Shown here in pieces: positions 1-64,000 of a stretch of 64,000 nt of DNA; within the stretch, counting starts at the first letter, position 1, and each line of letters opens with the position of its first letter. Source of the stretch: an uncultured Chlamydiae bacterium (GTDB lineage: Bacteria > Chlamydiota > Chlamydiia > Chlamydiales > JAJFMA01). The position numbers and the translations under genes are program-made. Under the pieces are notes generated by a model, which was not told the origin of the DNA, did not search any database, and worked only from the letters and a program-made list of their open reading frames with translations. The stretch covers positions 3,200,001 through 3,264,000 of the forward strand of contig CAVQMM010000001.1 in the NCBI GenBank assembly GCA_963713615.1, written 5' to 3'.

Positions 1-3000
1 TAGACAAATGTCGTCGTGGACTCCTCCACCCACCCATCTTTCCAGAGAGAGATGGTTTTTCCTAGGCGCCGGCCAAACGAATCATGAAGATAATTGATTC
101 TCCAGTGGCCGATCTCCTCAGCAGCAACTAGGCGGTTTAATGCATCATAAGTATAGTTTCTGTCTACACCAGGACCACATTTGCTAATCAAATTCCCATT
201 GGCATCATAGCCATAGGTCAAATCGGAATCCGAGGTGACCTGATTAAGCCCATTCACCACATAATCTAGCCAGTCTTTCTTCAAGCGGTTCCTGATGGAA
301 TCGTACGCATAGGTATGCGTGACTGGACCATCTTCTTGAGTGAGTTGATACAAATCGTCGTACTGGTATGTGCAACGTGCTTCGCCTAGTAAATCCGTGG
401 TGATGAGTTGAATCAGATTTCCCGCTGCGTCAAACCCATCAGTAGGGATCTGCTCAGACCATCGTGGGTGTTTAAGAGCAACCCGCCTTCCTAGGGCATC
501 CCAAGAAAGGTCGATTTTGCCGGCATTGCCGATCAGCTGCATCTCTCTTGCTTGCCCTTTCAGGTCATATTTCGAGTAGGTGTGCTGGTATAGAAGGGTG
601 TCCGCTGCATCGTAACGACTGATTGTGACTAAATTGGCGCTGTCATACGTGTAGCGAATAGAGGAGCTATCTGGAAGCGTGATCCGAGTCGGACGTCCTA
701 GGCCATCATAACTAAATTGCAAGCTGTGGCAATTGGCTAACTTTTCTGTCAGAAGTCGATTCCAGGCGTCATAGGAGCGTAGTGTCGTGGTGCTATTTCG
801 AAGGTCTGCAACACGTACCACATTTCCATTTGCGTCGTAGCTATATTGATAAGCCACTGTTTGGTCAGATGAGGCCATCTCAATCAAACGTCCGAAAGCG
901 TCGTAGGAATGCGCTAGAACGGTTCCATCAGGTTTTATGGTCGTCCTTAGGCGTCCTGCTGTATCATATTCAAAGCGCGTGACTTTGGGCGATTCATCAC
1001 CGCCTTGCTCCATGATGGAGAGTGTGCGTCCCATACTATCCAGCAGCCAGTCAATGGCATAATCTGTCTTCAGACCGTTCGGGGTAAGGACCTGCTCTTT
1101 TTGGCGCACTTTGCGGCCATTGGCATCGAACCAAACCTCTTCGTAGGAAGTGCGTTGGCCCTGTGCATTGCGACATTCAGTAGAAACAATGCGTCCAAGA
1201 GGGTCATGCATGTCGATGGTCTGGTTTCCGAGGGGATCGGTTACTGTCTTACAGAGCACTTGTCCATTGGCGTTGCGGATATACGCGTAATGGATGGACG
1301 TTGCATGCCCTAGGGCGTCAATGTGAAGGATTGGCCTACTCTGAGAGTCATAACGCGTTTCTGTAACAGAATGGTTGTTTTCGTCTTCATGTACATACGT
1401 GTGGGTCTTATTGCCGAGAATATCGTATGCATAGCGTTCTTTGCTTAGGATCTTCTGGTTTTGGTCTTCGAGGCGGGTTTCTACGACACGGTTGAGATTA
1501 TCAAATTCCTCAATCTGACAGGTATATTCTATCTCATTGATCCAGTGCTGGGTGACTCTGAGTCTGCCCAAAGCATCATACTCATAGCAGGTCTTACTCA
1601 GTCCGGTAGAGTCTTGCTTAGTTTCTTCAATCTTGCGACCGGCTGCATCATACGCATAGCTTGTGGTATAGCCCATGGCGTCGATAGATTGGATGAGGTT
1701 TCCTCTTCGATAGATGTTGCGTGTGCTTTGAAGGTGATTGTCAGCATTGTCATAGCTGTCGGTAGCGATCAGGCGCCGTTGGTCATCGTATTGGTAGAGC
1801 GTGCAGAGCCCGGATTTGTCCCATTTGGTAGCTAGGGTTCCATTGAGATTGTATTCAAATCGCTCTTGGCTGCCATCAGGATAAAGCACAAAGGTGGGTT
1901 GGCCTCTCAGGGTATAGGTGGTGCGGGTCGTAAAGTTCATCGGGTCAGTTTCCGCAACGACCTGTCCAAGAAGATTGTATTCCTTTTTTGTCTCCGCTGT
2001 GAATACGTTACCCTCTTTGTTAAGGCAGGGAGGGTGCTTGATGCTGGTTTGTCGACCGAATTCGTCATAGGTATAGGTCGTCGTGTGGCCGTAGGGATCG
2101 ACCATTGCGATCTTGTTGCCAAGAAGATCATAGCTATACTTGGTCACCAGGGTGGGACCATTCTCATGCTTTTCTTCGGTCTGGACCAAACGGTTAGAGA
2201 AGTCATAGGTAAAATGTGTGATGTAGCCACTTCCATGCAGCTGTTCATCGATTTTATTGTTATTTTCATCAAAGGTGCGCGTGATGATGTGACCTAGCGC
2301 ATTCTTTTCCTGAATCACGTTGCCCTTGAGATCATATTCCCATTCCAGGGTATAGCGATGGACCCCATTTGCATCATAATGATCCTGCTTGATGAGGTAT
2401 CCCTGCTTAGAATAGGTATTGAACACATCGCTTAAGGTAAGCTCGATGTTGGTTGCAGGATTATAGTAATGTTCGGCTATCTCGATTGGAAAACCGATAC
2501 TGGGGGCTCTATCGCAAGGGCCATCGCTCAGGATGTAATAGGTAACCTTACGCCCTGTCACATTGGTATAGTCATGACTGGCCAGTCCGCTGCCGTCATC
2601 AATGAGCGTTTTAGTGAGAAAGCCATGACTGTCATATTCGTGAAACTCGCGAGTATGACGGCCATGATGGCCCATTGTGAGCTTGGCAATTAACAGATTT
2701 GTCTTGGGGCGGTAGCGGTAAGAAATGTGCTTGCCATCGGGATGATGCTCTTCGAGGGGTAGATTAAATCCATCTGTTGAGTAGGCATATTCTGTTGTAT
2801 AACATTCCACCGGCCTAGTCTGTGGGGTTGGTAGAGGGGGAGGATTCTGGCGTGGTCGTCTATTATATAAAGCTTCGATTTTCAGTTCGTGGACGGGTCG
2901 TAAGTCTCCATTTCTTGTAAAGTAGTCTGGATCTTTGCCAGTAAAATTGCCAAAAAGCTCCTCTTTGACAATGTTACCACGATTGTCATAGGTGGCCATC

Positions 3001-3914
3001 GTGTAGTTGACAAAGGTATTCTGGGGTGTGGCAAGCCCCTTAGCCATCAAGTGGCCTGTTTCTGCTCCATTTTCTCCCCATACAAACTGTTGGCTAGCGT
3101 AGAGAGCTGTCTGACCACCGGTGCCAGTGTACTGCTCAATTGCCGTTACTCTTTTTTGATTGTTGATGCGATGGATGGTTCGGTGTTGCAGGGCATCAAA
3201 AACCTCTGTGGCATCTTGATGATAGATAAATGAGGCCAGTGTGATGGGTGTGGTATCTTTGCCCAAAGGAGCTCTTAAAGCCGTAACTTTCCCATTTGTT
3301 GGGTCATAATCGATATCGAGATAGCGATGCTTGGGTTTATCAATCCTATAGAGCTTACGCCATAGACCGTCTCTACTATCACGCTTATAATGGTAATGAA
3401 AGGACATTTCAGGGGCATGCGAAGGCACGATTTTTGATGCTGTCGGCACCTGTCATGCCCTCGAAGTAATTGCTATAGCCGTGTTGAAAGATCTTTGGAC
3501 CGACCTTGCCATCGATGACACCACCATTTTTAAGAACACCTTCATAGGTGACCACGGAGGCTTCGCGCTCTTCCACTACCCATGCGAGATCACGTTCGCG
3601 ATAGTCGGAAGGCCTGTATACATTCCTAATCTCAAAGGAAGATCGATTCCAAACCCATATCCGCGAGTACTAAAATATCTAAGACCGCTATCATAAAATC
3701 GAGAGCAGCGAAGAGGGGCCGGACCATCCACAACTAAGGAAGAGTCGGTCAGGAAGAAATCGCCTGAGATAAGGTTTACACAATCATAGGCAGATGCCAA
3801 AGGTGCATATTCAGCTCCTAAACGCATTTGAGAAGGAAGCTCATCATTTGCGAAGGCAGAAAGGGAAATCACCAGCCCCAGCAGGGTTTGAAGCAGCAAG
3901 TAGAGAGAACGCAT
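1..3914 (-). pseudogene. Rhs/YD-repeat protein with a disrupted 5' end, running off the left edge
   Basis: Signal-peptide ORF 3576-3914 (DCVNLISGDFF..DGPAPL..RFYDS). Coding continues in another frame ~3620-3410, then returns to the first frame, which is open from ~3440 to base 1 with YD repeats (TYDNRGN, YDAFGR, YDALNRL). Confidence 0.8.
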
Positions 3915-4179
3915 GATTGATAAGCCCCTTAAACTTTTTTGTGAAAAGCTAGGGGATTAGTCTAATTTTTAACAACAATAAATTGTATTTCGTTGAAGAA
4001 TCGGGACAGCTTTGCGCTGACACAACCTGATATCTCTAATTAACTTCTCCAGTATCAAATATTGTCGAAAAGCGGCAATTTCTAATTGGCGCCCACACAA
4101 ATTGACTTCACTTATATTCTCTAATGTGTTATCAATTATTTGATATCAAGGGCTTTGCGAACTTAAAGGACCTCTTCGA

Positions 4180-5103
4180 ATGCCATTAGTTGTATTGCTA
4201 TACACATTGTTTGCCAGCGTTTTTACCATTGCAAAGTGGGGATTGGACTTTACACAACCCTTCTTTTTTGTGGGCTTTCGAATGGTCATAGCAGGGGTCT
4301 TGATGATCGGTTACCTAGCTTTAACATCGCCACAGACGCTACAGATCAAAAGAAAACACATTTGGCGTCTCGCTGGTCTCGCTTTTTTTAACATCTACCT
4401 CACTAATGCTATGGAATTTTGGGGGCTGAAGTACCTTACTTCCTTCAAAACCTGTTTTATCTATAGTCTTTCGCCATTCATGGCAGCTTTTTTTTCCTTT
4501 CTTATTTTTAATGAACGGCTCTCATCTCGGAAATGGCTTGGTCTTGTCATTGGTCTTGTAGGCTTTGGGCCCATTCTTTTTCAGATGAGCGAGACCGAAG
4601 CTACCATGGTTTATGCAGGTGTCTTTAGCTTGCCTGAGATTGCTGTCATCATTGCTGCTATTGCCAGCTCATATGGATGGATACTCATGCGTCAGTTGAT
4701 CAATGAGGATGGCTACCATCCTTTATCATGCAATGGCATCAGCATGCTGTTTGGGGGGATTCTCAGCCTTATCCATTCCGGTTTTGTGGAATCCTGGGAC
4801 CCCGTACCGGTATCTGAATGGATGCCTTTCACAGAATCCACTCTGTTACTGGTGCTCATCTCAAACATCTTGGCTTATAATTTGTACGGAATTCTGTTGC
4901 GCCGATTTACAGCTACATTCCTGTCTTTCGCAGGCTTTATGACACCTTTGATTGCTGCCTTTTTTGGTTGGTTAGTGCTTGGCGAAACGGTAACCCTTGT
5001 CTTTTTCGTTTCAGCTTCGGTTGTCTTTGCCGGCTTATTGGTTTTTTACCAAGAGGAGCTCCGTACCGGTGTACGCCTAGCGAATGCCCCGGCTGAAGCG
5101 TAA
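4180..5103 (+). CDS. EamA/DMT family transporter
   Basis: 307 aa, ~10 TM segments, two EamA-like halves (FFFVGFRMVIAG; PLIAAFFGWLVLGE). Confidence 0.85.
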   Translation: MPLVVLLYTLFASVFTIAKWGLDFTQPFFFVGFRMVIAGVLMIGYLALTSPQTLQIKRKHIWRLAGLAFFNIYLTNAMEFWGLKYLTSFKTCFIYSLSPFMAAFFSFLIFNERLSSRKWLGLVIGLVGFGPILFQMSETEATMVYAGVFSLPEIAVIIAAIASSYGWILMRQLINEDGYHPLSCNGISMLFGGILSLIHSGFVESWDPVPVSEWMPFTESTLLLVLISNILAYNLYGILLRRFTATFLSFAGFMTPLIAAFFGWLVLGETVTLVFFVSASVVFAGLLVFYQEELRTGVRLANAPAEA

Positions 5104-5109
5104 CTCCCA

Positions 5110-5173
5110 CCCTCCCTTCATCTCATGCCCGTTTCCATGTGCGTTTAGCTAAACGTGCATGGGGAAGGGAGGG
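5110..5173. terminator. Long GC-rich hairpin after the DMT gene, possible terminator
   Basis: ccctcccttc...catgtgcgtttagctaaacgtgcatggggaagggaggg inverted repeat. Confidence 0.4.
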
Positions 5174-5247
5174 ACAATTTTATGACCTTCTCATTTATAC
5201 GTGGTTATGGTAAACGTTTTCCCATAATACAAACCTACTAGAGTCAA

Positions 5248-6324
5248 ATGAGTATGTCATCAGCAAAAGGAGAGTCTTGTCTTCTTTTTGATAGAGATGT
5301 TTTTAATAGTCAGATGCAAAAGGCCGTAGAGGCTCTCTTGCCTCCTTTCCAGCGTATCGTACGGGCTTATGTCGTTTTCAATTTGGTCTTTCTGGCCCTA
5401 GCCACCCTAGAAATCGTTTTCTTTGTCTTTTACATGCGTTGGCTGATGCATTCGTCTACACTAGCATTTAGCTTAGCGGTCATCTTTCTAACCATTTTCT
5501 CCTATTTCATTCTTCGCGTATACCTTCAGGCTAAAAAACCCGTACAGTTTATTGGCCTTCGCGATCGTTTTCTGGCGGCTAGCAAGAGCCTGGTGGGTTA
5601 TCAAGAGGGTATTCCTGAACATCATCTCGCTTTGGCTAATGCTTGCAGTCGATGTGCCTCTGCTCTTCAGAGTCGAGAACATACCTACTATACTCCCCCA
5701 AAGGGTCTTTTATTTTTAGCCCCCTCAATCGAACGTTTTAGCTTTTGGTGGCATTGGGAAGATGTTCTTCGCATGCGAGAGCTCCTACTGCTCAATGCCG
5801 TAGAAGAACATATTCAGGCTGTTAAGTGCGAGCCCACCAACCTAGAGGTTCACACCGCTTTGGCTAATGCCTACGTCATGTTGTCAGGTCTCTATGTAGA
5901 TCATCGCAAAGCCGAAGGTTTCGATGAAGACCGCTGGGCTTTGGCGGGACAACTCGCCGAAGAGCTCGACCAAAAATTTCGAGATGCTGCCGAGAGAGCG
6001 ATTGAGGAATTCAAGATCCTCAATGACTATGCCCCTGATGATCCCTGGATTCACGCACAGTTAGCTTACAGCTATAGAGACCTGCAGATGCCACAAGAAG
6101 AAATTAGGGAGTACGAGATCATTTTGAAGCTGCGGCCCGATGACCGTGACACCCTTTATCGCTTGGGAACTCTCTATTTTCAGCAGGGATTAAATGCGAA
6201 GGGATTGCGGGCTTATGAAGAGCTCAAACGTTCTAACTTCAAACAAGCTGAGAGCCTCATCAACTATTATGGTGCTTATGGACGTGGAAATGACCCTTCG
6301 GTTGCTCCACCCTCAGCGATCTAG
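5248..6324 (+). CDS. Membrane-anchored tetratricopeptide repeat protein
   Basis: Two N-terminal TM helices; C-terminal TPRs (PDDPWIHAQLAYSY, PDDRDTLYRLGTLYFQQG). Confidence 0.75.
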   Translation: MSMSSAKGESCLLFDRDVFNSQMQKAVEALLPPFQRIVRAYVVFNLVFLALATLEIVFFVFYMRWLMHSSTLAFSLAVIFLTIFSYFILRVYLQAKKPVQFIGLRDRFLAASKSLVGYQEGIPEHHLALANACSRCASALQSREHTYYTPPKGLLFLAPSIERFSFWWHWEDVLRMRELLLLNAVEEHIQAVKCEPTNLEVHTALANAYVMLSGLYVDHRKAEGFDEDRWALAGQLAEELDQKFRDAAERAIEEFKILNDYAPDDPWIHAQLAYSYRDLQMPQEEIREYEIILKLRPDDRDTLYRLGTLYFQQGLNAKGLRAYEELKRSNFKQAESLINYYGAYGRGNDPSVAPPSAI

Positions 6325-6401
6325 AGCTTCCCTCCTGTTTGGCGCAGTCAGGGAATGCATAGTGTTACACACATCTTTTACTTGACTCACAATCGTATCT
6401 T

Positions 6402-6457
6402 GGCGCGCAGCGCTTTGGAGTGCGTGTCGCTCGCGACCGCTTTGGATTTGGGCGAGC
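6402..6457 (+). repeat. REP of the RAYT-associated family, left arm of a doublet
   Basis: ggcgcgcagcgctttggagtgcgtgtcgctcgcgaccgctttggatttgggcga, near-identical to the repeats at 56282-57570. Confidence 0.85.
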
Positions 6458-6550
6458 CTATTGAATCGCACACCGTTCTACGGAGGCTGCCCCCCCCAAC
6501 AGTTACCCCTAGAGCGAAAGGTTACGTTTCTTGCAATGCCTAGCTCACCC

Positions 6551-8266
6551 CCTCATTTCCCGTGAAAATTGTAACTAGGTCTGGCCCGGCAACGCAATTT
6601 TTAGACCCTGTAAAATTTCCCTCTGTGGTTTTGTAACCTCGGTGAGGATATGGCCGTACTTACCAGAATACTTTATTTTAGTCAGTGTATCCATTTCTTG
6701 TAGAAGCTCCCGAACCGTGTATCGTTTAATAAGACCAGACTGTCTCATTTCTTTGCGCAGAGCGCTCATGTAAATAAGGGCAATGAATTGCACAAAAAGC
6801 CTGCCATCAACAGTTGCTGAACTATGCATGCGTAAGCGTTTCATATCCAACTGATTTTTCAGGTCATCAAAGCACTTTTCTACCACATCTTTGTCTCGGT
6901 AGATTTGCAAGGACTCCACCGGATCCTTAATACTATTGGTCAACAGCGCTTGGAATCCAGCATAGCGGTTGATGTACTGACTCACAGCTTGATCATTGTA
7001 CGAGACTCGTATGCCTCGCTTGCGGGTGGTCTTTATCACAAAAAATGCGTCGTACGCATCTTGATGCGCGTTAATCAAATCTCCTGATTCCAGTTCCTTC
7101 TTATACCCAACCAATTCTTCAGTAAACTGATCGACGGCGGTGGCTCGTGCATGAGCATTGTAGTAGAGGTGTAGATAGCAGCGACGCTTGTCATCCCCCC
7201 ATGGGTACAGACGAGAGTGAACATATAGGATCTCATTATCAAGCTTTTGGTATCCCTCAGGCCCATGGATCACCCCATAAATGTCATTTATAGCGAGTTG
7301 TACCCACTTGTTCTTCAGAGGGATTGATAGAGTAAATCTGTCCCTGGCAGCAAGCAGGTGATCAACATTTTTTTTGCTGTAGAACCCTTTGTCCATCACG
7401 TAGTGAAGTTTCTTTATCTCCAGAGCTTTGAAGGTCTTCAAGAGGTTGTGTAATGTAGTCACATCGGTGATGTTGCCCGGAGTCCGTTCGAAATACACTG
7501 GCAAACGTCCCTTCTGGCCGAAGAGTATGGCAAGATTCAGCTGTGGTAACTTATCCAGGTCGCGGTTGTGGCCGTATTTGATGTATTCATTGAGCTCAGA
7601 ATATGAGGAAATAGAAGTGATGTCGTAACAGAGATAATCATCCTCTAACACTTTATTCATCCACTTGGTGAAAAAGGTTTGCTTCTTATCGATGCTAATG
7701 GCGCCAAGGATTTCGCTAATCCTCTGGCTGGTTAAGCACTCAACGGAAGGCACATGGTTCTTGCACCATGTCCCGCAATAGCTCAGAGGCCCTCCTTGAA
7801 TGGCAAGATAATAGGCCATTGCCTGAATCTGTTGGTACTCCTGAGGGAAGCAAGACCTCAACAACTGTTTCAGGCCTAACTGCTCGGTAATAGCATCGAG
7901 CACGATCGAAGGTCCCACAACTTCAGCAGATGCAGTGACCGCGGGATCTCGAATGACTGCCTGTTCAGGTTTAAGACGCTTGGAGGGAATGAACTCTCCG
8001 GTGACTGGATCGAGCTTACCCACACACACTTGCTTATTACGAGACTGTTTTTTCTCTTTATCCCAGAATGAGGTGTATTCGTATACGTAGGTAACGCCGG
8101 TAGTCTTGTTTATATGGTTGACTCTGCATGGCATACACTATTTCCTTCCTTAAATCGTTACAATTGTAACGATGAAAAATGAAAAAATCCAGCATAAAAT
8201 GTGCGCAACAGGCTTTTTTTTAGTGAATTACGACAGACCTAGTTACAATTTTCGCGGGAAATGAGG
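6551..8266 (-). mobile_element. IS1634-family insertion sequence, complete
   Basis: 33-bp terminal inverted repeats (6551-6583 / 8234-8266, one mismatch) and 6-bp target duplication TCACCC (6545-6550 / 8267-8272). Confidence 0.9.
6575..8134 (-). CDS. IS1634-family DDE transposase
   Basis: 519 aa; YDITSISS, YGHNRD..LPQLNL, VMDKGFYS, YRDKDVVEKCFDDLK motifs. Confidence 0.9.
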   Translation of the reverse strand: MPCRVNHINKTTGVTYVYEYTSFWDKEKKQSRNKQVCVGKLDPVTGEFIPSKRLKPEQAVIRDPAVTASAEVVGPSIVLDAITEQLGLKQLLRSCFPQEYQQIQAMAYYLAIQGGPLSYCGTWCKNHVPSVECLTSQRISEILGAISIDKKQTFFTKWMNKVLEDDYLCYDITSISSYSELNEYIKYGHNRDLDKLPQLNLAILFGQKGRLPVYFERTPGNITDVTTLHNLLKTFKALEIKKLHYVMDKGFYSKKNVDHLLAARDRFTLSIPLKNKWVQLAINDIYGVIHGPEGYQKLDNEILYVHSRLYPWGDDKRRCYLHLYYNAHARATAVDQFTEELVGYKKELESGDLINAHQDAYDAFFVIKTTRKRGIRVSYNDQAVSQYINRYAGFQALLTNSIKDPVESLQIYRDKDVVEKCFDDLKNQLDMKRLRMHSSATVDGRLFVQFIALIYMSALRKEMRQSGLIKRYTVRELLQEMDTLTKIKYSGKYGHILTEVTKPQREILQGLKIALPGQT

Positions 8267-8322
8267 TCACCCAAATCCAAAGCGGTCGCGAGCGACACGC
8301 ACTCCAAAGCGCTGCGCGCCGA
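8267..8322 (-). repeat. REP of the RAYT-associated family, right arm of the doublet
   Basis: Reverse complement of the 6402-6457 repeat, abutting the IS1634 end. Confidence 0.85.
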
Positions 8323-8680
8323 GGCACGATTGTGAGGGCTTAGGTCGATGCGTACAGCTTAACGCGTGTTATTTATCTAACCTTTAAATCCTTACGTTCA
8401 TTCGGATAGACGCTATTTCGGATACGTGCTGCTTTCAAGAAAAAGCTGTGTCCAAAAAATGTGCGAAGTCCAGCATGCGATCCAACGAAGAAATTCCACT
8501 AGATGTTGGTCTAACTGCCGTTTTTAGGATCTAGGAAAAAATATATTTGATTTTTTTGACGCCTCGATACATTGTTGGGCCAACTCTATAAAAGATTTTA
8601 GACGATGTCGTCGCGTTACAAACGGCCAAAACGGCTCTCGAGCTAAGGTAGACGCCAAGCAAACAGGGGAAGAGTAACTT

Positions 8681-10615
8681 ATGGGGAAGGAAGATACCAT
8701 CCACTTACAGGACAAAAAAAACGTACCGAGCTGGCTAAAAGTCGTCATTTCATTGGCTATCTTGGCTGCCATCGCGGTTTGTCTAGCTATTTACTTTACG
8801 CAAGACCTTTTGAAGACGGCGGAAGGCCAGCTAGGTGCTATCCGTGCGCGAGATTTTTCGAGGGCTTACTATGAGTACACCGCCAAAGATTTCAAGGCGG
8901 CTACTTCTCTAGAGGCATTCACGGAATTCGTAAAGTCTCATCCGGCCTTAGTTAACAACGAATCGGCAAATTTTAACGAAAGAACCATTGAAAACAGCGT
9001 AGGTACGCTACATGGTACCCTGATTTCCAGGGACGGTGGCGTAACGCCGATCGAATATAAGTTTGTTAAGGAAGGCGATCGTTGGAAAGTTCTCAGCATG
9101 CGTTTGGTGCCTACAGGCGCTGTTTCTTCGGGTGTTGAAACCGCCAGGGTCAGTGAACTTGTCGAGCCCGTAGAGGCCCAATTAGCAGCTTTTCGCAGTA
9201 ACGATATTGCCAAAGCCTACTTTGGGTATGTCTCTAAAGACTTTCAAGAAACAACACCGCTGAAATCCTTCCGTGAGTTTGTTCAGAACTATCCCATTCT
9301 CACCAGACACCATTCGGCAACTTTTAGCGACGGCAGCGTTGATGGTAAGCAAGGCACTATCGAGGCTATCCTAAATGGCCCTGAAGGCAGTACGTCAGTA
9401 GAGTACAAGCTTAGCAAGGAAGATGGAAAGTGGAAGATTTGGAGCCTACGCTTGAATCTGCCTACCGAAGCGATGTCTCGCGAAGCCTCGGCTTCTGAAC
9501 TGGATGACATCACGACGCCAATCGAAGCCTTGTTGGCCTATCTGAGAGCCGGAGACTACACACGTGCTTACTATGAATATGGCGCTAAAGAATTCCAGTC
9601 AGCGACATCACTGGATGCTTTCCGTGAATTCATTAAGGCCTATCCAGCGCTCACGGAGCATAAAACGGTCGCCTTTGAGACTCCTACTGTCAATAGTGAC
9701 ACTGCTACAGTAGTGGCTATGTTGACATCTTCCAATGGTACCACACCCGTTGAGTATCAACTCATCCGTGGTGGAAAGAATGCTTGGAAGGTCTGGAGTA
9801 TGCAGATTCTTTCGAAGTCTGCTACCAGTGGTAATGCGCCTGCTTTTAACACCGCTGATTTGGTGAATACCATCGAAGCACAGCTGACAGCATTAAGGTC
9901 CGGAGATGTTTCCAAGGCTTACTATGCCTTTACATCTAGAGAGTTTCAGCGCTCAACCTCTCCATCGGCCTTTGAAAAGTTTATTCGCTCGCACTCTGTG
10001 CTAGCTGATAACCAGGTCGCTAACTTCACCAACCTATCTTTTAAGAACGATGTAGGCACCTTTCAGGGGTTGCTCACTTCGACCAATGGTCAGGCTAGCC
10101 GCGCAGAGTTTGACCTTGTCCAAGAGGATGGAAAGTGGAGAGTACTAAGTATCCAATTGCTTCCTGAGGGAGGCACCACTAGTGCCCGAAACGAGCCATC
10201 GGGTCGGTCTTATAGCAAGGGGACGGTGGCCCTTAACGATAAGAGCAGTAACCAGACAACATCTAACGGGAAGGGCTCCAATATGGAGCTCTCCCAGTTA
10301 CTCATTGGCTCGACTGTAGACTCGGAGGGACGTGTCAGAAGTCCCTCTGGCCGCTTCACTAGCGGTACAGGGGATTTGCATGTAGACTTGTTTGTACGAA
10401 ATGCTGCTACAGGTGCTAAGGCAGAGTTAATCATGGAGCATATCGATAGTAAGACGCGTGTTCCTCCAGTTGAAACGCGTCTGGAACAGTCTGGTGATAC
10501 GGTGCTCTCGTTCATCTTTGCCCCACCTGCTCATGGATGGCCAAAGGGTAACTATCGCTTGATTGCAAGAAGCTCGAATGGACGCGAGAAAGTACAAGAA
10601 TTTCGAATTGAATAG
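8681..10615 (+). CDS. Membrane-anchored protein with four tandem DUF4864-like domains and a C-terminal beta-rich domain
   Basis: N-terminal TM; four ~110-aa repeats with AYxxYxSxxF...EY/F.L.KEDGKWKV.S. Confidence 0.7.
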   Translation: MGKEDTIHLQDKKNVPSWLKVVISLAILAAIAVCLAIYFTQDLLKTAEGQLGAIRARDFSRAYYEYTAKDFKAATSLEAFTEFVKSHPALVNNESANFNERTIENSVGTLHGTLISRDGGVTPIEYKFVKEGDRWKVLSMRLVPTGAVSSGVETARVSELVEPVEAQLAAFRSNDIAKAYFGYVSKDFQETTPLKSFREFVQNYPILTRHHSATFSDGSVDGKQGTIEAILNGPEGSTSVEYKLSKEDGKWKIWSLRLNLPTEAMSREASASELDDITTPIEALLAYLRAGDYTRAYYEYGAKEFQSATSLDAFREFIKAYPALTEHKTVAFETPTVNSDTATVVAMLTSSNGTTPVEYQLIRGGKNAWKVWSMQILSKSATSGNAPAFNTADLVNTIEAQLTALRSGDVSKAYYAFTSREFQRSTSPSAFEKFIRSHSVLADNQVANFTNLSFKNDVGTFQGLLTSTNGQASRAEFDLVQEDGKWRVLSIQLLPEGGTTSARNEPSGRSYSKGTVALNDKSSNQTTSNGKGSNMELSQLLIGSTVDSEGRVRSPSGRFTSGTGDLHVDLFVRNAATGAKAELIMEHIDSKTRVPPVETRLEQSGDTVLSFIFAPPAHGWPKGNYRLIARSSNGREKVQEFRIE

Positions 10616-10724
10616 CTTATGTGTTTATCTTAGCTTTTCAATTGGTTGACGTTTCGCATCTAGGTTCTAGCCAATTTCTGCCAGGGCATTCCTTCCATAA
10701 AACACTTTTGTAAAGGAGAGTCTT

Positions 10725-11189
10725 GTGAGGGTATCCTTTGTGAGCGCTCTATTTTTGTCAGTGGCGTTATTGACAGCAACTGTTCAAGGCGCCGCTGCCA
10801 CTTCTACTTCCGATGCCGGTCAGCAGGCTGATTCGGCAAAGCAGGTGAAACAGGTACTCAATCTCTTTTTCACAGCTCTTCATAAAGCGAGTATTAGTCA
10901 GGCCTACTACGGTTATACTTCCACGGAGTTTCGACAAGCCACGAATTGGCGCGACTTCCAGGTGTTTGTTCAACGTTTTCCGTCATTGGACCGCAATCTA
11001 GACTATGACATCGAGAAGCCAGATTTTTATGATACTACGGCGACGGTGAATGTTAATACGAGTTCAGCTGACCACAAGGAAAATTTAGTGGTTTTCGATA
11101 TGATCTTTCAAGCGGGTCAGTGGCGTATTTTGGGCATTCAAATCTACAATAAGCAAGGAGAAAGAGGAGCAGGAGAAGGAGAGGATTAG
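10725..11189 (+). CDS. Exported protein with a single DUF4864-like domain
   Basis: Signal peptide; AYYGYTSTEF...GQWRILGIQ matches the repeat of the upstream gene. Confidence 0.7.
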   Translation: MRVSFVSALFLSVALLTATVQGAAATSTSDAGQQADSAKQVKQVLNLFFTALHKASISQAYYGYTSTEFRQATNWRDFQVFVQRFPSLDRNLDYDIEKPDFYDTTATVNVNTSSADHKENLVVFDMIFQAGQWRILGIQIYNKQGERGAGEGED

Positions 11190-11196
11190 GAATGGA

Positions 11197-11665
11197 TTAA
11201 CACGGATGCACACGGATCTAGGAGGAATTAGGATTAACACGGATGCACACGGATCTAGGAGGAATTAGGATTAACACGGATGCACACGGATCTAGGAGGA
11301 TTTAGGAGGATCGGATGGTAGATATGGTTTGCGTAGTTTTTAGGATCAACATGGATGGGCCTTGTTCGGCTTTCCGGGCAGAATTTCGGTCAGGCGAGAG
11401 GTCCCAGATGCAGCAGTCGACGACGAGGGAATAGCGCTAGCTATTGCCGAGGAGGCGAATGCTGCAGATGGGCGCCTCGCAGCCGACCGAAAACTGCGCG
11501 AAAAGTCGAACAAGGCCCATGGATGCACACAGATTTAGGAGGATAGGAAAAATGCTTTTTGAATGTAGTTTTAGGATGAATTAAATTGCATTTTCCTAAA
11601 TCTTCGCGCTGGATAAGCCACACCCAACCATCCGATCCTCCTAGATCCGTGTGCATCCGTGTTAC
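11197..11665. repeat. ACACGGATGCACACGGAT family inverted-repeat cluster, interrupted by a MITE
   Basis: Three tandem taacacggatgcacacggatctaggagga units, a fourth interrupted unit, and an inverted copy at ~11628-11665. Confidence 0.85.
11357..11518. mobile_element. 162-bp hairpin MITE, subfamily A
   Basis: TIR gggccttgttcg...cgaacaaggccc; 6-bp duplication ATGGAT (11351-11356 / 11519-11524); inverted copy at 29907-30068. Confidence 0.85.
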
Positions 11666-11756
11666 TTCTGAAAATCGGACGAACCGTTGTTATACCCTAA
11701 ATATTGTCTTGTCGCTATAATGAATAATCCAAAATTCATCCATTAGTCTGTGGGCG

Positions 11757-14576
11757 GTGCCAATGCGTTATTCTTATCGCTCCTTAATCAGCCTGTTTTC
11801 TGTGCTAACGGGCATCCTGATTCTTTGTATTTCGGCGACACTCCCTCGGCAAGGGACTCCCCCCACCAGTGAGGAAGAAGGCTTATTTGTACGTCGTATC
11901 ATCGAATTATGGCGTGGCGAAGAACACGATCTGGCTAAGCAGCAGATGCGTCAGTTTTTCCAAGAATACCCTCAGAGTCGCTTCAAAGATCGCTTAATGG
12001 CCATCGCGGGCGATAACGAATGGCATCACAAACATTATGTTGAGGCTGGGCGGTATTACGATCAGGTGACGACTCCAGAGTTGCTGAGTGACATTCTCGA
12101 TAGGCGAATAGATACTCTGTATCACACAAATCAATATGAGCGTCTCCTGGCCGTCTTGGCAGGGCATTTACCTCCTAATGGACGTGTTGACCTAAGCGAT
12201 CTCGAGGTTCTCCGCATCTATTACTATGCCGAGGGCCTAGTTCATTCTCCTGAGGTCCCCGATTATGAAGAAAAGGCCCTAAGCAACTATCAAAAGCTAT
12301 TTGATACACGCCTAGCCGTTCAGGCGAAGCATGGCGCCGCCAGTATTTTAGCCAAAACAGGACGGTATAAGGAGAGTGTTTTTCTCCTTCTAGCCCTTGC
12401 TAACGAAGATTCGGTCAATCACGACGCTCTGTTAATGCGAGCCGCACAGCTACAGATCAACTACGATCCCAATGCCGCCGTTCAGACCCTCGCTGGCCTA
12501 AAAGGACACAATACCGAAGGTGGCGCCTTTAGTCAGGTATTTCTGCTTTTTCAGTCTAAGCAGTATGCTGAGCTATTGCAGAAACGCCCACAGTTTTTGG
12601 ATACCGTCGATGTGCAGCAGAAACCCTTATTGGATTATTTTATGGGGCGTGCAGCTTTTGCCCTTGAGAATTACCAAGAAGCCATAGATATCCTCAAACC
12701 TTTGCTAGATGTACAAGGAACTGCCACTACAGCATCCTCCAACGAAAAGCTTGTCTTAGTGACGTTGATCCTCAGTGCCCAAAAACTCAACCAGCCCGAG
12801 GTTGCCCAGGGATGGCTTTCACAGTTAGAAGATAACTTTTCCTCAGATGTGTTACTTCCGCGTTTGATGTTGTCGCAGGCGACTCTCCTTCGCGCTAAGG
12901 GACATTCCTTGGAGGCTTTATCGATCCTAGAACGCGCTCAAGACAAGCTGACATTTCAGGATGACTTAGAAAAAGCCGCTTTTGAGCGTCTTGGGCTTCT
13001 CAATGAGTTGCAGCGTTGGAGAGCCTGCCGTGACGTTGCCTGCAATTTCGTGGTCGACTTTCCGGACAGCGCTATGTTACCTGTAGTGGCGAAGCTGAAG
13101 ATACAGATGACCGCTAGGCAGCTCCAAGATAACTCCTTAACGGTTGAAGAGCGCAATTTAGTTCAGCAGCGTCTTTCGCATGAACTGAAGCAGGCATTGG
13201 AAGAAGGTAAATATTTCACAGAAGAAGAGAGACCCACCTACCTCCTCCACCTGGCTAAATCAGAGTATGCACAGAAAAACTTTCATGCGGCGATGGTCGC
13301 CGCCAAAGAGTTCCTAGAGAACTATCCAAGAGATAAAGAGGCCTATCAGGCGCACCTTATCTTAGCCTATTGTTATTTTGACACCGGCGGGGCCCTACAG
13401 CCATTTATATCGCACGCTGAAAGCGCCCTCGCCCTTCGACCCGAACTTCCCGATCAAGATGTCATTCGTCTCAATCTTTTTGGCGCATATCTGCAGTTAG
13501 CACGTACTGCAGGTGAACCTGTGGATACCCAAGGGGGCAATACATCCCGAGCTGCAGATCATCTGTATGCTGTCGTCAACCGAAAGATGACTGTGGTAAA
13601 GCCAGACAACCTTCGATGGCTTGCACGCTTCTACTATACCCAAGTGCGTCAAAATGGCCATGAAGGTTACATTGAGGCATTGCCGCCTTCACAGCGTCGT
13701 ACCCTCGCCATGCGAGCTGCTGAAGCGCTTGAGGTGATCGCAGACAAGAATAATGTTTTTGATAAGCAAAGCATTTCCGGGCGAGAGGGCAATCTACAGG
13801 ATTTAGTGATGCTGAGCCGTTTGTATGGTTGGCTAGGCAGGAATGATAATCGCCGTAGTCTTCTCGAGCAACTGATCAATAGGCCATGGCCCGAAACACG
13901 GGAAATGCGTGCTCAGCTAGCCCAGTTGCGCTTGGAGCTCGCTCAACGTTATGAAGAAGCTGGCGAGGCTAAAAAGGCCCTCAAAACGTATGAAGAGATT
14001 GTCTCCAGCGCATCGGATAATGATTCTCACATCCGCGACGCCACACAGCTGCAAATGGCACGCCTTCGTTTCTACAGTCTACCTGTGAATAAAAGACGAT
14101 CTGACAATCCTGAAGTTGTCATGGTGTTAAGTACCCTGCAAGGTCTTCAGGCTCGTCGTTCACTCGCTCATGAACCCGTACACCTAGAAGCTGCCTGGGA
14201 ACGTGCCAATATAGCTGCCGCAGTAGCAGCAGGCCCTTCGGAAGATGAAGCTCTACTCACACAGCTTAAGCTGGCCAAACGCCAAATCGTCAGCCAGGAC
14301 GATATTGTCTCACGAGATTATCATGCGGCTCGTCAGACCCGTGTTGATAAGGACCAGATCTATCAGGCTTATCTGATGTTGTTCGATGCGCGCATTGCCG
14401 TACTAGAAGCTAATCAGGCTGCCAGCCGTCACCGTGTTCAGGATCAAAGAAGCAAGCTGCAAGTTGCCGAGGCTTTATATAACACTCTTTTACAGGGCAA
14501 TTTTGCCGTTTCCAATTATCTAGTACATCAAGCACAATTGGGCCTCGAAGAAATTGCTCTCGTCAGAAATCCATGA
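11757..14576 (+). CDS. Large exported tetratricopeptide repeat protein
   Basis: 939 aa, signal/TM segment, all-helical TPR patterns (FFQEYPQSRF, FLENYPRDKEAYQAHLILAYCY). Confidence 0.75.
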   Translation: MPMRYSYRSLISLFSVLTGILILCISATLPRQGTPPTSEEEGLFVRRIIELWRGEEHDLAKQQMRQFFQEYPQSRFKDRLMAIAGDNEWHHKHYVEAGRYYDQVTTPELLSDILDRRIDTLYHTNQYERLLAVLAGHLPPNGRVDLSDLEVLRIYYYAEGLVHSPEVPDYEEKALSNYQKLFDTRLAVQAKHGAASILAKTGRYKESVFLLLALANEDSVNHDALLMRAAQLQINYDPNAAVQTLAGLKGHNTEGGAFSQVFLLFQSKQYAELLQKRPQFLDTVDVQQKPLLDYFMGRAAFALENYQEAIDILKPLLDVQGTATTASSNEKLVLVTLILSAQKLNQPEVAQGWLSQLEDNFSSDVLLPRLMLSQATLLRAKGHSLEALSILERAQDKLTFQDDLEKAAFERLGLLNELQRWRACRDVACNFVVDFPDSAMLPVVAKLKIQMTARQLQDNSLTVEERNLVQQRLSHELKQALEEGKYFTEEERPTYLLHLAKSEYAQKNFHAAMVAAKEFLENYPRDKEAYQAHLILAYCYFDTGGALQPFISHAESALALRPELPDQDVIRLNLFGAYLQLARTAGEPVDTQGGNTSRAADHLYAVVNRKMTVVKPDNLRWLARFYYTQVRQNGHEGYIEALPPSQRRTLAMRAAEALEVIADKNNVFDKQSISGREGNLQDLVMLSRLYGWLGRNDNRRSLLEQLINRPWPETREMRAQLAQLRLELAQRYEEAGEAKKALKTYEEIVSSASDNDSHIRDATQLQMARLRFYSLPVNKRRSDNPEVVMVLSTLQGLQARRSLAHEPVHLEAAWERANIAAAVAAGPSEDEALLTQLKLAKRQIVSQDDIVSRDYHAARQTRVDKDQIYQAYLMLFDARIAVLEANQAASRHRVQDQRSKLQVAEALYNTLLQGNFAVSNYLVHQAQLGLEEIALVRNP

Positions 14577-14582
14577 GGTCAG

Positions 14583-16466
14583 ATGATCCCGAACGAGCCC
14601 TCAAATCATGTACCCTTGCAGCCTCCGGCCAAGAGCTGGTTGCTTCCTGTTGTATTAGTCTCTGCCATTTTGTTACATGTCGCTCTTTTTCTATCATTTC
14701 ATGAGATGTCATTAGCCTTATCGAGCAACAACACCCCGCTCAAGTTTGAAGACAAAAGAATTGCCACAGCGGTGCAGACCGATGATGACATAGCCAAGAA
14801 AAATGCGCAGTTAGCCCATGTATTCAATCGCGTGATTACCGAAGCCTCTGGAGGCGAAGCCGTAGGAACTTCTCTGGCTTTGCAAGGAAGTGAATTCGTG
14901 CTGCCCGATCTGGCAAGCCTGCCAACCGAATGGCAACCCATTTCCATTGACGTTTCGATGCCTAAGCAGTGGGATGTCACCGCTGATCTTAGCAAAACAG
15001 ATCTTTTGGATGTTCCTCCTGCAATCGACATCGTAGTTCCCAGCGATAAGCTATCGACACTTGACCTCTTGCAAGCGACCGAGGCTTTACTCGGTGATGT
15101 TGAAATCCTTGTCAATGGCAGCTTTGATATTCATGCGGCACGCGGAGGGCGCAATGAACAAGCCTCACAGTATGGCAATGCCCTGGAAAATCGTTCTGGT
15201 GTTCGTCAAGACGGGCTGATAGACCCCGACCACGCTGCTTTTGCCAGCTTGGAGGGAACTCACGCTCCGGATTCCTTTGAGCAGGCCCTTAAGGACCGAG
15301 CTGACAAAGAACATCAAGCGTATGAAGGCCAAATCGCAGAGGGCATGTCTCAGGCCAATTTGGGTTCTCAGTCAACACGCGAAGGTGCCGGAAGTCATGC
15401 TTTGAATGGACCTGGTTCTCCCGGTCACATCGCTAGCAGTAGTGACTTTTCTCTAAGCATTGAATATGCCCCGAGAAGTCATGGAGGGGGCTATATCTTT
15501 CGGCTAGCCTTGACCCCGAAATCGAATGTCGTTTTCAAGACCATCAAACATAACATATCCTTTCTGATCGACCGGTCTCACTCTATCGACAAAGAGCGCT
15601 ATGTGGCGACTAAGATGGCCGTCATAGAGGTGCTTGACCTATTGAGAGAGGGCGATACCTTTAACCTATTGGTGTTTGATGACCATGTCGTTTCCTTTGC
15701 ACCTCAAAATGTTCCCGTCAATCAAGCGAATATAGCCGCTGCAAAGGCTTTCCTGGCGAACCAGCCGCATGGAGGTTTTTTTGCCTCAACCGATCTCTAT
15801 GCTTCTTTGGTCAACATCGTTCCCAGCGCTGTGGGCCCGCAGGAACTGAATACCGCTATTCTGTTATCTGATGGTGAAACATACCTAAGCAAAGATAGGC
15901 AGCGACACAATATTTCCCTTTGGACCCAAAAAAACCAGGGTAAAGTCGCTCTATTTAGTTTAGCAGTCGGCAAAGGCAACAACCTGGCTCTATTGGATCT
16001 GCTCTCTTCCCTGAATCGTGGAAGGTTAGCATACAGCCCATCACATCATCAGGTAGGCCATGCCTTGAGGGAGTTAATGAGTTCGGTGGAGCACCCTATT
16101 GGTAAAGATATTGTCACCAATATCGTTACCCTTCATGACAACGGTGTGGTTTCATTGTATCCTCCACAGCAGCGGTTGCCTAACCTTTATCGCGATACAG
16201 GATATGTTCTATATGGCTACTGCAGTCGCCTAGAGGACTTTTACCTATTTCTGCAAGGACGCTACTACGATCGCTTTTTAGACATCAAGCAACGTGTCGT
16301 GTTTCGCGAAGGTCAGCAGGTGGCCACAGCAGATCTGGAGCGGCAATGGGCCATTCAGCAAGCCTACGATCTATATGAAAACTATCTAGGAGAAGGAAAC
16401 CATGCGGCTCTAGCGGCTGCTAGACGCCTTCTCAGTCCTTACGGAATCCCCATCGCGTTTCAATAA
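14583..16466 (+). CDS. Membrane-anchored von Willebrand factor A (VWA) domain protein
   Basis: N-terminal TM; MIDAS motif FLIDRSHS...STDLY...ILLSDG. Confidence 0.8.
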   Translation: MIPNEPSNHVPLQPPAKSWLLPVVLVSAILLHVALFLSFHEMSLALSSNNTPLKFEDKRIATAVQTDDDIAKKNAQLAHVFNRVITEASGGEAVGTSLALQGSEFVLPDLASLPTEWQPISIDVSMPKQWDVTADLSKTDLLDVPPAIDIVVPSDKLSTLDLLQATEALLGDVEILVNGSFDIHAARGGRNEQASQYGNALENRSGVRQDGLIDPDHAAFASLEGTHAPDSFEQALKDRADKEHQAYEGQIAEGMSQANLGSQSTREGAGSHALNGPGSPGHIASSSDFSLSIEYAPRSHGGGYIFRLALTPKSNVVFKTIKHNISFLIDRSHSIDKERYVATKMAVIEVLDLLREGDTFNLLVFDDHVVSFAPQNVPVNQANIAAAKAFLANQPHGGFFASTDLYASLVNIVPSAVGPQELNTAILLSDGETYLSKDRQRHNISLWTQKNQGKVALFSLAVGKGNNLALLDLLSSLNRGRLAYSPSHHQVGHALRELMSSVEHPIGKDIVTNIVTLHDNGVVSLYPPQQRLPNLYRDTGYVLYGYCSRLEDFYLFLQGRYYDRFLDIKQRVVFREGQQVATADLERQWAIQQAYDLYENYLGEGNHAALAAARRLLSPYGIPIAFQ

Positions 16467-16468
16467 TT

Positions 16469-17026
16469 ATGCGTATTATCGCCGGACAATTTCGCCATCG
16501 TGCTCTTGAGGCTCCCAAAGGGCCAGCTACACGCCCGACATCAGGGATCGTACGAGAGGCCGTTTTTAACATTTGTCAAGGTTCTGTCGAAGGTGTCGAT
16601 GTCTTGGATCTCTATGCAGGCAGTGGAGCCATGGGTCTGGAGGCTCTGAGCCGAGGCGCCCGTTCTGTCACTATGGTAGAGAATGATGCGCATGCTTTAA
16701 GGGCCATCAAAAAGAATATCGAGGCCCTGGGAGTCCAGCAACAGGCTATGGTGCTATCCGGGGATGTCTTTAAAAGCCTTTCCCGCATTGGCAAGCGCTT
16801 TGGCATGATCTATGCTGATGCCCCCTACGATGCAATTCAAGGACGGGATAAACTGATTCTGGAGATCGACAAAGGCCTGCTATTATTACCGGGTGGAGAC
16901 TTTTTTTTGGAGGAGGCGACCAAGGCCAAGGAGCCGGAGGTTGTCTTAGAAAGGCTACAATTAAAAAGCTGTCGAAATTATGGGCGGAGTCAACTTCGGC
17001 ATTACGTATATGAGGTTTCTTCATGA
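16469..17026 (+). CDS. rsmD: 16S rRNA m2G966 methyltransferase
   Basis: MRIIAGQFRHR..TRPT..VREAVFN, LDLYAGSGAMGLEALSRGA; adjacent to coaD. Confidence 0.95.
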   Translation: MRIIAGQFRHRALEAPKGPATRPTSGIVREAVFNICQGSVEGVDVLDLYAGSGAMGLEALSRGARSVTMVENDAHALRAIKKNIEALGVQQQAMVLSGDVFKSLSRIGKRFGMIYADAPYDAIQGRDKLILEIDKGLLLLPGGDFFLEEATKAKEPEVVLERLQLKSCRNYGRSQLRHYVYEVSS

Positions 17027-17514
17027 AGACCGCACTCTATCCTGGAACGTTTGATCCACCGACGTTGGGACATCTGGACATTATTGAACGTGCTGCCAAG
17101 ATGGTAGGGACGCTCTATGTCGGTGTGGCGACCAATACAGGCAAGGGACCAGCCTTGTTTACTGTGGAGGAGCGTATAGAATTGCTTCGCGAAGTCACTA
17201 AACAGCTTTCTAACGTAGAAATTGTTGTTGTGGATGGCCTAGTGGCCGATTTCGTAAAAGACCATAGCATATGCTGTATTGTCAGGGGACTTCGCGCGGC
17301 ATCTGATTGCGATAACGAATTTCGCATGGCCATAGCAAACCGGCAGATGGGTGGTGCTGAGACTTTGTTTTTGGTAGCTAGCGATCACTTGGCGCATCTT
17401 AGTGCGACGCTCATCCGCGAAATAGCCGCTTCAGGCAAACACCTCGAGAACTTTGTCCCTGCAGGTATTGTAGAGCGTGTCTATCAGCAAAAAAATGGAC
17501 CTCATGGACAATAA
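17023..17514 (+). CDS. coaD: Phosphopantetheine adenylyltransferase
   Basis: ALYPGTFDPPTLGHLDIIERA, IVRGLRAASD. Confidence 0.95.
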   Translation: MKTALYPGTFDPPTLGHLDIIERAAKMVGTLYVGVATNTGKGPALFTVEERIELLREVTKQLSNVEIVVVDGLVADFVKDHSICCIVRGLRAASDCDNEFRMAIANRQMGGAETLFLVASDHLAHLSATLIREIAASGKHLENFVPAGIVERVYQQKNGPHGQ

Positions 17515-17603
17515 TGGACACCATGGACGTTAGTGGACTAACTCCGAGTCCAATTTGTCCACTAATGTCCATGGTGTCCATTATTGTCCATGAGGTCCAT
17601 TTT
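17492..17603. repeat. 9-nt periodic (nnnnTGGAC / GTCCAnnnn) long inverted repeat
   Basis: aaaatggacctcatggacaataatggacaccatggacgttagtggac...gtccactaatgtccatggtgtccattattgtccatgaggtccatttt. Confidence 0.9.
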
Positions 17604-17618
17604 GACTAGGAGCAGACA

Positions 17619-18185
17619 ATGGCGTCATTAATCCCTTCACATGGTGGTTACCGTAATTTAAAGAGCTTTCAGCTTGCACGCTTAGTCTTCGATATTACCG
17701 TTCGATTTTGCGATAGGTTTATCGATCGACGAAGCCGCACGCACGATCAGATGGTCCAGGCGGCTCGTTCCGGAGTTCAAAATATTGCTGAAGGCAGCCA
17801 GGCTTCAGGAACTTCCAAAAAGACTGAGTTAAAACTTACCAATGTGGGTCGAGCAAGTCTTGAAGAGCTGCGACTAGACTATGAGGACTTCTTACGGCAA
17901 CGTGAACTGCATTTATGGGACTATGCCGATCCTCGGCGTAAGGAATTGATCAGCCAACGTCTGCAAACTGTAGATCAGTTTGCACTTTGGGTTAAGTTAG
18001 TCAGCCAAAGAGACCATTGTGATGTAGGGGAAGTCGCTGCCAACGGCACATTAGTGCTGATTTCTAGAGCATGTATGCTTTTGAAAAAGCAGCTTGCTGC
18101 TCAGGCAGAGGCTTTTGAAAAGGAAGGTGGTTTCACAGAGCGTCTCTATAGAACCAGATCGACCGTTCGCAAAAATGGACAGTAA
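17619..18185 (+). CDS. Four-helix bundle protein (23S rRNA IVP / Avd-like fold)
   Basis: HGGYRNLKSFQ, RTHDQMVQAARSGVQNIAEGS, RASLEELRLDYEDFLRQR, FEKEGGFTERL. Confidence 0.9.
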   Translation: MASLIPSHGGYRNLKSFQLARLVFDITVRFCDRFIDRRSRTHDQMVQAARSGVQNIAEGSQASGTSKKTELKLTNVGRASLEELRLDYEDFLRQRELHLWDYADPRRKELISQRLQTVDQFALWVKLVSQRDHCDVGEVAANGTLVLISRACMLLKKQLAAQAEAFEKEGGFTERLYRTRSTVRKNGQ

Positions 18186-18375
18186 CGGACAAAATGGACC
18201 TCATGGACAGTAATGGACACCATGGACGTTAGTGGACTAATTCCGAGTCCACTCTGTCCATTAATGTCCATGAGGTCCATAATGTCCACTCTGTCCATTA
18301 ATGTCCATTGCTGTCCATGAGGTCCATTTTGTCCATAATGTCCATTCTGTCCATGGTATCCATCTTGTCCATATC
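18171..18375. repeat. 9-nt periodic TGGAC/GTCCA inverted repeat array, overlapping the start of the hydrolase ORF
   Basis: 18191-18251 directly repeats 17492-17552, followed by a long run of gtccatnnn units. Confidence 0.9.
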
Positions 18376-19216
18376 CCCATGCATTGCGGGCTTTCTAACC
18401 CCACAAGAGGTATCGGCCCTTCCTAGCAAGCCTGCGGACCACCGTCTGTTCTACGGCAATGAGGCTGCGCAGTTTGGCGAGTTACGCTTACCAAGTGGTC
18501 CTGGGCCACACCCGGTGGCTATTGTTATTCATGGAGGGTGTTGGATATCCAAATTTGCTGGTCTTGAAAATACCGCAGCATTGGCGGATGCCCTGCGAGA
18601 TCTTGGTGTTGCCACTTGGAACATTGAATATCGACGCGCCGACGAAAAAGGCGGCGGTTGGCCAGGAACATTTCTCGATGTGGCCCATGCTGCCGATTAT
18701 CTAAAAAAAATCGCGCATAGCCATTGTCTAGACCTTAACCGCGTCATTGCGATGGGGCATTCAGCGGGTGGACACTTGGCTCTGTGGCTTGGGGCTCGTC
18801 ACAGACTTTCGCCCAAGAGTGAGCTATTCCTATCTCATCCCCTACAGTTTCAAGGCATCATTTCGTTAGGTGGTGTGCCCGACCTCAGAGCTTTTCGACA
18901 AAAAACATACGATATTTGTGGTGAAGACATCATTGGACGTTTAACGAACGAACACTTCCAGGACACATCACCGATCGAGTTATTGCCTCTGTGTATTCCG
19001 CAAATCTTGATCTATGGTGCACAGGACCAAGTGGTACCTACCGAACTTGGGCGTGCCTATGTGCGAGCAGCACAACAAGCTGGCGATGATTCCGTAGAAC
19101 TCATTGAAGTCCACAATGCTGCGCACCACGAATACAATGCACCTAGTTCTTCGACTTGGCCAACCATTAGGTCAGCTGTTTTTGCGCTGTTTGAGGGGTG
19201 TTTATCTAGTCCTTAA
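18308..19216 (+). CDS. Alpha/beta hydrolase (lipase/esterase)
   Basis: IHGGCW oxyanion motif, GHSAGG nucleophile elbow, C-terminal D and H candidates. Start uncertain (TTG 18308 or ATG 18317). Confidence 0.85.
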   Translation: MLSMRSILSIMSILSMVSILSISPCIAGFLTPQEVSALPSKPADHRLFYGNEAAQFGELRLPSGPGPHPVAIVIHGGCWISKFAGLENTAALADALRDLGVATWNIEYRRADEKGGGWPGTFLDVAHAADYLKKIAHSHCLDLNRVIAMGHSAGGHLALWLGARHRLSPKSELFLSHPLQFQGIISLGGVPDLRAFRQKTYDICGEDIIGRLTNEHFQDTSPIELLPLCIPQILIYGAQDQVVPTELGRAYVRAAQQAGDDSVELIEVHNAAHHEYNAPSSSTWPTIRSAVFALFEGCLSSP

Positions 19217-19571
19217 AAAGCCCCTCAAAGCCCTTTTCTTTGGGTTTTTCTTCGCTGCCAAAGAGACGTTTTTCGATGTCAGTGGCTTTTGGAGTATCCT
19301 TAGGTCCTGTGCCTAGCACAGAAAACTCCTCACAGAGATTAAACTTTTCACGATCCGCTACGAAGTCGGTGCCAGGAACAGCACAGTCGTTAGGTTTGCC
19401 GGGGCTGTAATGTTTACAGTTTTTGCACACATGCAGCCAGGCGTGACAGCTATCACAAGTTGCTTTGAACGAAATCTTCTTTCCGACATCTGTCAGTTCG
19501 CCCCCACAGCTCCAGCAATTCATGATGTTAGCTCGCAGACTCTTTTTCGGTCTTGGATCCATCCGGCGCAA
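19206..19571 (-). CDS. Cys-rich (zinc ribbon-like) hypothetical protein
   Basis: CWSC, CDSC, CKNC motifs; true start is probably the internal MNCW. Confidence 0.65.
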   Translation of the reverse strand: MRRMDPRPKKSLRANIMNCWSCGGELTDVGKKISFKATCDSCHAWLHVCKNCKHYSPGKPNDCAVPGTDFVADREKFNLCEEFSVLGTGPKDTPKATDIEKRLFGSEEKPKEKGFEGLFKD

Positions 19572-22068
19572 AAGTCTGTTTACTTCCAGGCTTTAACTCA
19601 TCGTCAACAAACACTTGCTGAACCTTTGGTGTGCCATCATCGTAGTATTTGTTGAAGGGGCCATGGCGCTTATCGTTGCGATATGTTCCTTCAAAGGTGA
19701 GGATGCCATCAGCATTCCAGGTTCGGCTAGGGCCATTCAATTGGCCTTTGCTATATGTCGCTATAGCTGCTAGCCTACCATCTTCGTAATAGGTCTTTTC
19801 TTCCCCTTCTTTGACATCAAGGGCGTAGGTAACCTCACGCCGTAGTACTCCTGAAGGGAAGTATTCAAAAGAGGGGCCTTCGCGTTGACCTGCTACAAAA
19901 GTGGCCACAAGAACAGTGGCTCCTGATGGATTAAAAACGGCCGCTGCGCCATCCTTAAGTCCATTACGATAGAACGTACTTCCGACCTTGTTGCCTTCAC
20001 GGTCGTAGGCTCGGACTTCACCTTCGTACTGACCCGCACTGTAGTTAGCTTCTAGAGCTTTTATGCGTTCTCCTTTTTCATTGGGAGGAAAGAATAGCTG
20101 ATAGGGACCCTCAAGCCTATTATCGACATAGGATGCGATGATGACTTCACCAGATCCTTTTTTCTCGAAATGGCGTCCTTGCACGAGGCCATTTTCGTAG
20201 TCGGTCTGTTGGAGGAGTTCTCCATCGCGAGCCCAGAGTTCTTTAATGCCATGGGAAATGCCCTGGCGGTACCTCATGATGGATTGCTTGGTTCCATCAA
20301 AATAGAAAGTCAATTGATCCCCATCAAAAGCATTCTCGCGATAGCTCAGTTGCCGAGAGATCTGAGGTTTTTCCTGTGTAGGTAGGAGCGGGTAGTATTC
20401 CAACCATGGTCCCGAGGCAGCCCCTTTTGCGTATAGACCTTCGGTTTTAAGTGATCCTTCCGGATACCACTCGCGCCAAGGCCCCTCCAAGAGGCCATTG
20501 ACGTAGGTAACACTGCGTTGTAGCTGGCCGTTGGGGTAATAAAGCTCTTCTTTATTCGATGGCTTACCTTCTACGAAGCTAGCCTTGCGCTTGAGCTGTC
20601 CAGAGGGATACCACTCCTCCCAAGATCCATCAGGAATGCCACTGATGTAGTGGGCAGACAGGACTAATGTGCCATCTTCATCCCACTCGCGACGCTCGCC
20701 TTCTTCAAGCCCTTCTGAATAACTCGCGCGGCTCTTTTGGTGGCCATCACCAAACCAAAGCTGTACCATTCCATCTCGAGCGCCATTGCGCGAGGGTATA
20801 GAAGCAACTAGCACTCCACTGCTATTCCACTCTTCATAAAGGCCATGCCGCATTCCTAGTTGGTAACTAGCTCGTTTTTTGAGGCTACCATTAGCGTAAA
20901 AGTCCTCTTGTGGACCCTCAAATTCGCCTTTGGAATAGTGATAGCGATGTTTTAACTGTCCATCCGGATAGTACTGTAAGTATTCTCCGGTTAATGCTCC
21001 GTTAGCTAGGCGGTATTGCGTCATCTTGGTGCCGTTGGGATACCACTCCACGATAGGCTGTAGGAGATGTCCTTGACGGTCGTAACGCGCTAAATAGATG
21101 GTGGCACCCGTCTCAGCATCTTTGCGGTAATGCTCGCCAACAGGAACGCCTTGAAGGTATTCTCCTTGCCCTAGCAATGTGCCATCGGCACCAAAGAAGG
21201 ATTCCTTACCTATCCGATCTCCATTCTTATAGTGTTGATGGTAGCTTTCTTGCCCACTGGCATAATACCGGACATGTGTGCCGCAGGGTTGTCCTCGGCG
21301 AAAAGCTTGGGTTTCGACGACGTGATGTTCTTCGTCGTATAGGGTCAAAGCAGGCGTAGTTCCATTATCCTGCAGCAGGCCGGCCTCGAAGAAACGGCGC
21401 AATTTGACCCCCTGTGACTCATACCATTCGAGAGCCTCCCCATTTGGTAGCCCATTGACATAGGTCATGGCGAGAGATTTTTGTCCCTTGGCGGAATAGC
21501 AGGTAAAGGGCCCGTCAAGCTTTCCAGCGCTGTAACGACCTTCTGAGACTACGAGTCCGTTAGGATGATAATCTTTGAATTCCCCATCTAAAAGACCGTT
21601 TGAGTAGGATGCCCTGGTCTGCGCCTGTCCACTTTGATAGTAGCATTGATAGGCCCCATGCAAAACACCTTCGTGATAGGCCACGATAGATGCCACGCTT
21701 CCATTGGGATAGTAGGTGACGGCATGTCCGTGAGGGATAACGGTTGTACCTAAAGCGACAGCGGATGGATGTTTGGCCCCTACCACGGTGAGATCTACTT
21801 CTTCGCGGACTGTACCGGCTTCATCAAAGGTGACTAGCTGAATGGGAGCGTTCCCACCGCCTTGTGCTAGCGGAGCGTAGAATAGAATGTTCCTAGGCTG
21901 TCCCCCAGAGTATGTCACTAGCGTCTTCGCTATCCAGTTAGGCTGACGCTTTTGGATAATACCGGGTGGCAGAAGATTGATGGTTAATGTCGAATCTGCC
22001 GCGGGTAACAAGGTAAACACAAAGCTACCTGCTACCAGCCAATAAGCTATTTTACGCAACATCGTCAA
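19528..22068 (-). CDS. Exported MORN-variant repeat protein (YwqK-like repeats)
   Basis: Signal peptide; many YYPNG..K....Y.NG..EG repeats. Confidence 0.85.
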   Translation of the reverse strand: MTMLRKIAYWLVAGSFVFTLLPAADSTLTINLLPPGIIQKRQPNWIAKTLVTYSGGQPRNILFYAPLAQGGGNAPIQLVTFDEAGTVREEVDLTVVGAKHPSAVALGTTVIPHGHAVTYYPNGSVASIVAYHEGVLHGAYQCYYQSGQAQTRASYSNGLLDGEFKDYHPNGLVVSEGRYSAGKLDGPFTCYSAKGQKSLAMTYVNGLPNGEALEWYESQGVKLRRFFEAGLLQDNGTTPALTLYDEEHHVVETQAFRRGQPCGTHVRYYASGQESYHQHYKNGDRIGKESFFGADGTLLGQGEYLQGVPVGEHYRKDAETGATIYLARYDRQGHLLQPIVEWYPNGTKMTQYRLANGALTGEYLQYYPDGQLKHRYHYSKGEFEGPQEDFYANGSLKKRASYQLGMRHGLYEEWNSSGVLVASIPSRNGARDGMVQLWFGDGHQKSRASYSEGLEEGERREWDEDGTLVLSAHYISGIPDGSWEEWYPSGQLKRKASFVEGKPSNKEELYYPNGQLQRSVTYVNGLLEGPWREWYPEGSLKTEGLYAKGAASGPWLEYYPLLPTQEKPQISRQLSYRENAFDGDQLTFYFDGTKQSIMRYRQGISHGIKELWARDGELLQQTDYENGLVQGRHFEKKGSGEVIIASYVDNRLEGPYQLFFPPNEKGERIKALEANYSAGQYEGEVRAYDREGNKVGSTFYRNGLKDGAAAVFNPSGATVLVATFVAGQREGPSFEYFPSGVLRREVTYALDVKEGEEKTYYEDGRLAAIATYSKGQLNGPSRTWNADGILTFEGTYRNDKRHGPFNKYYDDGTPKVQQVFVDDELKPGSKQTFAPDGSKTEKESAS

Positions 22069-22171
22069 AACCTGGTCTTAGAGAGTTAATGTTCATGTGA
22101 TTATGACTGATGCTGCACTTATTCTCAAGGAACGGCTCGTGTCGCTTTTTTTGGAGTAACACAAGCCCGAA

Positions 22172-23491
22172 TCAAGGAGGTAAGGCATACTCTACTTCAG
22201 CACGCTCTTCTGCTGATGGGTCTGAGAGTTTACGCACTTCGTTGTTACGCCATTTATCAACAGTCTTCTGCCACGCCATCACATCGTATGGGTTGTTAAA
22301 TGGTCTATACCACGAACTACTCTGGACTTTGATGCCAAGGCGATCGGTCAGGTTTCTCACAAACGTCGCGCAGTTTTCACCACCAATACTCAAAATCTGG
22401 TACTTTCCAGGTTTTTGCTGGTAGTCCCTGATATAGGCTAGGGTTTCGTCGAACTGCTCCTGCGTAATCTTAATGGGTGTCGTAACGATCTTGTCTGGGT
22501 CGCCTGCTATTTCCATTAAATCAGGACTGGTGGCGTGACCTTCTTCAGGTTTAAGGTGCTTTGCTGCCGATATCAAATCGCTTATGGGCGTATTACCCCA
22601 GTACCCAATGCTATAGAAATCGCCTTCAGGATTGACCAGCCTGATCCAATTATGCGGAGGAAAAGTGTCGATAGAGACCACTTCAAGAACATATTGATGA
22701 TGATACAGGTTAGGATCCACTTTTTTGAATGGGACTACCTCAGTGGATGGCTGCCCAGGCACTAATCCTTCAGAGGTATAGAAATAGTTAGTCAGTTTGC
22801 CTTTGGAATCAACCTTCACATTGTCTTTAATCTCAGACCACGGTTTCATCACCCCCATGACCATCAGCTCCGGCATGCCCTCAGAGTTTACTTCGACTTT
22901 TTGGTTGTGATAGGACAGGTGTTTATAGAGGTAATTCGCTTTCACGAAAGCTTCAAAGTCGGGGTGGTCTACCAAAACCTCAGGTTCTATGCCTAGGCGT
23001 GTTGCCAGCAATTCCCGCTGTAACCCCGCAAGCCAGGCTTGATTCTTGCCTATCGGTTCTAAATGTCGAAAAAATTTGTCCGTTGCTGAGACGAAACGTC
23101 GGTCATTAGGATCTGCTTTGACGAGTTTGTTAATCCATTGACCCAGTAATTCTTGTTCCTGAGCGTAGTCCGGCACCTTCTTCTCATAGACCTTGAAGTC
23201 GGACGGTGAATAGGTGTAGATCTTGCTGATGGTGAGGCCTTCAGCGTTCCCTTCACTATCCAGGTCTACCTTCATGATGTCATCGTTGGAACTCAAATTT
23301 TCAATCAAGGCAGCTTTGGCTTTGTCCGGCCCCTCATAGACTTTGGTCTGGCTTTTATCCCAGAAACCAACGGTCTCGACGCTTTTACCTCCGATCAGCC
23401 AACCCGTCCAATCTAGGGCTATCGTTGCCGTGGGATAAGAACAAATTAAAATAAAACTTAATGTTATTGTGGAAATTCTACGCTGCAACAT
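22172..23491 (-). CDS. Exported hypothetical protein with a possible permuted papain-like C-terminal domain
   Basis: Likely start ATG 23491 with GGAGG RBS; signal peptide; HNWIRL...YQILSIGGENCATFV. Confidence 0.6.
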   Translation of the reverse strand: MLQRRISTITLSFILICSYPTATIALDWTGWLIGGKSVETVGFWDKSQTKVYEGPDKAKAALIENLSSNDDIMKVDLDSEGNAEGLTISKIYTYSPSDFKVYEKKVPDYAQEQELLGQWINKLVKADPNDRRFVSATDKFFRHLEPIGKNQAWLAGLQRELLATRLGIEPEVLVDHPDFEAFVKANYLYKHLSYHNQKVEVNSEGMPELMVMGVMKPWSEIKDNVKVDSKGKLTNYFYTSEGLVPGQPSTEVVPFKKVDPNLYHHQYVLEVVSIDTFPPHNWIRLVNPEGDFYSIGYWGNTPISDLISAAKHLKPEEGHATSPDLMEIAGDPDKIVTTPIKITQEQFDETLAYIRDYQQKPGKYQILSIGGENCATFVRNLTDRLGIKVQSSSWYRPFNNPYDVMAWQKTVDKWRNNEVRKLSDPSAEERAEVEYALPP

Positions 23492-23577
23492 AGTAGACCT
23501 CCCCTTTAAATTAACCCCATTATAAGCTAATTTAATATTTTTGTGGGAAATCATAAGAGGGGCAACGTTTAGCATTT

Positions 23578-24747
23578 TTATGCTAGAACAGCTTCGGGTT
23601 CGGGCTGGTCCTGGGGCAAGCGAATTGCTATCCCTAACCCGACAACATTTAACAAGCCCATCACCATGAGGGTCTGAACTGGAGCATATTCAGGAGGGAA
23701 CAGCTTAGTAAGAATACCGCTGGCGGGAGCCAGGCTCTCTGCGACACACCAGACCATTCCCATGGCGAAGGCGCTAATCAGGCCGGGCTGACCAGGCAGC
23801 AAGCGATGTCCTAGAGCGAGACCTAGCGGAGCTACGGTATTAAAAGCAGCACCAAGTGCAGCTAATAGGATTAACATCAGCCATGGACTGGTGATTCCGA
23901 GTCCGAGCCAAAGGAAGAAGAAGAGTAAGCTGGCTGCCATCGAGACAACGATAACCGTTTTGGATGAATAAGCATCAGCCAGAAGTCCCGCCGGGACTAG
24001 CATAAGAGCTCCACCCATAATGAAAGCGAGGTGTCCTCCACCAAAGCTTATCCAGTCTTCACATCCCATGGCATGTAGCACATCTGGCAATAGGAAAATG
24101 GTGGCCCAATAGAGACCTTGGTTACACACCAATACCCAATAGAGGCAGCGTAGATCAGCCCGTTTGAATAGTTTTAGAACGGCAGAAAAGCTAGTTTTTG
24201 TAGCTCCACTTTTATCGCGCAATTGACCCGGTAGGAAGTAGCATGCCGGGATCAATAACAACATAGGGATGGTGAGGACGGCAGTATTGCCATCCAGATG
24301 CTGGTAAGTATGGTAGAAACAGATCTGACTAATGGCTAATCCTAACGCGCCACCAGAGGCAAAAATCGTAAAGAAGAGGCCTCGGCGCGTGCGTGTCAGT
24401 GTTCCAACCAATCCCGCAGCAGAAGGATGAAAAGCACCGGAACCCAAGAATGTCGCTAATAAGAGCAGGAACAAAACAAGGTAGTCATCAGTATAAGACA
24501 TTAAGCTGCTGGCACAGACAAAGACCAATCCAAAAATAATAATGCGCTTGCGATGCCCAGAATCACTCATCGATCCAAAAAAAGCCTGGCTGCCCTCGCC
24601 AATCAAGGCGGCGATCACCCCAATGATACCTGCCTTTGCTAAGTCCAGACCTGCCATCGTCTTATAGACGGCGAAGATGCCTATCTGGAAGTCTACAAAA
24701 AAATGGGCTGCCCAGAGAGCTAGTAGCGTCAAGATGCTCTTATGCAT
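23578..24747 (-). CDS. MFS transporter (Fsr-like)
   Basis: 389 aa, ~12 TM; AAHFFVD, GSMSDSGHRK, GSGAFHP. Confidence 0.85.
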   Translation of the reverse strand: MHKSILTLLALWAAHFFVDFQIGIFAVYKTMAGLDLAKAGIIGVIAALIGEGSQAFFGSMSDSGHRKRIIIFGLVFVCASSLMSYTDDYLVLFLLLLATFLGSGAFHPSAAGLVGTLTRTRRGLFFTIFASGGALGLAISQICFYHTYQHLDGNTAVLTIPMLLLIPACYFLPGQLRDKSGATKTSFSAVLKLFKRADLRCLYWVLVCNQGLYWATIFLLPDVLHAMGCEDWISFGGGHLAFIMGGALMLVPAGLLADAYSSKTVIVVSMAASLLFFFLWLGLGITSPWLMLILLAALGAAFNTVAPLGLALGHRLLPGQPGLISAFAMGMVWCVAESLAPASGILTKLFPPEYAPVQTLMVMGLLNVVGLGIAIRLPQDQPEPEAVLA

Positions 24748-24932
24748 GATTATATTCCTGTTTTTTAGGTACTATAATGATATCACGAAACAAGCGATTA
24801 TGTAAATAAAAATAATTTTATATAGTTCGAAATTAAAATAAGGTTGAGTGATATGGTTAGTATTTGTAAACCCTAAGGCATAACTTCTCTGCTCTCATCC
24901 TACTTGCCTCCTAACGGCACACTCGCTAGAAT

Positions 24933-25094
24933 GGGCCTTATTCACCTTTGCGGTCAGTTTTCGGTCGACTGCAAAAGGATCGTCTGTCGCGTTTTGCTCC
25001 TCGGACATAGCTGGCGCTATGCCCTCGTCACAAACCACGACATCCGACCTTTTTCGTCCGACCGAAATTCTGACCGTAAAGGTGAACAAGGCCC
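24933..25094. mobile_element. 162-bp hairpin MITE, subfamily B
   Basis: TIR gggcctt(a/g)ttcacctt; 6-bp duplication TAGAAT (24927-24932 / 25095-25100); identical copy begins at 63871. Confidence 0.85.
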
Positions 25095-25106
25095 TAGAAT
25101 GCAGCT

Positions 25107-26354
25107 ATGATTACAAAATTGTGGGAGGCAGTTGCGATGAGTACTTTTGGAAACGCTCAAATTCAGCTTAAAAAGGCTGCCGATAAGCTCGGCATTGCGG
25201 AGAATGTACTTGTTGGTCTCCTGAAACCGGAGTCGGTTGAGAGTGTGTCGTTCCAAGTTCAGATGGATGATGGAACCAGCAAAACTCTGCACGGCTTTCG
25301 TGTACGCCATAACACAAATCGCGGGCCTGGAAAGGGTGGAATTCGTTTTCATCCTCAGGTTGATGTTGATGAAGTGATGGCCCTAGCTAATTGGATGACC
25401 TGGAAATGCGCCGTTCTCGATGTTCCCTTTGGCGGTGGTAAGGGCGGCGTTATCGTCGATCCAAAAAAACTTAGTAAAGCGGAATTGAAGCGTGTTTCCG
25501 AAGGCTTTATGACCGCCATCGCCTCTTTCGTGGGACCAGAAAAGGACATTCCTGCTCCTGACGTTGGCACCACTGCAGAGATCATGGAATGGATGCTTGA
25601 TGCTTACAACAAGGCTGTCGGGGGCGAACATCCAGGTGTGATCACCGGTAAGCCCCTGAATCGTGGCGGTTCCGTAGGGCGCGACGACGCCACAGCTCGC
25701 GGTGGCTTCTATGTCTTGCAGCAGGTTGCTAAAGACCTCCCTCTTCCTAAGGGCGCAACCATCGCCATCCAAGGATTTGGTAATGCGGGTCAGCATATGG
25801 CCAAACTGTGCAGCGACGCTGGCTATCGCATTGTTGCTGTGACCGATTCCAGTGGGGGAGTCTCCAACCCTGAGGGGCTTGACGTCGCCAAACTTCTAGA
25901 ATACAAAAAAAATACGGGTCATGTGCATGGATTTCCAGGGAAAGCCACTGTTAACGAGGCCTTGCTAGAGCTTCCTGTGGATATCTTGGTTCCTGCGGCT
26001 CTTGAGAACCAGATCACCGCTATCAATGCCGACAGAATAAAAGCGAAGGTCGTTCTAGAGCTCGCTAACGGTCCCACAACCCCTGAAGCAGATGAAATTC
26101 TCTTCAAAAAAGGCATTCTTGTGCTGCCAGATATTCTTGCCAATGCCGGTGGCGTAACAGTCAGCTTCTTCGAGTGGTACCAAAACCAAAATGATGAGCA
26201 TTGGACATTGGAACAAGTGCACAAGAAGCTCTTTGATAAGATGACAGCAGCTGCTAAAGCGGTCTTTGATACAGCCAAAAAATCTAAGGTGGATTTGCGC
26301 ACCGCCGCCCTGATGGTAGCGCTACAAAGAGTCATCGCTGCTAAGGCAAAATAG
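25107..26354 (+). CDS. gdhA: Glu/Leu/Phe/Val dehydrogenase (glutamate dehydrogenase)
   Basis: RGPGKGGIRFHP, MTWKCA..PFGGGKGG, DIPAPDVGT, IQGFGNAG, ELANGPTT; real start may be 25137. Confidence 0.9.
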   Translation: MITKLWEAVAMSTFGNAQIQLKKAADKLGIAENVLVGLLKPESVESVSFQVQMDDGTSKTLHGFRVRHNTNRGPGKGGIRFHPQVDVDEVMALANWMTWKCAVLDVPFGGGKGGVIVDPKKLSKAELKRVSEGFMTAIASFVGPEKDIPAPDVGTTAEIMEWMLDAYNKAVGGEHPGVITGKPLNRGGSVGRDDATARGGFYVLQQVAKDLPLPKGATIAIQGFGNAGQHMAKLCSDAGYRIVAVTDSSGGVSNPEGLDVAKLLEYKKNTGHVHGFPGKATVNEALLELPVDILVPAALENQITAINADRIKAKVVLELANGPTTPEADEILFKKGILVLPDILANAGGVTVSFFEWYQNQNDEHWTLEQVHKKLFDKMTAAAKAVFDTAKKSKVDLRTAALMVALQRVIAAKAK

Positions 26355-26355
26355 C

Positions 26356-27267
26356 ATGGTTGGGCGGTACATCGATCGAGACGTCCTGAAGTCTGCATGT
26401 CCGGCCCATCCCATCACGCGCTTCGCACCGAGTCCAACCGGCTATCTTCACATGGGCCATGTGCTATCCATGGCGTATGTGTTCGGTGTTGCAGAGATCA
26501 TCGGCGCCAAAGTGATCCTGCGCATCGAAGATCACGATCGCCAGCGCTGCCGCAAAGAATATGAACAGGCTATCCTCGACGATATGGCTTGGTTGGGATT
26601 TGTTCCACATAACTGGTCGGACATCTCTCGTCAGAGTGGGCGTGCAGAGCGCTACCAAGAAATTATAGCGAATCTGTGGGAGCAACAGCTGGTCTACCGC
26701 TGTGCATGCAGTCGTAAGCAGATTCTGGCTACATCTACAGCGGCTCAAGAACTATTCTATCCAGGGCTCTGTCGCGGAAAATCCCTTGTAGAAGCCAAGG
26801 GATGTGGCATTCGCCTGAAAACTAGTGATCAGAGCTTTCAGTGGAACGACCTGCTTCTTGGAGCTCATCGTCAGATTCCTGCTCAGCAATGCGGAGATTT
26901 CTTGCTACAAGATCACCTAAAGAATTACACATACAATTTCGCGGTTGTGGTAGACGATATTGACCAAGGAGTCAATGTGGTGGTGCGTGGAGAGGACTTG
27001 CTGCACTGCACAGCGCGGCAGATGTTGTTATCGGAATTATTAGGTGGAGTTCAACCCATCACCTTCGCACATCACCCCTTGCTCATTGATCCGGATGGCA
27101 ACAAGCTTAGCAAACGCTTCTTGTCGGAAGGGGTTATTCAACGTCGGCTGCGCGGTGACTCAGCGGACGTTGTCTTGGGTGAAGCGCTTTGGCTGGCGGG
27201 ATTATTGTCCAAAAAACGGCCTATAAAAGCCCAGGATGTTCCAGACGTCCTTATGGGCAACAGATAG
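26356..27267 (+). CDS. gluQ: Glutamyl-Q tRNA(Asp) synthetase-like protein (GluRS catalytic domain only)
   Basis: RFAPSPTGYLHMGH, LRIEDHD, VVRGEDL, KLSKR; 303 aa, no anticodon-binding domain. Confidence 0.75.
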   Translation: MVGRYIDRDVLKSACPAHPITRFAPSPTGYLHMGHVLSMAYVFGVAEIIGAKVILRIEDHDRQRCRKEYEQAILDDMAWLGFVPHNWSDISRQSGRAERYQEIIANLWEQQLVYRCACSRKQILATSTAAQELFYPGLCRGKSLVEAKGCGIRLKTSDQSFQWNDLLLGAHRQIPAQQCGDFLLQDHLKNYTYNFAVVVDDIDQGVNVVVRGEDLLHCTARQMLLSELLGGVQPITFAHHPLLIDPDGNKLSKRFLSEGVIQRRLRGDSADVVLGEALWLAGLLSKKRPIKAQDVPDVLMGNR

Positions 27268-27277
27268 AGGGGGCATC

Positions 27278-27490
27278 ATGCGCTGGTATCAATACCTAGG
27301 GTTCTCATCGTGGGGAGGCCTTGTTGAACTCCTGGTGGCCCTTTTTATGGGTGGTTTAGCTTTCTCATACGGTAACATCAACGTCTTTGAGCGATACTTC
27401 TATGCTTTCCTCGTTTTCGTCATGACTTGGTTGTTGGCATGGATGGTACGTTGGACCTGTGTCTGGATTGGGGAATCCCTGAAGAAATAA
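27278..27490 (+). CDS. Small two-TM membrane protein
   Basis: ATG after GAGGGG RBS; hydrophobic; fills the operon gap. Confidence 0.55.
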   Translation: MRWYQYLGFSSWGGLVELLVALFMGGLAFSYGNINVFERYFYAFLVFVMTWLLAWMVRWTCVWIGESLKK

Positions 27491-27502
27491 GGAATAGGAT
27501 GT

Positions 27503-28510
27503 ATGAATCTTGTAGATCGCCTTCAAGACCTTCAGGGCGTTGACTATCCCTGTCAGTCACGTGTACATCGGTTGCCAAGTTTTGATACCGACACCTGTTC
27601 GTGTTATGTCAAACGCGATGATGAACTCGGCTTTGGCATTTCAGGGACTAAGGTGCGTAAGTACCGTTCGTTGCTGCCGTTTCTGCTAAAAGAGCGTTTT
27701 GATGAAGTCATCGTCATTGGTGGGGTGAATTCTAACAATGTCCTCGGTCTTGTGCAGCTCTTAATTGAAAACCGTATTGCTCCGCGGCTTTTTTTGCGTG
27801 GAGATCCCTCACGCCCTACTGTGGGCAATGGCTTTTTAACACGTATGCTTGTCAGCGAATCTGTCGTTCGGTGGTTGTCTCGTGAAGAATGGACTCATGT
27901 TGAAGAGTTAGCCCATCAGTATGCCCGGGAGCAGGAAACTTTAGGAAGGCGCGTCTTTGTGGTGCCAGAGGGAGCCTCCTGTGAGCAGTCTTTGGCAGGG
28001 TCTCTGACATTAGCATTGGACATTCAGCGTAACGAAGAGCAGGTAGCGCACCCTCTAGAGCATATTTTCATTGATGCTGGTACGGGATTGTCGGCTATTG
28101 GACTGCTGTTGGGATTGGCCTATACGAAGGCCTCTAACCACACGCATGTTCTCCTACTTGCCGATGACGAAGCAGCATTCTTGGAACGCCTTAAGTCCTT
28201 TCATGACCTATTTGAGAAGTCCATTGCTCAGCCCTGTCCGATGCCGCATCGATTTACACTTTATCATCCGGAGAATGCTCCTAGCTTTGGTTCCACTAAT
28301 GCACGCGTGTGGCAAGAAATACGTGATGTTGCGCGATGTGAGGGCTTCTTTCTGGACCCTATTTATTCCGCGAAGCTGTTTGTTGAGGCGCGTCGCATTC
28401 TGACACAGCAGCATCTTGTGGGACACTCTCTCTTGGTCCATGGGGGCGGTGCCCTTGCATTGGCTGGCTTTCAGGCGCAGCTGCAGTCACGTGGGGGCCT
28501 CAGCCCATAA
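27503..28510 (+). CDS. D-cysteine desulfhydrase / ACC deaminase family PLP enzyme
   Basis: YVKRDD..GFGISGTKVRK, SNN, DAGTG, LDPIYSAK, HGGG. Confidence 0.85.
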   Translation: MNLVDRLQDLQGVDYPCQSRVHRLPSFDTDTCSCYVKRDDELGFGISGTKVRKYRSLLPFLLKERFDEVIVIGGVNSNNVLGLVQLLIENRIAPRLFLRGDPSRPTVGNGFLTRMLVSESVVRWLSREEWTHVEELAHQYAREQETLGRRVFVVPEGASCEQSLAGSLTLALDIQRNEEQVAHPLEHIFIDAGTGLSAIGLLLGLAYTKASNHTHVLLLADDEAAFLERLKSFHDLFEKSIAQPCPMPHRFTLYHPENAPSFGSTNARVWQEIRDVARCEGFFLDPIYSAKLFVEARRILTQQHLVGHSLLVHGGGALALAGFQAQLQSRGGLSP

Positions 28511-28514
28511 GGGA

Positions 28515-28640
28515 TTTTTTACCACAGAGGCCACCGAGACGCCGAGATAGGAGAGAGAGGAAGAAGGAGTAGCTTTTAATAAAAAAATATTCCTTCTTCC
28601 TCTCCTCTCTCGGCGTCTCGGTGACCTCTGTGGTAAAAAA
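28515..28640. repeat. ACCACAGAG family inverted repeat between convergent genes
   Basis: ttttaccacagaggccaccgagacgccgaga...tctcggcgtctcggtgacctctgtggtaaaa; a half copy lies at 39317-39362. Confidence 0.85.
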
Positions 28641-28647
28641 AAAAGCT

Positions 28648-29796
28648 TCACAATCTTAATTTGATTCGTTGACAATCTTTCAGGGCGAGAACGGTGGTTC
28701 GCTCGTCCAAGGGAAAAGTCTCTTCTATAGGAGTGACTATGAATAAATGGTCTAAAGATAATGATTCACGCGCACTGGCCATGGATTTGGTGAGCTTGGG
28801 TTGGTCTGTACACTTAAATTCGAAACCTAAACGGCGGCCTTGATAGGATACAAACAGGTCTAGCTCAGCTTCCTGATGCGTTGCCCAAAAATAACATTCT
28901 TCTGGGCGCAGCTGCAGGGCCTTGGTCACCTCCTCTAGCGCAAAACCCTCCCAGGAAGCTCCTTTGCGAATGTCCATGACCAATTCCTCATAGCTTTTTA
29001 TAAACAGTAATCGATGCAGGATGCCTGAATCACGAATATAAATTTTTGGAGTCTTCACCAACCGTTTACTACCATTTTCATGCCAAGGTGACAGCGTTCG
29101 GATCATGAACGTCCCTTCTAATAGGGCCAGGTAGTTTTTTAGCGTTGGTACAGGTACCTCAAGAAACTGTGCCATGTTCGAGTAATTCATTATGTTGCCA
29201 TGATACTGTGCCAGCATAGCCCACAGGCGTAGGATGCGCTGCGGGGGCAGATTCATGCCAAGATTCGCTAAGTCCCTTTCAAAGTAGGTCTGCATATAGA
29301 CCTCCCTCCAACGATCGCTCGCGGTATCCGAGCTTGCAAGGAATGACCGCGGAAACCCCCCGCGCGACCATAATTTCTTTTGGTCTTCCACTTCCGAGAG
29401 CTGAAAAGGAGTGACGTTGATATAGGCGATTCGGCCCGCCAGCGTCTCAGAGCTCTGTTGCAAGAGCTCTCGCGAAGCACTTCCTAAAATAAGAAATTTC
29501 AAGGGTCGATTATCGACAACAACGCGTAGATAGGGGAACAGGTCGGGTCGGCGCTGGATTTCATCAATGATCACTAAACCCGTTAATGCCTCAAACGTTA
29601 GCTTTGGATTCTCTAGCTTAGCCAGATCCGTGTAGTCTTCCAAATCAAAATAATGGACCGTTCCTGGATAGGTTTGGGCAAACTGATGCGCGATAGTGGT
29701 CTTTCCGCATTGTCGGGGCCCTAATAGGGCGCAGACAGGAATGATTTCCAAGTCTTCAGCAATTTGTTGTAAATACGACTGGCGAATTTTTTCCAT
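28648..29796 (-). CDS. AAA+ ATPase (AAA_14 + DUF4143 type)
   Basis: GPRQCGKTT, VIIDEIQ, ILGSAS, ETLAGR, RGGFP, PKIYIRDSG, ELDL. Confidence 0.9.
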   Translation of the reverse strand: MEKIRQSYLQQIAEDLEIIPVCALLGPRQCGKTTIAHQFAQTYPGTVHYFDLEDYTDLAKLENPKLTFEALTGLVIIDEIQRRPDLFPYLRVVVDNRPLKFLILGSASRELLQQSSETLAGRIAYINVTPFQLSEVEDQKKLWSRGGFPRSFLASSDTASDRWREVYMQTYFERDLANLGMNLPPQRILRLWAMLAQYHGNIMNYSNMAQFLEVPVPTLKNYLALLEGTFMIRTLSPWHENGSKRLVKTPKIYIRDSGILHRLLFIKSYEELVMDIRKGASWEGFALEEVTKALQLRPEECYFWATHQEAELDLFVSYQGRRLGFEFKCTDQPKLTKSMASARESLSLDHLFIVTPIEETFPLDERTTVLALKDCQRIKLRL

Positions 29797-29906
29797 AGGA
29801 CATCTTCCATGAACGAGGTGGTATTAACAATGAAGTATTTCAGAACGTTGCCCATTTATCCATGAAAATCCAACGAAATTGAACAGATTTTCATGGAGAT
29901 ATGGAA

Positions 29907-30068
29907 AGGCCTTGTTCGACTTTTCGCGCAGTTTTCGGTCGGCTGCGAGGCGCCCATCTGCAGCATTCGCCTCCTCGGCAATAGCTAGCGCTATTCCCTC
30001 GTCGTCGACTGCTGCATCTGGGACCTCTCGCCTGACCGAAATTCTGCCCGGAAAGCCGAACAAGGCCT
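29907..30068. mobile_element. 162-bp hairpin MITE, subfamily A (opposite orientation to 11357)
   Basis: aggccttgttcg...cgaacaaggcct; 6-bp duplication ATGGAA (29901-29906 / 30069-30074). Confidence 0.85.
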
Positions 30069-30121
30069 ATGGAAAGATGTTATATTTCTAGCAGGTGATT
30101 TGAAGCAAACGGCAAAAAAAC

Positions 30122-31237
30122 ATGATAAATGGGATACGCCTGATATGCAGGATAAAGGAAAAGAGAGCCAAATTCCAAATTTATGACCTATTGTGGTATA
30201 AAGTGCAGCACATGGAACAACCAGCAATCGGGCATTCACATATGGCGCCTCAACCTATTCCTAACATGTTTCTTTGGCGACGGCTTCACTCCCTTGCAGG
30301 GGTGTGGCTGGTCCTGTTCCTTATTCTGCATCTCTTGACCAATTCGCAGGCGGCATTGTTTGTAGGGGATGACGGCCAAGGCTTCATCGAGGGGGCCGAC
30401 TCTCTTGAACACATCCCATACGTTCGTGCTGTCGAAGTGCTCCTCCTTGCGGTGCCATTTGCCATTCATATTCTCTTTGGCCTTCATAGGTTGTTTATGG
30501 CGGAATCCAACTCCTTTCCTACCGATGGCAGCAAGCCAGCCTTGCCCCAATACCCTCGCAACCGCGCGTTTACCTGGATGCGTTGGACCTCCTGGCTTCT
30601 CCTGCTCGGGGTTATCCTTCACGTTGTCCATATGCGGTTTATTGACTATCCCTGGAACGTCGAAAAAGATGGGCAGAAATATTATCTGGCTATTTTGGGG
30701 GTCGATTCCGGTCTCTATACAGTGTCGGAGCGTCTTCATGTTACACTCTACGATGCTAAGCACATTGCCGAACTCTCTAAGGACAATCCGAAGCTCCCAC
30801 CGATCTCTAAGAGCAAGTCAGAGGTGAGCTTCTTTCACGGTCCTAAAGATGAGACCTTCGACGAGGCCAAACTTAAGCAGCTTCAGCTTTTACAGGATCA
30901 ACGCGACCAGCAGCATTGGGTAGAGGCTTTACAACGTCATCCTGTGGATGATCATCATGTCATCGCCGTGGCTAAAAATTTCGGATCTGCCTCACTGCTG
31001 ATCTTGCGCGACACCTTTAAGTCCCCTCTCATGGTGGTGTTGTATAGTATCTTCGTATTAGTTACCTGTTATCATGCCTTTAATGGTCTATGGACCTCTC
31101 TGATCACATGGGGAATAACCCTAACGGCGAGATCGCAGCGCCTGGCTTTTTACTTATCCACAGCCCTGATGTTCCTAGTGGCTTTCCTTGGGCTCGCAGC
31201 AGCCATAGGCACCTACTGGGTTAACCTGAGAAGTTAG
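30122..31237 (+). CDS. sdhC: Succinate dehydrogenase cytochrome b558 subunit
   Basis: RRLHSLAG, FLILHLLTNS, CYHAFNGLW..LITWG; directly upstream of sdhAB; true start probably ~30211. Confidence 0.9.
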   Translation: MINGIRLICRIKEKRAKFQIYDLLWYKVQHMEQPAIGHSHMAPQPIPNMFLWRRLHSLAGVWLVLFLILHLLTNSQAALFVGDDGQGFIEGADSLEHIPYVRAVEVLLLAVPFAIHILFGLHRLFMAESNSFPTDGSKPALPQYPRNRAFTWMRWTSWLLLLGVILHVVHMRFIDYPWNVEKDGQKYYLAILGVDSGLYTVSERLHVTLYDAKHIAELSKDNPKLPPISKSKSEVSFFHGPKDETFDEAKLKQLQLLQDQRDQQHWVEALQRHPVDDHHVIAVAKNFGSASLLILRDTFKSPLMVVLYSIFVLVTCYHAFNGLWTSLITWGITLTARSQRLAFYLSTALMFLVAFLGLAAAIGTYWVNLRS

Positions 31238-31241
31238 CAAT

Positions 31242-33125
31242 ATGACAACGGAAAAAGAAGTTATCGTAGTGGGCGGAGGCTTGGCAGGGCTTTCAACGGC
31301 CCTCAAGCTGGCCGAAAAGGACTGTCATGTAAAAATTGTCTCCGTCACAGCATGTAAGCGTTCCCACTCCGTCTGCGCCCAAGGCGGTATTAACGCGGCT
31401 ATGAACCTGATGGGCGAGGATGACTCCCCGATTCTCCATGCCTACGACACCATCAAAGGCGGAGATTTTCTGGCCAACCAGCCCGCTGTATTGGAGATGT
31501 GTTTGGCCGCGCCTGCGATCATACATATGCTGGATCGCTTTGGTTGTCCTTTTAATCGAACTCCAGAGGGCAACCTCGACTTCCGACGTTTCGGTGGCAC
31601 TCTCTACAACCGCACAGCCTTCTGTGGAGCCTCCACTGGCCAGCAGCTTCTCTATGCGCTCGATGAGCAGGTTCGCAGGCATGAAGTACGCGGTAGGGTT
31701 GAAAAATATGAGGGCTGGGAGTTCATGCGCTTGGTCATCGATGATGAAGGCCACGCTAGAGGCATTGTCGTCATGAATCTCTTTAACCTCAAACTTGAGG
31801 TGCTCAAAGCCGATGCTGTCGTCGTCTGTACCGGAGGGCCTGGGTTAATCTTTAAGAAGTCCACCAATTCCACATTCTGCACAGGAGCGGCTAATGGACG
31901 TCTCTATATGCAGGGGATGAAGTATGCCAATGGCGAATTTATTCAAATCCATCCCACAGCAATTCCTGGTCCCGATAAACTGCGTCTCATCTCAGAGTCA
32001 TTGAGAGGAGAAGGAGGGCGTATCTGGGTCTATGGCGATGCCTCCAAGACGATCACCACTCCAGATGGTAAGACGATCCCCTGCGGGAAAACAGGCGAGC
32101 CCTGGTACTTCCTGGAGGAGCTCTATCCCTCTTTTGGCAACCTTGTCCCTCGCGATATTGGCGCGCGCGAGATTTTGCGCGTTTGCCGCCTGGGCCTGGG
32201 TGTTAATGGTGAGATGCAGGTTTACTTGGATGTTTCACAGCTACCCGAAAAGCGTCTTAAGAAGGTTGACTCCGTCTTAGATATCTATCAGAAATTCACC
32301 GGGGATGATCCGCGCAAGGTTTCTATGCAGATCTTCCCTGCCGTCCATTACTCGATGGGCGGAGCGTGGGTTGACTGGCCGGCTATTGACGATCCAGACC
32401 GCTGGGATCGCTATCGCCAAATGACAAATATCCCTGGATGTTTCAATGCCGGGGAATCCGACTACCAGTATCATGGAGCTAACCGTCTCGGCGCTAACTC
32501 CCTCTTGTCCTGCATCTTTGCAGGCTTGGTGGCCGGTCTGGAGGTGCCTCGTTACCTGAAGACCCTCAAAAAGAGCTATCATGAGATCCCCTCAGCGCCT
32601 TTTGAACGCGCATTACGTGCTGAAGAGGATCTAAAGCGTGACCTGATGGGTCGTCAGGGACCAGAAAACGTGCATAAGCTGCATGATGAACTAGCATGCT
32701 TGCTCGTGCACAACTGCACCACCGAGCGCAATAATGAAGATCTGCGTAAGACCTTCGAAGCAATTAAGACCTTACGAGAGCGTTATCAGCGCATTTCCCT
32801 CGATGACCGCACGCAGTTTGCCAATCAGACCTATATCTTCGCCAACCAGTTTAGGGCGATGCTGGAATTGGCCCTGGTTATTGTTAAGGGTGCTTTATTA
32901 CGTGACGAATTCCGAGGGTCTCATTATAAACCCCAATTTCCCAAGCGCGATGATGAGAATTGGCTAAAGACGACGATCGCTACTTACGGTCTGGATGAGC
33001 CCATCATTACTTATGAACCTGTAGATATTCGTCATTTGGATCCGGTGCAACGCGATTACAGCACAGCTACCAAGAAGCAGTATAAGTTGAAAAACGTTCC
33101 GGCAGACATTCCATTGCCATTTTAG
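31242..33125 (+). CDS. sdhA: Succinate dehydrogenase flavoprotein subunit
   Basis: VVGGGLAGL, RSHSVCAQGGIN, HYSMGG, HGANRLGANSLL. Confidence 0.97.
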   Translation: MTTEKEVIVVGGGLAGLSTALKLAEKDCHVKIVSVTACKRSHSVCAQGGINAAMNLMGEDDSPILHAYDTIKGGDFLANQPAVLEMCLAAPAIIHMLDRFGCPFNRTPEGNLDFRRFGGTLYNRTAFCGASTGQQLLYALDEQVRRHEVRGRVEKYEGWEFMRLVIDDEGHARGIVVMNLFNLKLEVLKADAVVVCTGGPGLIFKKSTNSTFCTGAANGRLYMQGMKYANGEFIQIHPTAIPGPDKLRLISESLRGEGGRIWVYGDASKTITTPDGKTIPCGKTGEPWYFLEELYPSFGNLVPRDIGAREILRVCRLGLGVNGEMQVYLDVSQLPEKRLKKVDSVLDIYQKFTGDDPRKVSMQIFPAVHYSMGGAWVDWPAIDDPDRWDRYRQMTNIPGCFNAGESDYQYHGANRLGANSLLSCIFAGLVAGLEVPRYLKTLKKSYHEIPSAPFERALRAEEDLKRDLMGRQGPENVHKLHDELACLLVHNCTTERNNEDLRKTFEAIKTLRERYQRISLDDRTQFANQTYIFANQFRAMLELALVIVKGALLRDEFRGSHYKPQFPKRDDENWLKTTIATYGLDEPIITYEPVDIRHLDPVQRDYSTATKKQYKLKNVPADIPLPF

Positions 33126-33135
33126 GACGACGGTT

Positions 33136-33906
33136 ATGGCTACTAAGTACACGTTGAAGATCTGGCGAGGCAATCCTGGCAAGCAATATTGGGAGGAGTT
33201 TGAGCTAGAGCTCGTTCCCATGGCCAATATCATCTCGTCGCTGATGCACATCCAGAAGCACCCATTCACCAAGACAGGTGAAAAGGTCACTCCCGTGGTA
33301 TGGGAACAGGGCTGCCTGGAGGAAGTGTGTGGCTCATGTTCTATGCTGATCAATGGCACGCCGCGTCAGGCCTGTACCGCTCTGATAGCTCCAATCCTTG
33401 AGAATACCGGCAACAGTACCATCACGGTGGCGCCACTGACGAAGTTCCCCTTAGTCCGAGATCTCATCGTCGACCGCAGCAGCATGTTCGAAAGCCTCAA
33501 ACGTGTCTCAGCTTGGATTGAAGCTGATGGAGCTTTTGACCGCGGTCCAGGACCAAAGATCAGTCAGCAAAAACAAGAAATACGGTATGTCCTTTCGACT
33601 TGCATGACCTGTGGGTGCTGCTCAGAGTCCTGTCCACAGGTCAATAAGCACACCAAATTTGTGGGACCAGCAACCATCTCCCAGGTGCGCCTCTTTAACT
33701 CACATCCCACGGGACATATGCAAGCAGCTAAGCGCCTCAGGCCTTTGATGGAGTCCGGAGGTATCAGCGACTGCGGCAATGCGCAGAATTGTGTGCGGGT
33801 GTGTCCCAAGAAAATTCCACTCACCGACGCTATAGCATCTATCGGACGCGATACCACGCTGCAAGCCTTTAGAGACCTGTTTAGCTTCCCCGACCGAGAA
33901 CCATAG
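33136..33906 (+). CDS. sdhB: Succinate dehydrogenase iron-sulfur subunit
   Basis: CLEEVCGSC, CMTCGCCSESCP, CGNAQNCVRVCPK. Confidence 0.97.
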   Translation: MATKYTLKIWRGNPGKQYWEEFELELVPMANIISSLMHIQKHPFTKTGEKVTPVVWEQGCLEEVCGSCSMLINGTPRQACTALIAPILENTGNSTITVAPLTKFPLVRDLIVDRSSMFESLKRVSAWIEADGAFDRGPGPKISQQKQEIRYVLSTCMTCGCCSESCPQVNKHTKFVGPATISQVRLFNSHPTGHMQAAKRLRPLMESGGISDCGNAQNCVRVCPKKIPLTDAIASIGRDTTLQAFRDLFSFPDREP

Positions 33907-34237
33907 CCACGGATTTAGGATTTAGGAGTAACACGGATGCACACGGATCTAGGAGGATTTAGGATTTAGGAGTAACACGGATGCACACGGATCTAGGAGG
34001 ATTTAGGATTTAGGAGTAACACGGATGCACACGGATCTAGGAGGATTTAGGAGGATCGGATGGCAGTTGCGGTCTATCCATCACACGGATCTAGGAGGAT
34101 TTAGGATGAAATGGAATTGATTTTATGTTGATCCATCATCCTAAAATCACTTTTATCGTTTTAGAATGATGGACTGGTTTTTTCCATCCGATCCTCCTAA
34201 ATCCTCCTAAATCCGTGTGCATCCGTGTTACTCCTAA
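33907..34237. repeat. ACACGGATGCACACGGAT family tandem and inverted cluster
   Basis: Three ~44-bp tandem units right after the sdhB stop; inverted copy at ~34185-34237. Confidence 0.85.
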
Positions 34238-34335
34238 AAAGCCACACAAACCATAGCTTCTGATGTGGCGCTTCTATTTTTTTCCGGTTTGGCTCATGAT
34301 AGGGGATTAGTGTCTTCACGGAATAAATATACCCT

Positions 34336-35925
34336 ATGTCCCAGCCCGATCCTTATCAGCTCGTTGATTTTCCTTCCGCCGCAGCCTCACCCAACTACCG
34401 ACTATCCTTGCTCTGCCTGTTGTTGATCAAAGCAGCCTTGATGGTCTACGTCATCATCTTCTCAGGCATTGGCCTGGGACCTGATGAAGCCCAATATTGG
34501 ACCTGGAGCCAACACCTCGATTGGGCCTATTACAGTAAGCCGCCGGGTATTGCCTGGGAAATTTTCCTTGGAACCTACTTGTTTGGCAGCACGGAGATTG
34601 GTGTTCGCTTCGGAGCCCTTGGAATAGGTTTTCTGCTCCCTTGGGCTACCTATTACCTTGCCAAGAGCTGTGGCTTGCGCAGTGCAACAGCCTTCTGGGC
34701 CGGTACAATCATGGCAGCATCTCCCTTGGGAATCCTAGCTTCCCTATTTGCTACCACTGACGGTGGATTTGTTTTGTTCTGGACCGTAGGTCTGGCGATA
34801 GCCATGTCCGGGGTAAGACGCCAAACTTCGCCGAACTACGTCTTGATCGGACTATGCATCCTGTGCGGAGGCCTATTTAAATGGACCACTTTTACCCTAT
34901 GGGGTGTCATTGCCGCCATCGCATACTTTTTGCCTCATTGGCGCAATTGGAAGCTCATTCCGGGAGTGATCATCTCACTTCTGGCATTCATTCCTAGCAT
35001 CATCTGGAATTCGACGCATCAATGGGCAACCTTTCGGCATGTTTGGTCCACGAATATCGTGGGGCAGAAGACTTCGCTGATTCCCTTTAGCGGCAATTTG
35101 TTCGACTTCCTTGGCGCTCAGGTAGGCCTTTTCTCACCGATCTTTGCCGTCTTGCTGGTCCTCGCCTACATCACTATTTGGAAACAAAAAGCCAAAGTCC
35201 CTCTTCCAATCGCTTTTTGCGGTTACATCAGCGCTACCATCTTTCTGGTCTATCTTTTCTTGAGCCTATTCAAGAAAATGCAAGGCAACTGGTGTGTCTA
35301 CGCTTATGCACCAGCAATGGTGACGGTCTGCTGGTATGCTTGCGACTGGTTGTTATCTGGCAAGCCGTGGCTGTTCGCCGGGACATTGCTCAGCGCTTTT
35401 TTTACCGCTGTGACCCTCTGTATACCAAATATTCAAGCTAACAACAATGGTGGTACCTTCGCGTTGCCTTATAGCATGAATCCTTTTCAGCATAATCTAG
35501 GATGGAAACGCCTGGAGAAAGAGCTGCGGGTATCTAACTTTGATCCCGATCAAGATTTTCTCTTCGGCAGCCGATATCAGACTACCAGCATTCTAAGCTT
35601 TTACAATGAAGAACAAAAGCGCGCTTACTTCTTCAATGTGGATCAGAACCGCAAAAATCAGTTTTCCTACTGGCCCGGGATGGAGGAGGAACAAATAGGA
35701 CACACCGGTTTCTTTGTAGAGGTAGAAAACGGCAAACAGGTTGATGAGCCGCTAGGACCAAAGGTCCGCCGTGTTAAAACTATGCTACGACCCTACTTCC
35801 GTCAGGTTCAGTTTCTTGGACGTCGCCCCCTCTTCACTGCAAATGACAAAATCGTCAAAAACGCGTTGATCTTCCAATGCTTCGAATATAATGGTTCAGC
35901 CCCTGAAGACTCCCAAAAATACTGA
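34336..35925 (+). CDS. GT-C fold glycosyltransferase (ArnT/PMT, family 39/83-like)
   Basis: LGPDEAQYWTWSQHLDWAYYSKPP, multiple TMs, soluble C-terminal domain. Confidence 0.85.
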   Translation: MSQPDPYQLVDFPSAAASPNYRLSLLCLLLIKAALMVYVIIFSGIGLGPDEAQYWTWSQHLDWAYYSKPPGIAWEIFLGTYLFGSTEIGVRFGALGIGFLLPWATYYLAKSCGLRSATAFWAGTIMAASPLGILASLFATTDGGFVLFWTVGLAIAMSGVRRQTSPNYVLIGLCILCGGLFKWTTFTLWGVIAAIAYFLPHWRNWKLIPGVIISLLAFIPSIIWNSTHQWATFRHVWSTNIVGQKTSLIPFSGNLFDFLGAQVGLFSPIFAVLLVLAYITIWKQKAKVPLPIAFCGYISATIFLVYLFLSLFKKMQGNWCVYAYAPAMVTVCWYACDWLLSGKPWLFAGTLLSAFFTAVTLCIPNIQANNNGGTFALPYSMNPFQHNLGWKRLEKELRVSNFDPDQDFLFGSRYQTTSILSFYNEEQKRAYFFNVDQNRKNQFSYWPGMEEEQIGHTGFFVEVENGKQVDEPLGPKVRRVKTMLRPYFRQVQFLGRRPLFTANDKIVKNALIFQCFEYNGSAPEDSQKY

Positions 35926-36190
35926 CACGGATTTAGGAGTAACACGGATGCACACGGATCTAGGAGGATAGGATTTGTTGGTTGGGTGCACTTCTCACCT
36001 GAAACCATTTTTAGAGTCTGTTATCTTAAAAACCAAATTTTATTGTTTTAGATTGACGAACCGTATTTGCCATCCAATCCTCCTAGATCCTCCTAGATCC
36101 GTGTGCATCCGTGTTAATCCTAAAAAGCTGAACGAACCGTATTTGCCATCCTATCCTCCTAGATCCGTGCTGTGTTGCTTTAGATCCGTG
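35926..36190. repeat. ACACGGATGCACACGGAT family inverted cluster
   Basis: Forward unit 35926-35970; inverted units ~36072-36190. Confidence 0.85.
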
Positions 36191-36224
36191 GCTCAAAAAT
36201 AGAGCTTCTGCTATAGTCAGATTA

Positions 36225-36404
36225 GCTGTCGATAGGGCATCCCTGATTGGATGATACGCTCGTCAACGATATATTTTGTTTAAGGGATCATGACGTCAGC
36301 GCATGAGGCTTTTCGCGGTATATCCCTGAAGAACTCAGCTCTGGGAAGTGAACCCACCTTTACAAGCCTGTTGAAGGCGCCCCTTTCAGACCCCTAACGA
36401 CAGC
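36225..36404 (+). ncRNA. ssrS: Probable 6S RNA
   Basis: 180 nt. Ends pair (gctgtcg/cgacagc, taggg/cccta, ctga/tcag, tcaac/gttga) around a central bubble (cgatatatttt / gaacccacctttac). TATAGT -10-like box at 36212-36217. Confidence 0.6.
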
Positions 36405-36408
36405 CCTT

Positions 36409-37128
36409 CTATTGTGGTATAATCGCCGTAGCCTGACGATGTGGACGTGCCATTATCTCATCAAAGTTTGTTGGGTCCGCGTCAATCACATGAAAATAGT
36501 GTGCCAATTGCTGTGGAATGCTGTTTAGAAAGCTTTGGGGACAAGGTAAATGGTCGCGAAGGCGGCAGAGGAACATTTCGTGAGGCCTCTCTCCGCGATA
36601 CCCCGGCCGGCGGCTAGGCATCAACAAGTAGTTCATCTGATCCATATCGTAGTCCCACAACAACGTGCTGTGATGCAACCAGCGATCCTTGCGCAAGTAC
36701 TGAGCATTGCCACCAAATTTGTGATCGCCTAGCACATAGTCATTTTCGCGCAAACAAAACAACCCTTCAGGCAGCAATGGAGCATAGAGCTGCTCCGTCC
36801 AACGCATAATGGGCTCAGGATAACAGGGCGAAATCGGCAGGGCGTCATGCCGACAGATAAACGTGACGAAAAGCGTATTTGCATCCACCATCACCGTGCC
36901 ACCGCCACTGAAGCGACGCACCACTGGGATAGGACTCTTCTGCAGAAGCGCAAGGTTGAGGAGCTCCTCGCTTTTGCCGGAGATGCCCATCACAATTGCC
37001 TTTGGAGATCCATGATTTAGGATGCACCAATTGCCATCGTCTGCGCGAATAAGAGCCTCTTCAAGACGCAACTGCTCCCAAATGGGGTAGCTCTGCAGGT
37101 AAATACATCTAATTTCAGGCCTACTCAT
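36409..37128 (-). CDS. lplA: Lipoate-protein ligase family protein
   Basis: QLRLEEALIR, VVRRFSGGGTV, ENDYVLGDHKFGGNAQ, HHSTLL. Confidence 0.85.
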   Translation of the reverse strand: MSRPEIRCIYLQSYPIWEQLRLEEALIRADDGNWCILNHGSPKAIVMGISGKSEELLNLALLQKSPIPVVRRFSGGGTVMVDANTLFVTFICRHDALPISPCYPEPIMRWTEQLYAPLLPEGLFCLRENDYVLGDHKFGGNAQYLRKDRWLHHSTLLWDYDMDQMNYLLMPSRRPGYRGERPHEMFLCRLRDHLPCPQSFLNSIPQQLAHYFHVIDADPTNFDEIMARPHRQATAIIPQ

Positions 37129-37135
37129 AAATTTA

Positions 37136-38980
37136 CTATGAGGGCAAATCCGATTTTTTTGTGAGTGTGATCATCAAAATAGAGAGATCTGCCGGCGATA
37201 CCCCCGAGATGCGAGAGGCTTGTCCCAGGTTTTCAGGATGATGATGAGACAGCTTCTGCCTCGCCTCCGCTCGTAGTCCGATCACTGAACTGAAGTCAAA
37301 CCCCTTAGGAATCGTGACCTTTTCGATGTGGCGCAGCTTATTCACTTCTAGTTGCTGCCGTTCCACATATCCAGAATACTTTAGGTTGAGTTCTAGCTGG
37401 AAGTTGACGTCTGAACCATGGTCCAGCACAGCCTCGGGGAAATCACCCTTCAGTGACTCATAGCTATTTTCGGGTCGGCACAACAGCTGGGCTAAGCTGT
37501 AACCGCGCCCATCGACCTGACGGAAGGTCGTCTGCAGACGCCTGGTTTCCTCGGCGATGAGCTGACGCTTAGCCTCTAAGGCAGCGTAGCGTGTGCTGTC
37601 GACGATGCCTAGTTCATAGCCATAGTGTCTTAGACGCAGGTCAGCATTGTCCTGACGCAGCAGTAAGCGGTATTCTGCACGGCTGGTGAACATGCGATAG
37701 GGCTCGTCGAGACCCTTGGTGACCAGATCGTCGATCATCACACCAATGTAAGCCTCAGAGCGGCTTAAAACGAGTGCAGGTTTGCCTAACACCTTGTTGG
37801 CAGCGTTGATGCCTGCCATCAAGCCCTGTGCAGCAGCCTCTTCGTAGCCTGTAGTCCCATTGATCTGACCCGCGAAGAACAAACCTTCGACAGCCTTCGC
37901 CTCCAAAGATGCCTGAATCTGACCGCTGATCAAATAGTCATACTCGATAGCATAAGCTGCGCGCATGATTTCCGCATTGCGCAACGCAGGAATACTTCTC
38001 AAAAACTGATATTGAACATCTAGCGGTAGTGAAGAGGATATGCCGTTGGTGTAAATCTCATCCGTTTGCAACCCTTCAGGTTCTAGGAAAATCTGGTGAC
38101 GCTCTTTATCGGCAAAACGGACCACTTTATCTTCAATCGATGGACAGTAGCGCGGTCCGATGCTTTGAATCCTTCCTGAATACATCGGCGATCGATGAAT
38201 ATTTTCTAGGATGATCCTCTTAGTCTCTTCGGTCGTATAGGTAATATGGCACGACACCTGAGGCATACGAGCGCCTTCCGGAGCATCATAACTAAAGCGG
38301 ACGTCATCATCGCCAGGCTGTTCTTCGGTTAAAGACCAGTCGATCGAGCGACGGTGAATGCGTGGGGGAGTGCCCGTTTTGAGGCGACCCAGTTTGAACT
38401 CGTAGTTGCTAAGGCTTTCCGACAACGCCACAGAAGGCATGCATCCCGCACGGCCACCGGAAAAATTGGTCTCGCCGATATGCAACAAGCCACGCAGGAA
38501 GGTGCCCGAGCTAATGATCAAGCATTGTGTCTCATATTGCACACCTTCTTTGGTGATGACGTGGGCAATGCGACCATTCTCCACGCGTAGATCATCTAAG
38601 GTCCCCTGCATCAGAAAGAGGTTTGGAGTAAGCTCCAGGCGGCGCTTCATCTCGGCGGCGTAGGCAGCTTTGTCGGCTTGAGCCCGCGGAGCCCACACAG
38701 CAGGGCCTTTGGAACGATTTAGCATGCGGAACTGGATTCCTGTCGCTTCGATGACCTTGCCCATCTCGCCGCCAAGAGCATCGATTTCACGAACCAACTG
38801 CCCTTTGGCCGTACCCCCAACAGCGGGGTTGCAGCTCATCTTGGCGATGGTATCGAGATTCATCGTTAAAACAAGCGTTTTGGCGCCCATACGTGCCGAT
38901 GCTAAGGCAGCTTCACAACCAGCGTGGCCGGCGCCCATCACGATGACATCAAACTTTTCAGGATATTTCCACATAGTCAC
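37136..38980 (-). CDS. mnmG: tRNA uridine 5-carboxymethylaminomethyl modification enzyme
   Basis: GAGHAGCEAA, MSCNPAVGG, GPRYCPSIEDK, AGQINGTTGYEEAAAQG. Confidence 0.97.
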   Translation of the reverse strand: MTMWKYPEKFDVIVMGAGHAGCEAALASARMGAKTLVLTMNLDTIAKMSCNPAVGGTAKGQLVREIDALGGEMGKVIEATGIQFRMLNRSKGPAVWAPRAQADKAAYAAEMKRRLELTPNLFLMQGTLDDLRVENGRIAHVITKEGVQYETQCLIISSGTFLRGLLHIGETNFSGGRAGCMPSVALSESLSNYEFKLGRLKTGTPPRIHRRSIDWSLTEEQPGDDDVRFSYDAPEGARMPQVSCHITYTTEETKRIILENIHRSPMYSGRIQSIGPRYCPSIEDKVVRFADKERHQIFLEPEGLQTDEIYTNGISSSLPLDVQYQFLRSIPALRNAEIMRAAYAIEYDYLISGQIQASLEAKAVEGLFFAGQINGTTGYEEAAAQGLMAGINAANKVLGKPALVLSRSEAYIGVMIDDLVTKGLDEPYRMFTSRAEYRLLLRQDNADLRLRHYGYELGIVDSTRYAALEAKRQLIAEETRRLQTTFRQVDGRGYSLAQLLCRPENSYESLKGDFPEAVLDHGSDVNFQLELNLKYSGYVERQQLEVNKLRHIEKVTIPKGFDFSSVIGLRAEARQKLSHHHPENLGQASRISGVSPADLSILMITLTKKSDLPS

Positions 38981-39065
38981 TTATGAACGGTACATTGCAT
39001 TAAACCTGCGGCAACCCGCTGTACCAGCTCCAGTGCCAGGACGAATGAAAAAGAAAGGATAACTT

Positions 39066-39101
39066 AGGAACTACGCAAAGGATAACCTTTGCGCAGTTCT
39101 T
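39066..39101 (-). terminator. Hairpin downstream of the small basic ORF
   Basis: aggaactacgcaaagg-ataa-cctttgcgcagttctt. Confidence 0.5.
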
Positions 39102-39106
39102 ATGCA

Positions 39107-39196
39107 CTACCTTGTCTTATGACGATCACGGCGGCTGCGTTTTTTACGCTTGTGCTTTGCAATTTTCTTGCGTCTCTTCTTCTTAACAGAAGACAT
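39107..39196 (-). CDS. 29-aa basic protein, AURKAIP1/COX24 (bS22-like) family; below the ORF-track cutoff
   Basis: MSSVKKKRRKKIAKHKRKKRSRRDRHKTR, with AAGGGAG RBS. Confidence 0.85.
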   Translation of the reverse strand: MSSVKKKRRKKIAKHKRKKRSRRDRHKTR

Positions 39197-39316
39197 AAAT
39201 TCTCCCTTGCAGCGCGTGCATCAACGCACGCCTCGGTACAATAGTTGGCATCTAGTAAGGCACCAAGTGTAGCGATTCCTCGAAAATAAGTAAAGAGGAG
39301 AGAGAGGAACTCGGAA

Positions 39317-39638
39317 TTTTTACCACAGAGAACACCGAGACGCCGAGATAGGAGAGAGAGGAAAAAAAGGTTTTTAGCAACAACACGAGGCTTTGTCCAT
39401 GCTGTGTAAGTCCAATCAGTCCAGTTCGTCCATTAATGTCCATTCAGATTTAGGAGTAACACGGATGCACACGGATCTAGGAGGATTTAGGAGGATAGGA
39501 TGGGAATGTGGTTCGTTCATTTAAAACAATAAAAATGGTTTTAGGCGCGAAGTGAATGATTTTTGCAGTCCAATCCTTTTTTCCAAATCCTAATCCTCCT
39601 AAATCCTCCTAGATCCGTGTGCATCCGTGTTACTCCTA
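39317..39638. repeat. Mosaic of three repeat families (ACCACAGAG half, GTCCA units, ACACGGAT inverted pair)
   Basis: 39317-39362 matches 28515; 39392-39445 is gtcca periodic units; 39447-39500 and ~39590-39638 form an inverted pair. Confidence 0.8.
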
Positions 39639-39642
39639 GCTC

Positions 39643-41085
39643 CTATTCGTCGCCATAGGTGCCAGGAGGAGGTTCATCGCTATCACCAGCGCCTGTCCAG
39701 CTCGACAAACTATGAAACTGCGCCAGCTCTTTACGGAAGGCTAGATTCACCGTGCCAATGGCTCCATGACGGTTTTTGGCGACGATACATTCAGCTTGTC
39801 CAGGCTTGTCATGCGGGTCGTAGTATTCGCGTCGGAAGAGAAAGAGAATCACGTCAGCGTCTTGTTCAATGGAGCCGGATTCACGCAGGTCACTCATAAT
39901 AGGGCGGTGGCCAATACGTTCTTCGACCTTTCGAGATAGCTGGGACAGGCAGATAACGGGTATATTCAGCTCCCTCGCCAAATTTTTCAGTAGACGAGAG
40001 ATCTCTGAAATCTCGCTCTGGCGGTTTTCAGGACCACGCCCTGAGCCACCCCCAGAAAGCAATTGCAAGTAGTCGATGACCAGCAGCTCGATACCATAGG
40101 CCTCTTTCATGCGTCGAGCGCGCGCACGTAGGTCGTTGACATTGAGGCCGGGCTGGTCGTCAATCACCATGTTATGGTTTTTGATGCGCTCAACACACGC
40201 ATAGATCTGTTGGTATTCCTGGCCGTTGAGGGAGCCCCGCTTGATTTTGTCGGACTCTACCTCGGACTGTGAGCAGATCAATCGATGCACAAGCTGCTCA
40301 GCGCTCATTTCTAGGGAGAAGATCCCTACGGGCATGCCACCTTTGAAACAAACATTCTCCGCGATATTGATGGCTAGAGCCGTCTTACCCATCGCCGGAC
40401 GTGCAGCTAAGATGAGGAGATTGGACTTGCCTAAACCGTTAATCATTTTATCGAGGTCGATGAAGTGTGTCGGAACACCCGTGACACCAGGATCTTCAGG
40501 ACCTAAGGTATTGAAACGGTCTTGGCGTTGCTCAAGCTCTTTCAAGAATGGCAGCTTCGATTCGCTTTTGGTACCATCGAGGACTTGACGCAGAAGGACA
40601 CCATCTCTGCCGTGCGCTTGCTGTCCGATTTGGAAAAAGAGCTGCTGAGCACTATCCAAAGCAGTAAGCACATGATCCGGTTCTTCGAGGGCGGTGGTCT
40701 CGATGACCTGAGCGGCATGGATCATCCGCCTTAAGAGAGCTTTATTATGTACAAGCGAAGCATACTCTTCGATATGTGCGGATGTACCCGCGTATTGGGC
40801 TAGTGTGGTAAGATACCCCACACCACCAACAGCAGAGAGAAGATCTTGCCTCTTGAGCTCTTCAGCCACCAAATGTACATCGACAGGCAAGTCCTTCTTG
40901 TAGGCTTCCTTAAGAATTCGATACACCAGCTTATGTTCATTGTAGTAAAAGTCGCTGTCGTCGAGCATCCCAGCACTGATGTTTAGGGCGTTGATGCTTG
41001 TCAGCATGCAACCCAGAACCATCATCTCAGATTCTTTGGAATTTGGCGGACTCTTGAGCTTCGCTTTGGCCTCAGACATAATCAC
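39643..41085 (-). CDS. dnaB: Replicative DNA helicase
   Basis: LAARPAMGKTA, FSLEMS, VIDYLQL, LSQLSR, SDLRESGSIEQDAD, AKNRHG. Confidence 0.97.
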   Translation of the reverse strand: MIMSEAKAKLKSPPNSKESEMMVLGCMLTSINALNISAGMLDDSDFYYNEHKLVYRILKEAYKKDLPVDVHLVAEELKRQDLLSAVGGVGYLTTLAQYAGTSAHIEEYASLVHNKALLRRMIHAAQVIETTALEEPDHVLTALDSAQQLFFQIGQQAHGRDGVLLRQVLDGTKSESKLPFLKELEQRQDRFNTLGPEDPGVTGVPTHFIDLDKMINGLGKSNLLILAARPAMGKTALAINIAENVCFKGGMPVGIFSLEMSAEQLVHRLICSQSEVESDKIKRGSLNGQEYQQIYACVERIKNHNMVIDDQPGLNVNDLRARARRMKEAYGIELLVIDYLQLLSGGGSGRGPENRQSEISEISRLLKNLARELNIPVICLSQLSRKVEERIGHRPIMSDLRESGSIEQDADVILFLFRREYYDPHDKPGQAECIVAKNRHGAIGTVNLAFRKELAQFHSLSSWTGAGDSDEPPPGTYGDE

Positions 41086-41227
41086 ATAATTTGGGGTTAG
41101 AATGGCGGTTGACGGAGGAAAACCTTACTGCAAATCGACACAAAAAGTCCAGACCAGCGTTTTGTGTAGGGCGCAGTTCGTGAGATTTTTGGTTCTTGCA
41201 AAGCGCCCCCAATTCTTCACAAGAACC

Positions 41228-42229
41228 TCATTTTTCGATGACTTGCATCATCGCTTCCGTACCTCGAGCTCCCTTAACGCCTCCGGGAGGAACGATCTGA
41301 TCCAGAACCTTGAGGTCGTTAGGGGTGAGCTCGACTTGTACAGCCGCAACGTTTTCTTCCAGATACCGAATGCGTCGTGTTCCGGGAATGGGGATGATGT
41401 CATCACCTTGGGCGAGCACCCACGCTAGGGCTAACTGAGCTGCTGTGCACCCCTTGGACGCTGCAAGCTTTTCAAGGGCAGCAACCTGTTGAATATTCAC
41501 TTCGAAATTTTGTTCCTGAAACCAGGGGAGGTGGCGGCGAAAATCATCCTCCGCTAGGTCTCTGACCTGCTTGATCTTCCCGGTTAACAGGCCGCGACCC
41601 AGGGGGCTGAAGGCCACAAAAGAGATCCCTAATTCACGGCATGTTTCCAGAACTTTTCGTTCAGGTTCGCGTGTCCAGAGGGAATATTCGCTTTGTAGCG
41701 CCGTGATGGGATGGATGGCATTAGCGCGTCGTATCGTTTCTGGCGAAGCCTCGGACAATCCAAGGTAACGTACCTTTCCCTCTTTTACCAGCGCTGCCAT
41801 CGCCCCTACCGTTTCTTCAATGGGCGTCTTTGGGTCCACACGATGTTGATAGTAGAGGTCAATGGTGTCGATTCCAAGGCGTTTCAGGCTGGCTTCGCAG
41901 CAGCTGCGCACGTAGTCCGGCTTACCGCAGACATCGCGTTTTTGTGGATCAGGGTTCAGCACGAAACCGAATTTTGTCGCCACAATGACATGATCGCGCT
42001 GATCACGGATAGCTCTGCCGACCAGCTCTTCATTGCGACCTTGACCATACATATCGGCGGTATCTAGGAAGTTGATACCTAGATCCAAAGCGCGCTGAAG
42101 GGTTGCTGCGGACTCCGCGTCGTTACGTGGACCATAGAAATCCGACATACCCATGCAACCCAATCCTAAAGCGGAAACGTGAAGACTGCTGTGTCCTAGC
42201 GTACGTGTGGGCACTTTTGATGAGGCCAT
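41228..42229 (-). CDS. Aldo/keto reductase
   Basis: [33 protein letters not shown]. Confidence 0.92.
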
Positions 42230-42480
42230 GATCTCTCCTGTGATGAAAATTTATTGGAGTTACCGTAGCATAACGCGTACGAATTATGCAAATCAGGTGA
42301 ACGAATGCCCCGCAGTGGATAACCATAAATATTGTATTAAGCAGAGATTATAACACTGTTAAGAATTGTATTTCAGAGGTGTTTTGCACAAATCGTGGAC
42401 TGTAAAAATGGGAAAACGGTATACCGCTTTAGTAAAAATCGCAGAAAAATAGTAAAGATATAAAGGTTGAAGGGGGAGCT

Positions 42481-43296
42481 GTGGCATTAACATCAGTACG
42501 GCCGATTGGTCTGGATGCTTGTTGGCAAACGACCGATCTAGTCAAAAGCATAGAGAAATGTTCAAAGGAAGGGGGAGTGGCCTCGCGTTTGACCGCAGGT
42601 GGTTTGACAGGTCTAGTAGCTCTTACCGCTTTAGCTAATGCGGTCATGCATTTCACCAGGGCTCTCGTTGAGCTTCCGATGATTGTTGTGATTACTGTTC
42701 GAAGGTTGGTTGGTATGAGTACTGTCGCGCAAAGCGACTACAATCTAAAGAGGGCTGCTTTGCATGTTGTCCGGGCCTTAGCCTTTGCTGCAGAGGGGGC
42801 CATTTGTGGCACGATTGGTATTCCTTTTGCTGTTGTCAAGCCTTCGGTGATTGTTTCTTTGCATCGCGATTTGCGTTTGGATGTTTCTTGGGAAGCTTCA
42901 GTTTTCTCGCAAAGATGGATAGGGCGTATAGGACAATGCTGCGATATGGCACAAAGTTACCTAAAGGGTGCTTGGGAACGGTTGTATAAGGCTGACCCAG
43001 TCTTTACAGTCAAAGTAGTGGGAGCCCTGGAGGGCGTCCTGGCGGTTGCTGGTATCGTGTGGATCATGTCTCGACCTGCACCGGAGATCTGTCCAAAACC
43101 GGAGGTCTGTCCTGCACCAGAGGTCGTTGATAAGCCTCGTAAATATAAGGATATGGAGATTTACGACTGCGTATGGGTCCCATATACAGGCTTCAGATCG
43201 GTAGAAGAGTTAAAATGGAAGGAGCAGCAGCACACCCTGACAGCGACGCCTAAGCCAACGGGGAGGATATGGTTATGGGGTGGTTTTGATGATTGA
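42481..43296 (+). CDS. Hypothetical membrane protein, paralog of 53427-54293
   Basis: Shares GLDACW..DLV, RLTAGGLTGLVAL, QSDY, CGTIGIPFAV.KPS.IV.LHRDL with the 53427 ORF; GTG start with GGGAG RBS. Confidence 0.7.
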   Translation: MALTSVRPIGLDACWQTTDLVKSIEKCSKEGGVASRLTAGGLTGLVALTALANAVMHFTRALVELPMIVVITVRRLVGMSTVAQSDYNLKRAALHVVRALAFAAEGAICGTIGIPFAVVKPSVIVSLHRDLRLDVSWEASVFSQRWIGRIGQCCDMAQSYLKGAWERLYKADPVFTVKVVGALEGVLAVAGIVWIMSRPAPEICPKPEVCPAPEVVDKPRKYKDMEIYDCVWVPYTGFRSVEELKWKEQQHTLTATPKPTGRIWLWGGFDD

Positions 43297-43390
43297 CCCA
43301 TTTTCGCTAAGAAAACAATGAAATATTTGACAATTCGGAGTCTGTGGTTATCCTTGTGCAGGAAAATCACAGATTGTAGGAGCACCGGCG

Positions 43391-43843
43391 ATGTCACAGT
43401 CATTAGCTTGCATGTTGGTACATGTCATTTTTAGCACGAAGAACCGTCAGCCCTTTATTCAACAGGGAACCATGCCCGAGCTTTTTGCCTATATGGCAGG
43501 AACAGCCAGGGGATGTGCTTCCCATGTATACGAGATTGGTGGCGTTGAGGATCATGTTCACGTGTTGCTTACGCTGCCAAGAACGTTGGCTTTATGTAAA
43601 TTGGTCGAAGAACTCAAGAAGTCATCTTCAAAATGGATAAAGACCAAAGGCCATATTTATGCCGATTTCTGTTGGCAACATGGATATGGAGGGTTTTCAG
43701 TAAGTCAGTCGGAAGTGGAAAAGGTTCGGAGATACATTAGAAATCAGCGTCAACATCACGCCAAAATGACCTTTCAGGACGAATATCGCTGTTTTTTAAA
43801 TCGATACAATGTTGCCTTTGATGAGCGCTATGTGTGGGATTGA
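43391..43843 (+). CDS. tnpA: IS200/IS605-type Y1 HUH transposase
   Basis: HVIFSTKNR, GGVEDHVH (HUH), WQHGYGGFSVS, catalytic YIRNQ. Confidence 0.92.
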   Translation: MSQSLACMLVHVIFSTKNRQPFIQQGTMPELFAYMAGTARGCASHVYEIGGVEDHVHVLLTLPRTLALCKLVEELKKSSSKWIKTKGHIYADFCWQHGYGGFSVSQSEVEKVRRYIRNQRQHHAKMTFQDEYRCFLNRYNVAFDERYVWD

Positions 43844-46800
43844 CCCGTTGTGGCATATACCATGGCGGTGCCATGGCCTGTTGCAATGCCTGCCCTTCGG
43901 GCTTTGGATGGATGACGGTGTGTGTTACAACAATATTGTGTATGGATGCCAGACAATCATCTGCATGGGCATTAACGGCATCCGGGATAATCCATGGACA
44001 TGTTTCGACGATAGTTTCGAATCGAGCGTTTATTAAATAATCTATTTTCAGAGACGCTACAATCATTTCTAAGCCCGAAGGGCAGACATTGCAACAGGCC
44101 ATGGCACCGCCATGGTATATGCAGCAACACGATTTCGCAGCCTGTAGGGCTGCCACAAGACGTCAGGTTGCACACACCGTATATACATGCGTTTTATAGC
44201 AGTCTTTCAGACTGCGTCATCATTTTTTGGCATATACCATGGCGATGCCATGGCCTGTTGCAATGCCTGCCCTTCGGGCTTAGGATGGGAGACGGTGTGT
44301 GTTACAACAATATTGTGTATGGACGCCAGACAATCATCTGCGTGGCTGTTAACCGAGTCCAGGGTGCTACACGGACATAATTCGTTCATAGGATGGGTGG
44401 TGTTGTGTGATACAACAATATTTCGTGTGTATGTCCGAACAATCATCTGCGTGGTTGTTAACAGAATCCAGGATGATCCACGGACAGATTTCAACGATAA
44501 TTTTGAATCGAACATTGATAATTTCGAATCGGACGTCTATTAATCGACCTTTTGTCAGATATGCTGTCACCATTTCTATGCCCGAAGGGCAGGCATTGCA
44601 ACAGGCCATGGCATCGCCATGGTATATGCAGCAATACGATACCGCAGTCTGAAAGACTGCCACAAGACGTCAGGTTGCACACACCGTATATACATGCGTT
44701 TTATAGCAGTCTTTCAGACTGCGAAATCTATCCTGGCATATACCATGGCGATGCCATGGCCTGTTGCAATGTCTGCCCTTCGGGCTTAGGATGGGTGATG
44801 GTGTGTGTTACAACAATATTGTGTATGGACGCCAGACAATCATCTGCATGGTCATTAACGGCATCCGGCATAATTCATGGACATGATTCAACGATAATTT
44901 CTAATCGAGCGTTTATTAAATAATCTATTTTCAGAGACGCTACAATCATTTCTAAGCCCGAAGGGCAGATATTGCAACAGGCCATGGCATCGCCATGGTA
45001 TATGCAGCAACACGATACCGCAGTCTGACAGACTGCCACAAGACGTCAGGTTGCACACACCGTATATACATGCGTTTTATAGCAGTCTTTCAGACTGCGT
45101 CATCATTTTTTGGCATATACCATGGCGATGCCATGGCCTGTTGCAATGTCTGCCCTTCGGGCTTAGGATGGGAGACGGTGTGTGTTGCAGCAATATTGTG
45201 TGTGTATGTCCGAGCAATCATCTGCGTGGCTGTTAACCGAGTCCAGGGTGCTACACGGACATAATTCGTTCATAGGATGGGTGATGGTTTGTGTTACAAC
45301 AATATTGCGTGTGGGTATCCGAACAATCGTCTGCGTGGTTGTTAACAGAATCCAGGATAATACACGGACATGATTTCAACGATAATTTTGAATCGAATAT
45401 GGATAATTTCGAATCGGACGTCTATTAATCGACCTTTTGTCAGATATGCTGTCATCATTTCTAAGCCCGAAGGGCAGACATTGCAACAGGCCATGGCACC
45501 GCCATGGTATATGCCAGGAATGGATTTCGCAGCCTGTAGGGCTGCCACAAGACGCATGCACAAATGAAGCGCTCACAAATAAACATATTCTGGCAGTCTT
45601 TCAGACTGCGTCATCATGTTTTGGCATATACCATGGCGATGCCATGGCCTGTTGCAATGTCTGCCCTTCGGGCTTAGGATGGGTGATGGTTTGTGTTACA
45701 ACAATATTGCGTGTGGGTATCCGAACAATCGTCTGCGTGGTTGTTAACAGAATCCAGGATAATACACGGACATAATTCGTTCATAGGATGGGTGACGGTT
45801 TGTGTTACAACAATATTGCGTGTGGATGTCCGAACAATCATCTGCGTTGCTGTTAACCGACTCCAGGATGACCCACAGAAATGGTTCAACAATAATTGTT
45901 TGAATCGAACATTGTTAATTTCGAATCGGGCATTTACCAAACAACTTCTTGTCAAATATGCTGTCATCATTTCTAAGCCCGAAGGGCAGACATTGCAACA
46001 GGCCATGGCACCGCCATGGTATATGCCAGGAATGGATTTCGCAGCCTGTAGGGCTGCCACAAGACGCATGCATAAATGAAGCGCCCACAAATAAACATAT
46101 TCTGGCAGTCTTTCAGACTGCGTCATCATGTTTTGGCCGATACCATGGCCATGCCATGGCCTGTTGCAATGTCTGCCCTTCGGGCTTTGGATGGGTGGCT
46201 GTGTATGTTACAACAATATTGCATGTGTATGTCCGAGCAATCATCTGCGTGACTGTTAGCCAAATCCAGGATGATCCACGGACATGATTCGGTTATAGGA
46301 TCGGTGGTGTTGTGTGATACAACAATATTGCATGTGGATGTCCGAACAATCATCTGCGTTGCTGTTAACCGAATCCAGGATAATACACGGACATAATTCG
46401 TTCATAGGATGGGTGATGGTTTGTGTTACAACAATATTGCGTGTGGATGTCCGAACAATCATCTGCGTTGCTGTTAACAGAATCCAGGATAATACACGGA
46501 CATGATTTCAACGATAATTTTGAATCGAATATGGATAATTTCAATCGGACGTCTATTAATCGACCTTTTGTCAGATATGCTGTCATCATTTCTAAGCCCG
46601 ACATCCCGCTAGAATTTTTCAAGATTTTTCGTAGCTTTCAGGCGATTTTTCGATGCCAATTCCTTCGGTTTTGAAACTTTTAATTATTTTCTAATTTTGC
46701 TAAATTTATAGAGCCGAAGTAGAGTAGCCGTGCTCCTTTCAACTGCGAAGGGACACGGTGAATTTACTTAGGAAGGTTGTATACAACTCCTATGGGGTTG

Positions 46801-46905
46801 CCGAAGCAGAGTAGCCGTGCTCCTTTTCTGCTCAGCTAACATCGCCGAATTTGCTGACCTTGTTCATTCAGGCCAAACAGAACAAAGCCCGTTTGCTAAA
46901 CTAAC

Positions 46906-48102
46906 TCAGTCTTCCTTCTGACGGTAATCCCTGTCATGTATGAGTATCGACCATATTACTCTTATCATATGACGGGCAAATGCTCGTACTGCTTGGTTAT
47001 GTTTTTTTCCCTCTGCTCTCTTCTTCTTGTAGTACTGTGCAGCCTCATCACATAGTTGTATATGTCGAGCAGCTCCGGTCATCATAGCTCCCTTTCCCCT
47101 CCAGTTAATATTTCGAGGCGATCGAGACCCCTCATATTGGCCAGAACTCTTGTTCAGAATTCCTATTCCCAAGTAGAGCGCTAGACTAGCTTCCGACTTA
47201 AACCGATCGATACTACCAATCTCTCCAGCGAGTTCTGCGGCACAAATGGAACCATATCCAGGAATAGATTCAATCCGAGATGCTATCTTGGATTGTGGGA
47301 TCAAACCCTCTATCAATACCTCCAACTGCGCTATTTCATCTAGCATCTCGAGTAGCCTTCTGACATCTCGTACTATTAATTTTCCTATCCACTCAACCTT
47401 TGAAGAGAACTTAGCCGTCTTTTGCCATTTCTGAATTTCCTCTGCATAAACCTCTCCAACGCCCTTGATTTGCAACAGGCTTCTTTTTTGCATTCGAAGC
47501 AACATGGTCATGTCTTCCTTCGAAGCAAGAAATCGTAGAAACCAAAGATTTGCTGGATTTTTTGTAATAGACAGTAGACCGGGGCAAACAGCCTGTAGAT
47601 CCCCTTGAAGTCGATTTATGATTCTTGTCTTTTCTTTTACCAACTCTCTACGACGCCTTGAAATATGTTTAAGTTGCTCGTTGCATACCGGTGGAGGCTC
47701 TACTTTCTGCAGAATATTTTTTGCCAACGGTAAGGTCTCTTGAACTTGAAACAAGCTAAAAATAGCCCAAGCGTCAATTGGATCTGTTTTGGCTGGACCA
47801 GGAAAAACTTCCTTAAATCTAGCCAATTTCATGTTGTTGACACTATACAAAGAATATCCGTGATCAAGAGCATATCTATCGATGGGTCTAGCATAGCCAT
47901 TAAACCCCTCCATAGCCATGACAACAGGCATGTTATAGGAAATTCTAAGCTTCTCAATTTTCTCAAAAAACTGCTCAATGTCTTCAGAAGTGTGGTTTAG
48001 ATAAAATCCATCGATGCGTTCTCCTGTGGACAAGCCTATGGCTACATAGTGTCGAACGCTACCGATATCTAGACAAATACGAAGTTCGGACTGATTTTGC
48101 AT
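46906..48102 (-). CDS. IS110-family recombinase/transposase
   Basis: DEDD RuvC-like residues (CLDIG, AMEG, KTDPIDA); SIPGYG..AAEL.GEIG.IDRF; catalytic SSG. Confidence 0.93.
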   Translation of the reverse strand: MQNQSELRICLDIGSVRHYVAIGLSTGERIDGFYLNHTSEDIEQFFEKIEKLRISYNMPVVMAMEGFNGYARPIDRYALDHGYSLYSVNNMKLARFKEVFPGPAKTDPIDAWAIFSLFQVQETLPLAKNILQKVEPPPVCNEQLKHISRRRRELVKEKTRIINRLQGDLQAVCPGLLSITKNPANLWFLRFLASKEDMTMLLRMQKRSLLQIKGVGEVYAEEIQKWQKTAKFSSKVEWIGKLIVRDVRRLLEMLDEIAQLEVLIEGLIPQSKIASRIESIPGYGSICAAELAGEIGSIDRFKSEASLALYLGIGILNKSSGQYEGSRSPRNINWRGKGAMMTGAARHIQLCDEAAQYYKKKRAEGKKHNQAVRAFARHMIRVIWSILIHDRDYRQKED

Positions 48103-48139
48103 GATAAATGCCCTGTTAAGTGTTTGTGAGCGTTAAATT

Positions 48140-48353
48140 TCACCCAAATTCCACTTCTACTTACAGAGCCACAATCAGAAGATTGGCACCATCCCGAACG
48201 GAATTATTGGATGATGCAAACGACGAAGGCGGCATATCGGGCCAGGCGAACAAACATTCGCTAAGGGCACACGGCCACACCTTCGTCGGCCAAAATGATA
48301 CCTTAGAGAAATGTTTTTTGTCTTTTCCTATTACCGTCGATAATCGTTTGCAA
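48140..48353 (-). ncRNA. Predicted IS110 bridge RNA
   Basis: Two stem/internal-loop modules carrying guides that match the target (UGCCCUU, GCCCGA) and the donor junction (CGGGAUG, GUAGA). Ends approximate. Confidence 0.8.
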
Positions 48354-49020
48354 AATCCTATGGTAGAAGGGCAGACATTGCAACAGGCCATGGCACCGCC
48401 ATGGTATATGCCAGGAATGGATTTCGCAGTCTGAAGGACTGCAACAAGACGCATGCACAAATGACGCGTCCACAAATAAACATATTCTGGCAGTCTTTCA
48501 GACTGCGTCATCATTTTTTGGCATATACCATGGCGATGCCATGGCCTGTTGCAATGTCTGCCCTTCGGGCTTAGGATGGGAGACGGTGTGTGTTGCAGCA
48601 ATATTGTGTGTGGATGTCCGAGCAATCACCTGCGTGGCTGTTAACCGAGTCCAGGGTGCTACACGGACATAATTCGTTCATAGGATGGGTGATGGTGTGT
48701 GTTACAGCAATATTGCCTGTGGATGTTCGAACAATGATCTGCGTGGTTGTTAGCAGAATCCAGGATAATACACGGACATGATTTCAACGATAATTTTGAA
48801 TCAAACATTGATAATTTCGAATCGGACGTCTATTAATCGACCTTTTGTCAGATATGCTGTCACCATTTCTATGCCCGAAGGGCAGGCATTGCAACAGGCC
48901 ATGGCATCGCCATGGTATATGCCAGGAATGGATTTTGCAGTCTGCAAGACTGCCATAAGGTGTTCTAAACAATCTCTTGTGAATGTCACATAGATTGATT
49001 TCTGGAAGCTCCCCAAAAAA

Positions 49021-49055
49021 AACGTCTAGCAGTCCCAAAAAGACTGCTAGACGTT
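49021..49055. terminator. Intrinsic terminator of the coiled-coil gene
   Basis: aacgtctagcagtc-ccaaaaa-gactgctagacgtt preceded by an A-run (U-tail on the minus strand). Confidence 0.75.
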
Positions 49056-49081
49056 ATATTTGTAACTACAGATGAGATCTG

Positions 49082-52000
49082 CTAGCTATTGTTGTTATTA
49101 TTGTTGTTCTTAGGTAGCTGTATGCTCTTACGTTTGTTGTTGGTGTTAGGCTGGTAAACCTTTACGGTGAGAGGCTTGCCTGCATCTTTTAGCTTCCTCA
49201 CCTCAGCTAACGCACTTCTAAATGTACCATCTGCTCCAATACCTTTGGATATGGATTCTAGAACGTCCAGATTCAGAACATACGTCGTAGCTACCCAATC
49301 GCTCTTCTTGTTGGTTGGCTTGTACGTTAGCGTGATATCTTGGAGGCCCCTACCATCTGGGTGGTTAAAGTGGTTCACAATTTTATTATAGAAAAAGGCT
49401 TGAAGAGCTCTAGTATCATAGCCACCTAGAAAATCCACCACTTGTGTCTGAAGATTGCTGATCAGCTCTGCTTGTTGCTTACTAAGTGCTGCTTGAAGTT
49501 TAGCCTTGCTCTCCTCATTAGCATTTGCCAACTGATGCTTAGTCTTTTCAATTTCTTCATTGAGCCGATTCATATCCTCTTCTTGCCGAGCTTTCTCTAA
49601 TTCAAGTTGTGTTGCAACCTTTTTATGCTCTTCAGCACTCATCACAGTAGTTTCAACCTTTGTTGAAAGCTGAGCATTATTTGCCTGCAACTCCTCCAAC
49701 ATAGACTCAAGCTGAGCAATCCTTGCCGTGCGCTCTTCAATGGTTTGTCGTAAGGTATCATTTTCCTTCATGACACTTTTATGTTGGGTCTTGAGGAGTT
49801 CATTTTCCTGCATCAAAGCGCTTATTCTTTCTTGCAGCAGTCGTAGCTCGTCAGCTTGTGTGTTGATGGTTTCTTGCTGGCCAGAAATGGTGATCTCATG
49901 GGTCTGCACGAGATTGTCTCGTTCTTCAGCAAACTGCGTTTGCTCCTGAAGTTTTTTATTGGCCTCTACAATGGTCTGTTGGGCTTTTTCGAAAGCTTCC
50001 GTTTTGGAATTTAACTGTTCCACAACCAACTGATTTTGCTGCGTCAGTTCGCCGTTCAGTTTCTTGGATTCCTTCAACTCCAGCTGAGCTGCGTTGAGCT
50101 CGTTCTGCGCATCGCTACGAGCCTTGTTGACTTGCTCAAGCTCGCTTTGAACGGTTTTCAACTGATCGTTAAGCTCTTTCTGAGCCTCTTCGAATTGCTT
50201 AGCAGCGTCTGTATGACGGCTTTCAGCTTCGTTGAGCTTCTGACGTTCTTTAGTAACATCATTAGTAAGCTGCTGATTATTCTCTTCAAGCTCCTTCTGC
50301 TTCTGCTGAAGCTTGGTGATCTGCTCATCCTTCCACTGCAAGCTTTGCGAGAAACTTGTCAATTGATTGGCATTAGCACTGGCCGCTTGCTGCAGCTGGG
50401 TATATTCCGTTTCTTTTGTCTTGAGCAGCTCTGACGTTTCTGAAAGCTTCTTCTCAAGCTCACTGATGGCATTTAGGTGCTGTTGTTTGGTCTCTTCAAC
50501 CTGCTTGGCACTCACGCCTTCAGCTTCTATCTTATGTTGAAGCTGATTCTGGAGAGTCTCAATCTGTGACTTGGTCTTCTCCGATTCGTTCTTGAGGCTG
50601 TTGACCTCTGCGCGAGTATCGGCAAGCTCTTTAACAATCCTCGACTTGTCCTGCTTTTCCTGCTCTAGCAGCTCGCTAAGCTGGTCTTTCTCATTATTTA
50701 GAGATTCAATCTGATTTTGGATGCCTTGATGCTGTTCTCGAAGTTCAGACAATTGTTTTTCAAGATCCGCTACGCTAGCAAGTGAACTAGCCTTCTCGGT
50801 ATTTACCTCATGGAGTTGATTTGTCAGAGATTTTTCTGTCCCAGCGAGCTTCTCCTCGATCTCTGTTTTTTCACGTTCAAGTGCCTTAAGCTGCTTTTGA
50901 TACTCTTCAACCTCTTTTCTTAACTCAGACATTTTCTCCTTCTTACCACGGAAAGAAAACCCATAATTAATATTCTCTTGCTGATATTTGTCGCGCTCCT
51001 TCTTAAGCTTAAGGATGGTTGATTCACTCTCATTCAGTTTCAGGTTTCGGGCAGAAACTTGGAGATTGAGAATCCCCATTTGTCTTTCAAGCTCCTTGAT
51101 TTGATTTGACGCAGCGTCTTTCTCTCTAGTGACTCTATCAAGTGCTTGTGTCATCTCGTTAAGTGCTTGTGTCATCTCGTTCAGTCTAATTACCTGCTGC
51201 TGATTTTGAGATTGGTTACTTTCCAGACTCTGTATTTGATCGTTCAGTTGTTTTGTTTCTGTTTTTAATGTACTAATCTGGCTGCTTAGTTTGGATTCAT
51301 TTTGTTTTAACACGTATAGTTGAGTTTTCAATGCATTTGATTCATTTTCCAACTTGCTAATTGTGCTAGTCAGATCGTTTATCTGATCGTTTTTATCTTT
51401 CAGAGAGATTTTATTCTGGCCAATGGTCGCCAAATATTTTTCACAAGCTGTAGTAGCCTGCTGGAAATTTGCCTCAGCATCGTTCAGGTCCTTTTGCAGC
51501 TTTTGTAGCGCTTGCTTGTTTTTCTCTAGTTCAGCCTTTAGAACGTTGTTTGTGTTAGAAAGCTCAAAGTTCTTTGGTTGGAGCTGGTTATATTTCAATG
51601 TGATCTGTTCGACGTTTTCCTCGGCTGACATAAGCTTTTCTTTGAGCTTTTGAATGCTAGCAACCAAATCATTATTAGATAGCTGGTTATTAGCAGTATT
51701 CACAACGGATAGTGCTTGATCTAATAATTCCTGAAGTAATTTATTTTGTTTACTAAGTCTTTTAATTTCAAAATATAAGATACTAAACTCGTTAGTGTTA
51801 TCGTCTAAATCTCTGTTATTGTTAACGGTATAGGAGTGTTGCTCAAGCGCTTCTAAGATCGATTGAAAGCAAGAGTTATTTTCTCTGCGGAGGATCACTA
51901 TCAGCCCGGTCAAGAGTGAATTGCCTTTTGCAACATTGGTTTTAAACATTTCCCAGTCTTCTCGAAGTTTTTTAAACTTAAGATTACTAATTGGGAGTTT

Positions 52001-52876
52001 CTGGATGCTATCATCAAGAGTTTGTTCGAGACCTTTTTCGTAGTCATCGTCGTTGTTAAATATTATGTTGTCATTATTATTGTTGTTGTTCAGGTTTTGA
52101 TTTTTAATTATTATGTTATTATTGTTGTTGTTGTTTTTCTGTCTTGAATCATACGCTTTTGGATACTGATTGTCCTGTTCAATGTCACAACTGTCTTCGA
52201 TATATTCATCTTCATCACCAGAACTATGTGCTTTTAGCTCATCAATTTCTCTTTCAAGGTTCTGTTTTTTTACTAGAGCTTCTTTTAAGTTTTTTTGTAG
52301 ATTACTAATGTCATTTTTTTGTTTAGCGCTGAGGTTTTCGTTATTTTTAAGAATATTTGAAAGCTGCGTATTAATATTTTGATTAACCTCTTCAAGGCTG
52401 TAAACGTTCTCTTGCAATAGTTGAATTTGCTTCAAGGAATTATTAAATGCTCCATCGCAGGCTCTAATGTGAAAGGATGCCCAACCTAACCCACTTTCTG
52501 CATCTTTTTGGCTTGGGTCTTCCTGGATGATCTTGTCACGCTCTTTTTTAGAGCGCAGTATGGCGGTCATAATGCTATCGTTCGTGTTCATGAGCTTGAG
52601 TACAGTGACTGTAAAGTCTTTAGTTTGAAATGTGGGTTCCTTAACGTAGTATGGGCCATTATCATTGCCTATAAGCCGTAGGATGTCGAGGCATCGCTCT
52701 ACTTGATGTTCGTTCAACTCTTCTAAGGTCGAAAAATGCTTGAGTTGGGTTATCCGCTCCTCTTTTGAGAGTTCCTGGGCGCTTGGAACCTTTGCACCAA
52801 ACCAACCATTTTTAGACAAAAATCCATATTGTTTACTTTCTATGTCGGTATTAAAGTTAAAAGATGACTTATCCAT
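49082..52876 (-). CDS. 1264-aa coiled-coil protein with poly-Asn tracts
   Basis: Long E/K/Q/L heptad region; poly-N runs; AT-rich 5' half; no Walker motifs. Confidence 0.8.
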   Translation of the reverse strand: MDKSSFNFNTDIESKQYGFLSKNGWFGAKVPSAQELSKEERITQLKHFSTLEELNEHQVERCLDILRLIGNDNGPYYVKEPTFQTKDFTVTVLKLMNTNDSIMTAILRSKKERDKIIQEDPSQKDAESGLGWASFHIRACDGAFNNSLKQIQLLQENVYSLEEVNQNINTQLSNILKNNENLSAKQKNDISNLQKNLKEALVKKQNLEREIDELKAHSSGDEDEYIEDSCDIEQDNQYPKAYDSRQKNNNNNNNIIIKNQNLNNNNNNDNIIFNNDDDYEKGLEQTLDDSIQKLPISNLKFKKLREDWEMFKTNVAKGNSLLTGLIVILRRENNSCFQSILEALEQHSYTVNNNRDLDDNTNEFSILYFEIKRLSKQNKLLQELLDQALSVVNTANNQLSNNDLVASIQKLKEKLMSAEENVEQITLKYNQLQPKNFELSNTNNVLKAELEKNKQALQKLQKDLNDAEANFQQATTACEKYLATIGQNKISLKDKNDQINDLTSTISKLENESNALKTQLYVLKQNESKLSSQISTLKTETKQLNDQIQSLESNQSQNQQQVIRLNEMTQALNEMTQALDRVTREKDAASNQIKELERQMGILNLQVSARNLKLNESESTILKLKKERDKYQQENINYGFSFRGKKEKMSELRKEVEEYQKQLKALEREKTEIEEKLAGTEKSLTNQLHEVNTEKASSLASVADLEKQLSELREQHQGIQNQIESLNNEKDQLSELLEQEKQDKSRIVKELADTRAEVNSLKNESEKTKSQIETLQNQLQHKIEAEGVSAKQVEETKQQHLNAISELEKKLSETSELLKTKETEYTQLQQAASANANQLTSFSQSLQWKDEQITKLQQKQKELEENNQQLTNDVTKERQKLNEAESRHTDAAKQFEEAQKELNDQLKTVQSELEQVNKARSDAQNELNAAQLELKESKKLNGELTQQNQLVVEQLNSKTEAFEKAQQTIVEANKKLQEQTQFAEERDNLVQTHEITISGQQETINTQADELRLLQERISALMQENELLKTQHKSVMKENDTLRQTIEERTARIAQLESMLEELQANNAQLSTKVETTVMSAEEHKKVATQLELEKARQEEDMNRLNEEIEKTKHQLANANEESKAKLQAALSKQQAELISNLQTQVVDFLGGYDTRALQAFFYNKIVNHFNHPDGRGLQDITLTYKPTNKKSDWVATTYVLNLDVLESISKGIGADGTFRSALAEVRKLKDAGKPLTVKVYQPNTNNKRKSIQLPKNNNNNNNS

Positions 52877-53426
52877 TGGAGCTCCTATGATTTATTTGAT
52901 TCGAACATTACCTTCATTTGCATTCAGTGAAGGAGTGTATTACTAGCTCAATATAATGGCAAGTGCATAATTTTTTATTCTCCAACAGCCCGGTAAAAGT
53001 GATTAGTTTCAGAGAGTTCAATACCGCATTAGACATTCATCTGAAGGCCTATAAAAGTAGATTCAGCTCATTTTTCTAGTTGCAAGGGATTTTGAAGACA
53101 ATAAGGACTTTAAGGACGAAGAGTTACAGTTCAAGCTCTCTTCTATCCAAACAAGTGCATATAGTCTAATCACATTATCAGTTACGGCCCTCATTGTCTT
53201 CATCGTTCTTAAACTGAGCTCTGCGCGCATGTTATTGGTGCATGCAAGTAATAATTACCAAAAAATATTAACACAGCGTTAAGCATCTGTTGGAGACTGA
53301 TTAAGATTGCTTTGTTTTGCGTGTTTTTTGGCAAAAGCCATTGACGTTGTGGCGCGGAACCGGATATAATGCTAGGCCCAAACACTAGAAAATGTGTAGT
53401 AAAATGAAAGTAACGGGAGGAATACC

Positions 53427-54293
53427 ATGGTGGCAAATGTAATGGCACCAAGCGGCTTGGATGCTTGCTGGTTCACAAGAGATTTAGTCGATCGTATAGA
53501 TCAATGTGCAAAAGATGGCGGAGCCGTCGCACGGTTAACTGCCGGCGGCTTGACTGGCTTGGTGGCGCTCTCAGACTTAGACAACGCGGGCATTCACCTC
53601 GTTAAGGCGGTAGCCCAATTGCCCTTGGCTGTGCTTGTCACCATTGGTCGGTTGGTCGGTTTGGATGCTGCTAAACAATCCGATTACGACCTAACGAGAG
53701 TGGCGCTCCATGTGACGCGAACCCTAGCTTTTGCTACTGAAGCAGGCGTTTGTGGGACAATAGGCATCCCTTTTGCAGTTGCCAAGCCTTCGGCTATTGT
53801 TGCTTTGCATCGTGACCTAGGTTTGAATGCTACCTGGGAAAATTCGGGGTCTCTTGAAACATGGCGCACTCGTGTAGATGAATATTGCCACATGGCGCAA
53901 GATGGAGTTAAGAAGGCTTGGGGAACCACGCGTGACTTTGGCTCTCTTGTCATTAGCAATAAAAACCCAGCTCTAACGATCAAAGTGATAGGTGCTCTTG
54001 TGGGCACACTAGGTCTTGTGGGTGGAACTGCCTTGGCGTTGTCTTCAACTGGGACGAGTGATGGTGGTCCTAACAACCATGATGTTCCTGATAACGGTGG
54101 TGTCAACAATATCGTTATTGTTGACCCTAACAAAGTTAAACCTAATGACGACAACCAAGATAAAAAGCACAAGGTGACATCGGGTGAGGTGGGGGTGCAT
54201 GCAGTATTAGGCTTGGGTACGGTTGCTGTGGCATATGCAATGGTATATCGTCTTGTCAAGGCTGTGCCTGTTCTTGGTATGGCGCCCGCCTAA
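53427..54293 (+). CDS. Hypothetical membrane protein, paralog of 42481-43296
   Basis: GGAGG RBS; shared N-terminal ~135 aa; divergent C-terminus with an extra hydrophobic segment. Confidence 0.75.
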   Translation: MVANVMAPSGLDACWFTRDLVDRIDQCAKDGGAVARLTAGGLTGLVALSDLDNAGIHLVKAVAQLPLAVLVTIGRLVGLDAAKQSDYDLTRVALHVTRTLAFATEAGVCGTIGIPFAVAKPSAIVALHRDLGLNATWENSGSLETWRTRVDEYCHMAQDGVKKAWGTTRDFGSLVISNKNPALTIKVIGALVGTLGLVGGTALALSSTGTSDGGPNNHDVPDNGGVNNIVIVDPNKVKPNDDNQDKKHKVTSGEVGVHAVLGLGTVAVAYAMVYRLVKAVPVLGMAPA

Positions 54294-54310
54294 TTGAAGA
54301 CCTATAGTCT

Positions 54311-54349
54311 AAAGCCCGTACAGCCTTTCTGGTTGGACGGGCTTTTTTT
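54311..54349 (+). terminator. Intrinsic terminator
   Basis: aaagcccgt...acgggc followed by a T-run. Confidence 0.75.
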
Positions 54350-54445
54350 TGAGCGCAGGATAGATGTTATCGCCCTTGCCAAGAAAGGGTTTGTTTGGCT
54401 ATCATTTACGACTAGCTGATAGATCAAACGTGATTCAAGCGTTAA

Positions 54446-54532
54446 GGAAAGATGGCTGAGTGGCCGAAAGCACGTCCCTGCTAAGGACGCATACCCGCAA
54501 GGGTATCGAGGGTTCGAATCCCTCTCTTTCCG
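54446..54532 (+). tRNA. tRNA-Ser(GCT)
   Basis: ggaaaga/tctttcc acceptor stem, cgtcc-ctGCTaa-ggacg anticodon arm, long variable arm, GGTTCGAATCC; CCA not encoded. Confidence 0.95.
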
Positions 54533-54568
54533 CTCAAGGGCTTTGGCATCACTGCCAAGGCCCTTTTT

Positions 54569-55411
54569 TTATCTTCTTAAGTAGTTTCGGCGAAGGGGTA
54601 GCACAAGGCCATATGCCAGGCCAGCCACTAGGGCGATGGTAGCACCTGCTGGCCAGTCCAGATGGTAGGCAGCCATTGTTCCAGAGAAAGAAAAGATGGC
54701 GCTTAAGAGGACTCCCACTAGCATCATGGTTGACAGTCTACCCGTGAATAGGTTAGCTATGGCTGCAGGAATCGTCAGCATGGTGATCACCAAAATAATC
54801 CCTACCACCTGAATAAGCACCACCGTGGTGATGGCTACCAGGACCAGCAGAAGCAGATAAAGAGCTTTCACAGGCTGCTGCTGCAGAAGGGCCTGCTCCT
54901 CATCGAAGCAGATGGCGAGGAAGCGGGGATGCAGGCATAGCACGATCAGCAAGACAATCGCATCGAGTCCAAAAAGCATATATAGGTCGCTGGGGTCTAT
55001 CCACAGGATGTTACCGATGAGGAAATTATTGAGTTCGACGTTATAACCAGGGGTCTGAGAAATAAAGACGACGCCGATGGCCATGCCCACGGACCATAAG
55101 GCAGCGATGACAGAATCTTCCCTTTCGCGATAGTGTAAGTGGATCCATCCGATGAGCAAGGCTGACAAGATAGCTGTCACCAAAGCACCTTGTATGGGAG
55201 TGATCCATTCGATATCGTGGGTGCGTTGTAGCCAAAGGCAGAAGCCCATGCCTCCCAAGACAGTGTGGGAGATGCTGCCGCTGATGAAGACGATACGCTT
55301 GACGACGACATAGGCTCCGATGATCCCGCTGATGATGGAAGCGCCGAAGCCTGCCAATATGGCGGACAAGAGCAGCGGGTTAGTGGTTAAGGCCTCAAAA
55401 AAAGAAAACAT
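54569..55411 (-). CDS. Zn/Mn ABC transporter permease
   Basis: IVFISGSISHTVLGG, FLIGNIL, VVGIILVITMLTIPA, PAGATI. Confidence 0.92.
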   Translation of the reverse strand: MFSFFEALTTNPLLLSAILAGFGASIISGIIGAYVVVKRIVFISGSISHTVLGGMGFCLWLQRTHDIEWITPIQGALVTAILSALLIGWIHLHYREREDSVIAALWSVGMAIGVVFISQTPGYNVELNNFLIGNILWIDPSDLYMLFGLDAIVLLIVLCLHPRFLAICFDEEQALLQQQPVKALYLLLLVLVAITTVVLIQVVGIILVITMLTIPAAIANLFTGRLSTMMLVGVLLSAIFSFSGTMAAYHLDWPAGATIALVAGLAYGLVLPLRRNYLRR

Positions 55412-55414
55412 AAG

Positions 55415-56179
55415 CTATATGGGCTCAGAGGGGTTCTGGGATTTTTGGGGCGGCATGATCAAAGGTGTGTGGTACAAACCTACGGTAAAGTGCTGGCAGA
55501 CCTCTTCAGGTTTTAGAGGGATTGCTGCGCCTTGGACGCATAGGATACGGTCGACTCTTTCGATGACAGTTTGGAGGTCATGGGTGACCATTGCGAGGGT
55601 CATATTGCCGCGTAGTTTGGCAAGAAGCTTGTAAATTTCCGCTTGAGCCTCGACATCGACGCTGCTGGTGGGTTCATCGAGGAGCAGCAGTTTAGGTTGG
55701 GAGACCAAGGCTCTGGCGATCAGGACGCGTTGTGCTTGACCACCGGAAAGCGATCCAAAGGCTGCATGAGCAAAAGAGGTGAGCTCGACAGCTTCGAGAG
55801 CCTCCATAGCGAGTTGTTTATCGCGAGTGCTGTAGGCTCCGTACCAAGGGAGGTGAGAGAGGCGTCCGGTTAAAACAACTTCGAAGACGGAGATAGGAAA
55901 AAGTTTGTCGAAGGGAAGACGTTGGGGGACATAGGCGATATCATTGCGGGCATTAGCAGGATCTTTCCCAAAGATCGTGAGGGATCCGGAATCGGGTTTT
56001 AGAAAACCCATGAGGAGTTTCAGAAGAGTTGTTTTGCCGCCGCCGTTGGGACCGATGATGCCTACAAACTGACCTTCGAGAATTTCGAAGGAAACGTGTG
56101 AGAGCACAGGAGCGGTGCCGTAGGCAAAGCAGAGATCATGGGCGACAATTACGGGCATTGCATCCTTCGGTGCGGGCAA
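55415..56179 (-). CDS. Zn/Mn ABC transporter ATP-binding protein
   Basis: GPNGGGKTT, LSGGQAQR, LLLDEPT, VTHD. Confidence 0.93.
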   Translation of the reverse strand: MPAPKDAMPVIVAHDLCFAYGTAPVLSHVSFEILEGQFVGIIGPNGGGKTTLLKLLMGFLKPDSGSLTIFGKDPANARNDIAYVPQRLPFDKLFPISVFEVVLTGRLSHLPWYGAYSTRDKQLAMEALEAVELTSFAHAAFGSLSGGQAQRVLIARALVSQPKLLLLDEPTSSVDVEAQAEIYKLLAKLRGNMTLAMVTHDLQTVIERVDRILCVQGAAIPLKPEEVCQHFTVGLYHTPLIMPPQKSQNPSEPI

Positions 56180-56281
56180 ATTTGTGCCGGGATAGTGTCG
56201 TTAGAGTAGCATAATTAGGGCATCTATGACAATAGGCAGCGTAACAAACCGTTTGCAGCGCGTATAGTTGTACAATCATTG

Positions 56282-56566
56282 CTCGGCGCGCAGCGCTTTG
56301 GAGTGCGCGTCGCTCGCGACCGCTTTGGAATTGGGCGAAGCTATAGCCTCACGACCGTCACCCTCCCCACACCCCAAAGGCCTCACAATCGTCACTCGGC
56401 GCGTAGCGCTTTGGAGTGCGCGTCGCTCGCGACCGCTTTGGATTTGGGCGAAGCTATAGCCTCAGGACCGTTACCCTCCTCACCCCCCAAAGCCCTCACA
56501 ATCGTCACTCGGCGCGTAGCGCTTTGGAGTGCGCGTCGCTCGCGATCGCTTTGGATTTGGGCGAAC
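56282..56566 (+). repeat. Three tandem REP units (~113-bp period) on one side of the RAYT
   Basis: ctcggcgcgYagcgctttggagtgcgcgtcgctcgcgaccgctttggaWttgggcgaa at ~56282, 56396, 56508. Confidence 0.9.
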
Positions 56567-56584
56567 CTCTTGCTTCACAAGCCA

Positions 56585-57115
56585 TTAAAAGTCATCATAA
56601 ACATTTACATTATCTATTTTGAAGCTCTCTACGGTTTTTTGAAAGGCCCTTGAGGCGGTCTTCTGGAACCAATTTGCAGAACACCATGTATATTCAGCGG
56701 CGTTTTCCACGAGTTTATGTCGAACTGGATTTTGCTTAACATAGTTCAAACGCGCCAAATAAGATCGTTCGAAGGTTAGGCGCGTATCCCAGAATTGATG
56801 CCACACCTGACGACCAGGTGTGCCATCCCTTTCGTTAACGATCCTTGCTGTAATGCCGTGTAGCTTATTGATAAATATATTTAGATTTTGTGGATCCTTA
56901 GGAGCACTTGCCACAAAATGATAATGGTTACTAAAGACGGCCCAAGCCTGCAAACTCCAATTAAATTCATTCGCACAAGAGATAAGGTTATTTTGCAGTA
57001 TGGTAAGTCTTTCTGGACATCTAAAATGATGAAGTTTGCGATAGGTACCTGCAGTCACCATGTAGGTTCCTTGATTGGCGGTCCAGTGTGGTGGGCTATG
57101 TGGCCAGTGTTCCAT
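56585..57115 (-). CDS. REP-associated tyrosine transposase (RAYT / TnpA-REP)
   Basis: GTYMVTAGT, WAVFSNHYHF (HUH), VWHQFWD, YVKQNPVRHKLV..Y.W.S; likely start ATG 57115. Confidence 0.9.
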   Translation of the reverse strand: MEHWPHSPPHWTANQGTYMVTAGTYRKLHHFRCPERLTILQNNLISCANEFNWSLQAWAVFSNHYHFVASAPKDPQNLNIFINKLHGITARIVNERDGTPGRQVWHQFWDTRLTFERSYLARLNYVKQNPVRHKLVENAAEYTWCSANWFQKTASRAFQKTVESFKIDNVNVYDDF

Positions 57116-57199
57116 AAGGTTCCTAAGAGCGTTTTTTAGGAAAGAAAAGATATTATTTAAAATAATTATATGCAAGTTTTAGGTTGTTAAAAAAAAGAC

Positions 57200-57590
57200 T
57201 GGCGCCGAAAGACGATTGTGAGGGGTTTGTGGTGTGAGGGTGGATGTAAGGGTTTGTGGTGTGAGGGGGTGGCGGTCGTGAGGCTATAGGTTCGCCCAAA
57301 TCCAAAGCGGTCGCGAGCGACGCGCACTCCAAAGCGCTGCGCGCCGAAAGACGATTGTGAGGGGTTTGTGGTGTGAGGGGGTGACGGTCGTGAGGCTATA
57401 GGTTCGCCCAAATCCAAAGCGGTCGCGAGCGACGCGCACTCCAAAGCGCTGCGCGCCGAAAGACGATTGTGAGGGGTTTGTGGTGTGAGGGGGTGACGGT
57501 CGTGAGGCTATAGGTTCGCCCAAATCCAAAGCGGTCGCGAGCGACCGCACTCCAAAGCGCTGCGCGCCGAGAGACTATTGTGAGGGCTTC
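57200..57590 (-). repeat. Three tandem REP units plus a partial unit, inverted relative to 56282-56566
   Basis: ttcgcccaaatccaaagcggtcgcgagcgacgcgcactccaaagcgctgcgcgccga at ~57291, 57403, 57515. Confidence 0.9.
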
Positions 57591-57609
57591 GCGCCCAGAG
57601 GCGATTATC

Positions 57610-58473
57610 CTACGACTTGGCAAACTGCTGAGAGATCAACAAGAGGTTCGTCATATAATTCTCAGCATAGGGATCCAACAACACTAACGAAGCTCCCAGC
57701 TGCCCAGCAATGATCTTCGCTGCTTTGTCACTGTACTGCGTTTGGGTGAAAATCGTCTTGACACGCAGCTCCTGAGCTTTGTTGATCAATGCAGTGAGCT
57801 TCCGCGATGAAGGATCCTTGCCCTCCACCTCCACAGCGAGTTGTGCTAGGCCATAGTCACGGCACAAATAGGCGTAGGCAGGGTGCGTTACCAGAATCGT
57901 CTTGCCACGCACGGGATTCAAAATCTCTGAAAGCTGCTTCTCGAGGCTATCAAGCTCAGACAAATGTTCCTTGAGTGCTTGTTGATAACGGGCAGCATTA
58001 GCAGGGTAACGCTTGCTAAGGGTGTCAGCGACAATGCGAGCTTCTTGCTTCATAAGACGGGCACTTAGCCAGTAATGGAGATCCTTGCCTTCAGGATGGC
58101 AGCACCCTTCATGGCATCCTTCGCCTTCGATGAGGTCTAGGCCCTGGCGCATGTCGATGAGCTGCAGCTTAGAATTATGCGCTGTCAGGGCCTTGGCGAC
58201 GCGTGGCTCAAAGCTCTCTCCGATGCGAAACCAAAGATCTGCCTTGCCAGAGGCTAATACTTGTTTCATCGTAGGTTCATATGTATGGACATTAGCCGCC
58301 GGTGGCACCAATAGGCCCACTGCGACTGTATCGCCGGCAATGCGTTCCACGAGATGTTTATAGGGAGCTACACTGACAAGCACGTAAGGTGTGTTGTCCG
58401 CTGTACCTGTGGCACTCAAATTAACCGTCGTCCACATTAGAACGAGCAGTAGATAATTGGCTATTGATCTCAT
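57610..58473 (-). CDS. Zn/Mn ABC transporter substrate-binding protein
   Basis: NVHTYEPT, His/Cys loop, DLHYWLS, VTHPAYAYL, LDPY. Confidence 0.92.
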   Translation of the reverse strand: MRSIANYLLLVLMWTTVNLSATGTADNTPYVLVSVAPYKHLVERIAGDTVAVGLLVPPAANVHTYEPTMKQVLASGKADLWFRIGESFEPRVAKALTAHNSKLQLIDMRQGLDLIEGEGCHEGCCHPEGKDLHYWLSARLMKQEARIVADTLSKRYPANAARYQQALKEHLSELDSLEKQLSEILNPVRGKTILVTHPAYAYLCRDYGLAQLAVEVEGKDPSSRKLTALINKAQELRVKTIFTQTQYSDKAAKIIAGQLGASLVLLDPYAENYMTNLLLISQQFAKS

Positions 58474-58589
58474 TGTAATACTAACCTTGTTGTTCTTAAA
58501 ACAGAGTATGCGACTTTTTACCGTTTTTTACAAGGTACTAGTCGGATTTTTCGGGGTGGTTTTATGCCGTGCGTAGTAGCCGGTATAGC

Positions 58590-60107
58590 CTACAACATCT
58601 TTTCGACGCGCTTGATGCCTTCTTTGTCGACTACAATGCGAAATTTGCGCAGATCGCTGTGGGGCTCACCGGTCATATCGCGGAAGGTTCGTCGCATGAT
58701 GATATTGATATGGTAGACTTTTGGAGCATGGATGACGTGGAGCTTTCCTGTTTTGACGTCGACTTCAAGGTATTCCTTGTAGGCGTCGCTGGCCTTAAGT
58801 AAAAAGCGTGCAATATTGTAGCGCATGATGTCATTGAGGTCGGGAGCGCGATGATGGTTCTCCTCCGGTTCAGCGAATAAAACGACCTCTTTTTTGTAGA
58901 AAAAGACGTTTTCTAAGCGTTCAGCTCGCTCAAGTTCCGTATGAAAGCCTGTATTGCGGATTTGGATGATTTTTGGAGGCACCTCTTTAGGTGTCAGAAA
59001 GGAAAAATATTCCTTGAGGTAGCCAAGCTTAGTCTCACCATCCGGAGTTTCGATATGCGTGCGGTAGTCGGGGAACCAACGCGCCGCAAAGGTGGCGGAG
59101 AGGTTTTTGAGTCCATCTTTGAAGCGGTCCTTGATGATATAAAGGAAGACCGAAAGCATGATGAAAGCCGTCGAGTTCACGATGATGCCACCGGGTTGAG
59201 AGCCGCCCAATTGCCAGGTCAGGAAGAACACATAAATCAGCATGGCGAGCCCCGCGGCGACCATAGCGGCAAACTCGCGAAAGGGTTTGGCGGGTTCCTT
59301 ACGGATAATATTTAGGAATAGGGCTTCCCAAACAAATTTCTTGAGTAGACCCGAGCGATAGACGAAATATTCCATGTTCTTTTCAGGGTCGTCGGCATAG
59401 GGTGAACGCTCTTTGGCGTTGGCGCGATGCGTGCTTTCCCAAAGAATGCGTTCGGTGACTTGCTCAATAGGGGATTCCGGATACTGCTGTAGTGCATGCA
59501 GCAGGGAGGTTAGATGTTGATCGACGGTTAGGCTGATGAATTCATCGATGTATTGGGCGTAATCGACCAAACGCGTATTGCGCCAACGCTCGGCAAACTC
59601 TGCCATAAAATTGTGATAGCTGGCACGTAGGGATATGATTTCATGACAGAGCTCCTCAATACCTTCATAAACCCTGTCTGGGTTAAGAGCCTGGTGCTTC
59701 AGTGCTTCGATGAAGTATAGCGAGCGGTCACGGATATCACTGCGAGCCATATTGGCATAAAGCTTTAGGTCCTTGAGCACATCCTTCTCTGGTGGGCTGC
59801 GATCGTCGGCGTACGATTGCCGCACGTTGCTCAGGGGAGAGTGTGGATGATTCGTATCGATTAACTCAGGAAGTGGCACATGTGGCGTCTTGAGGCGTAT
59901 CAGACTTGTCTGGTCATAATAAAAGTGTTTTTTTGCATAGGTGTGTTTGTTGACGTGAAGGGCAGTCGGAATGAAGAAATAGAATTCCAGGGTATAGGTA
60001 TTGTTGGTTTGCCCAGGGACAGGAGAGTACTCAGACTTTACTTCAAACTGAAATTTGTCGCGGAGGTGGATGTCGCCATCCCCAATGTCCTCATCGATAT
60101 CAGCCAT
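58590..60107 (-). CDS. Hypothetical protein with two TM helices
   Basis: 505-aa ORF with a hydrophobic hairpin around aa 280-325. Confidence 0.7.
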   Translation of the reverse strand: MADIDEDIGDGDIHLRDKFQFEVKSEYSPVPGQTNNTYTLEFYFFIPTALHVNKHTYAKKHFYYDQTSLIRLKTPHVPLPELIDTNHPHSPLSNVRQSYADDRSPPEKDVLKDLKLYANMARSDIRDRSLYFIEALKHQALNPDRVYEGIEELCHEIISLRASYHNFMAEFAERWRNTRLVDYAQYIDEFISLTVDQHLTSLLHALQQYPESPIEQVTERILWESTHRANAKERSPYADDPEKNMEYFVYRSGLLKKFVWEALFLNIIRKEPAKPFREFAAMVAAGLAMLIYVFFLTWQLGGSQPGGIIVNSTAFIMLSVFLYIIKDRFKDGLKNLSATFAARWFPDYRTHIETPDGETKLGYLKEYFSFLTPKEVPPKIIQIRNTGFHTELERAERLENVFFYKKEVVLFAEPEENHHRAPDLNDIMRYNIARFLLKASDAYKEYLEVDVKTGKLHVIHAPKVYHINIIMRRTFRDMTGEPHSDLRKFRIVVDKEGIKRVEKML

Positions 60108-60173
60108 AGGTAAATAAACCTATATGTCATGTGATCTTATTATAGCACGATGAGGCAAAGGATATGCCATCCA

Positions 60174-60215
60174 AAAAAAAGTGCCCAATCTCGACTTGGA
60201 AACGAGATTGGGCAC
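60174..60215 (-). terminator. Intrinsic terminator
   Basis: gtgcccaatctcg...cgagattgggcac preceded by an A-run. Confidence 0.75.
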
Positions 60216-60240
60216 GGGAGCAATCCAGTGAAGCTCAAGT

Positions 60241-60918
60241 TTACTCCACGACTGTAAAAGAATCGAAGAATTCTTCTCCATCAACGCCATCGGTGATTGA
60301 GAGAAGAAAGTAGGTGTTTTCTTTTACTCTGATCACTTTTAGATAAATATGATCAAATTCGATATTCATGTTTTTGTCCTGAATAGAGATTTTGTTATTC
60401 AGTGCGATGGCAAGTTTGCAGAACGGGTGTAATTGCAATTGATCGCTGGACGCTTTAAGCGTTTTTATCAGTTGTTCGTTCTCATTTAGTAGGGGATTGT
60501 TGGTTTCGAAAAGGGTATTCTCAGGGAATAGCAAGTTCAGCAGCTCTGGAATGAGTCCTTCAATGTGCTCGGGCATAGCTTCTGCCAGGAATACGATGTT
60601 TCGAGCGATTTTGAATAGCTCGTCGCCCTTTGTCCCAAACAACACATAAATACCGTTGTTATTGGTTGACACGACAATCGGATTGCTTTTGTCACGGTCT
60701 ACATAGGAATAATTCCGGATAGTTCCAGGCAGTATGACCTGGATATCGTCTCCAATAAAATAATAGTTAAAATTATTGATAGCGCTAGGGGAGTCTGATG
60801 ACTGCTCAGATTTGGCTCTTTCCTCGATGTTTTCAACAGTTTGATCGTTTTCCCACTCAGATGAGGAAACGTCACCGGTGATTATGGATCCGGCTAGTAA
60901 TAGGGTTAACGGATGCAT
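60241..60918 (-). CDS. Hypothetical exported protein
   Basis: GGGAGGG RBS, short N-terminal hydrophobic stretch, own terminator. Confidence 0.6.
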   Translation of the reverse strand: MHPLTLLLAGSIITGDVSSSEWENDQTVENIEERAKSEQSSDSPSAINNFNYYFIGDDIQVILPGTIRNYSYVDRDKSNPIVVSTNNNGIYVLFGTKGDELFKIARNIVFLAEAMPEHIEGLIPELLNLLFPENTLFETNNPLLNENEQLIKTLKASSDQLQLHPFCKLAIALNNKISIQDKNMNIEFDHIYLKVIRVKENTYFLLSITDGVDGEEFFDSFTVVE

Positions 60919-61066
60919 ATTTTCCCTCCCAGGTTAATGTATGCGTCGAAGCATTTTATCATTTTTGCGGCTTAAGATAAAAGGCTTATGATTTTTTGAG
61001 AGATAGGGAAGGGTTTTACCCCTTGAAAGATATGCGGTTAGCGGGTAATCTTGACATCCTTATTGC

Positions 61067-61156
61067 GGAGGAGTGTCCGAGTGGCTTAAGGAGCACGCTT
61101 GGAAAGCGTGTGTGCGTGAAAGCGTACCGTGGGTTCGAATCCCACCTCCTCCGCCA
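61067..61156 (+). tRNA. tRNA-Ser(GGA)
   Basis: ggaggag/ctcctcc acceptor stem, cacgc-ttGGAaa-gcgtg anticodon arm, long variable arm, GGTTCGAATCC, encoded CCA. Confidence 0.96.
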
Positions 61157-61167
61157 TTTTCTTTCTG

Positions 61168-62262
61168 TTACTGGTTAATTAGGTCTTCATAGGGCTTTTT
61201 AAGTTTGTATTTTCTGCCTTTATTTGAAAAATCTGTGATTTCCAAAAAACCATTTTCGACCCACGTTCGGCATAATTGTGCACTGGTTCGTGCCTTAAAG
61301 CCAAATAGGATGCCGATTTGATGTGCCGTAATCGTTTCAAATTTTTGAAATAATTCGAGCGCTTTACGTTGACGTGGATCAAGCTTTCTTAGCCGAGCGC
61401 TCTGATCTATATCGCCATGCCCATGAGCCTCTGTCATTTGCTTTAACACGCTTTCAAATGAAAAGGCTATGCCTTCCACAAAATAAGCCACCCACTTCGT
61501 GATACTGGCTTCTGCTCTTCCAAGGTAATAGTTGTGTGAGTCTCCTATACTAATGGCATCATAGTAGGCTCCTAGATTACGAGCATAGTATTCTTCAAGC
61601 GAGTAGAGGCCCTTTAAGTCGTAGCCGCCTAGATGCAAAATTAAGGTTGTGAGTAGTCGTGCGGTACGCCCATTGCCATCGTAGTAAGGGTGAATGGTAG
61701 CAAATTGATAGTGAGCAATCCCTGCGACGATAGCACAGGGAATTTCACTGCTGTGGCTGATCCAGTTAACTAGTCCTTTCATAAGTCGAGGGACATCCTT
61801 AGCTTCGGGAGGCATATAAACAATGGTGCGAGTTCGGCCATCGCGGATCACATTTTGGCCATCGCGGTAAGGTGTTGGTTTAACCTTCGACCTTCCATCA
61901 GCCATCACAAGAGCATGCAGAGTTTGAATGTGTTTTTCAGTAATACGCACACCTTGAGCCACCCATTGCTCCACCTGCGTCAGGGCGGAATAATAACCTT
62001 TTACCTCTCGCTCATCTCGTTCGCGTCCCGGAAAATGCCCATCGTGCTTGAGAACTTCTTCAACTTGATGCGGTGAAAGGGCATTACCTTCAATCATGGT
62101 TGAATAATGTGTGGTAAAAAGACGCGCTGTTTCACGTAGAGATGTTAGTACCGTCGGAGTTAGGGGTAAGTGTAGAATTTTTTGCTTCGCGGCTTCAATA
62201 CGAGTGAGGCTGGTGGCCATTTGGGGCGTAATGCTGTAGTTGGGGGTAAATTTTATCGGCAT
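61168..62262 (-). CDS. Fic family protein with a C-terminal winged HTH
   Basis: HPYYDGNGRTAR Fic motif; STMIEGN inhibitory-type motif. Confidence 0.9.
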   Translation of the reverse strand: MPIKFTPNYSITPQMATSLTRIEAAKQKILHLPLTPTVLTSLRETARLFTTHYSTMIEGNALSPHQVEEVLKHDGHFPGRERDEREVKGYYSALTQVEQWVAQGVRITEKHIQTLHALVMADGRSKVKPTPYRDGQNVIRDGRTRTIVYMPPEAKDVPRLMKGLVNWISHSSEIPCAIVAGIAHYQFATIHPYYDGNGRTARLLTTLILHLGGYDLKGLYSLEEYYARNLGAYYDAISIGDSHNYYLGRAEASITKWVAYFVEGIAFSFESVLKQMTEAHGHGDIDQSARLRKLDPRQRKALELFQKFETITAHQIGILFGFKARTSAQLCRTWVENGFLEITDFSNKGRKYKLKKPYEDLINQ

Positions 62263-62351
62263 AATATCTGCGTTTTATCGGCATTTGTCTCTATATCAAT
62301 TATGCAGATAAACCGCAGATAAGTCCATCATTCCCATCAGTGACAATTCTG

Positions 62352-63732
62352 CTACGTCGCGGCTTGGCTGACGACATAGACTTGTCGCTGGCTTTTGTAC
62401 CGGACAAAGTAAATCAGGGTCATGACGCAACTGCAGATGGCTGTAGTCATGAAGGCTTGGTCTACCGTGCCTCCGTAGACGACGAGTACAAAATAGACTG
62501 GGACGACATACAGCAACCAGTTGCATAGTGTACTGATGACCATGATGAATTTGGTGTCTCCTGATGCTGTCAGCATACCTACGAGCGCCCAATAGATGCC
62601 ATCGATCAGATAAAACGAGCAGATCCATCCCAATGTACGTTGGAGGACCATGACAAATTCGGGGTTGGATAGAATTTGACGATCGTCCACTGACATAACC
62701 ATCCCAAACAGCTGCTCAGGTGCGGTAACGACCACTGCTGCTAAAGCGAGGCTAAAGATGGCCACCAGCTTGATGGCGCTTGTGAGGACTTTATCTAGAA
62801 AGTGGGTTTGGTTTCCACCGATCAGATTCGAAGCGATGGCCGTCACAGCCTTGGAGATACCTTCGGTAAGAAAGTGTCCGGCGATGTAAACGCTCTGAGC
62901 TAGGGTGACGATGGTGATCCCAAAGCCTCCAGAGAGGATGACGATGCGGAAAAAGACAAAGTGTGCCAACAGTTCGTTAAGGTGTCCGAGGCCCTGATGG
63001 CAGGCCGATCTTAACGCATTCCCAGAATGCTTTAGGGCGAAAGGCCCATGCATTGGTGCCATACTGTTTGCGGTATGAGGGCTTCCAGAAAATCATCAAA
63101 AAGAAGACGACACTAATAGCGCCACCTAAGCCTGTGGCAATGGCGGCTCCGGTAACTCCCATTTCGGGAAAAGGTCCCCATCCGAAGATTAAAATGGGAT
63201 CGACGATGACATTGATTAAATTGCCCAGAATAGTCGCAAATGTCACCAACTTCACAGTACCCTTGGCGGCGAAGAAGCCGCTGAGTGCCGGTGTGCAGAT
63301 GAAGAAAGGTCCAAAATAGAGCATTGTGCTGAAGTAATCGATCTCAAGCGCCTCGTTCCCGGTGCCCCAAAAGATATAGGGAGCGGCAAACCACGCAATC
63401 GCGCAAAAGACAGGCGCTAAAAATAGTGCGAACCAAAGCATCTGCCAGACGGGTTCGCCCATGCGCTGCTTCTGGTCGCTGCCATGGTATTGTCCGACGA
63501 AGACTTCGGCAATACCTGCTGTAAGCATAGGAACGATTAGAAAAACCCATACCGCCAAGCCTGCGTTTGCAGAGGCATTTAACGCCTGCAGGGAATAGTG
63601 GGCGAGATAGAGCCGGTCTGCGAACATCATTAAGCTACCGGAAAGCAGCGATAGCATGAGGGGATAGGCGATGTGCCACATCTCCCGAAGCGATCCGATT
63701 GGATGTCGAGTCAGTTGGTAACTATTTTGCAT
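62352..63732 (-). pseudogene. MATE family efflux transporter split by a single frameshift
   Basis: ORF 62977-63732 (IAYPLMLS..FADR, NVIVDPILIFGWGPFPEMGVTGAAIAT, KIGLPS) continues as GLGHLNELLAHF in ORF 62352-63062; one extra base near 62992. Confidence 0.8.
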
Positions 63733-63870
63733 GATAATTCATCTTAATTTCTTGCGAAGATTTAATTGTAACGTATAATGATTAAAAATTCAACAACTAG
63801 TGTCAATGGGACAAGGAATTCAACATGTACATATTGACCCATTTGCGATCGTTGAATCGCGGGAGCTTTC

Positions 63871-64000
63871 GGGCCTTATTCACCTTTGCGGTCAGTTTTC
63901 GGTCGACTGCAAAAGGATCGTCTGTCGCGTTTTGCTCCTCGGACATAGCTGGCGCTATGCCCTCGTCACAAACCACGACATCCGACCTTTTTCGTCCGAC
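63871..64000. mobile_element. 162-bp hairpin MITE, subfamily B, truncated by the window edge
   Basis: Matches 24933-25062 over the visible length. Confidence 0.85.

Follow-up and report, generated by a model that had tools for sequence, protein, structure and literature searches.

The window analysed here, 64,000 nucleotides from the genome of an uncultured Chlamydiae bacterium (G000; assembly GCA_963713615.1), contains an intact gene, tnpA, for a 150-residue HUH-Y1 transposase (Pfam Y1_Tnp, 84 bits), followed by an array of inverted repeats that is interrupted by one IS110 element (Table 1). There is no tnpB at the locus, as an earlier sequence-only reading had stated: the array lies directly 3′ of the tnpA stop and the ORF upstream has no Pfam match. 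The gene occurs once in the genome, with a distant paralogue (~37–38% identical) at C1:3872948–3873388. Its product narrowly passes the NCBIfam transpos_IS200 model (57.6 bits, cut-off 55) and fails the RAYT profile REP_Tyr NF047646 (22.4 bits, cut-off 80), on which seven homologues score 22.6–26.4 bits; the RAYT motif Y---NP is absent. The signature DHVH / WQ / YIRNQRQHH is invariant and the C-terminal tail conserved in the homologue alignment. This agrees with Table 1 of Quentin, Siguier, Chandler and Fichant (2018, PMC6006769), where subclass 1.2 has DH[IV]H, WQ and Y---Q--HH, ~148 residues with a conserved C-terminal tail, low copy number and distant paralogues, occurs mostly in Cyanobacteria and Bacteroidetes, and has the REP entry "no". 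Judged by its sequence, TnpA belongs neither with the plain IS200 transposases nor with the RAYTs; it carries the subclass 1.2 signature and is assigned to that subclass by its motifs. Its scores on the two models support the earlier view that it is closer to IS200 than to classical RAYTs. Searching the PDB with TnpA gave weak matches to IS608 and ISDra2 (E 0.004–0.04), and the same query found no relative in viral contigs. A promoter-like sequence upstream of the gene (TTGACA-16-TATCCT) was discarded, two such sites being found against 2.1 expected. In an RNA run, two 151-nt contigs at depth 2 span 43380–43652; they may be DNA and are not counted as expression.

Table 1 Features of the tnpA locus (positions in the window)
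Feature	Position	Strand	Remarks
tnpA, HUH-Y1 transposase subclass 1.2, intact	43391–43843	+	motifs DHVH 54–57, WQ 95–96, Y115-Q119-HH122–123
BIME-like head-to-tail array, seven inverted doublets of a three-hairpin repeat	43853–48957
Doublet 1	43853–44153		lacks hairpin P3 on the gene side; 1 B and a short C
Doublet 2	44199–44660		2 B
Doublet 3	44706–45036		1 B and a short C; 94% identical to doublet 1
Doublet 4	45082–45545		2 B; 94–95% to doublets 2, 6, 7
Doublet 5	45593–46057		2 B
Doublet 6	46105–48442		3 B; IS110 interrupts the right-hand repeat in P2
Doublet 7	48490–48953		2 B; outward P3 hairpin at end
Type unit	45465–45545	+	P2 45465–45475, linker ending CAG, P1 45491–45507, ~20-nt spacer, P3 45529–45545
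Type 109-bp B spacer unit	45675–45783	+	13 copies, this array only
IS110 element	46602–48365	-	398-aa recombinase 46906–48102; at core TC of hairpin P2
Predicted bridge RNA of IS110	48148–48289	-	read by eye; layout after PMC11208160

The repeat unit consists of three hairpins in the order P2-P1-P3. P1 (CCATGGC-nnn-GCCATGG) occurs 14 times in the array in strictly alternating orientation, and P2 (GCCC-TTC-GGGC) as 13 intact copies and one split by the IS110. These two palindromes had been noted as module A of the repeat; both are present, but the unit includes a third hairpin, P3 (GCAGYC-n5-GRCTGC, 13 copies), lying in what had been taken for a separate module, D. The grammar is otherwise as described, with seven inverted doublets, 13 B units (mean column identity 88%; numbers per doublet in Table 1), six D junctions of 120–123 nt and one IS110 inside. 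The first repeat does begin 9 nt past the tnpA stop, and the array without the 1764-nt IS110 interior comes to ~3.34 kb, close to the ~3.3 kb given before. The AT-rich linker C has two forms, a short one, in doublets 1 and 3, and a long one. No repeat was detected upstream of tnpA (inverted-repeat score 16, shuffle maximum 23), again as had been claimed. The doublets are 85–95% identical to each other, and an 880-bp block of two doublets is duplicated within the array. B and C show no fold beyond that of shuffles (z +0.8 to +1.05) and were found neither elsewhere in this genome nor in the 300 genomes of the phylum that were scored (one was not scored). The basal pair of P1 is a mismatch at this locus and the gene-side P3 is missing, so that the locus may be decaying.

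That the array is an assembly artefact seems to us a negligible possibility. No read or contig record spans the whole of it, ~3.34 kb being the assembly's length, and one public contig skips 378 nt, perhaps through variation between strains or an artefact of the assembly graph. Against this, the assembly has only 3 contigs, the units differ by 5–15%, and unit-specific pieces recur with 0 differences in contigs from three separate public runs of DNA, among them a 1277-nt piece spanning the IS110–array junction.

The repeat accompanies the gene at other loci also. A three-hairpin unit lies beside the gene on at least one side at 67/86 homologous loci (shuffles, 7/430), on both sides at 30/86 and on neither at 19/86, and inverted repeats bracket the gene above the shuffle maximum at 78 of the 92 testable loci, which include the present gene twice as a negative. 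Many of the loci with the unit are in PVC-superphylum genomes, and ~6800 stored stretches of subclass 1.2 are estimated in the species collection. The usual layout is mirrored, each side of the gene having a unit whose P3 is nearest to it. The present locus lacks the upstream copy and has an expanded downstream one, a layout shared with locus L011 (genome G006, protein 36% identical), which is a second gene-headed, downstream-only array, of 9 units. Beside subclass 1.2 genes in many phyla, the distances between P2, P1 and P3 are fixed and P1 has a conserved AG foot on its 5′ side: CT directly 3′ of P1 (the AG foot on the other strand) is present in 84 of 97 units, and the foot tetramers follow NNAG, with GTAG the commonest (18 units) and ACAG here. 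The more similar the proteins, the more similar are their repeats (rho 0.39, 0/2000 permutations, 58 loci), by a Mantel test that covers CT-foot units only and is uncorrected for kinship and GC content. As expected from the sequence-only reading, this repeat is shared by close homologues: 5/40 relatives have the A motif, each with a homologue 57–63% identical, and in 0/34 of those without a close homologue, by a pattern that was built after the homologue flanks had been seen and misses G012 (58% homologue). The distant paralogue has its own, different three-hairpin repeat, in 26 copies; one genome would hold natural orthogonal transposase-repeat pairs.

As far as sequence can tell, a subclass published as repeat-less is paired with a conserved three-hairpin repeat in many phyla, and this co-varying partner would give it a defined enzyme-substrate pair. 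The automatic REP search of PMC6006769 targeted GT[AG]G-footed REPs. In the published literature we found no link between subclass 1.2 and a three-hairpin repeat, and no report of cleavage or binding by any protein of the subclass. Relatives G019 and G029 hold free doublets of the form A> x <A, with P3 outward. At free doublets, inverted likeness extends into the flanks beyond P3 with 9–12/12 matches in 5/8 (cross-locus mean 4.25, maximum 11), suggestive of arm copying; we do not use it as evidence because some flanks are common to several loci.

Genome-wide there are 244 A-like copies, 230 outside the array; on C1, 4/241 fall inside long ORFs, against a coverage of 73%. The sequence-only reading, which proposed such a count, saw in TnpA a domesticated REP amplifier. 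The dispersed copies exist, but 211 of the 230 adjoin the arms of a TIR-bounded MITE and five an IS110 lying within a copy of that kind (together 216/230), and of the remaining 14 copies 12 are variants of the MITE type whose arms are truncated. Of 106 TIR pairs of the MITE, 43 have an exact 4-bp target duplication (mean of shuffles 6.8, maximum 16) and 63 have no exact one; the MITE also forms five tandem arrays far from tnpA. Genome G002 has the same TIR with the repeat absent, and no tnpA match was found there; the MITEs of G002 and G006 have just the TIR in common with this one. In G311, where 20 doublets of a different three-hairpin repeat were fetched, 11 are enclosed by paired TIR-like ends that are shared. 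An autonomous partner with the same ends was found neither in this genome nor in five relatives or 5 viral and 36 metagenome hits. No empty insertion site was found, so that no cut point is mapped; a 211-bp candidate for an empty MITE, at C1:249166, has arisen by internal deletion, still contains part of A and gives no insertion site. It is likely that this unrelated MITE carried most of the 230 dispersed copies, and high repeat counts need not reflect an adjacent HUH enzyme. Since 216/230 copies are linked to the MITE or IS110, only one free doublet was found in this genome and B and C are confined to the array genome-wide, the term domesticated genome-wide amplifier is not borne out, whereas REPtron-like holds. 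Domestication in the strict sense is likewise not supported: no flanking genes are shared among 10 loci, the relatives being distant ones, and the presence of the gene within the genus is patchy.

With REPtrons and BIMEs (RAYT, TnpA-REP; PMC8266576, PMC3116915), the locus shares a single HUH-Y1 gene beside alternating extragenic palindromes, inverted doublets, tandem clusters, a foot that ends in AG on the 5′ side of the main hairpin and targeting by IS110. It differs from them in its protein (no Y---NP, RAYT model failed), in its unit of ~80–90 nt with three hairpins (REPs have 20–50 nt and one), in the foot, ACAG instead of GT[AG]G, and in being a one-sided array with spacers of 160–400 nt. 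Subclass 1.2 is matched in motifs, length (~150 residues), C-terminal tail, low copy number, distant paralogues and lack of tnpB, but not in its tabulated want of REPs. The HUH/Y1 core, the narrow pass of transpos_IS200 and, as in IS200, a solo tnpA recall IS200/IS605 subclass 1.1 (IS200, IS608, ISDra2); here, however, the gene is single, with no near-identical copies, no left-end repeat and no tnpB, and the subclass 1.2 family has mirrored three-hairpin ends, the extra QxxHH and the C-terminal tail. TIRtrons (Di Nocera 2013, PMC3733652) also have a tyrosine transposase gene, TIRYT, which is enclosed by long inverted repeats; some of these are double palindromes, and they form dimers or clusters. 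Quentin's scheme places all 26 TIRYTs in class 2 (20 in 2.1, 4 in 2.2, 2 in 2.5), though some overlap with subclass 1.2 is conceivable.

We consider it somewhat more probable than not that this is a REPtron-like locus of subclass 1.2, comprising an intact HUH transposase gene, an array that it likely nicks and copies dispersed by a MITE. TnpA likely binds and nicks the three-hairpin repeat as single-stranded DNA. That the unit is instead a structured RNA or an mRNA-stabilising element, with an incidental link to tnpA, is very improbable. Rfam Acido-Lenti-1 (RF01687), listed as an RNA with no assigned function and classed as a probable RNA by Weinberg 2010, does match P1-P2 type units above its cut-off of 37 bits at five places around the homologue L008 and in 2/5 other genomes (G311, G313), including the homologous locus of G311. 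The variant here falls below the model: the array gives only weak, chance-level Rfam hits and none to Acido-Lenti-1, the best score in this genome is 18.6 bits and none passes in L021–L040. The units, moreover, are paired in inverted orientation, on both strands, about a gene for a single-stranded DNA nuclease whose sequence they track. Spread of the repeat genome-wide by a domesticated IS200-like TnpA itself, in the way proposed for RAYTs and REPINs, is improbable; the number of copies, their avoidance of long ORFs and the free P3-outward doublets fit it, but the MITE arms or IS110 beside nearly all outside copies, the local B and C and the lack of synteny do not.

A decaying IS200-like element, whose ends are the mirrored repeats, whose gene-less derivatives are the free doublets and whose array arose by host slippage or unequal recombination without TnpA, is less readily dismissed, though we think it unlikely. 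The want of common flanking genes and the patchy distribution agree with it, as do two high-scoring gene copies 2.1 kb apart in G311, a pair at 75% in G012, the 26/58 loci with just two units and the MITE arrays that arose far from tnpA. Tandem duplication needs no transposase, which counts against an array built by TnpA. On the other side are the single gene copy here, paralogues only 37–41% identical in four genomes, the mirror-image ends of the family, unlike the asymmetric small hairpins that end IS200/IS605 elements (PMC8266576), and arrays that begin at the gene's stop codon in two lineages (here and L011).

For the REPtron-like locus that we prefer, the ancestral element would have been repeat>tnpA<repeat, from which this locus presumably lost the upstream repeat as well as the P3 on the gene side. 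A doublet with captured spacer DNA (B, C) may then have multiplied locally through repeated rounds of tandem duplication and exchange between units, the duplications likely begun by TnpA nicks on lagging-strand hairpins and completed by host replication or recombination. A D-type array junction would once have been acquired by the unrelated TIR MITE, which a putative DDE transposase likely spread to >100 sites, the abundant hairpins being hit later by IS110 (in P2) and by a second MITE (in P1). More tentatively, and to our minds doubtful as a whole, subclass 1.2 could be a third widespread HUH-hairpin class whose three-hairpin single-stranded substrate is the true Acido-Lenti-1, its enzyme capturing adjacent DNA between two repeats and amplifying doublets into ordered arrays from its own stop codon, and an evolutionary bridge from IS200 to RAYTs. 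PMC8266576 regards both the origin of REP/BIME arrays and the derivation of RAYTs from IS200 transposases as open.

The IS110 recombinase has DEDD and Transposase_20 domains, and all nine copies of the element in the genome lie in P2, at CCCT-TC-GGGC. In the predicted bridge RNA, the target guides TGCCCTT and GGCCCGA match P2, at the sites of all nine copies, while both ends of the element itself are matched by the donor guides CGGGATG and GTAGA; in the computed fold, the guides are base-paired to one another, and there is no Rfam match. One fixed repeat site, a 2-nt core and guides in the left end resemble IS621-type IS110 (Durrant 2024, PMC11208160), but here the core is TC (non-CT) and the hairpin targeted, P2, belongs to a subclass 1.2 repeat. 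The locus supplies an IS110 with a predicted bridge RNA directed at the repeat, with a non-CT core.

The array begins 9 bases past the tnpA stop codon and ends at position 48957 of the window and, as the sequence-only reading described, alternates copies of the repeat unit (A) with one to three copies of the 109-bp spacer unit B. Hairpin P1 (CCATGGC-nnn-GCCATGG) occurs 14 times in alternating orientation, and P2 is intact in 13 copies and interrupted in one by an IS110. These are the two palindromes already assigned to A, but the unit has a third hairpin, P3 (13 copies), that had been placed in D, the junction between doublets (inverted pairs). The 13 B copies are distributed 1,2,1,2,2,3,2 over the doublets with a mean column identity of 88%; neither B nor the linker C folds above shuffled sequences, and neither was found elsewhere in the genome under study (G000) or in the 300 phylum genomes scored. 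The doublets are mutually 85–95% alike (94% for 1 and 3, 94–95% for 2, 4 and 7) and the junctions split into two groups, D1–D3 and D4–D6, a pattern suggesting duplication of blocks accompanied by exchange. No repeat was found upstream of tnpA, again as proposed. Unit-specific pieces of the array are matched exactly by contigs of three public DNA runs, none of which covers the whole array; one contig spans the IS110–array junction and one omits 378 nt.

Against the NCBIfam models, TnpA scores 57.6 bits for IS200 (cut-off 55) and 22.4 bits for RAYT (cut-off 80), in agreement with its suggested closeness to IS200, and seven homologues score similarly, six above the IS200 cut-off and one below. 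Its DHVH, WQ and YIRNQRQHH are motifs of subclass 1.2, a TnpA-Y1 transposase group that the accessible text of Quentin et al. 2018 (PMC6006769) enters as REP 'no' and describes without IS properties; the automatic REP search there targeted REPs with a GT[AG]G foot. G000 has one copy of the gene and a second subclass 1.2 gene, the paralogue, which is 38% identical.

We sampled the paralogue, 20 loci of relatives and 80 named loci, the latter being the 80 best among at least 588 confirmed ones. An inverted repeat brackets the gene, above the shuffle maximum, at 78 of 92 testable loci (G000 tnpA counted twice). A structural search for P3-(12–34 nt)-P1-(6–20 nt)-P2 covered the 86 loci, other than G000 tnpA, that have the signature and at least 150 nt of flank. 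The three-hairpin unit flanks the gene in 67 of them, on both sides in 30, compared with 7 of 430 shuffles, with spacings peaking at 22 nt (P3–P1) and 12 nt (P1–P2). CT lies immediately 3' of P1, an AG foot on the opposite strand, in 84 of 97 units, and the commonest foot tetramer is GTAG (18 units), a few mis-called units being included. The more identical the proteins, the more alike their repeats tend to be (rho 0.39 over 58 loci, not corrected for kinship). The paralogue has its own, different three-hairpin repeat on both flanks, with 26 copies genome-wide, and so provides a natural orthogonality control. Homologous loci had been singled out as the place to look for the same palindromes: the A motif occurs in 5 of 40 relatives, each with a 57–63% homologue, and in 0 of 34 without a close homologue, using a pattern made after viewing the homologue flanks which misses G012, a genome whose repeat is a variant.

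Two units per locus are commonest (26 of 58 loci). The largest other array, at L011 in genome G006, has nine units, downstream only and beginning at the stop codon; its repeat differs from A and its protein is at 36%. The G000 locus adds a one-sided, gene-headed array, of which L011 is a second example, together with counts for the carriage of the repeat by a MITE and the parasites of P1 and P2. Free doublets with outward P3 are present in genomes G019 and G029; at loci L129, L131, L132, L133 and L139 the outer flanks of free doublets are mutually inverted for 9–12 of 12 nt past P3. Our literature search, with most subscription papers outside its reach, found no paper tying subclass 1.2 to repeats, nor was such a link found in the accessible parts of works including Bertels 2017 (PMC5581495), Weinberg 2010 (PMC2864571), bioRxiv 2026.10.21.760802 and Di Nocera 2013 (PMC3733652; text without Fig. 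9 and Additional file 5).

Matches to Rfam Acido-Lenti-1 exceed the cut-off around locus L008 and, of five other genomes, in two; none does so in the array, G000 or loci L021–L040. Genome G311 (L156–L175) holds at least 148 matches, many being inverted doublets with the inner unit repeated one to three times, and many lying within TIR-like ends inserted in CCCWGGG hairpins. It has six full-length subclass 1.2-like genes, and of 20 retrieved doublets of a three-hairpin repeat other than A, 11 lie between paired shared TIR-like ends.

G000 contains 244 A-like copies (≤14 mismatches in 53), with 4 of the 241 on its main contig (C1) inside long ORFs. Outside the array, 211 of 230 adjoin arms of a 430-bp element with GAGGTAATTGCA inverted-repeat ends; the other 19 comprise 5 beside an IS110, 12 in a MITE-type variant with cut-off arms and 2 in one doublet. 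An exact 4-bp duplication flanks 43 of 106 TIR pairs holding A (shuffled mean 6.8). The MITE-borne doublet has the D orientation and is 73–80% like the array's D. This MITE exceeds 100 copies and carries repeats from three HUH systems, other members bearing those of the paralogue or a class 2 RAYT. It sits in short GGAC/GTCC-rich patches and forms tandem arrays of up to nine, which arose far from tnpA. In genome G002 the TIR is present without A, and no tnpA match was found. No transposase for the MITE was found in G000, 5 relatives, or 5 viral and 36 metagenome hits.

As MITE cargo, the A copies are no sign of TnpA activity through their number, and the earlier proposal that TnpA amplifies the repeat genome-wide is improbable. 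We rather favour, with some confidence, a REPtron-like locus. The data establish the anatomy of the array, the conservation of the unit in the family, carriage by the MITE and the IS110 site; the steps that follow are proposed. By analogy to TnpA-REP, in the accessible part of PMC8266576, TnpA would recognise and nick the repeat as ssDNA; the upstream unit would have been lost at this locus and the remainder amplified in tandem in place. RAYT systems are known to have tandem REPIN clusters (PMC3116915, in part), which do not necessarily depend on the enzyme. A decaying IS-like element whose array is host-driven is conceivable, if rather unlikely. The flanks of 10 loci share no common gene, which speaks against the domestication once suggested, at least in a strict sense, though the relatives are distant.

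P1 and P2 both carry parasites. A second MITE, with CAT...ATG ends, occupies the middle of P1 and is flanked by an 11-bp duplication at 71 of 93 pairs; we take it to be IS4-like, and further IS elements within some copies are presumably IS66-like and IS1634-like. The IS110 enters P2 at CCCT-TC-GGGC in 9 of 9 copies, and its left end, read by eye, has stretches matching target and donor, ordered as in bridge RNA. IS110 insertion into REPs was already known (PMC11208160, accessible part).

Coordinates of features in the window and on the main contig (C1) of G000
Feature	Location	Strand	Remarks
tnpA	window 43391-43843		150 aa, Pfam Y1_Tnp
Class 2 RAYT	window 56585-57115	-	176 aa, NF047646 83.9 bits (cut-off 80)
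RAYT tandem repeats, both flanks	window 56290-56560, 57200-57590		
Coiled-coil-like ORF, immediately past array	window 49082-52876	-	1264 aa, no Pfam match
Two similar hydrophobic ORFs, either side of region	window 42481-43296, 53427-54293	+	no Pfam match
Sole free doublet	C1:3596927-3597190		2 A-like copies
GAGGTAATTGCA-ended MITE, examples	C1:636275-636706, 2273505-2277245		
CAT...ATG MITE, example	C1:278175-278485		300-310 bp
Paralogue with flanking repeats	C1:3872500-3873700		gene at 3872948-3873388
Two more long Y1_Tnp genes	C1:1466375-1466704, 1581528-1581851		330-340 aa open frames
IS200-like gene	C1:1042783		

The two hydrophobic ORFs are apparently paralogues, and the RAYT flank motif has ~57 matches genome-wide.

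Follow-up and report, generated by a model that had tools for sequence, protein, structure and literature searches.

Organization of the locus

The window, a stretch of 64,000 nucleotides from an uncultured Chlamydiae bacterium, contains on its minus strand an insertion sequence that interrupts one hairpin of a REP-like repeat array (Table 1). The element carries a 398-aa open reading frame (ORF), which is preceded on that strand by a non-coding stretch of 263 nt and followed by a right-end non-coding region.

Table 1. Positions in the window of the element, its predicted bridge RNA, the core and target, and the neighbouring repeat array.
Feature	Position	Strand	Basis or remark
Y1 (HUH) transposase gene, 150 aa	43391-43843	+	Ends 3 bp before the array
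REP-like hairpin array, alternating orientation, 109-bp internal units	43846..48990	.	Element sits in one hairpin
Right target half GGGCTT	46594..46599	-	Junction reading, genomic copies
Whole IS110-family element	46602..48365	-	1764 bp; ends set by nine genomic copies and empty sites
Right-end non-coding region	46602..46905	-	304 nt, ~200 nt longer than in most homologs
-35 box TTGAAA	46617..46622	-	Right end; 17 bp from TACCAT after circularisation
Recombinase gene, 398 aa	46906..48102	-	Pfam, conservation, profile match to ISCro4/IS621 structures
Bridge RNA body (predicted), target-binding and donor-binding loops	48140..48290	-	Fold z -3.17; scaffold kept in 65 homologs; stem covariation
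Donor-loop outer stem, 3' strand	48140..48152	-	Fold
Right donor guide (RDG) and handshake	48154..48160	-	GUAGA 48160-48156, complementary to TC+TAC, then handshake AG 48155-48154
Donor-loop inner hairpin GUGCC...GUGGCUC	48165..48189	-	Fold; columns 124-129/170-174, column 129/170 with 16 double changes
Left donor guide (LDG) CGGGAUG	48190..48196	-	Equals last 7 bases of right end; kept with right ends in homologs
Donor-loop outer stem, 5' strand	48200..48214	-	Fold; stem of at least 6 bp in 61/66 individually folded sequences
Target-loop outer stem, 3' strand	48221..48233	-	GCC (48233-48231) + GCCUUCGUCG (48230-48221); fold, compensatory changes
Right target guide (RTG) and handshake	48235..48243	-	GGCCCGA 48243-48237, complementary to TC+GGGCC, then handshake UA 48236-48235
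Target-loop inner hairpin GCGAA-loop-UUCGC	48246..48261	-	Fold; homolog compensatory changes, columns 35-37/53-55
Left target guide (LTG) GUGCCCUUA / GUGCCCUU	48262..48270	-	UGCCCUU (48269-48263) equals target top strand plus first core base
Target-loop outer stem, 5' strand	48274..48288	-	CGACGAAGGU (48288-48279) + GGC (48276-48274); pairs with 48221-48233
-10 box TACCAT	48360..48365	-	First six left-end bases; TA(C/T)CAT in homologs
Core dinucleotide TC, left junction	48366..48367	-	Second copy at 46600-46601
Left target half CTGCCCT, part of REP-like hairpin	48368..48374	-	Same as left half of 14 uninterrupted local-variant hairpins

Recombinase

The ORF matches two Pfam domains, the DEDD (RuvC-like) N-terminal domain PF01548 (1.3e-19, 70.9 bits, cut-off 29) and the C-terminal Tnp domain PF02371 (4.8e-13, 49.7 bits, cut-off 21.3). 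Solved structures searched with the single recombinase sequence gave no match, and a profile of 24 relatives retrieved two bridge recombinases from the same collection: ISCro4 (PDB 9t56, 3.3e-13), the best solved relative by profile, with low identity and an alignment that spans the DEDD and Ser regions, and IS621 (8wt6, 1.1e-12). The assignment to the IS110 family made in the first-pass annotation is thus borne out by both the domain and the profile matches. Conservation across 24 sequences is complete for D12, E65, D110, S320 and G321 and at least 90% for D107; D12, E65, D107 and D110 align with the DEDD motifs of ISCro4, and S320-G321 with its SG. By analogy only, S320 would be equivalent to S241 of IS621. 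The nearest proteins are metagenomic and about 50-64% identical to the recombinase, the closest of them at 59-64%, while the best matches among sequenced plasmids are ~27% identical.

Boundaries, copies and insertion sites of the element

The 3.97-Mb genome (three contigs) holds nine left-end and nine right-end junctions, that is, nine copies of the element. Of these, seven are complete, and other insertions of ~2.9 and ~3.3 kb interrupt the remaining two; the aligned parts of all nine are 100% identical. The copies share identical ends and differ in their flanks, which defines the element boundaries, and the empty sites concur. The element is without terminal inverted repeats, its left end beginning TACCATAGG and its right end finishing GCGGGATG. 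With a slash marking the element end, the left junction in the window reads ...ctgcccTTC/TACCATAGG, or tgcccTTC/TACCAT (48366/48365), and the right junction GCGGGATG/TCgggctt (46602/46601). TC is the sole sequence common to both junctions and the empty site CCCTTCGGG. Comparison of the junctions with uninterrupted neighbours (CTGCCCTTCGGGCTT) therefore gives a duplication of exactly TC.

All nine copies are inserted in the same hairpin, in the same orientation and with TC on either side. A TC core had been proposed from the window copy, and both junctions of every copy as well as the empty sites agree with it; copies elsewhere in the genome likewise lie at sites related to CCCTTCGGG, as the proposed targeting had implied. 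Two variants of the hairpin are used. Eight copies lie in ATCGACCC-TTC-GGGCCTG, which belongs to the common variant (CGACCC-TTC-GGGCC, CGACCCTTCGGGCC), and the window copy alone lies in the local variant, GTCTGCCC-TTC-GGGCTTA. The genome retains 256 empty sites of the common variant (CGACCCTTCGGGCCT) and 14 of the local one (CTGCCCTTCGGGC(TT/AT)), about 270 hairpins altogether. The idea that the RNA is aimed at the hairpin of the local array thus applies to the window copy, which does lie in it, but has to be widened for the other eight, which occupy the commoner variant with its 256 empty sites. A preference for the local over the common variant was considered but is not supported (1 occupied/14 empty vs 8/256, Fisher p = 0.40).

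In the two interrupted copies (C1:1751220-1754079 and C1:3548261-3551525 of the host genome, G000) the query overlaps by 9 and 8 bp, respectively, and these overlaps resemble target-site duplications of other transposons. The same genome has three other, different IS110-family (PF01548) genes or fragments (C1:2769885-2770322, 2145904-2146338 and 374916-375101), one of them with a TAA stop. When public sequencing runs were searched with positions 46560-48420 of the window, 12 runs (11 peat, one soil metagenome) held at least half of the element's sampled words, and the 20 listed runs with element words come from 17 studies.

The long right end contains a 26-nt direct repeat, AAAGGAGCACGGCTACTCT(G/A)CTTCGGC, in two copies ~90 nt apart (46720-46850, minus strand). 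A second RNA in this 304-nt region was rejected, its fold being no better than those of shuffled sequences (z -0.79). Contigs from three RNA libraries cover 46723-46984, which documents presence only.

Predicted bridge RNA and its guides

The non-coding stretch upstream of the recombinase had been read in the first-pass annotation as a bridge RNA with two stem-enclosed loops. Each of the words picked out there was found in place on the minus strand, and the fold of 48135-48300 (minus strand, 166 nt) gives both stems, each around an internal loop and an inner hairpin. Its energy is -58.2 kcal/mol vs -45.0 +/- 4.2 for shuffles (z -3.17; 0/200 as good). In the outer stem of the target loop CGACGAAGG (48288-48280) pairs with CCTTCGTCG (48229-48221), and in the second stem CCAATAATTCC (48210-48200) pairs with GGAATTTGG (48152-48144). 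The whole 268-nt left end, tried as the folding unit, gave a different global fold with a weaker z of -2.58, and the 166-nt body was preferred. An Rfam 15 scan of 44000-52000 (E <= 1) left the RNA region unmatched and returned two chance microRNA matches only.

Two metatranscriptome libraries from different studies hold contigs over 47982-48247 and 47995-48255, at 100% identity and low depth. They attest presence in RNA libraries and not transcription, with DNA carry-over being possible. Such contigs are absent over 48256-48293 (the 5' half of the target loop), which is uninformative either way.

The proposed fit of the target loop to the target was upheld for UGCCCUU and for the words of the RTG, which includes the originally noted GCCCGA (48242-48237), and failed at one position: the LTG ends in an A (48262) that does not match the second core base, where C is expected. 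The fit of the donor loop to the element's own circle junction, cgggatg-TC-tac, was confirmed, since CGGGAUG is the tip of the right end and GUAGA complements TC+TAC; in the present register the LDG pairs with neither core base. The LDG and RDG words are conserved together with the element ends in homologs. All four guide words were found in 0/200,000 Markov-1 random left ends, and the product of their single frequencies is 2e-6.

In its best ungapped match the left guide agrees with the local variant at 7/9 positions and with the common variant at 5/9, where a G-T wobble may add one more; for the right guide the figures are 6/7 plus a wobble with the local variant and 7/7 with the common one. 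One RNA evidently serves both hairpin variants. As all nine insertions were made by identical sequence, the core mismatches of the two left guides, LTG and LDG, are evidently tolerated. Given that eight of the nine copies lie in the variant with the poorer left-guide match, either the distal positions of this guide are tolerant or another factor contributes. For IS621, core pairing is reported to be strongly preferred (PMC11208160).

Handshake bases, donor tip and predicted junction promoter

The handshake guides described for IS621 are the bases just 3' of RTG and RDG, which pair with position 7 of donor and target after strand exchange (PMC11208158). In the window element GUAGA is followed by A, which faces target T (C facing G in 52/53 homologs), and the RTG by U, which faces donor G (A facing T in 44/44 homologs). 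The next handshake bases fit too (G opposite C, A opposite T), and the RDG handshake AG complements the target bases CT immediately left of the core. Both handshake bases have shifted along with the target and the donor end that are new in this element.

The right end of the window element is one base shorter than in 44 homologs (GGGATG vs GGGATGT). An extra spacer base offsets the missing terminal T, and TTGAAA stays 17 bp from TACCAT after end joining. The -35 hexamer lies 15 nt from the right-end tip in 45/45 rows, read by eye from a fixed-width listing, all of them with the 17-bp spacing; it reads TTG(A/C)(A/C)A in 44 of them and TTAAAA in one. A conserved promoter (-35 box, 17 bp, -10 box) is predicted to form only at the circle junction, and the bridge-RNA promoter of IS621 is likewise rebuilt there (PMC11208160). 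If the junction promoter drives it, the bridge RNA transcript would begin near 48353. An internal promoter, AAGACA-18-TATCAT at 48324-48295 upstream of the RNA body, was also considered; it is not claimed because the five sites in the region are not above chance (3.7 +/- 2.1 expected).

Homologous elements and covariation of guides with insertion sites

A metagenome scan identified 80 loci with 47-56% identity, the homologous elements being 1424-1726 bp long; a search of genome contigs for related loci gave four, the best of them a partial 56% match at a contig end. The RNA anchors are present in 70 of 81 sequences (the 80 loci and the window), and 66 distinct RNA regions were aligned. Analysis of these 66 sequences by RNAalifold revealed compensatory changes in the outer stem of the target loop, in its inner hairpin and in the inner stem of the donor loop, with double changes in 12 of the 22 predicted pairs (for instance, AU 43/GC 18 in column 8/81 and GC 51/AU 9 in column 12/77). 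The outer stem of the donor loop is missing from this output because the alignment is gapped there; in sequences folded individually it reaches at least 6 bp in 61/66, and the outer stem of the target loop at least 8 bp in 65/66.

Homologs sit at ...GGGG-TC/TACCAT... and finish ...GCGGGATGT/TC/AG..., GGGG-TC being found in nearly all with a mapped left flank. Covariation of guides with insertion sites in homologs, the test proposed at the outset, was seen for the RTG: its reverse complement matches the element's right flank over 4.67 bases on average vs 3.65 +/- 0.12 when permuted (0/10,000; 54 pairs after removal of redundancy from 56 with a flank), in a test that, as the next one, overstates independence because the homologs are related to one another. 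The longest single matches between RTG and flank comprise 9 bases (loci L054 and L077). The LTG matches its own left flank at 6.75/9 positions vs 6.41 when permuted (0/10,000; 52 non-redundant pairs), a weaker signal because almost all homologs share GGGGTC. Covariation of the LTG and of the handshake bases comes essentially from one lineage, the window element. This element is an outlier, with an LTG and an RTG that differ from those of the clade and suit the site it occupies: at most 6/9 positions agree between its LTG and homolog flanks, and at most 5/9 between homolog LTGs and the window flank.

A hairpin target as a clade-wide property was rejected. A stem of at least 4 bp across the core is present at 7/40 homolog sites, and re-paired flanks reach the observed mean in 88/2000 trials. 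As the homolog targets are mostly not hairpins, the REP target is a property of the window element and not of the clade.

In several homologs (L095, L106 and others) the target-loop stem is preceded, at a distance of ~10-35 nt, by a small hairpin such as GGTAGA-ctg-TCTACC. One of its arms repeats the donor word TC+TACC; the window element is without it.

Target repeat and host genome

The hairpin word GCCCTTCGGGC is intact 13 times in the window vs 1.1 expected (0/100 shuffles reach 13), and with the copy split by the element the array contains the 14 hairpins counted in the first-pass annotation. Of the 14 intact local-variant hairpins of the genome, 13 lie in the window array. Genome-wide there are 299 CCCTTCGGG sites. 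The common variant forms 138 clusters, comprising 68 pairs, 65 singles and five arrays of 6 to 16. In copy number and arrangement the repeat agrees with REPs, which are short extragenic palindromes with hundreds of copies, many of them in inverted pairs.

Within the window array (43846-46599 and 48368-48990) the hairpins alternate in orientation at spacings of ~181, 196, 311 and 421 bp, which vary because 1.9 to 2.9 tandem copies of the 109-bp unit lie between hairpins. Arrays of the common variant elsewhere have a period of ~473 bp, as at C1:2273587-2277371 with 16 hairpins.

The Y1 transposase next to the array scores 57.6 bits with the NCBIfam IS200/IS605 model (cut-off 55) and 22.4 with the REP_Tyr_transpos model (cut-off 80). 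None of the other five Y1 matches has a hairpin within 3 kb. The Y1 gene and the array may together form a REPtron-like arrangement.

The best named relatives of the MnmG protein encoded in the window belong to Chlamydiales and Parachlamydiaceae, at 85% and ~73-74% identity. The chlamydial lineage suggested at first sight is accordingly right for the host. A search of 40 relatives of the host did not find the element and gave two weak matches only (23-29% identity); 'chlamydial' therefore describes the host and not the origin of the element. Among 20 relatives searched, two genomes of the same family, both without the element, contain 13 and 14 copies of the common hairpin word, and the other 18 contain none. 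The presence of the hairpin in genomes without the element indicates that the repeat is older than the element and has expanded in the present genome.

Proposed mechanism and alternative explanations

Taken together, these data describe an insertion sequence of the IS110 family that is intact and has a bridge RNA of the IS621 type encoded in its left end. This RNA is predicted to direct the element to a TC core within the loop of a REP-like hairpin (CCC-TTC-GGG); we assign this reading a probability of about 0.88. By analogy with IS621, the element would excise as a circle, and the junction of its right and left ends would create the TTGAAA-17-TACCAT promoter, from which the bridge RNA would be transcribed. 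The left guide of the target loop would base-pair with the bottom strand of ..GCCCT-T, and the right guide of this loop with the TC-GGGCC top strand. At the circle junction, the partners of the donor loop would be CGGGATG and TC-TAC, and TC would be the site of strand exchange by the DEDD/Ser recombinase.

Alternatively, recognition of the REP hairpin as target could depend chiefly on the recombinase itself or on DNA structure, with the RNA matches contributing little. Such recognition would account for the eight of nine insertions in a variant that has 2-3 mismatches to the distal left guide; the target is indeed a stem-loop, and a preprint on ISPpu10 reports that the target stem-loop adds specificity beyond base pairing. 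However, homologs with the same RNA scaffold have mostly non-hairpin targets and their RTG follows its own flank, and the guide and handshake words of the window element have changed exactly to fit the new site. We regard this explanation as improbable, though as the strongest of the competitors.

Still less probable is that the copies represent a recent burst that has since fallen silent, so that the RNA and the gene look intact in an element that is immobile, for example owing to its core mismatches or its shorter right end. Pointing in this direction are the LTG without a match to the second core base, the LDG without a match to either, and a right end with one base fewer than in 44 homologs. 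Yet the shorter end is accommodated by the promoter spacing and by both handshake bases, and nine copies with the same features at nine different sites indicate that the present sequence has transposed repeatedly. That the structured left end is a leader regulating translation or stability of the recombinase mRNA, its guide-like words being coincidental, is hardly credible: the RNA does immediately precede the start codon, no terminator is predicted in between, and the RNA-library contigs do extend from the donor loop into the gene, but against it stand four ordered words with a joint chance of ~2e-6, the covariation of RTG and flank, and the homology to recombinases whose solved structures include such RNAs.

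Returning to the bridge-RNA reading, we can extend it to an evolutionary scenario that we consider possible but rather doubtful. The usual target of the clade is (T)GGGG-TC-AGGTC; one of its elements may have entered a chlamydial genome horizontally, may there have undergone natural reprogramming of its six specificity words (LTG, RTG, both handshake dinucleotides, donor tip and promoter spacer) and may now parasitise the resident REP family. It would use a single compromise guide for two variants, the left guide fitting the rare one adjacent to the transposase and the right guide the abundant one, and would work without left-guide pairing to the second core base. If this is true, the reprogrammed element is a natural map of dispensable bridge-RNA positions.

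Comparison with known systems

The IS110 bridge-recombinase system was described in 2024. By every feature tested, the assignment of the window element to this family is well supported, its activity being predicted from sequence. It resembles IS621 of Escherichia coli (IS110 group) in its DEDD and Ser recombinase and 2-bp core, in a left-end RNA with a target-binding and then a donor-binding loop, in left guides equal to the top strand and right guides complementing it, in handshake bases 3' of RTG and RDG and in a circle-junction promoter (PMC11208160, PMC11208158), as well as in a natural target within a REP sequence (PMC11208160). In contrast to IS621, the window protein is distant (a profile match of 1.1e-12 only) and has 398 aa vs 328 residues in the IS621 chain; the core is TC vs CT, and the LTG has no second core match. 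The inverted repeat flanking the element, AAAATTCTA / TAGGATTTT, agrees at 8/9 positions (by eye) vs 2-3 bp reported for the IS110 group.

ISPpu10 and ISPpu9 of Pseudomonas putida (IS110 family) are likewise reported in multiple identical copies in one conserved intergenic stem-loop repeat. They differ from the window element in host phylum and target sequence, and the latter uses two diverged repeat variants. ISPa11 (IS1111 group, seekRNA) is an RNA-guided DEDD transposase with a REP target in P. aeruginosa (PMC11187229), and natural reprogramming is reported among its relatives (PMC11187229). In the IS1111 group the RNA lies downstream of the gene and the guide order is reversed, whereas the RNA of the window element lies upstream and is of the IS110 type. 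REP targeting, natural reprogramming and a role of the target stem-loop are already in print (PMC11187229; ISPpu10 preprint), and the element reveals no new mechanism. When the literature was searched for IS110 in combination with chlamydia, neither term appeared in the title or abstract of any paper returned; the clade may be listed in the orthologue tables that supplement the 2024 papers.

Significance

Bridge recombinases are under development as programmable genome-writing tools, and natural variants show which of their rules are flexible. The present element adds a divergent orthologue with a TC core and evidence that two target variants with differences at three guide positions can share a single RNA. 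It would also add a complete natural retargeting event, in which handshake bases and promoter spacing moved with the guides. For chlamydial genomics, it represents a recently active, putatively horizontally acquired mobile element together with its landing pads in an unusually repeat-rich 3.97-Mb genome.
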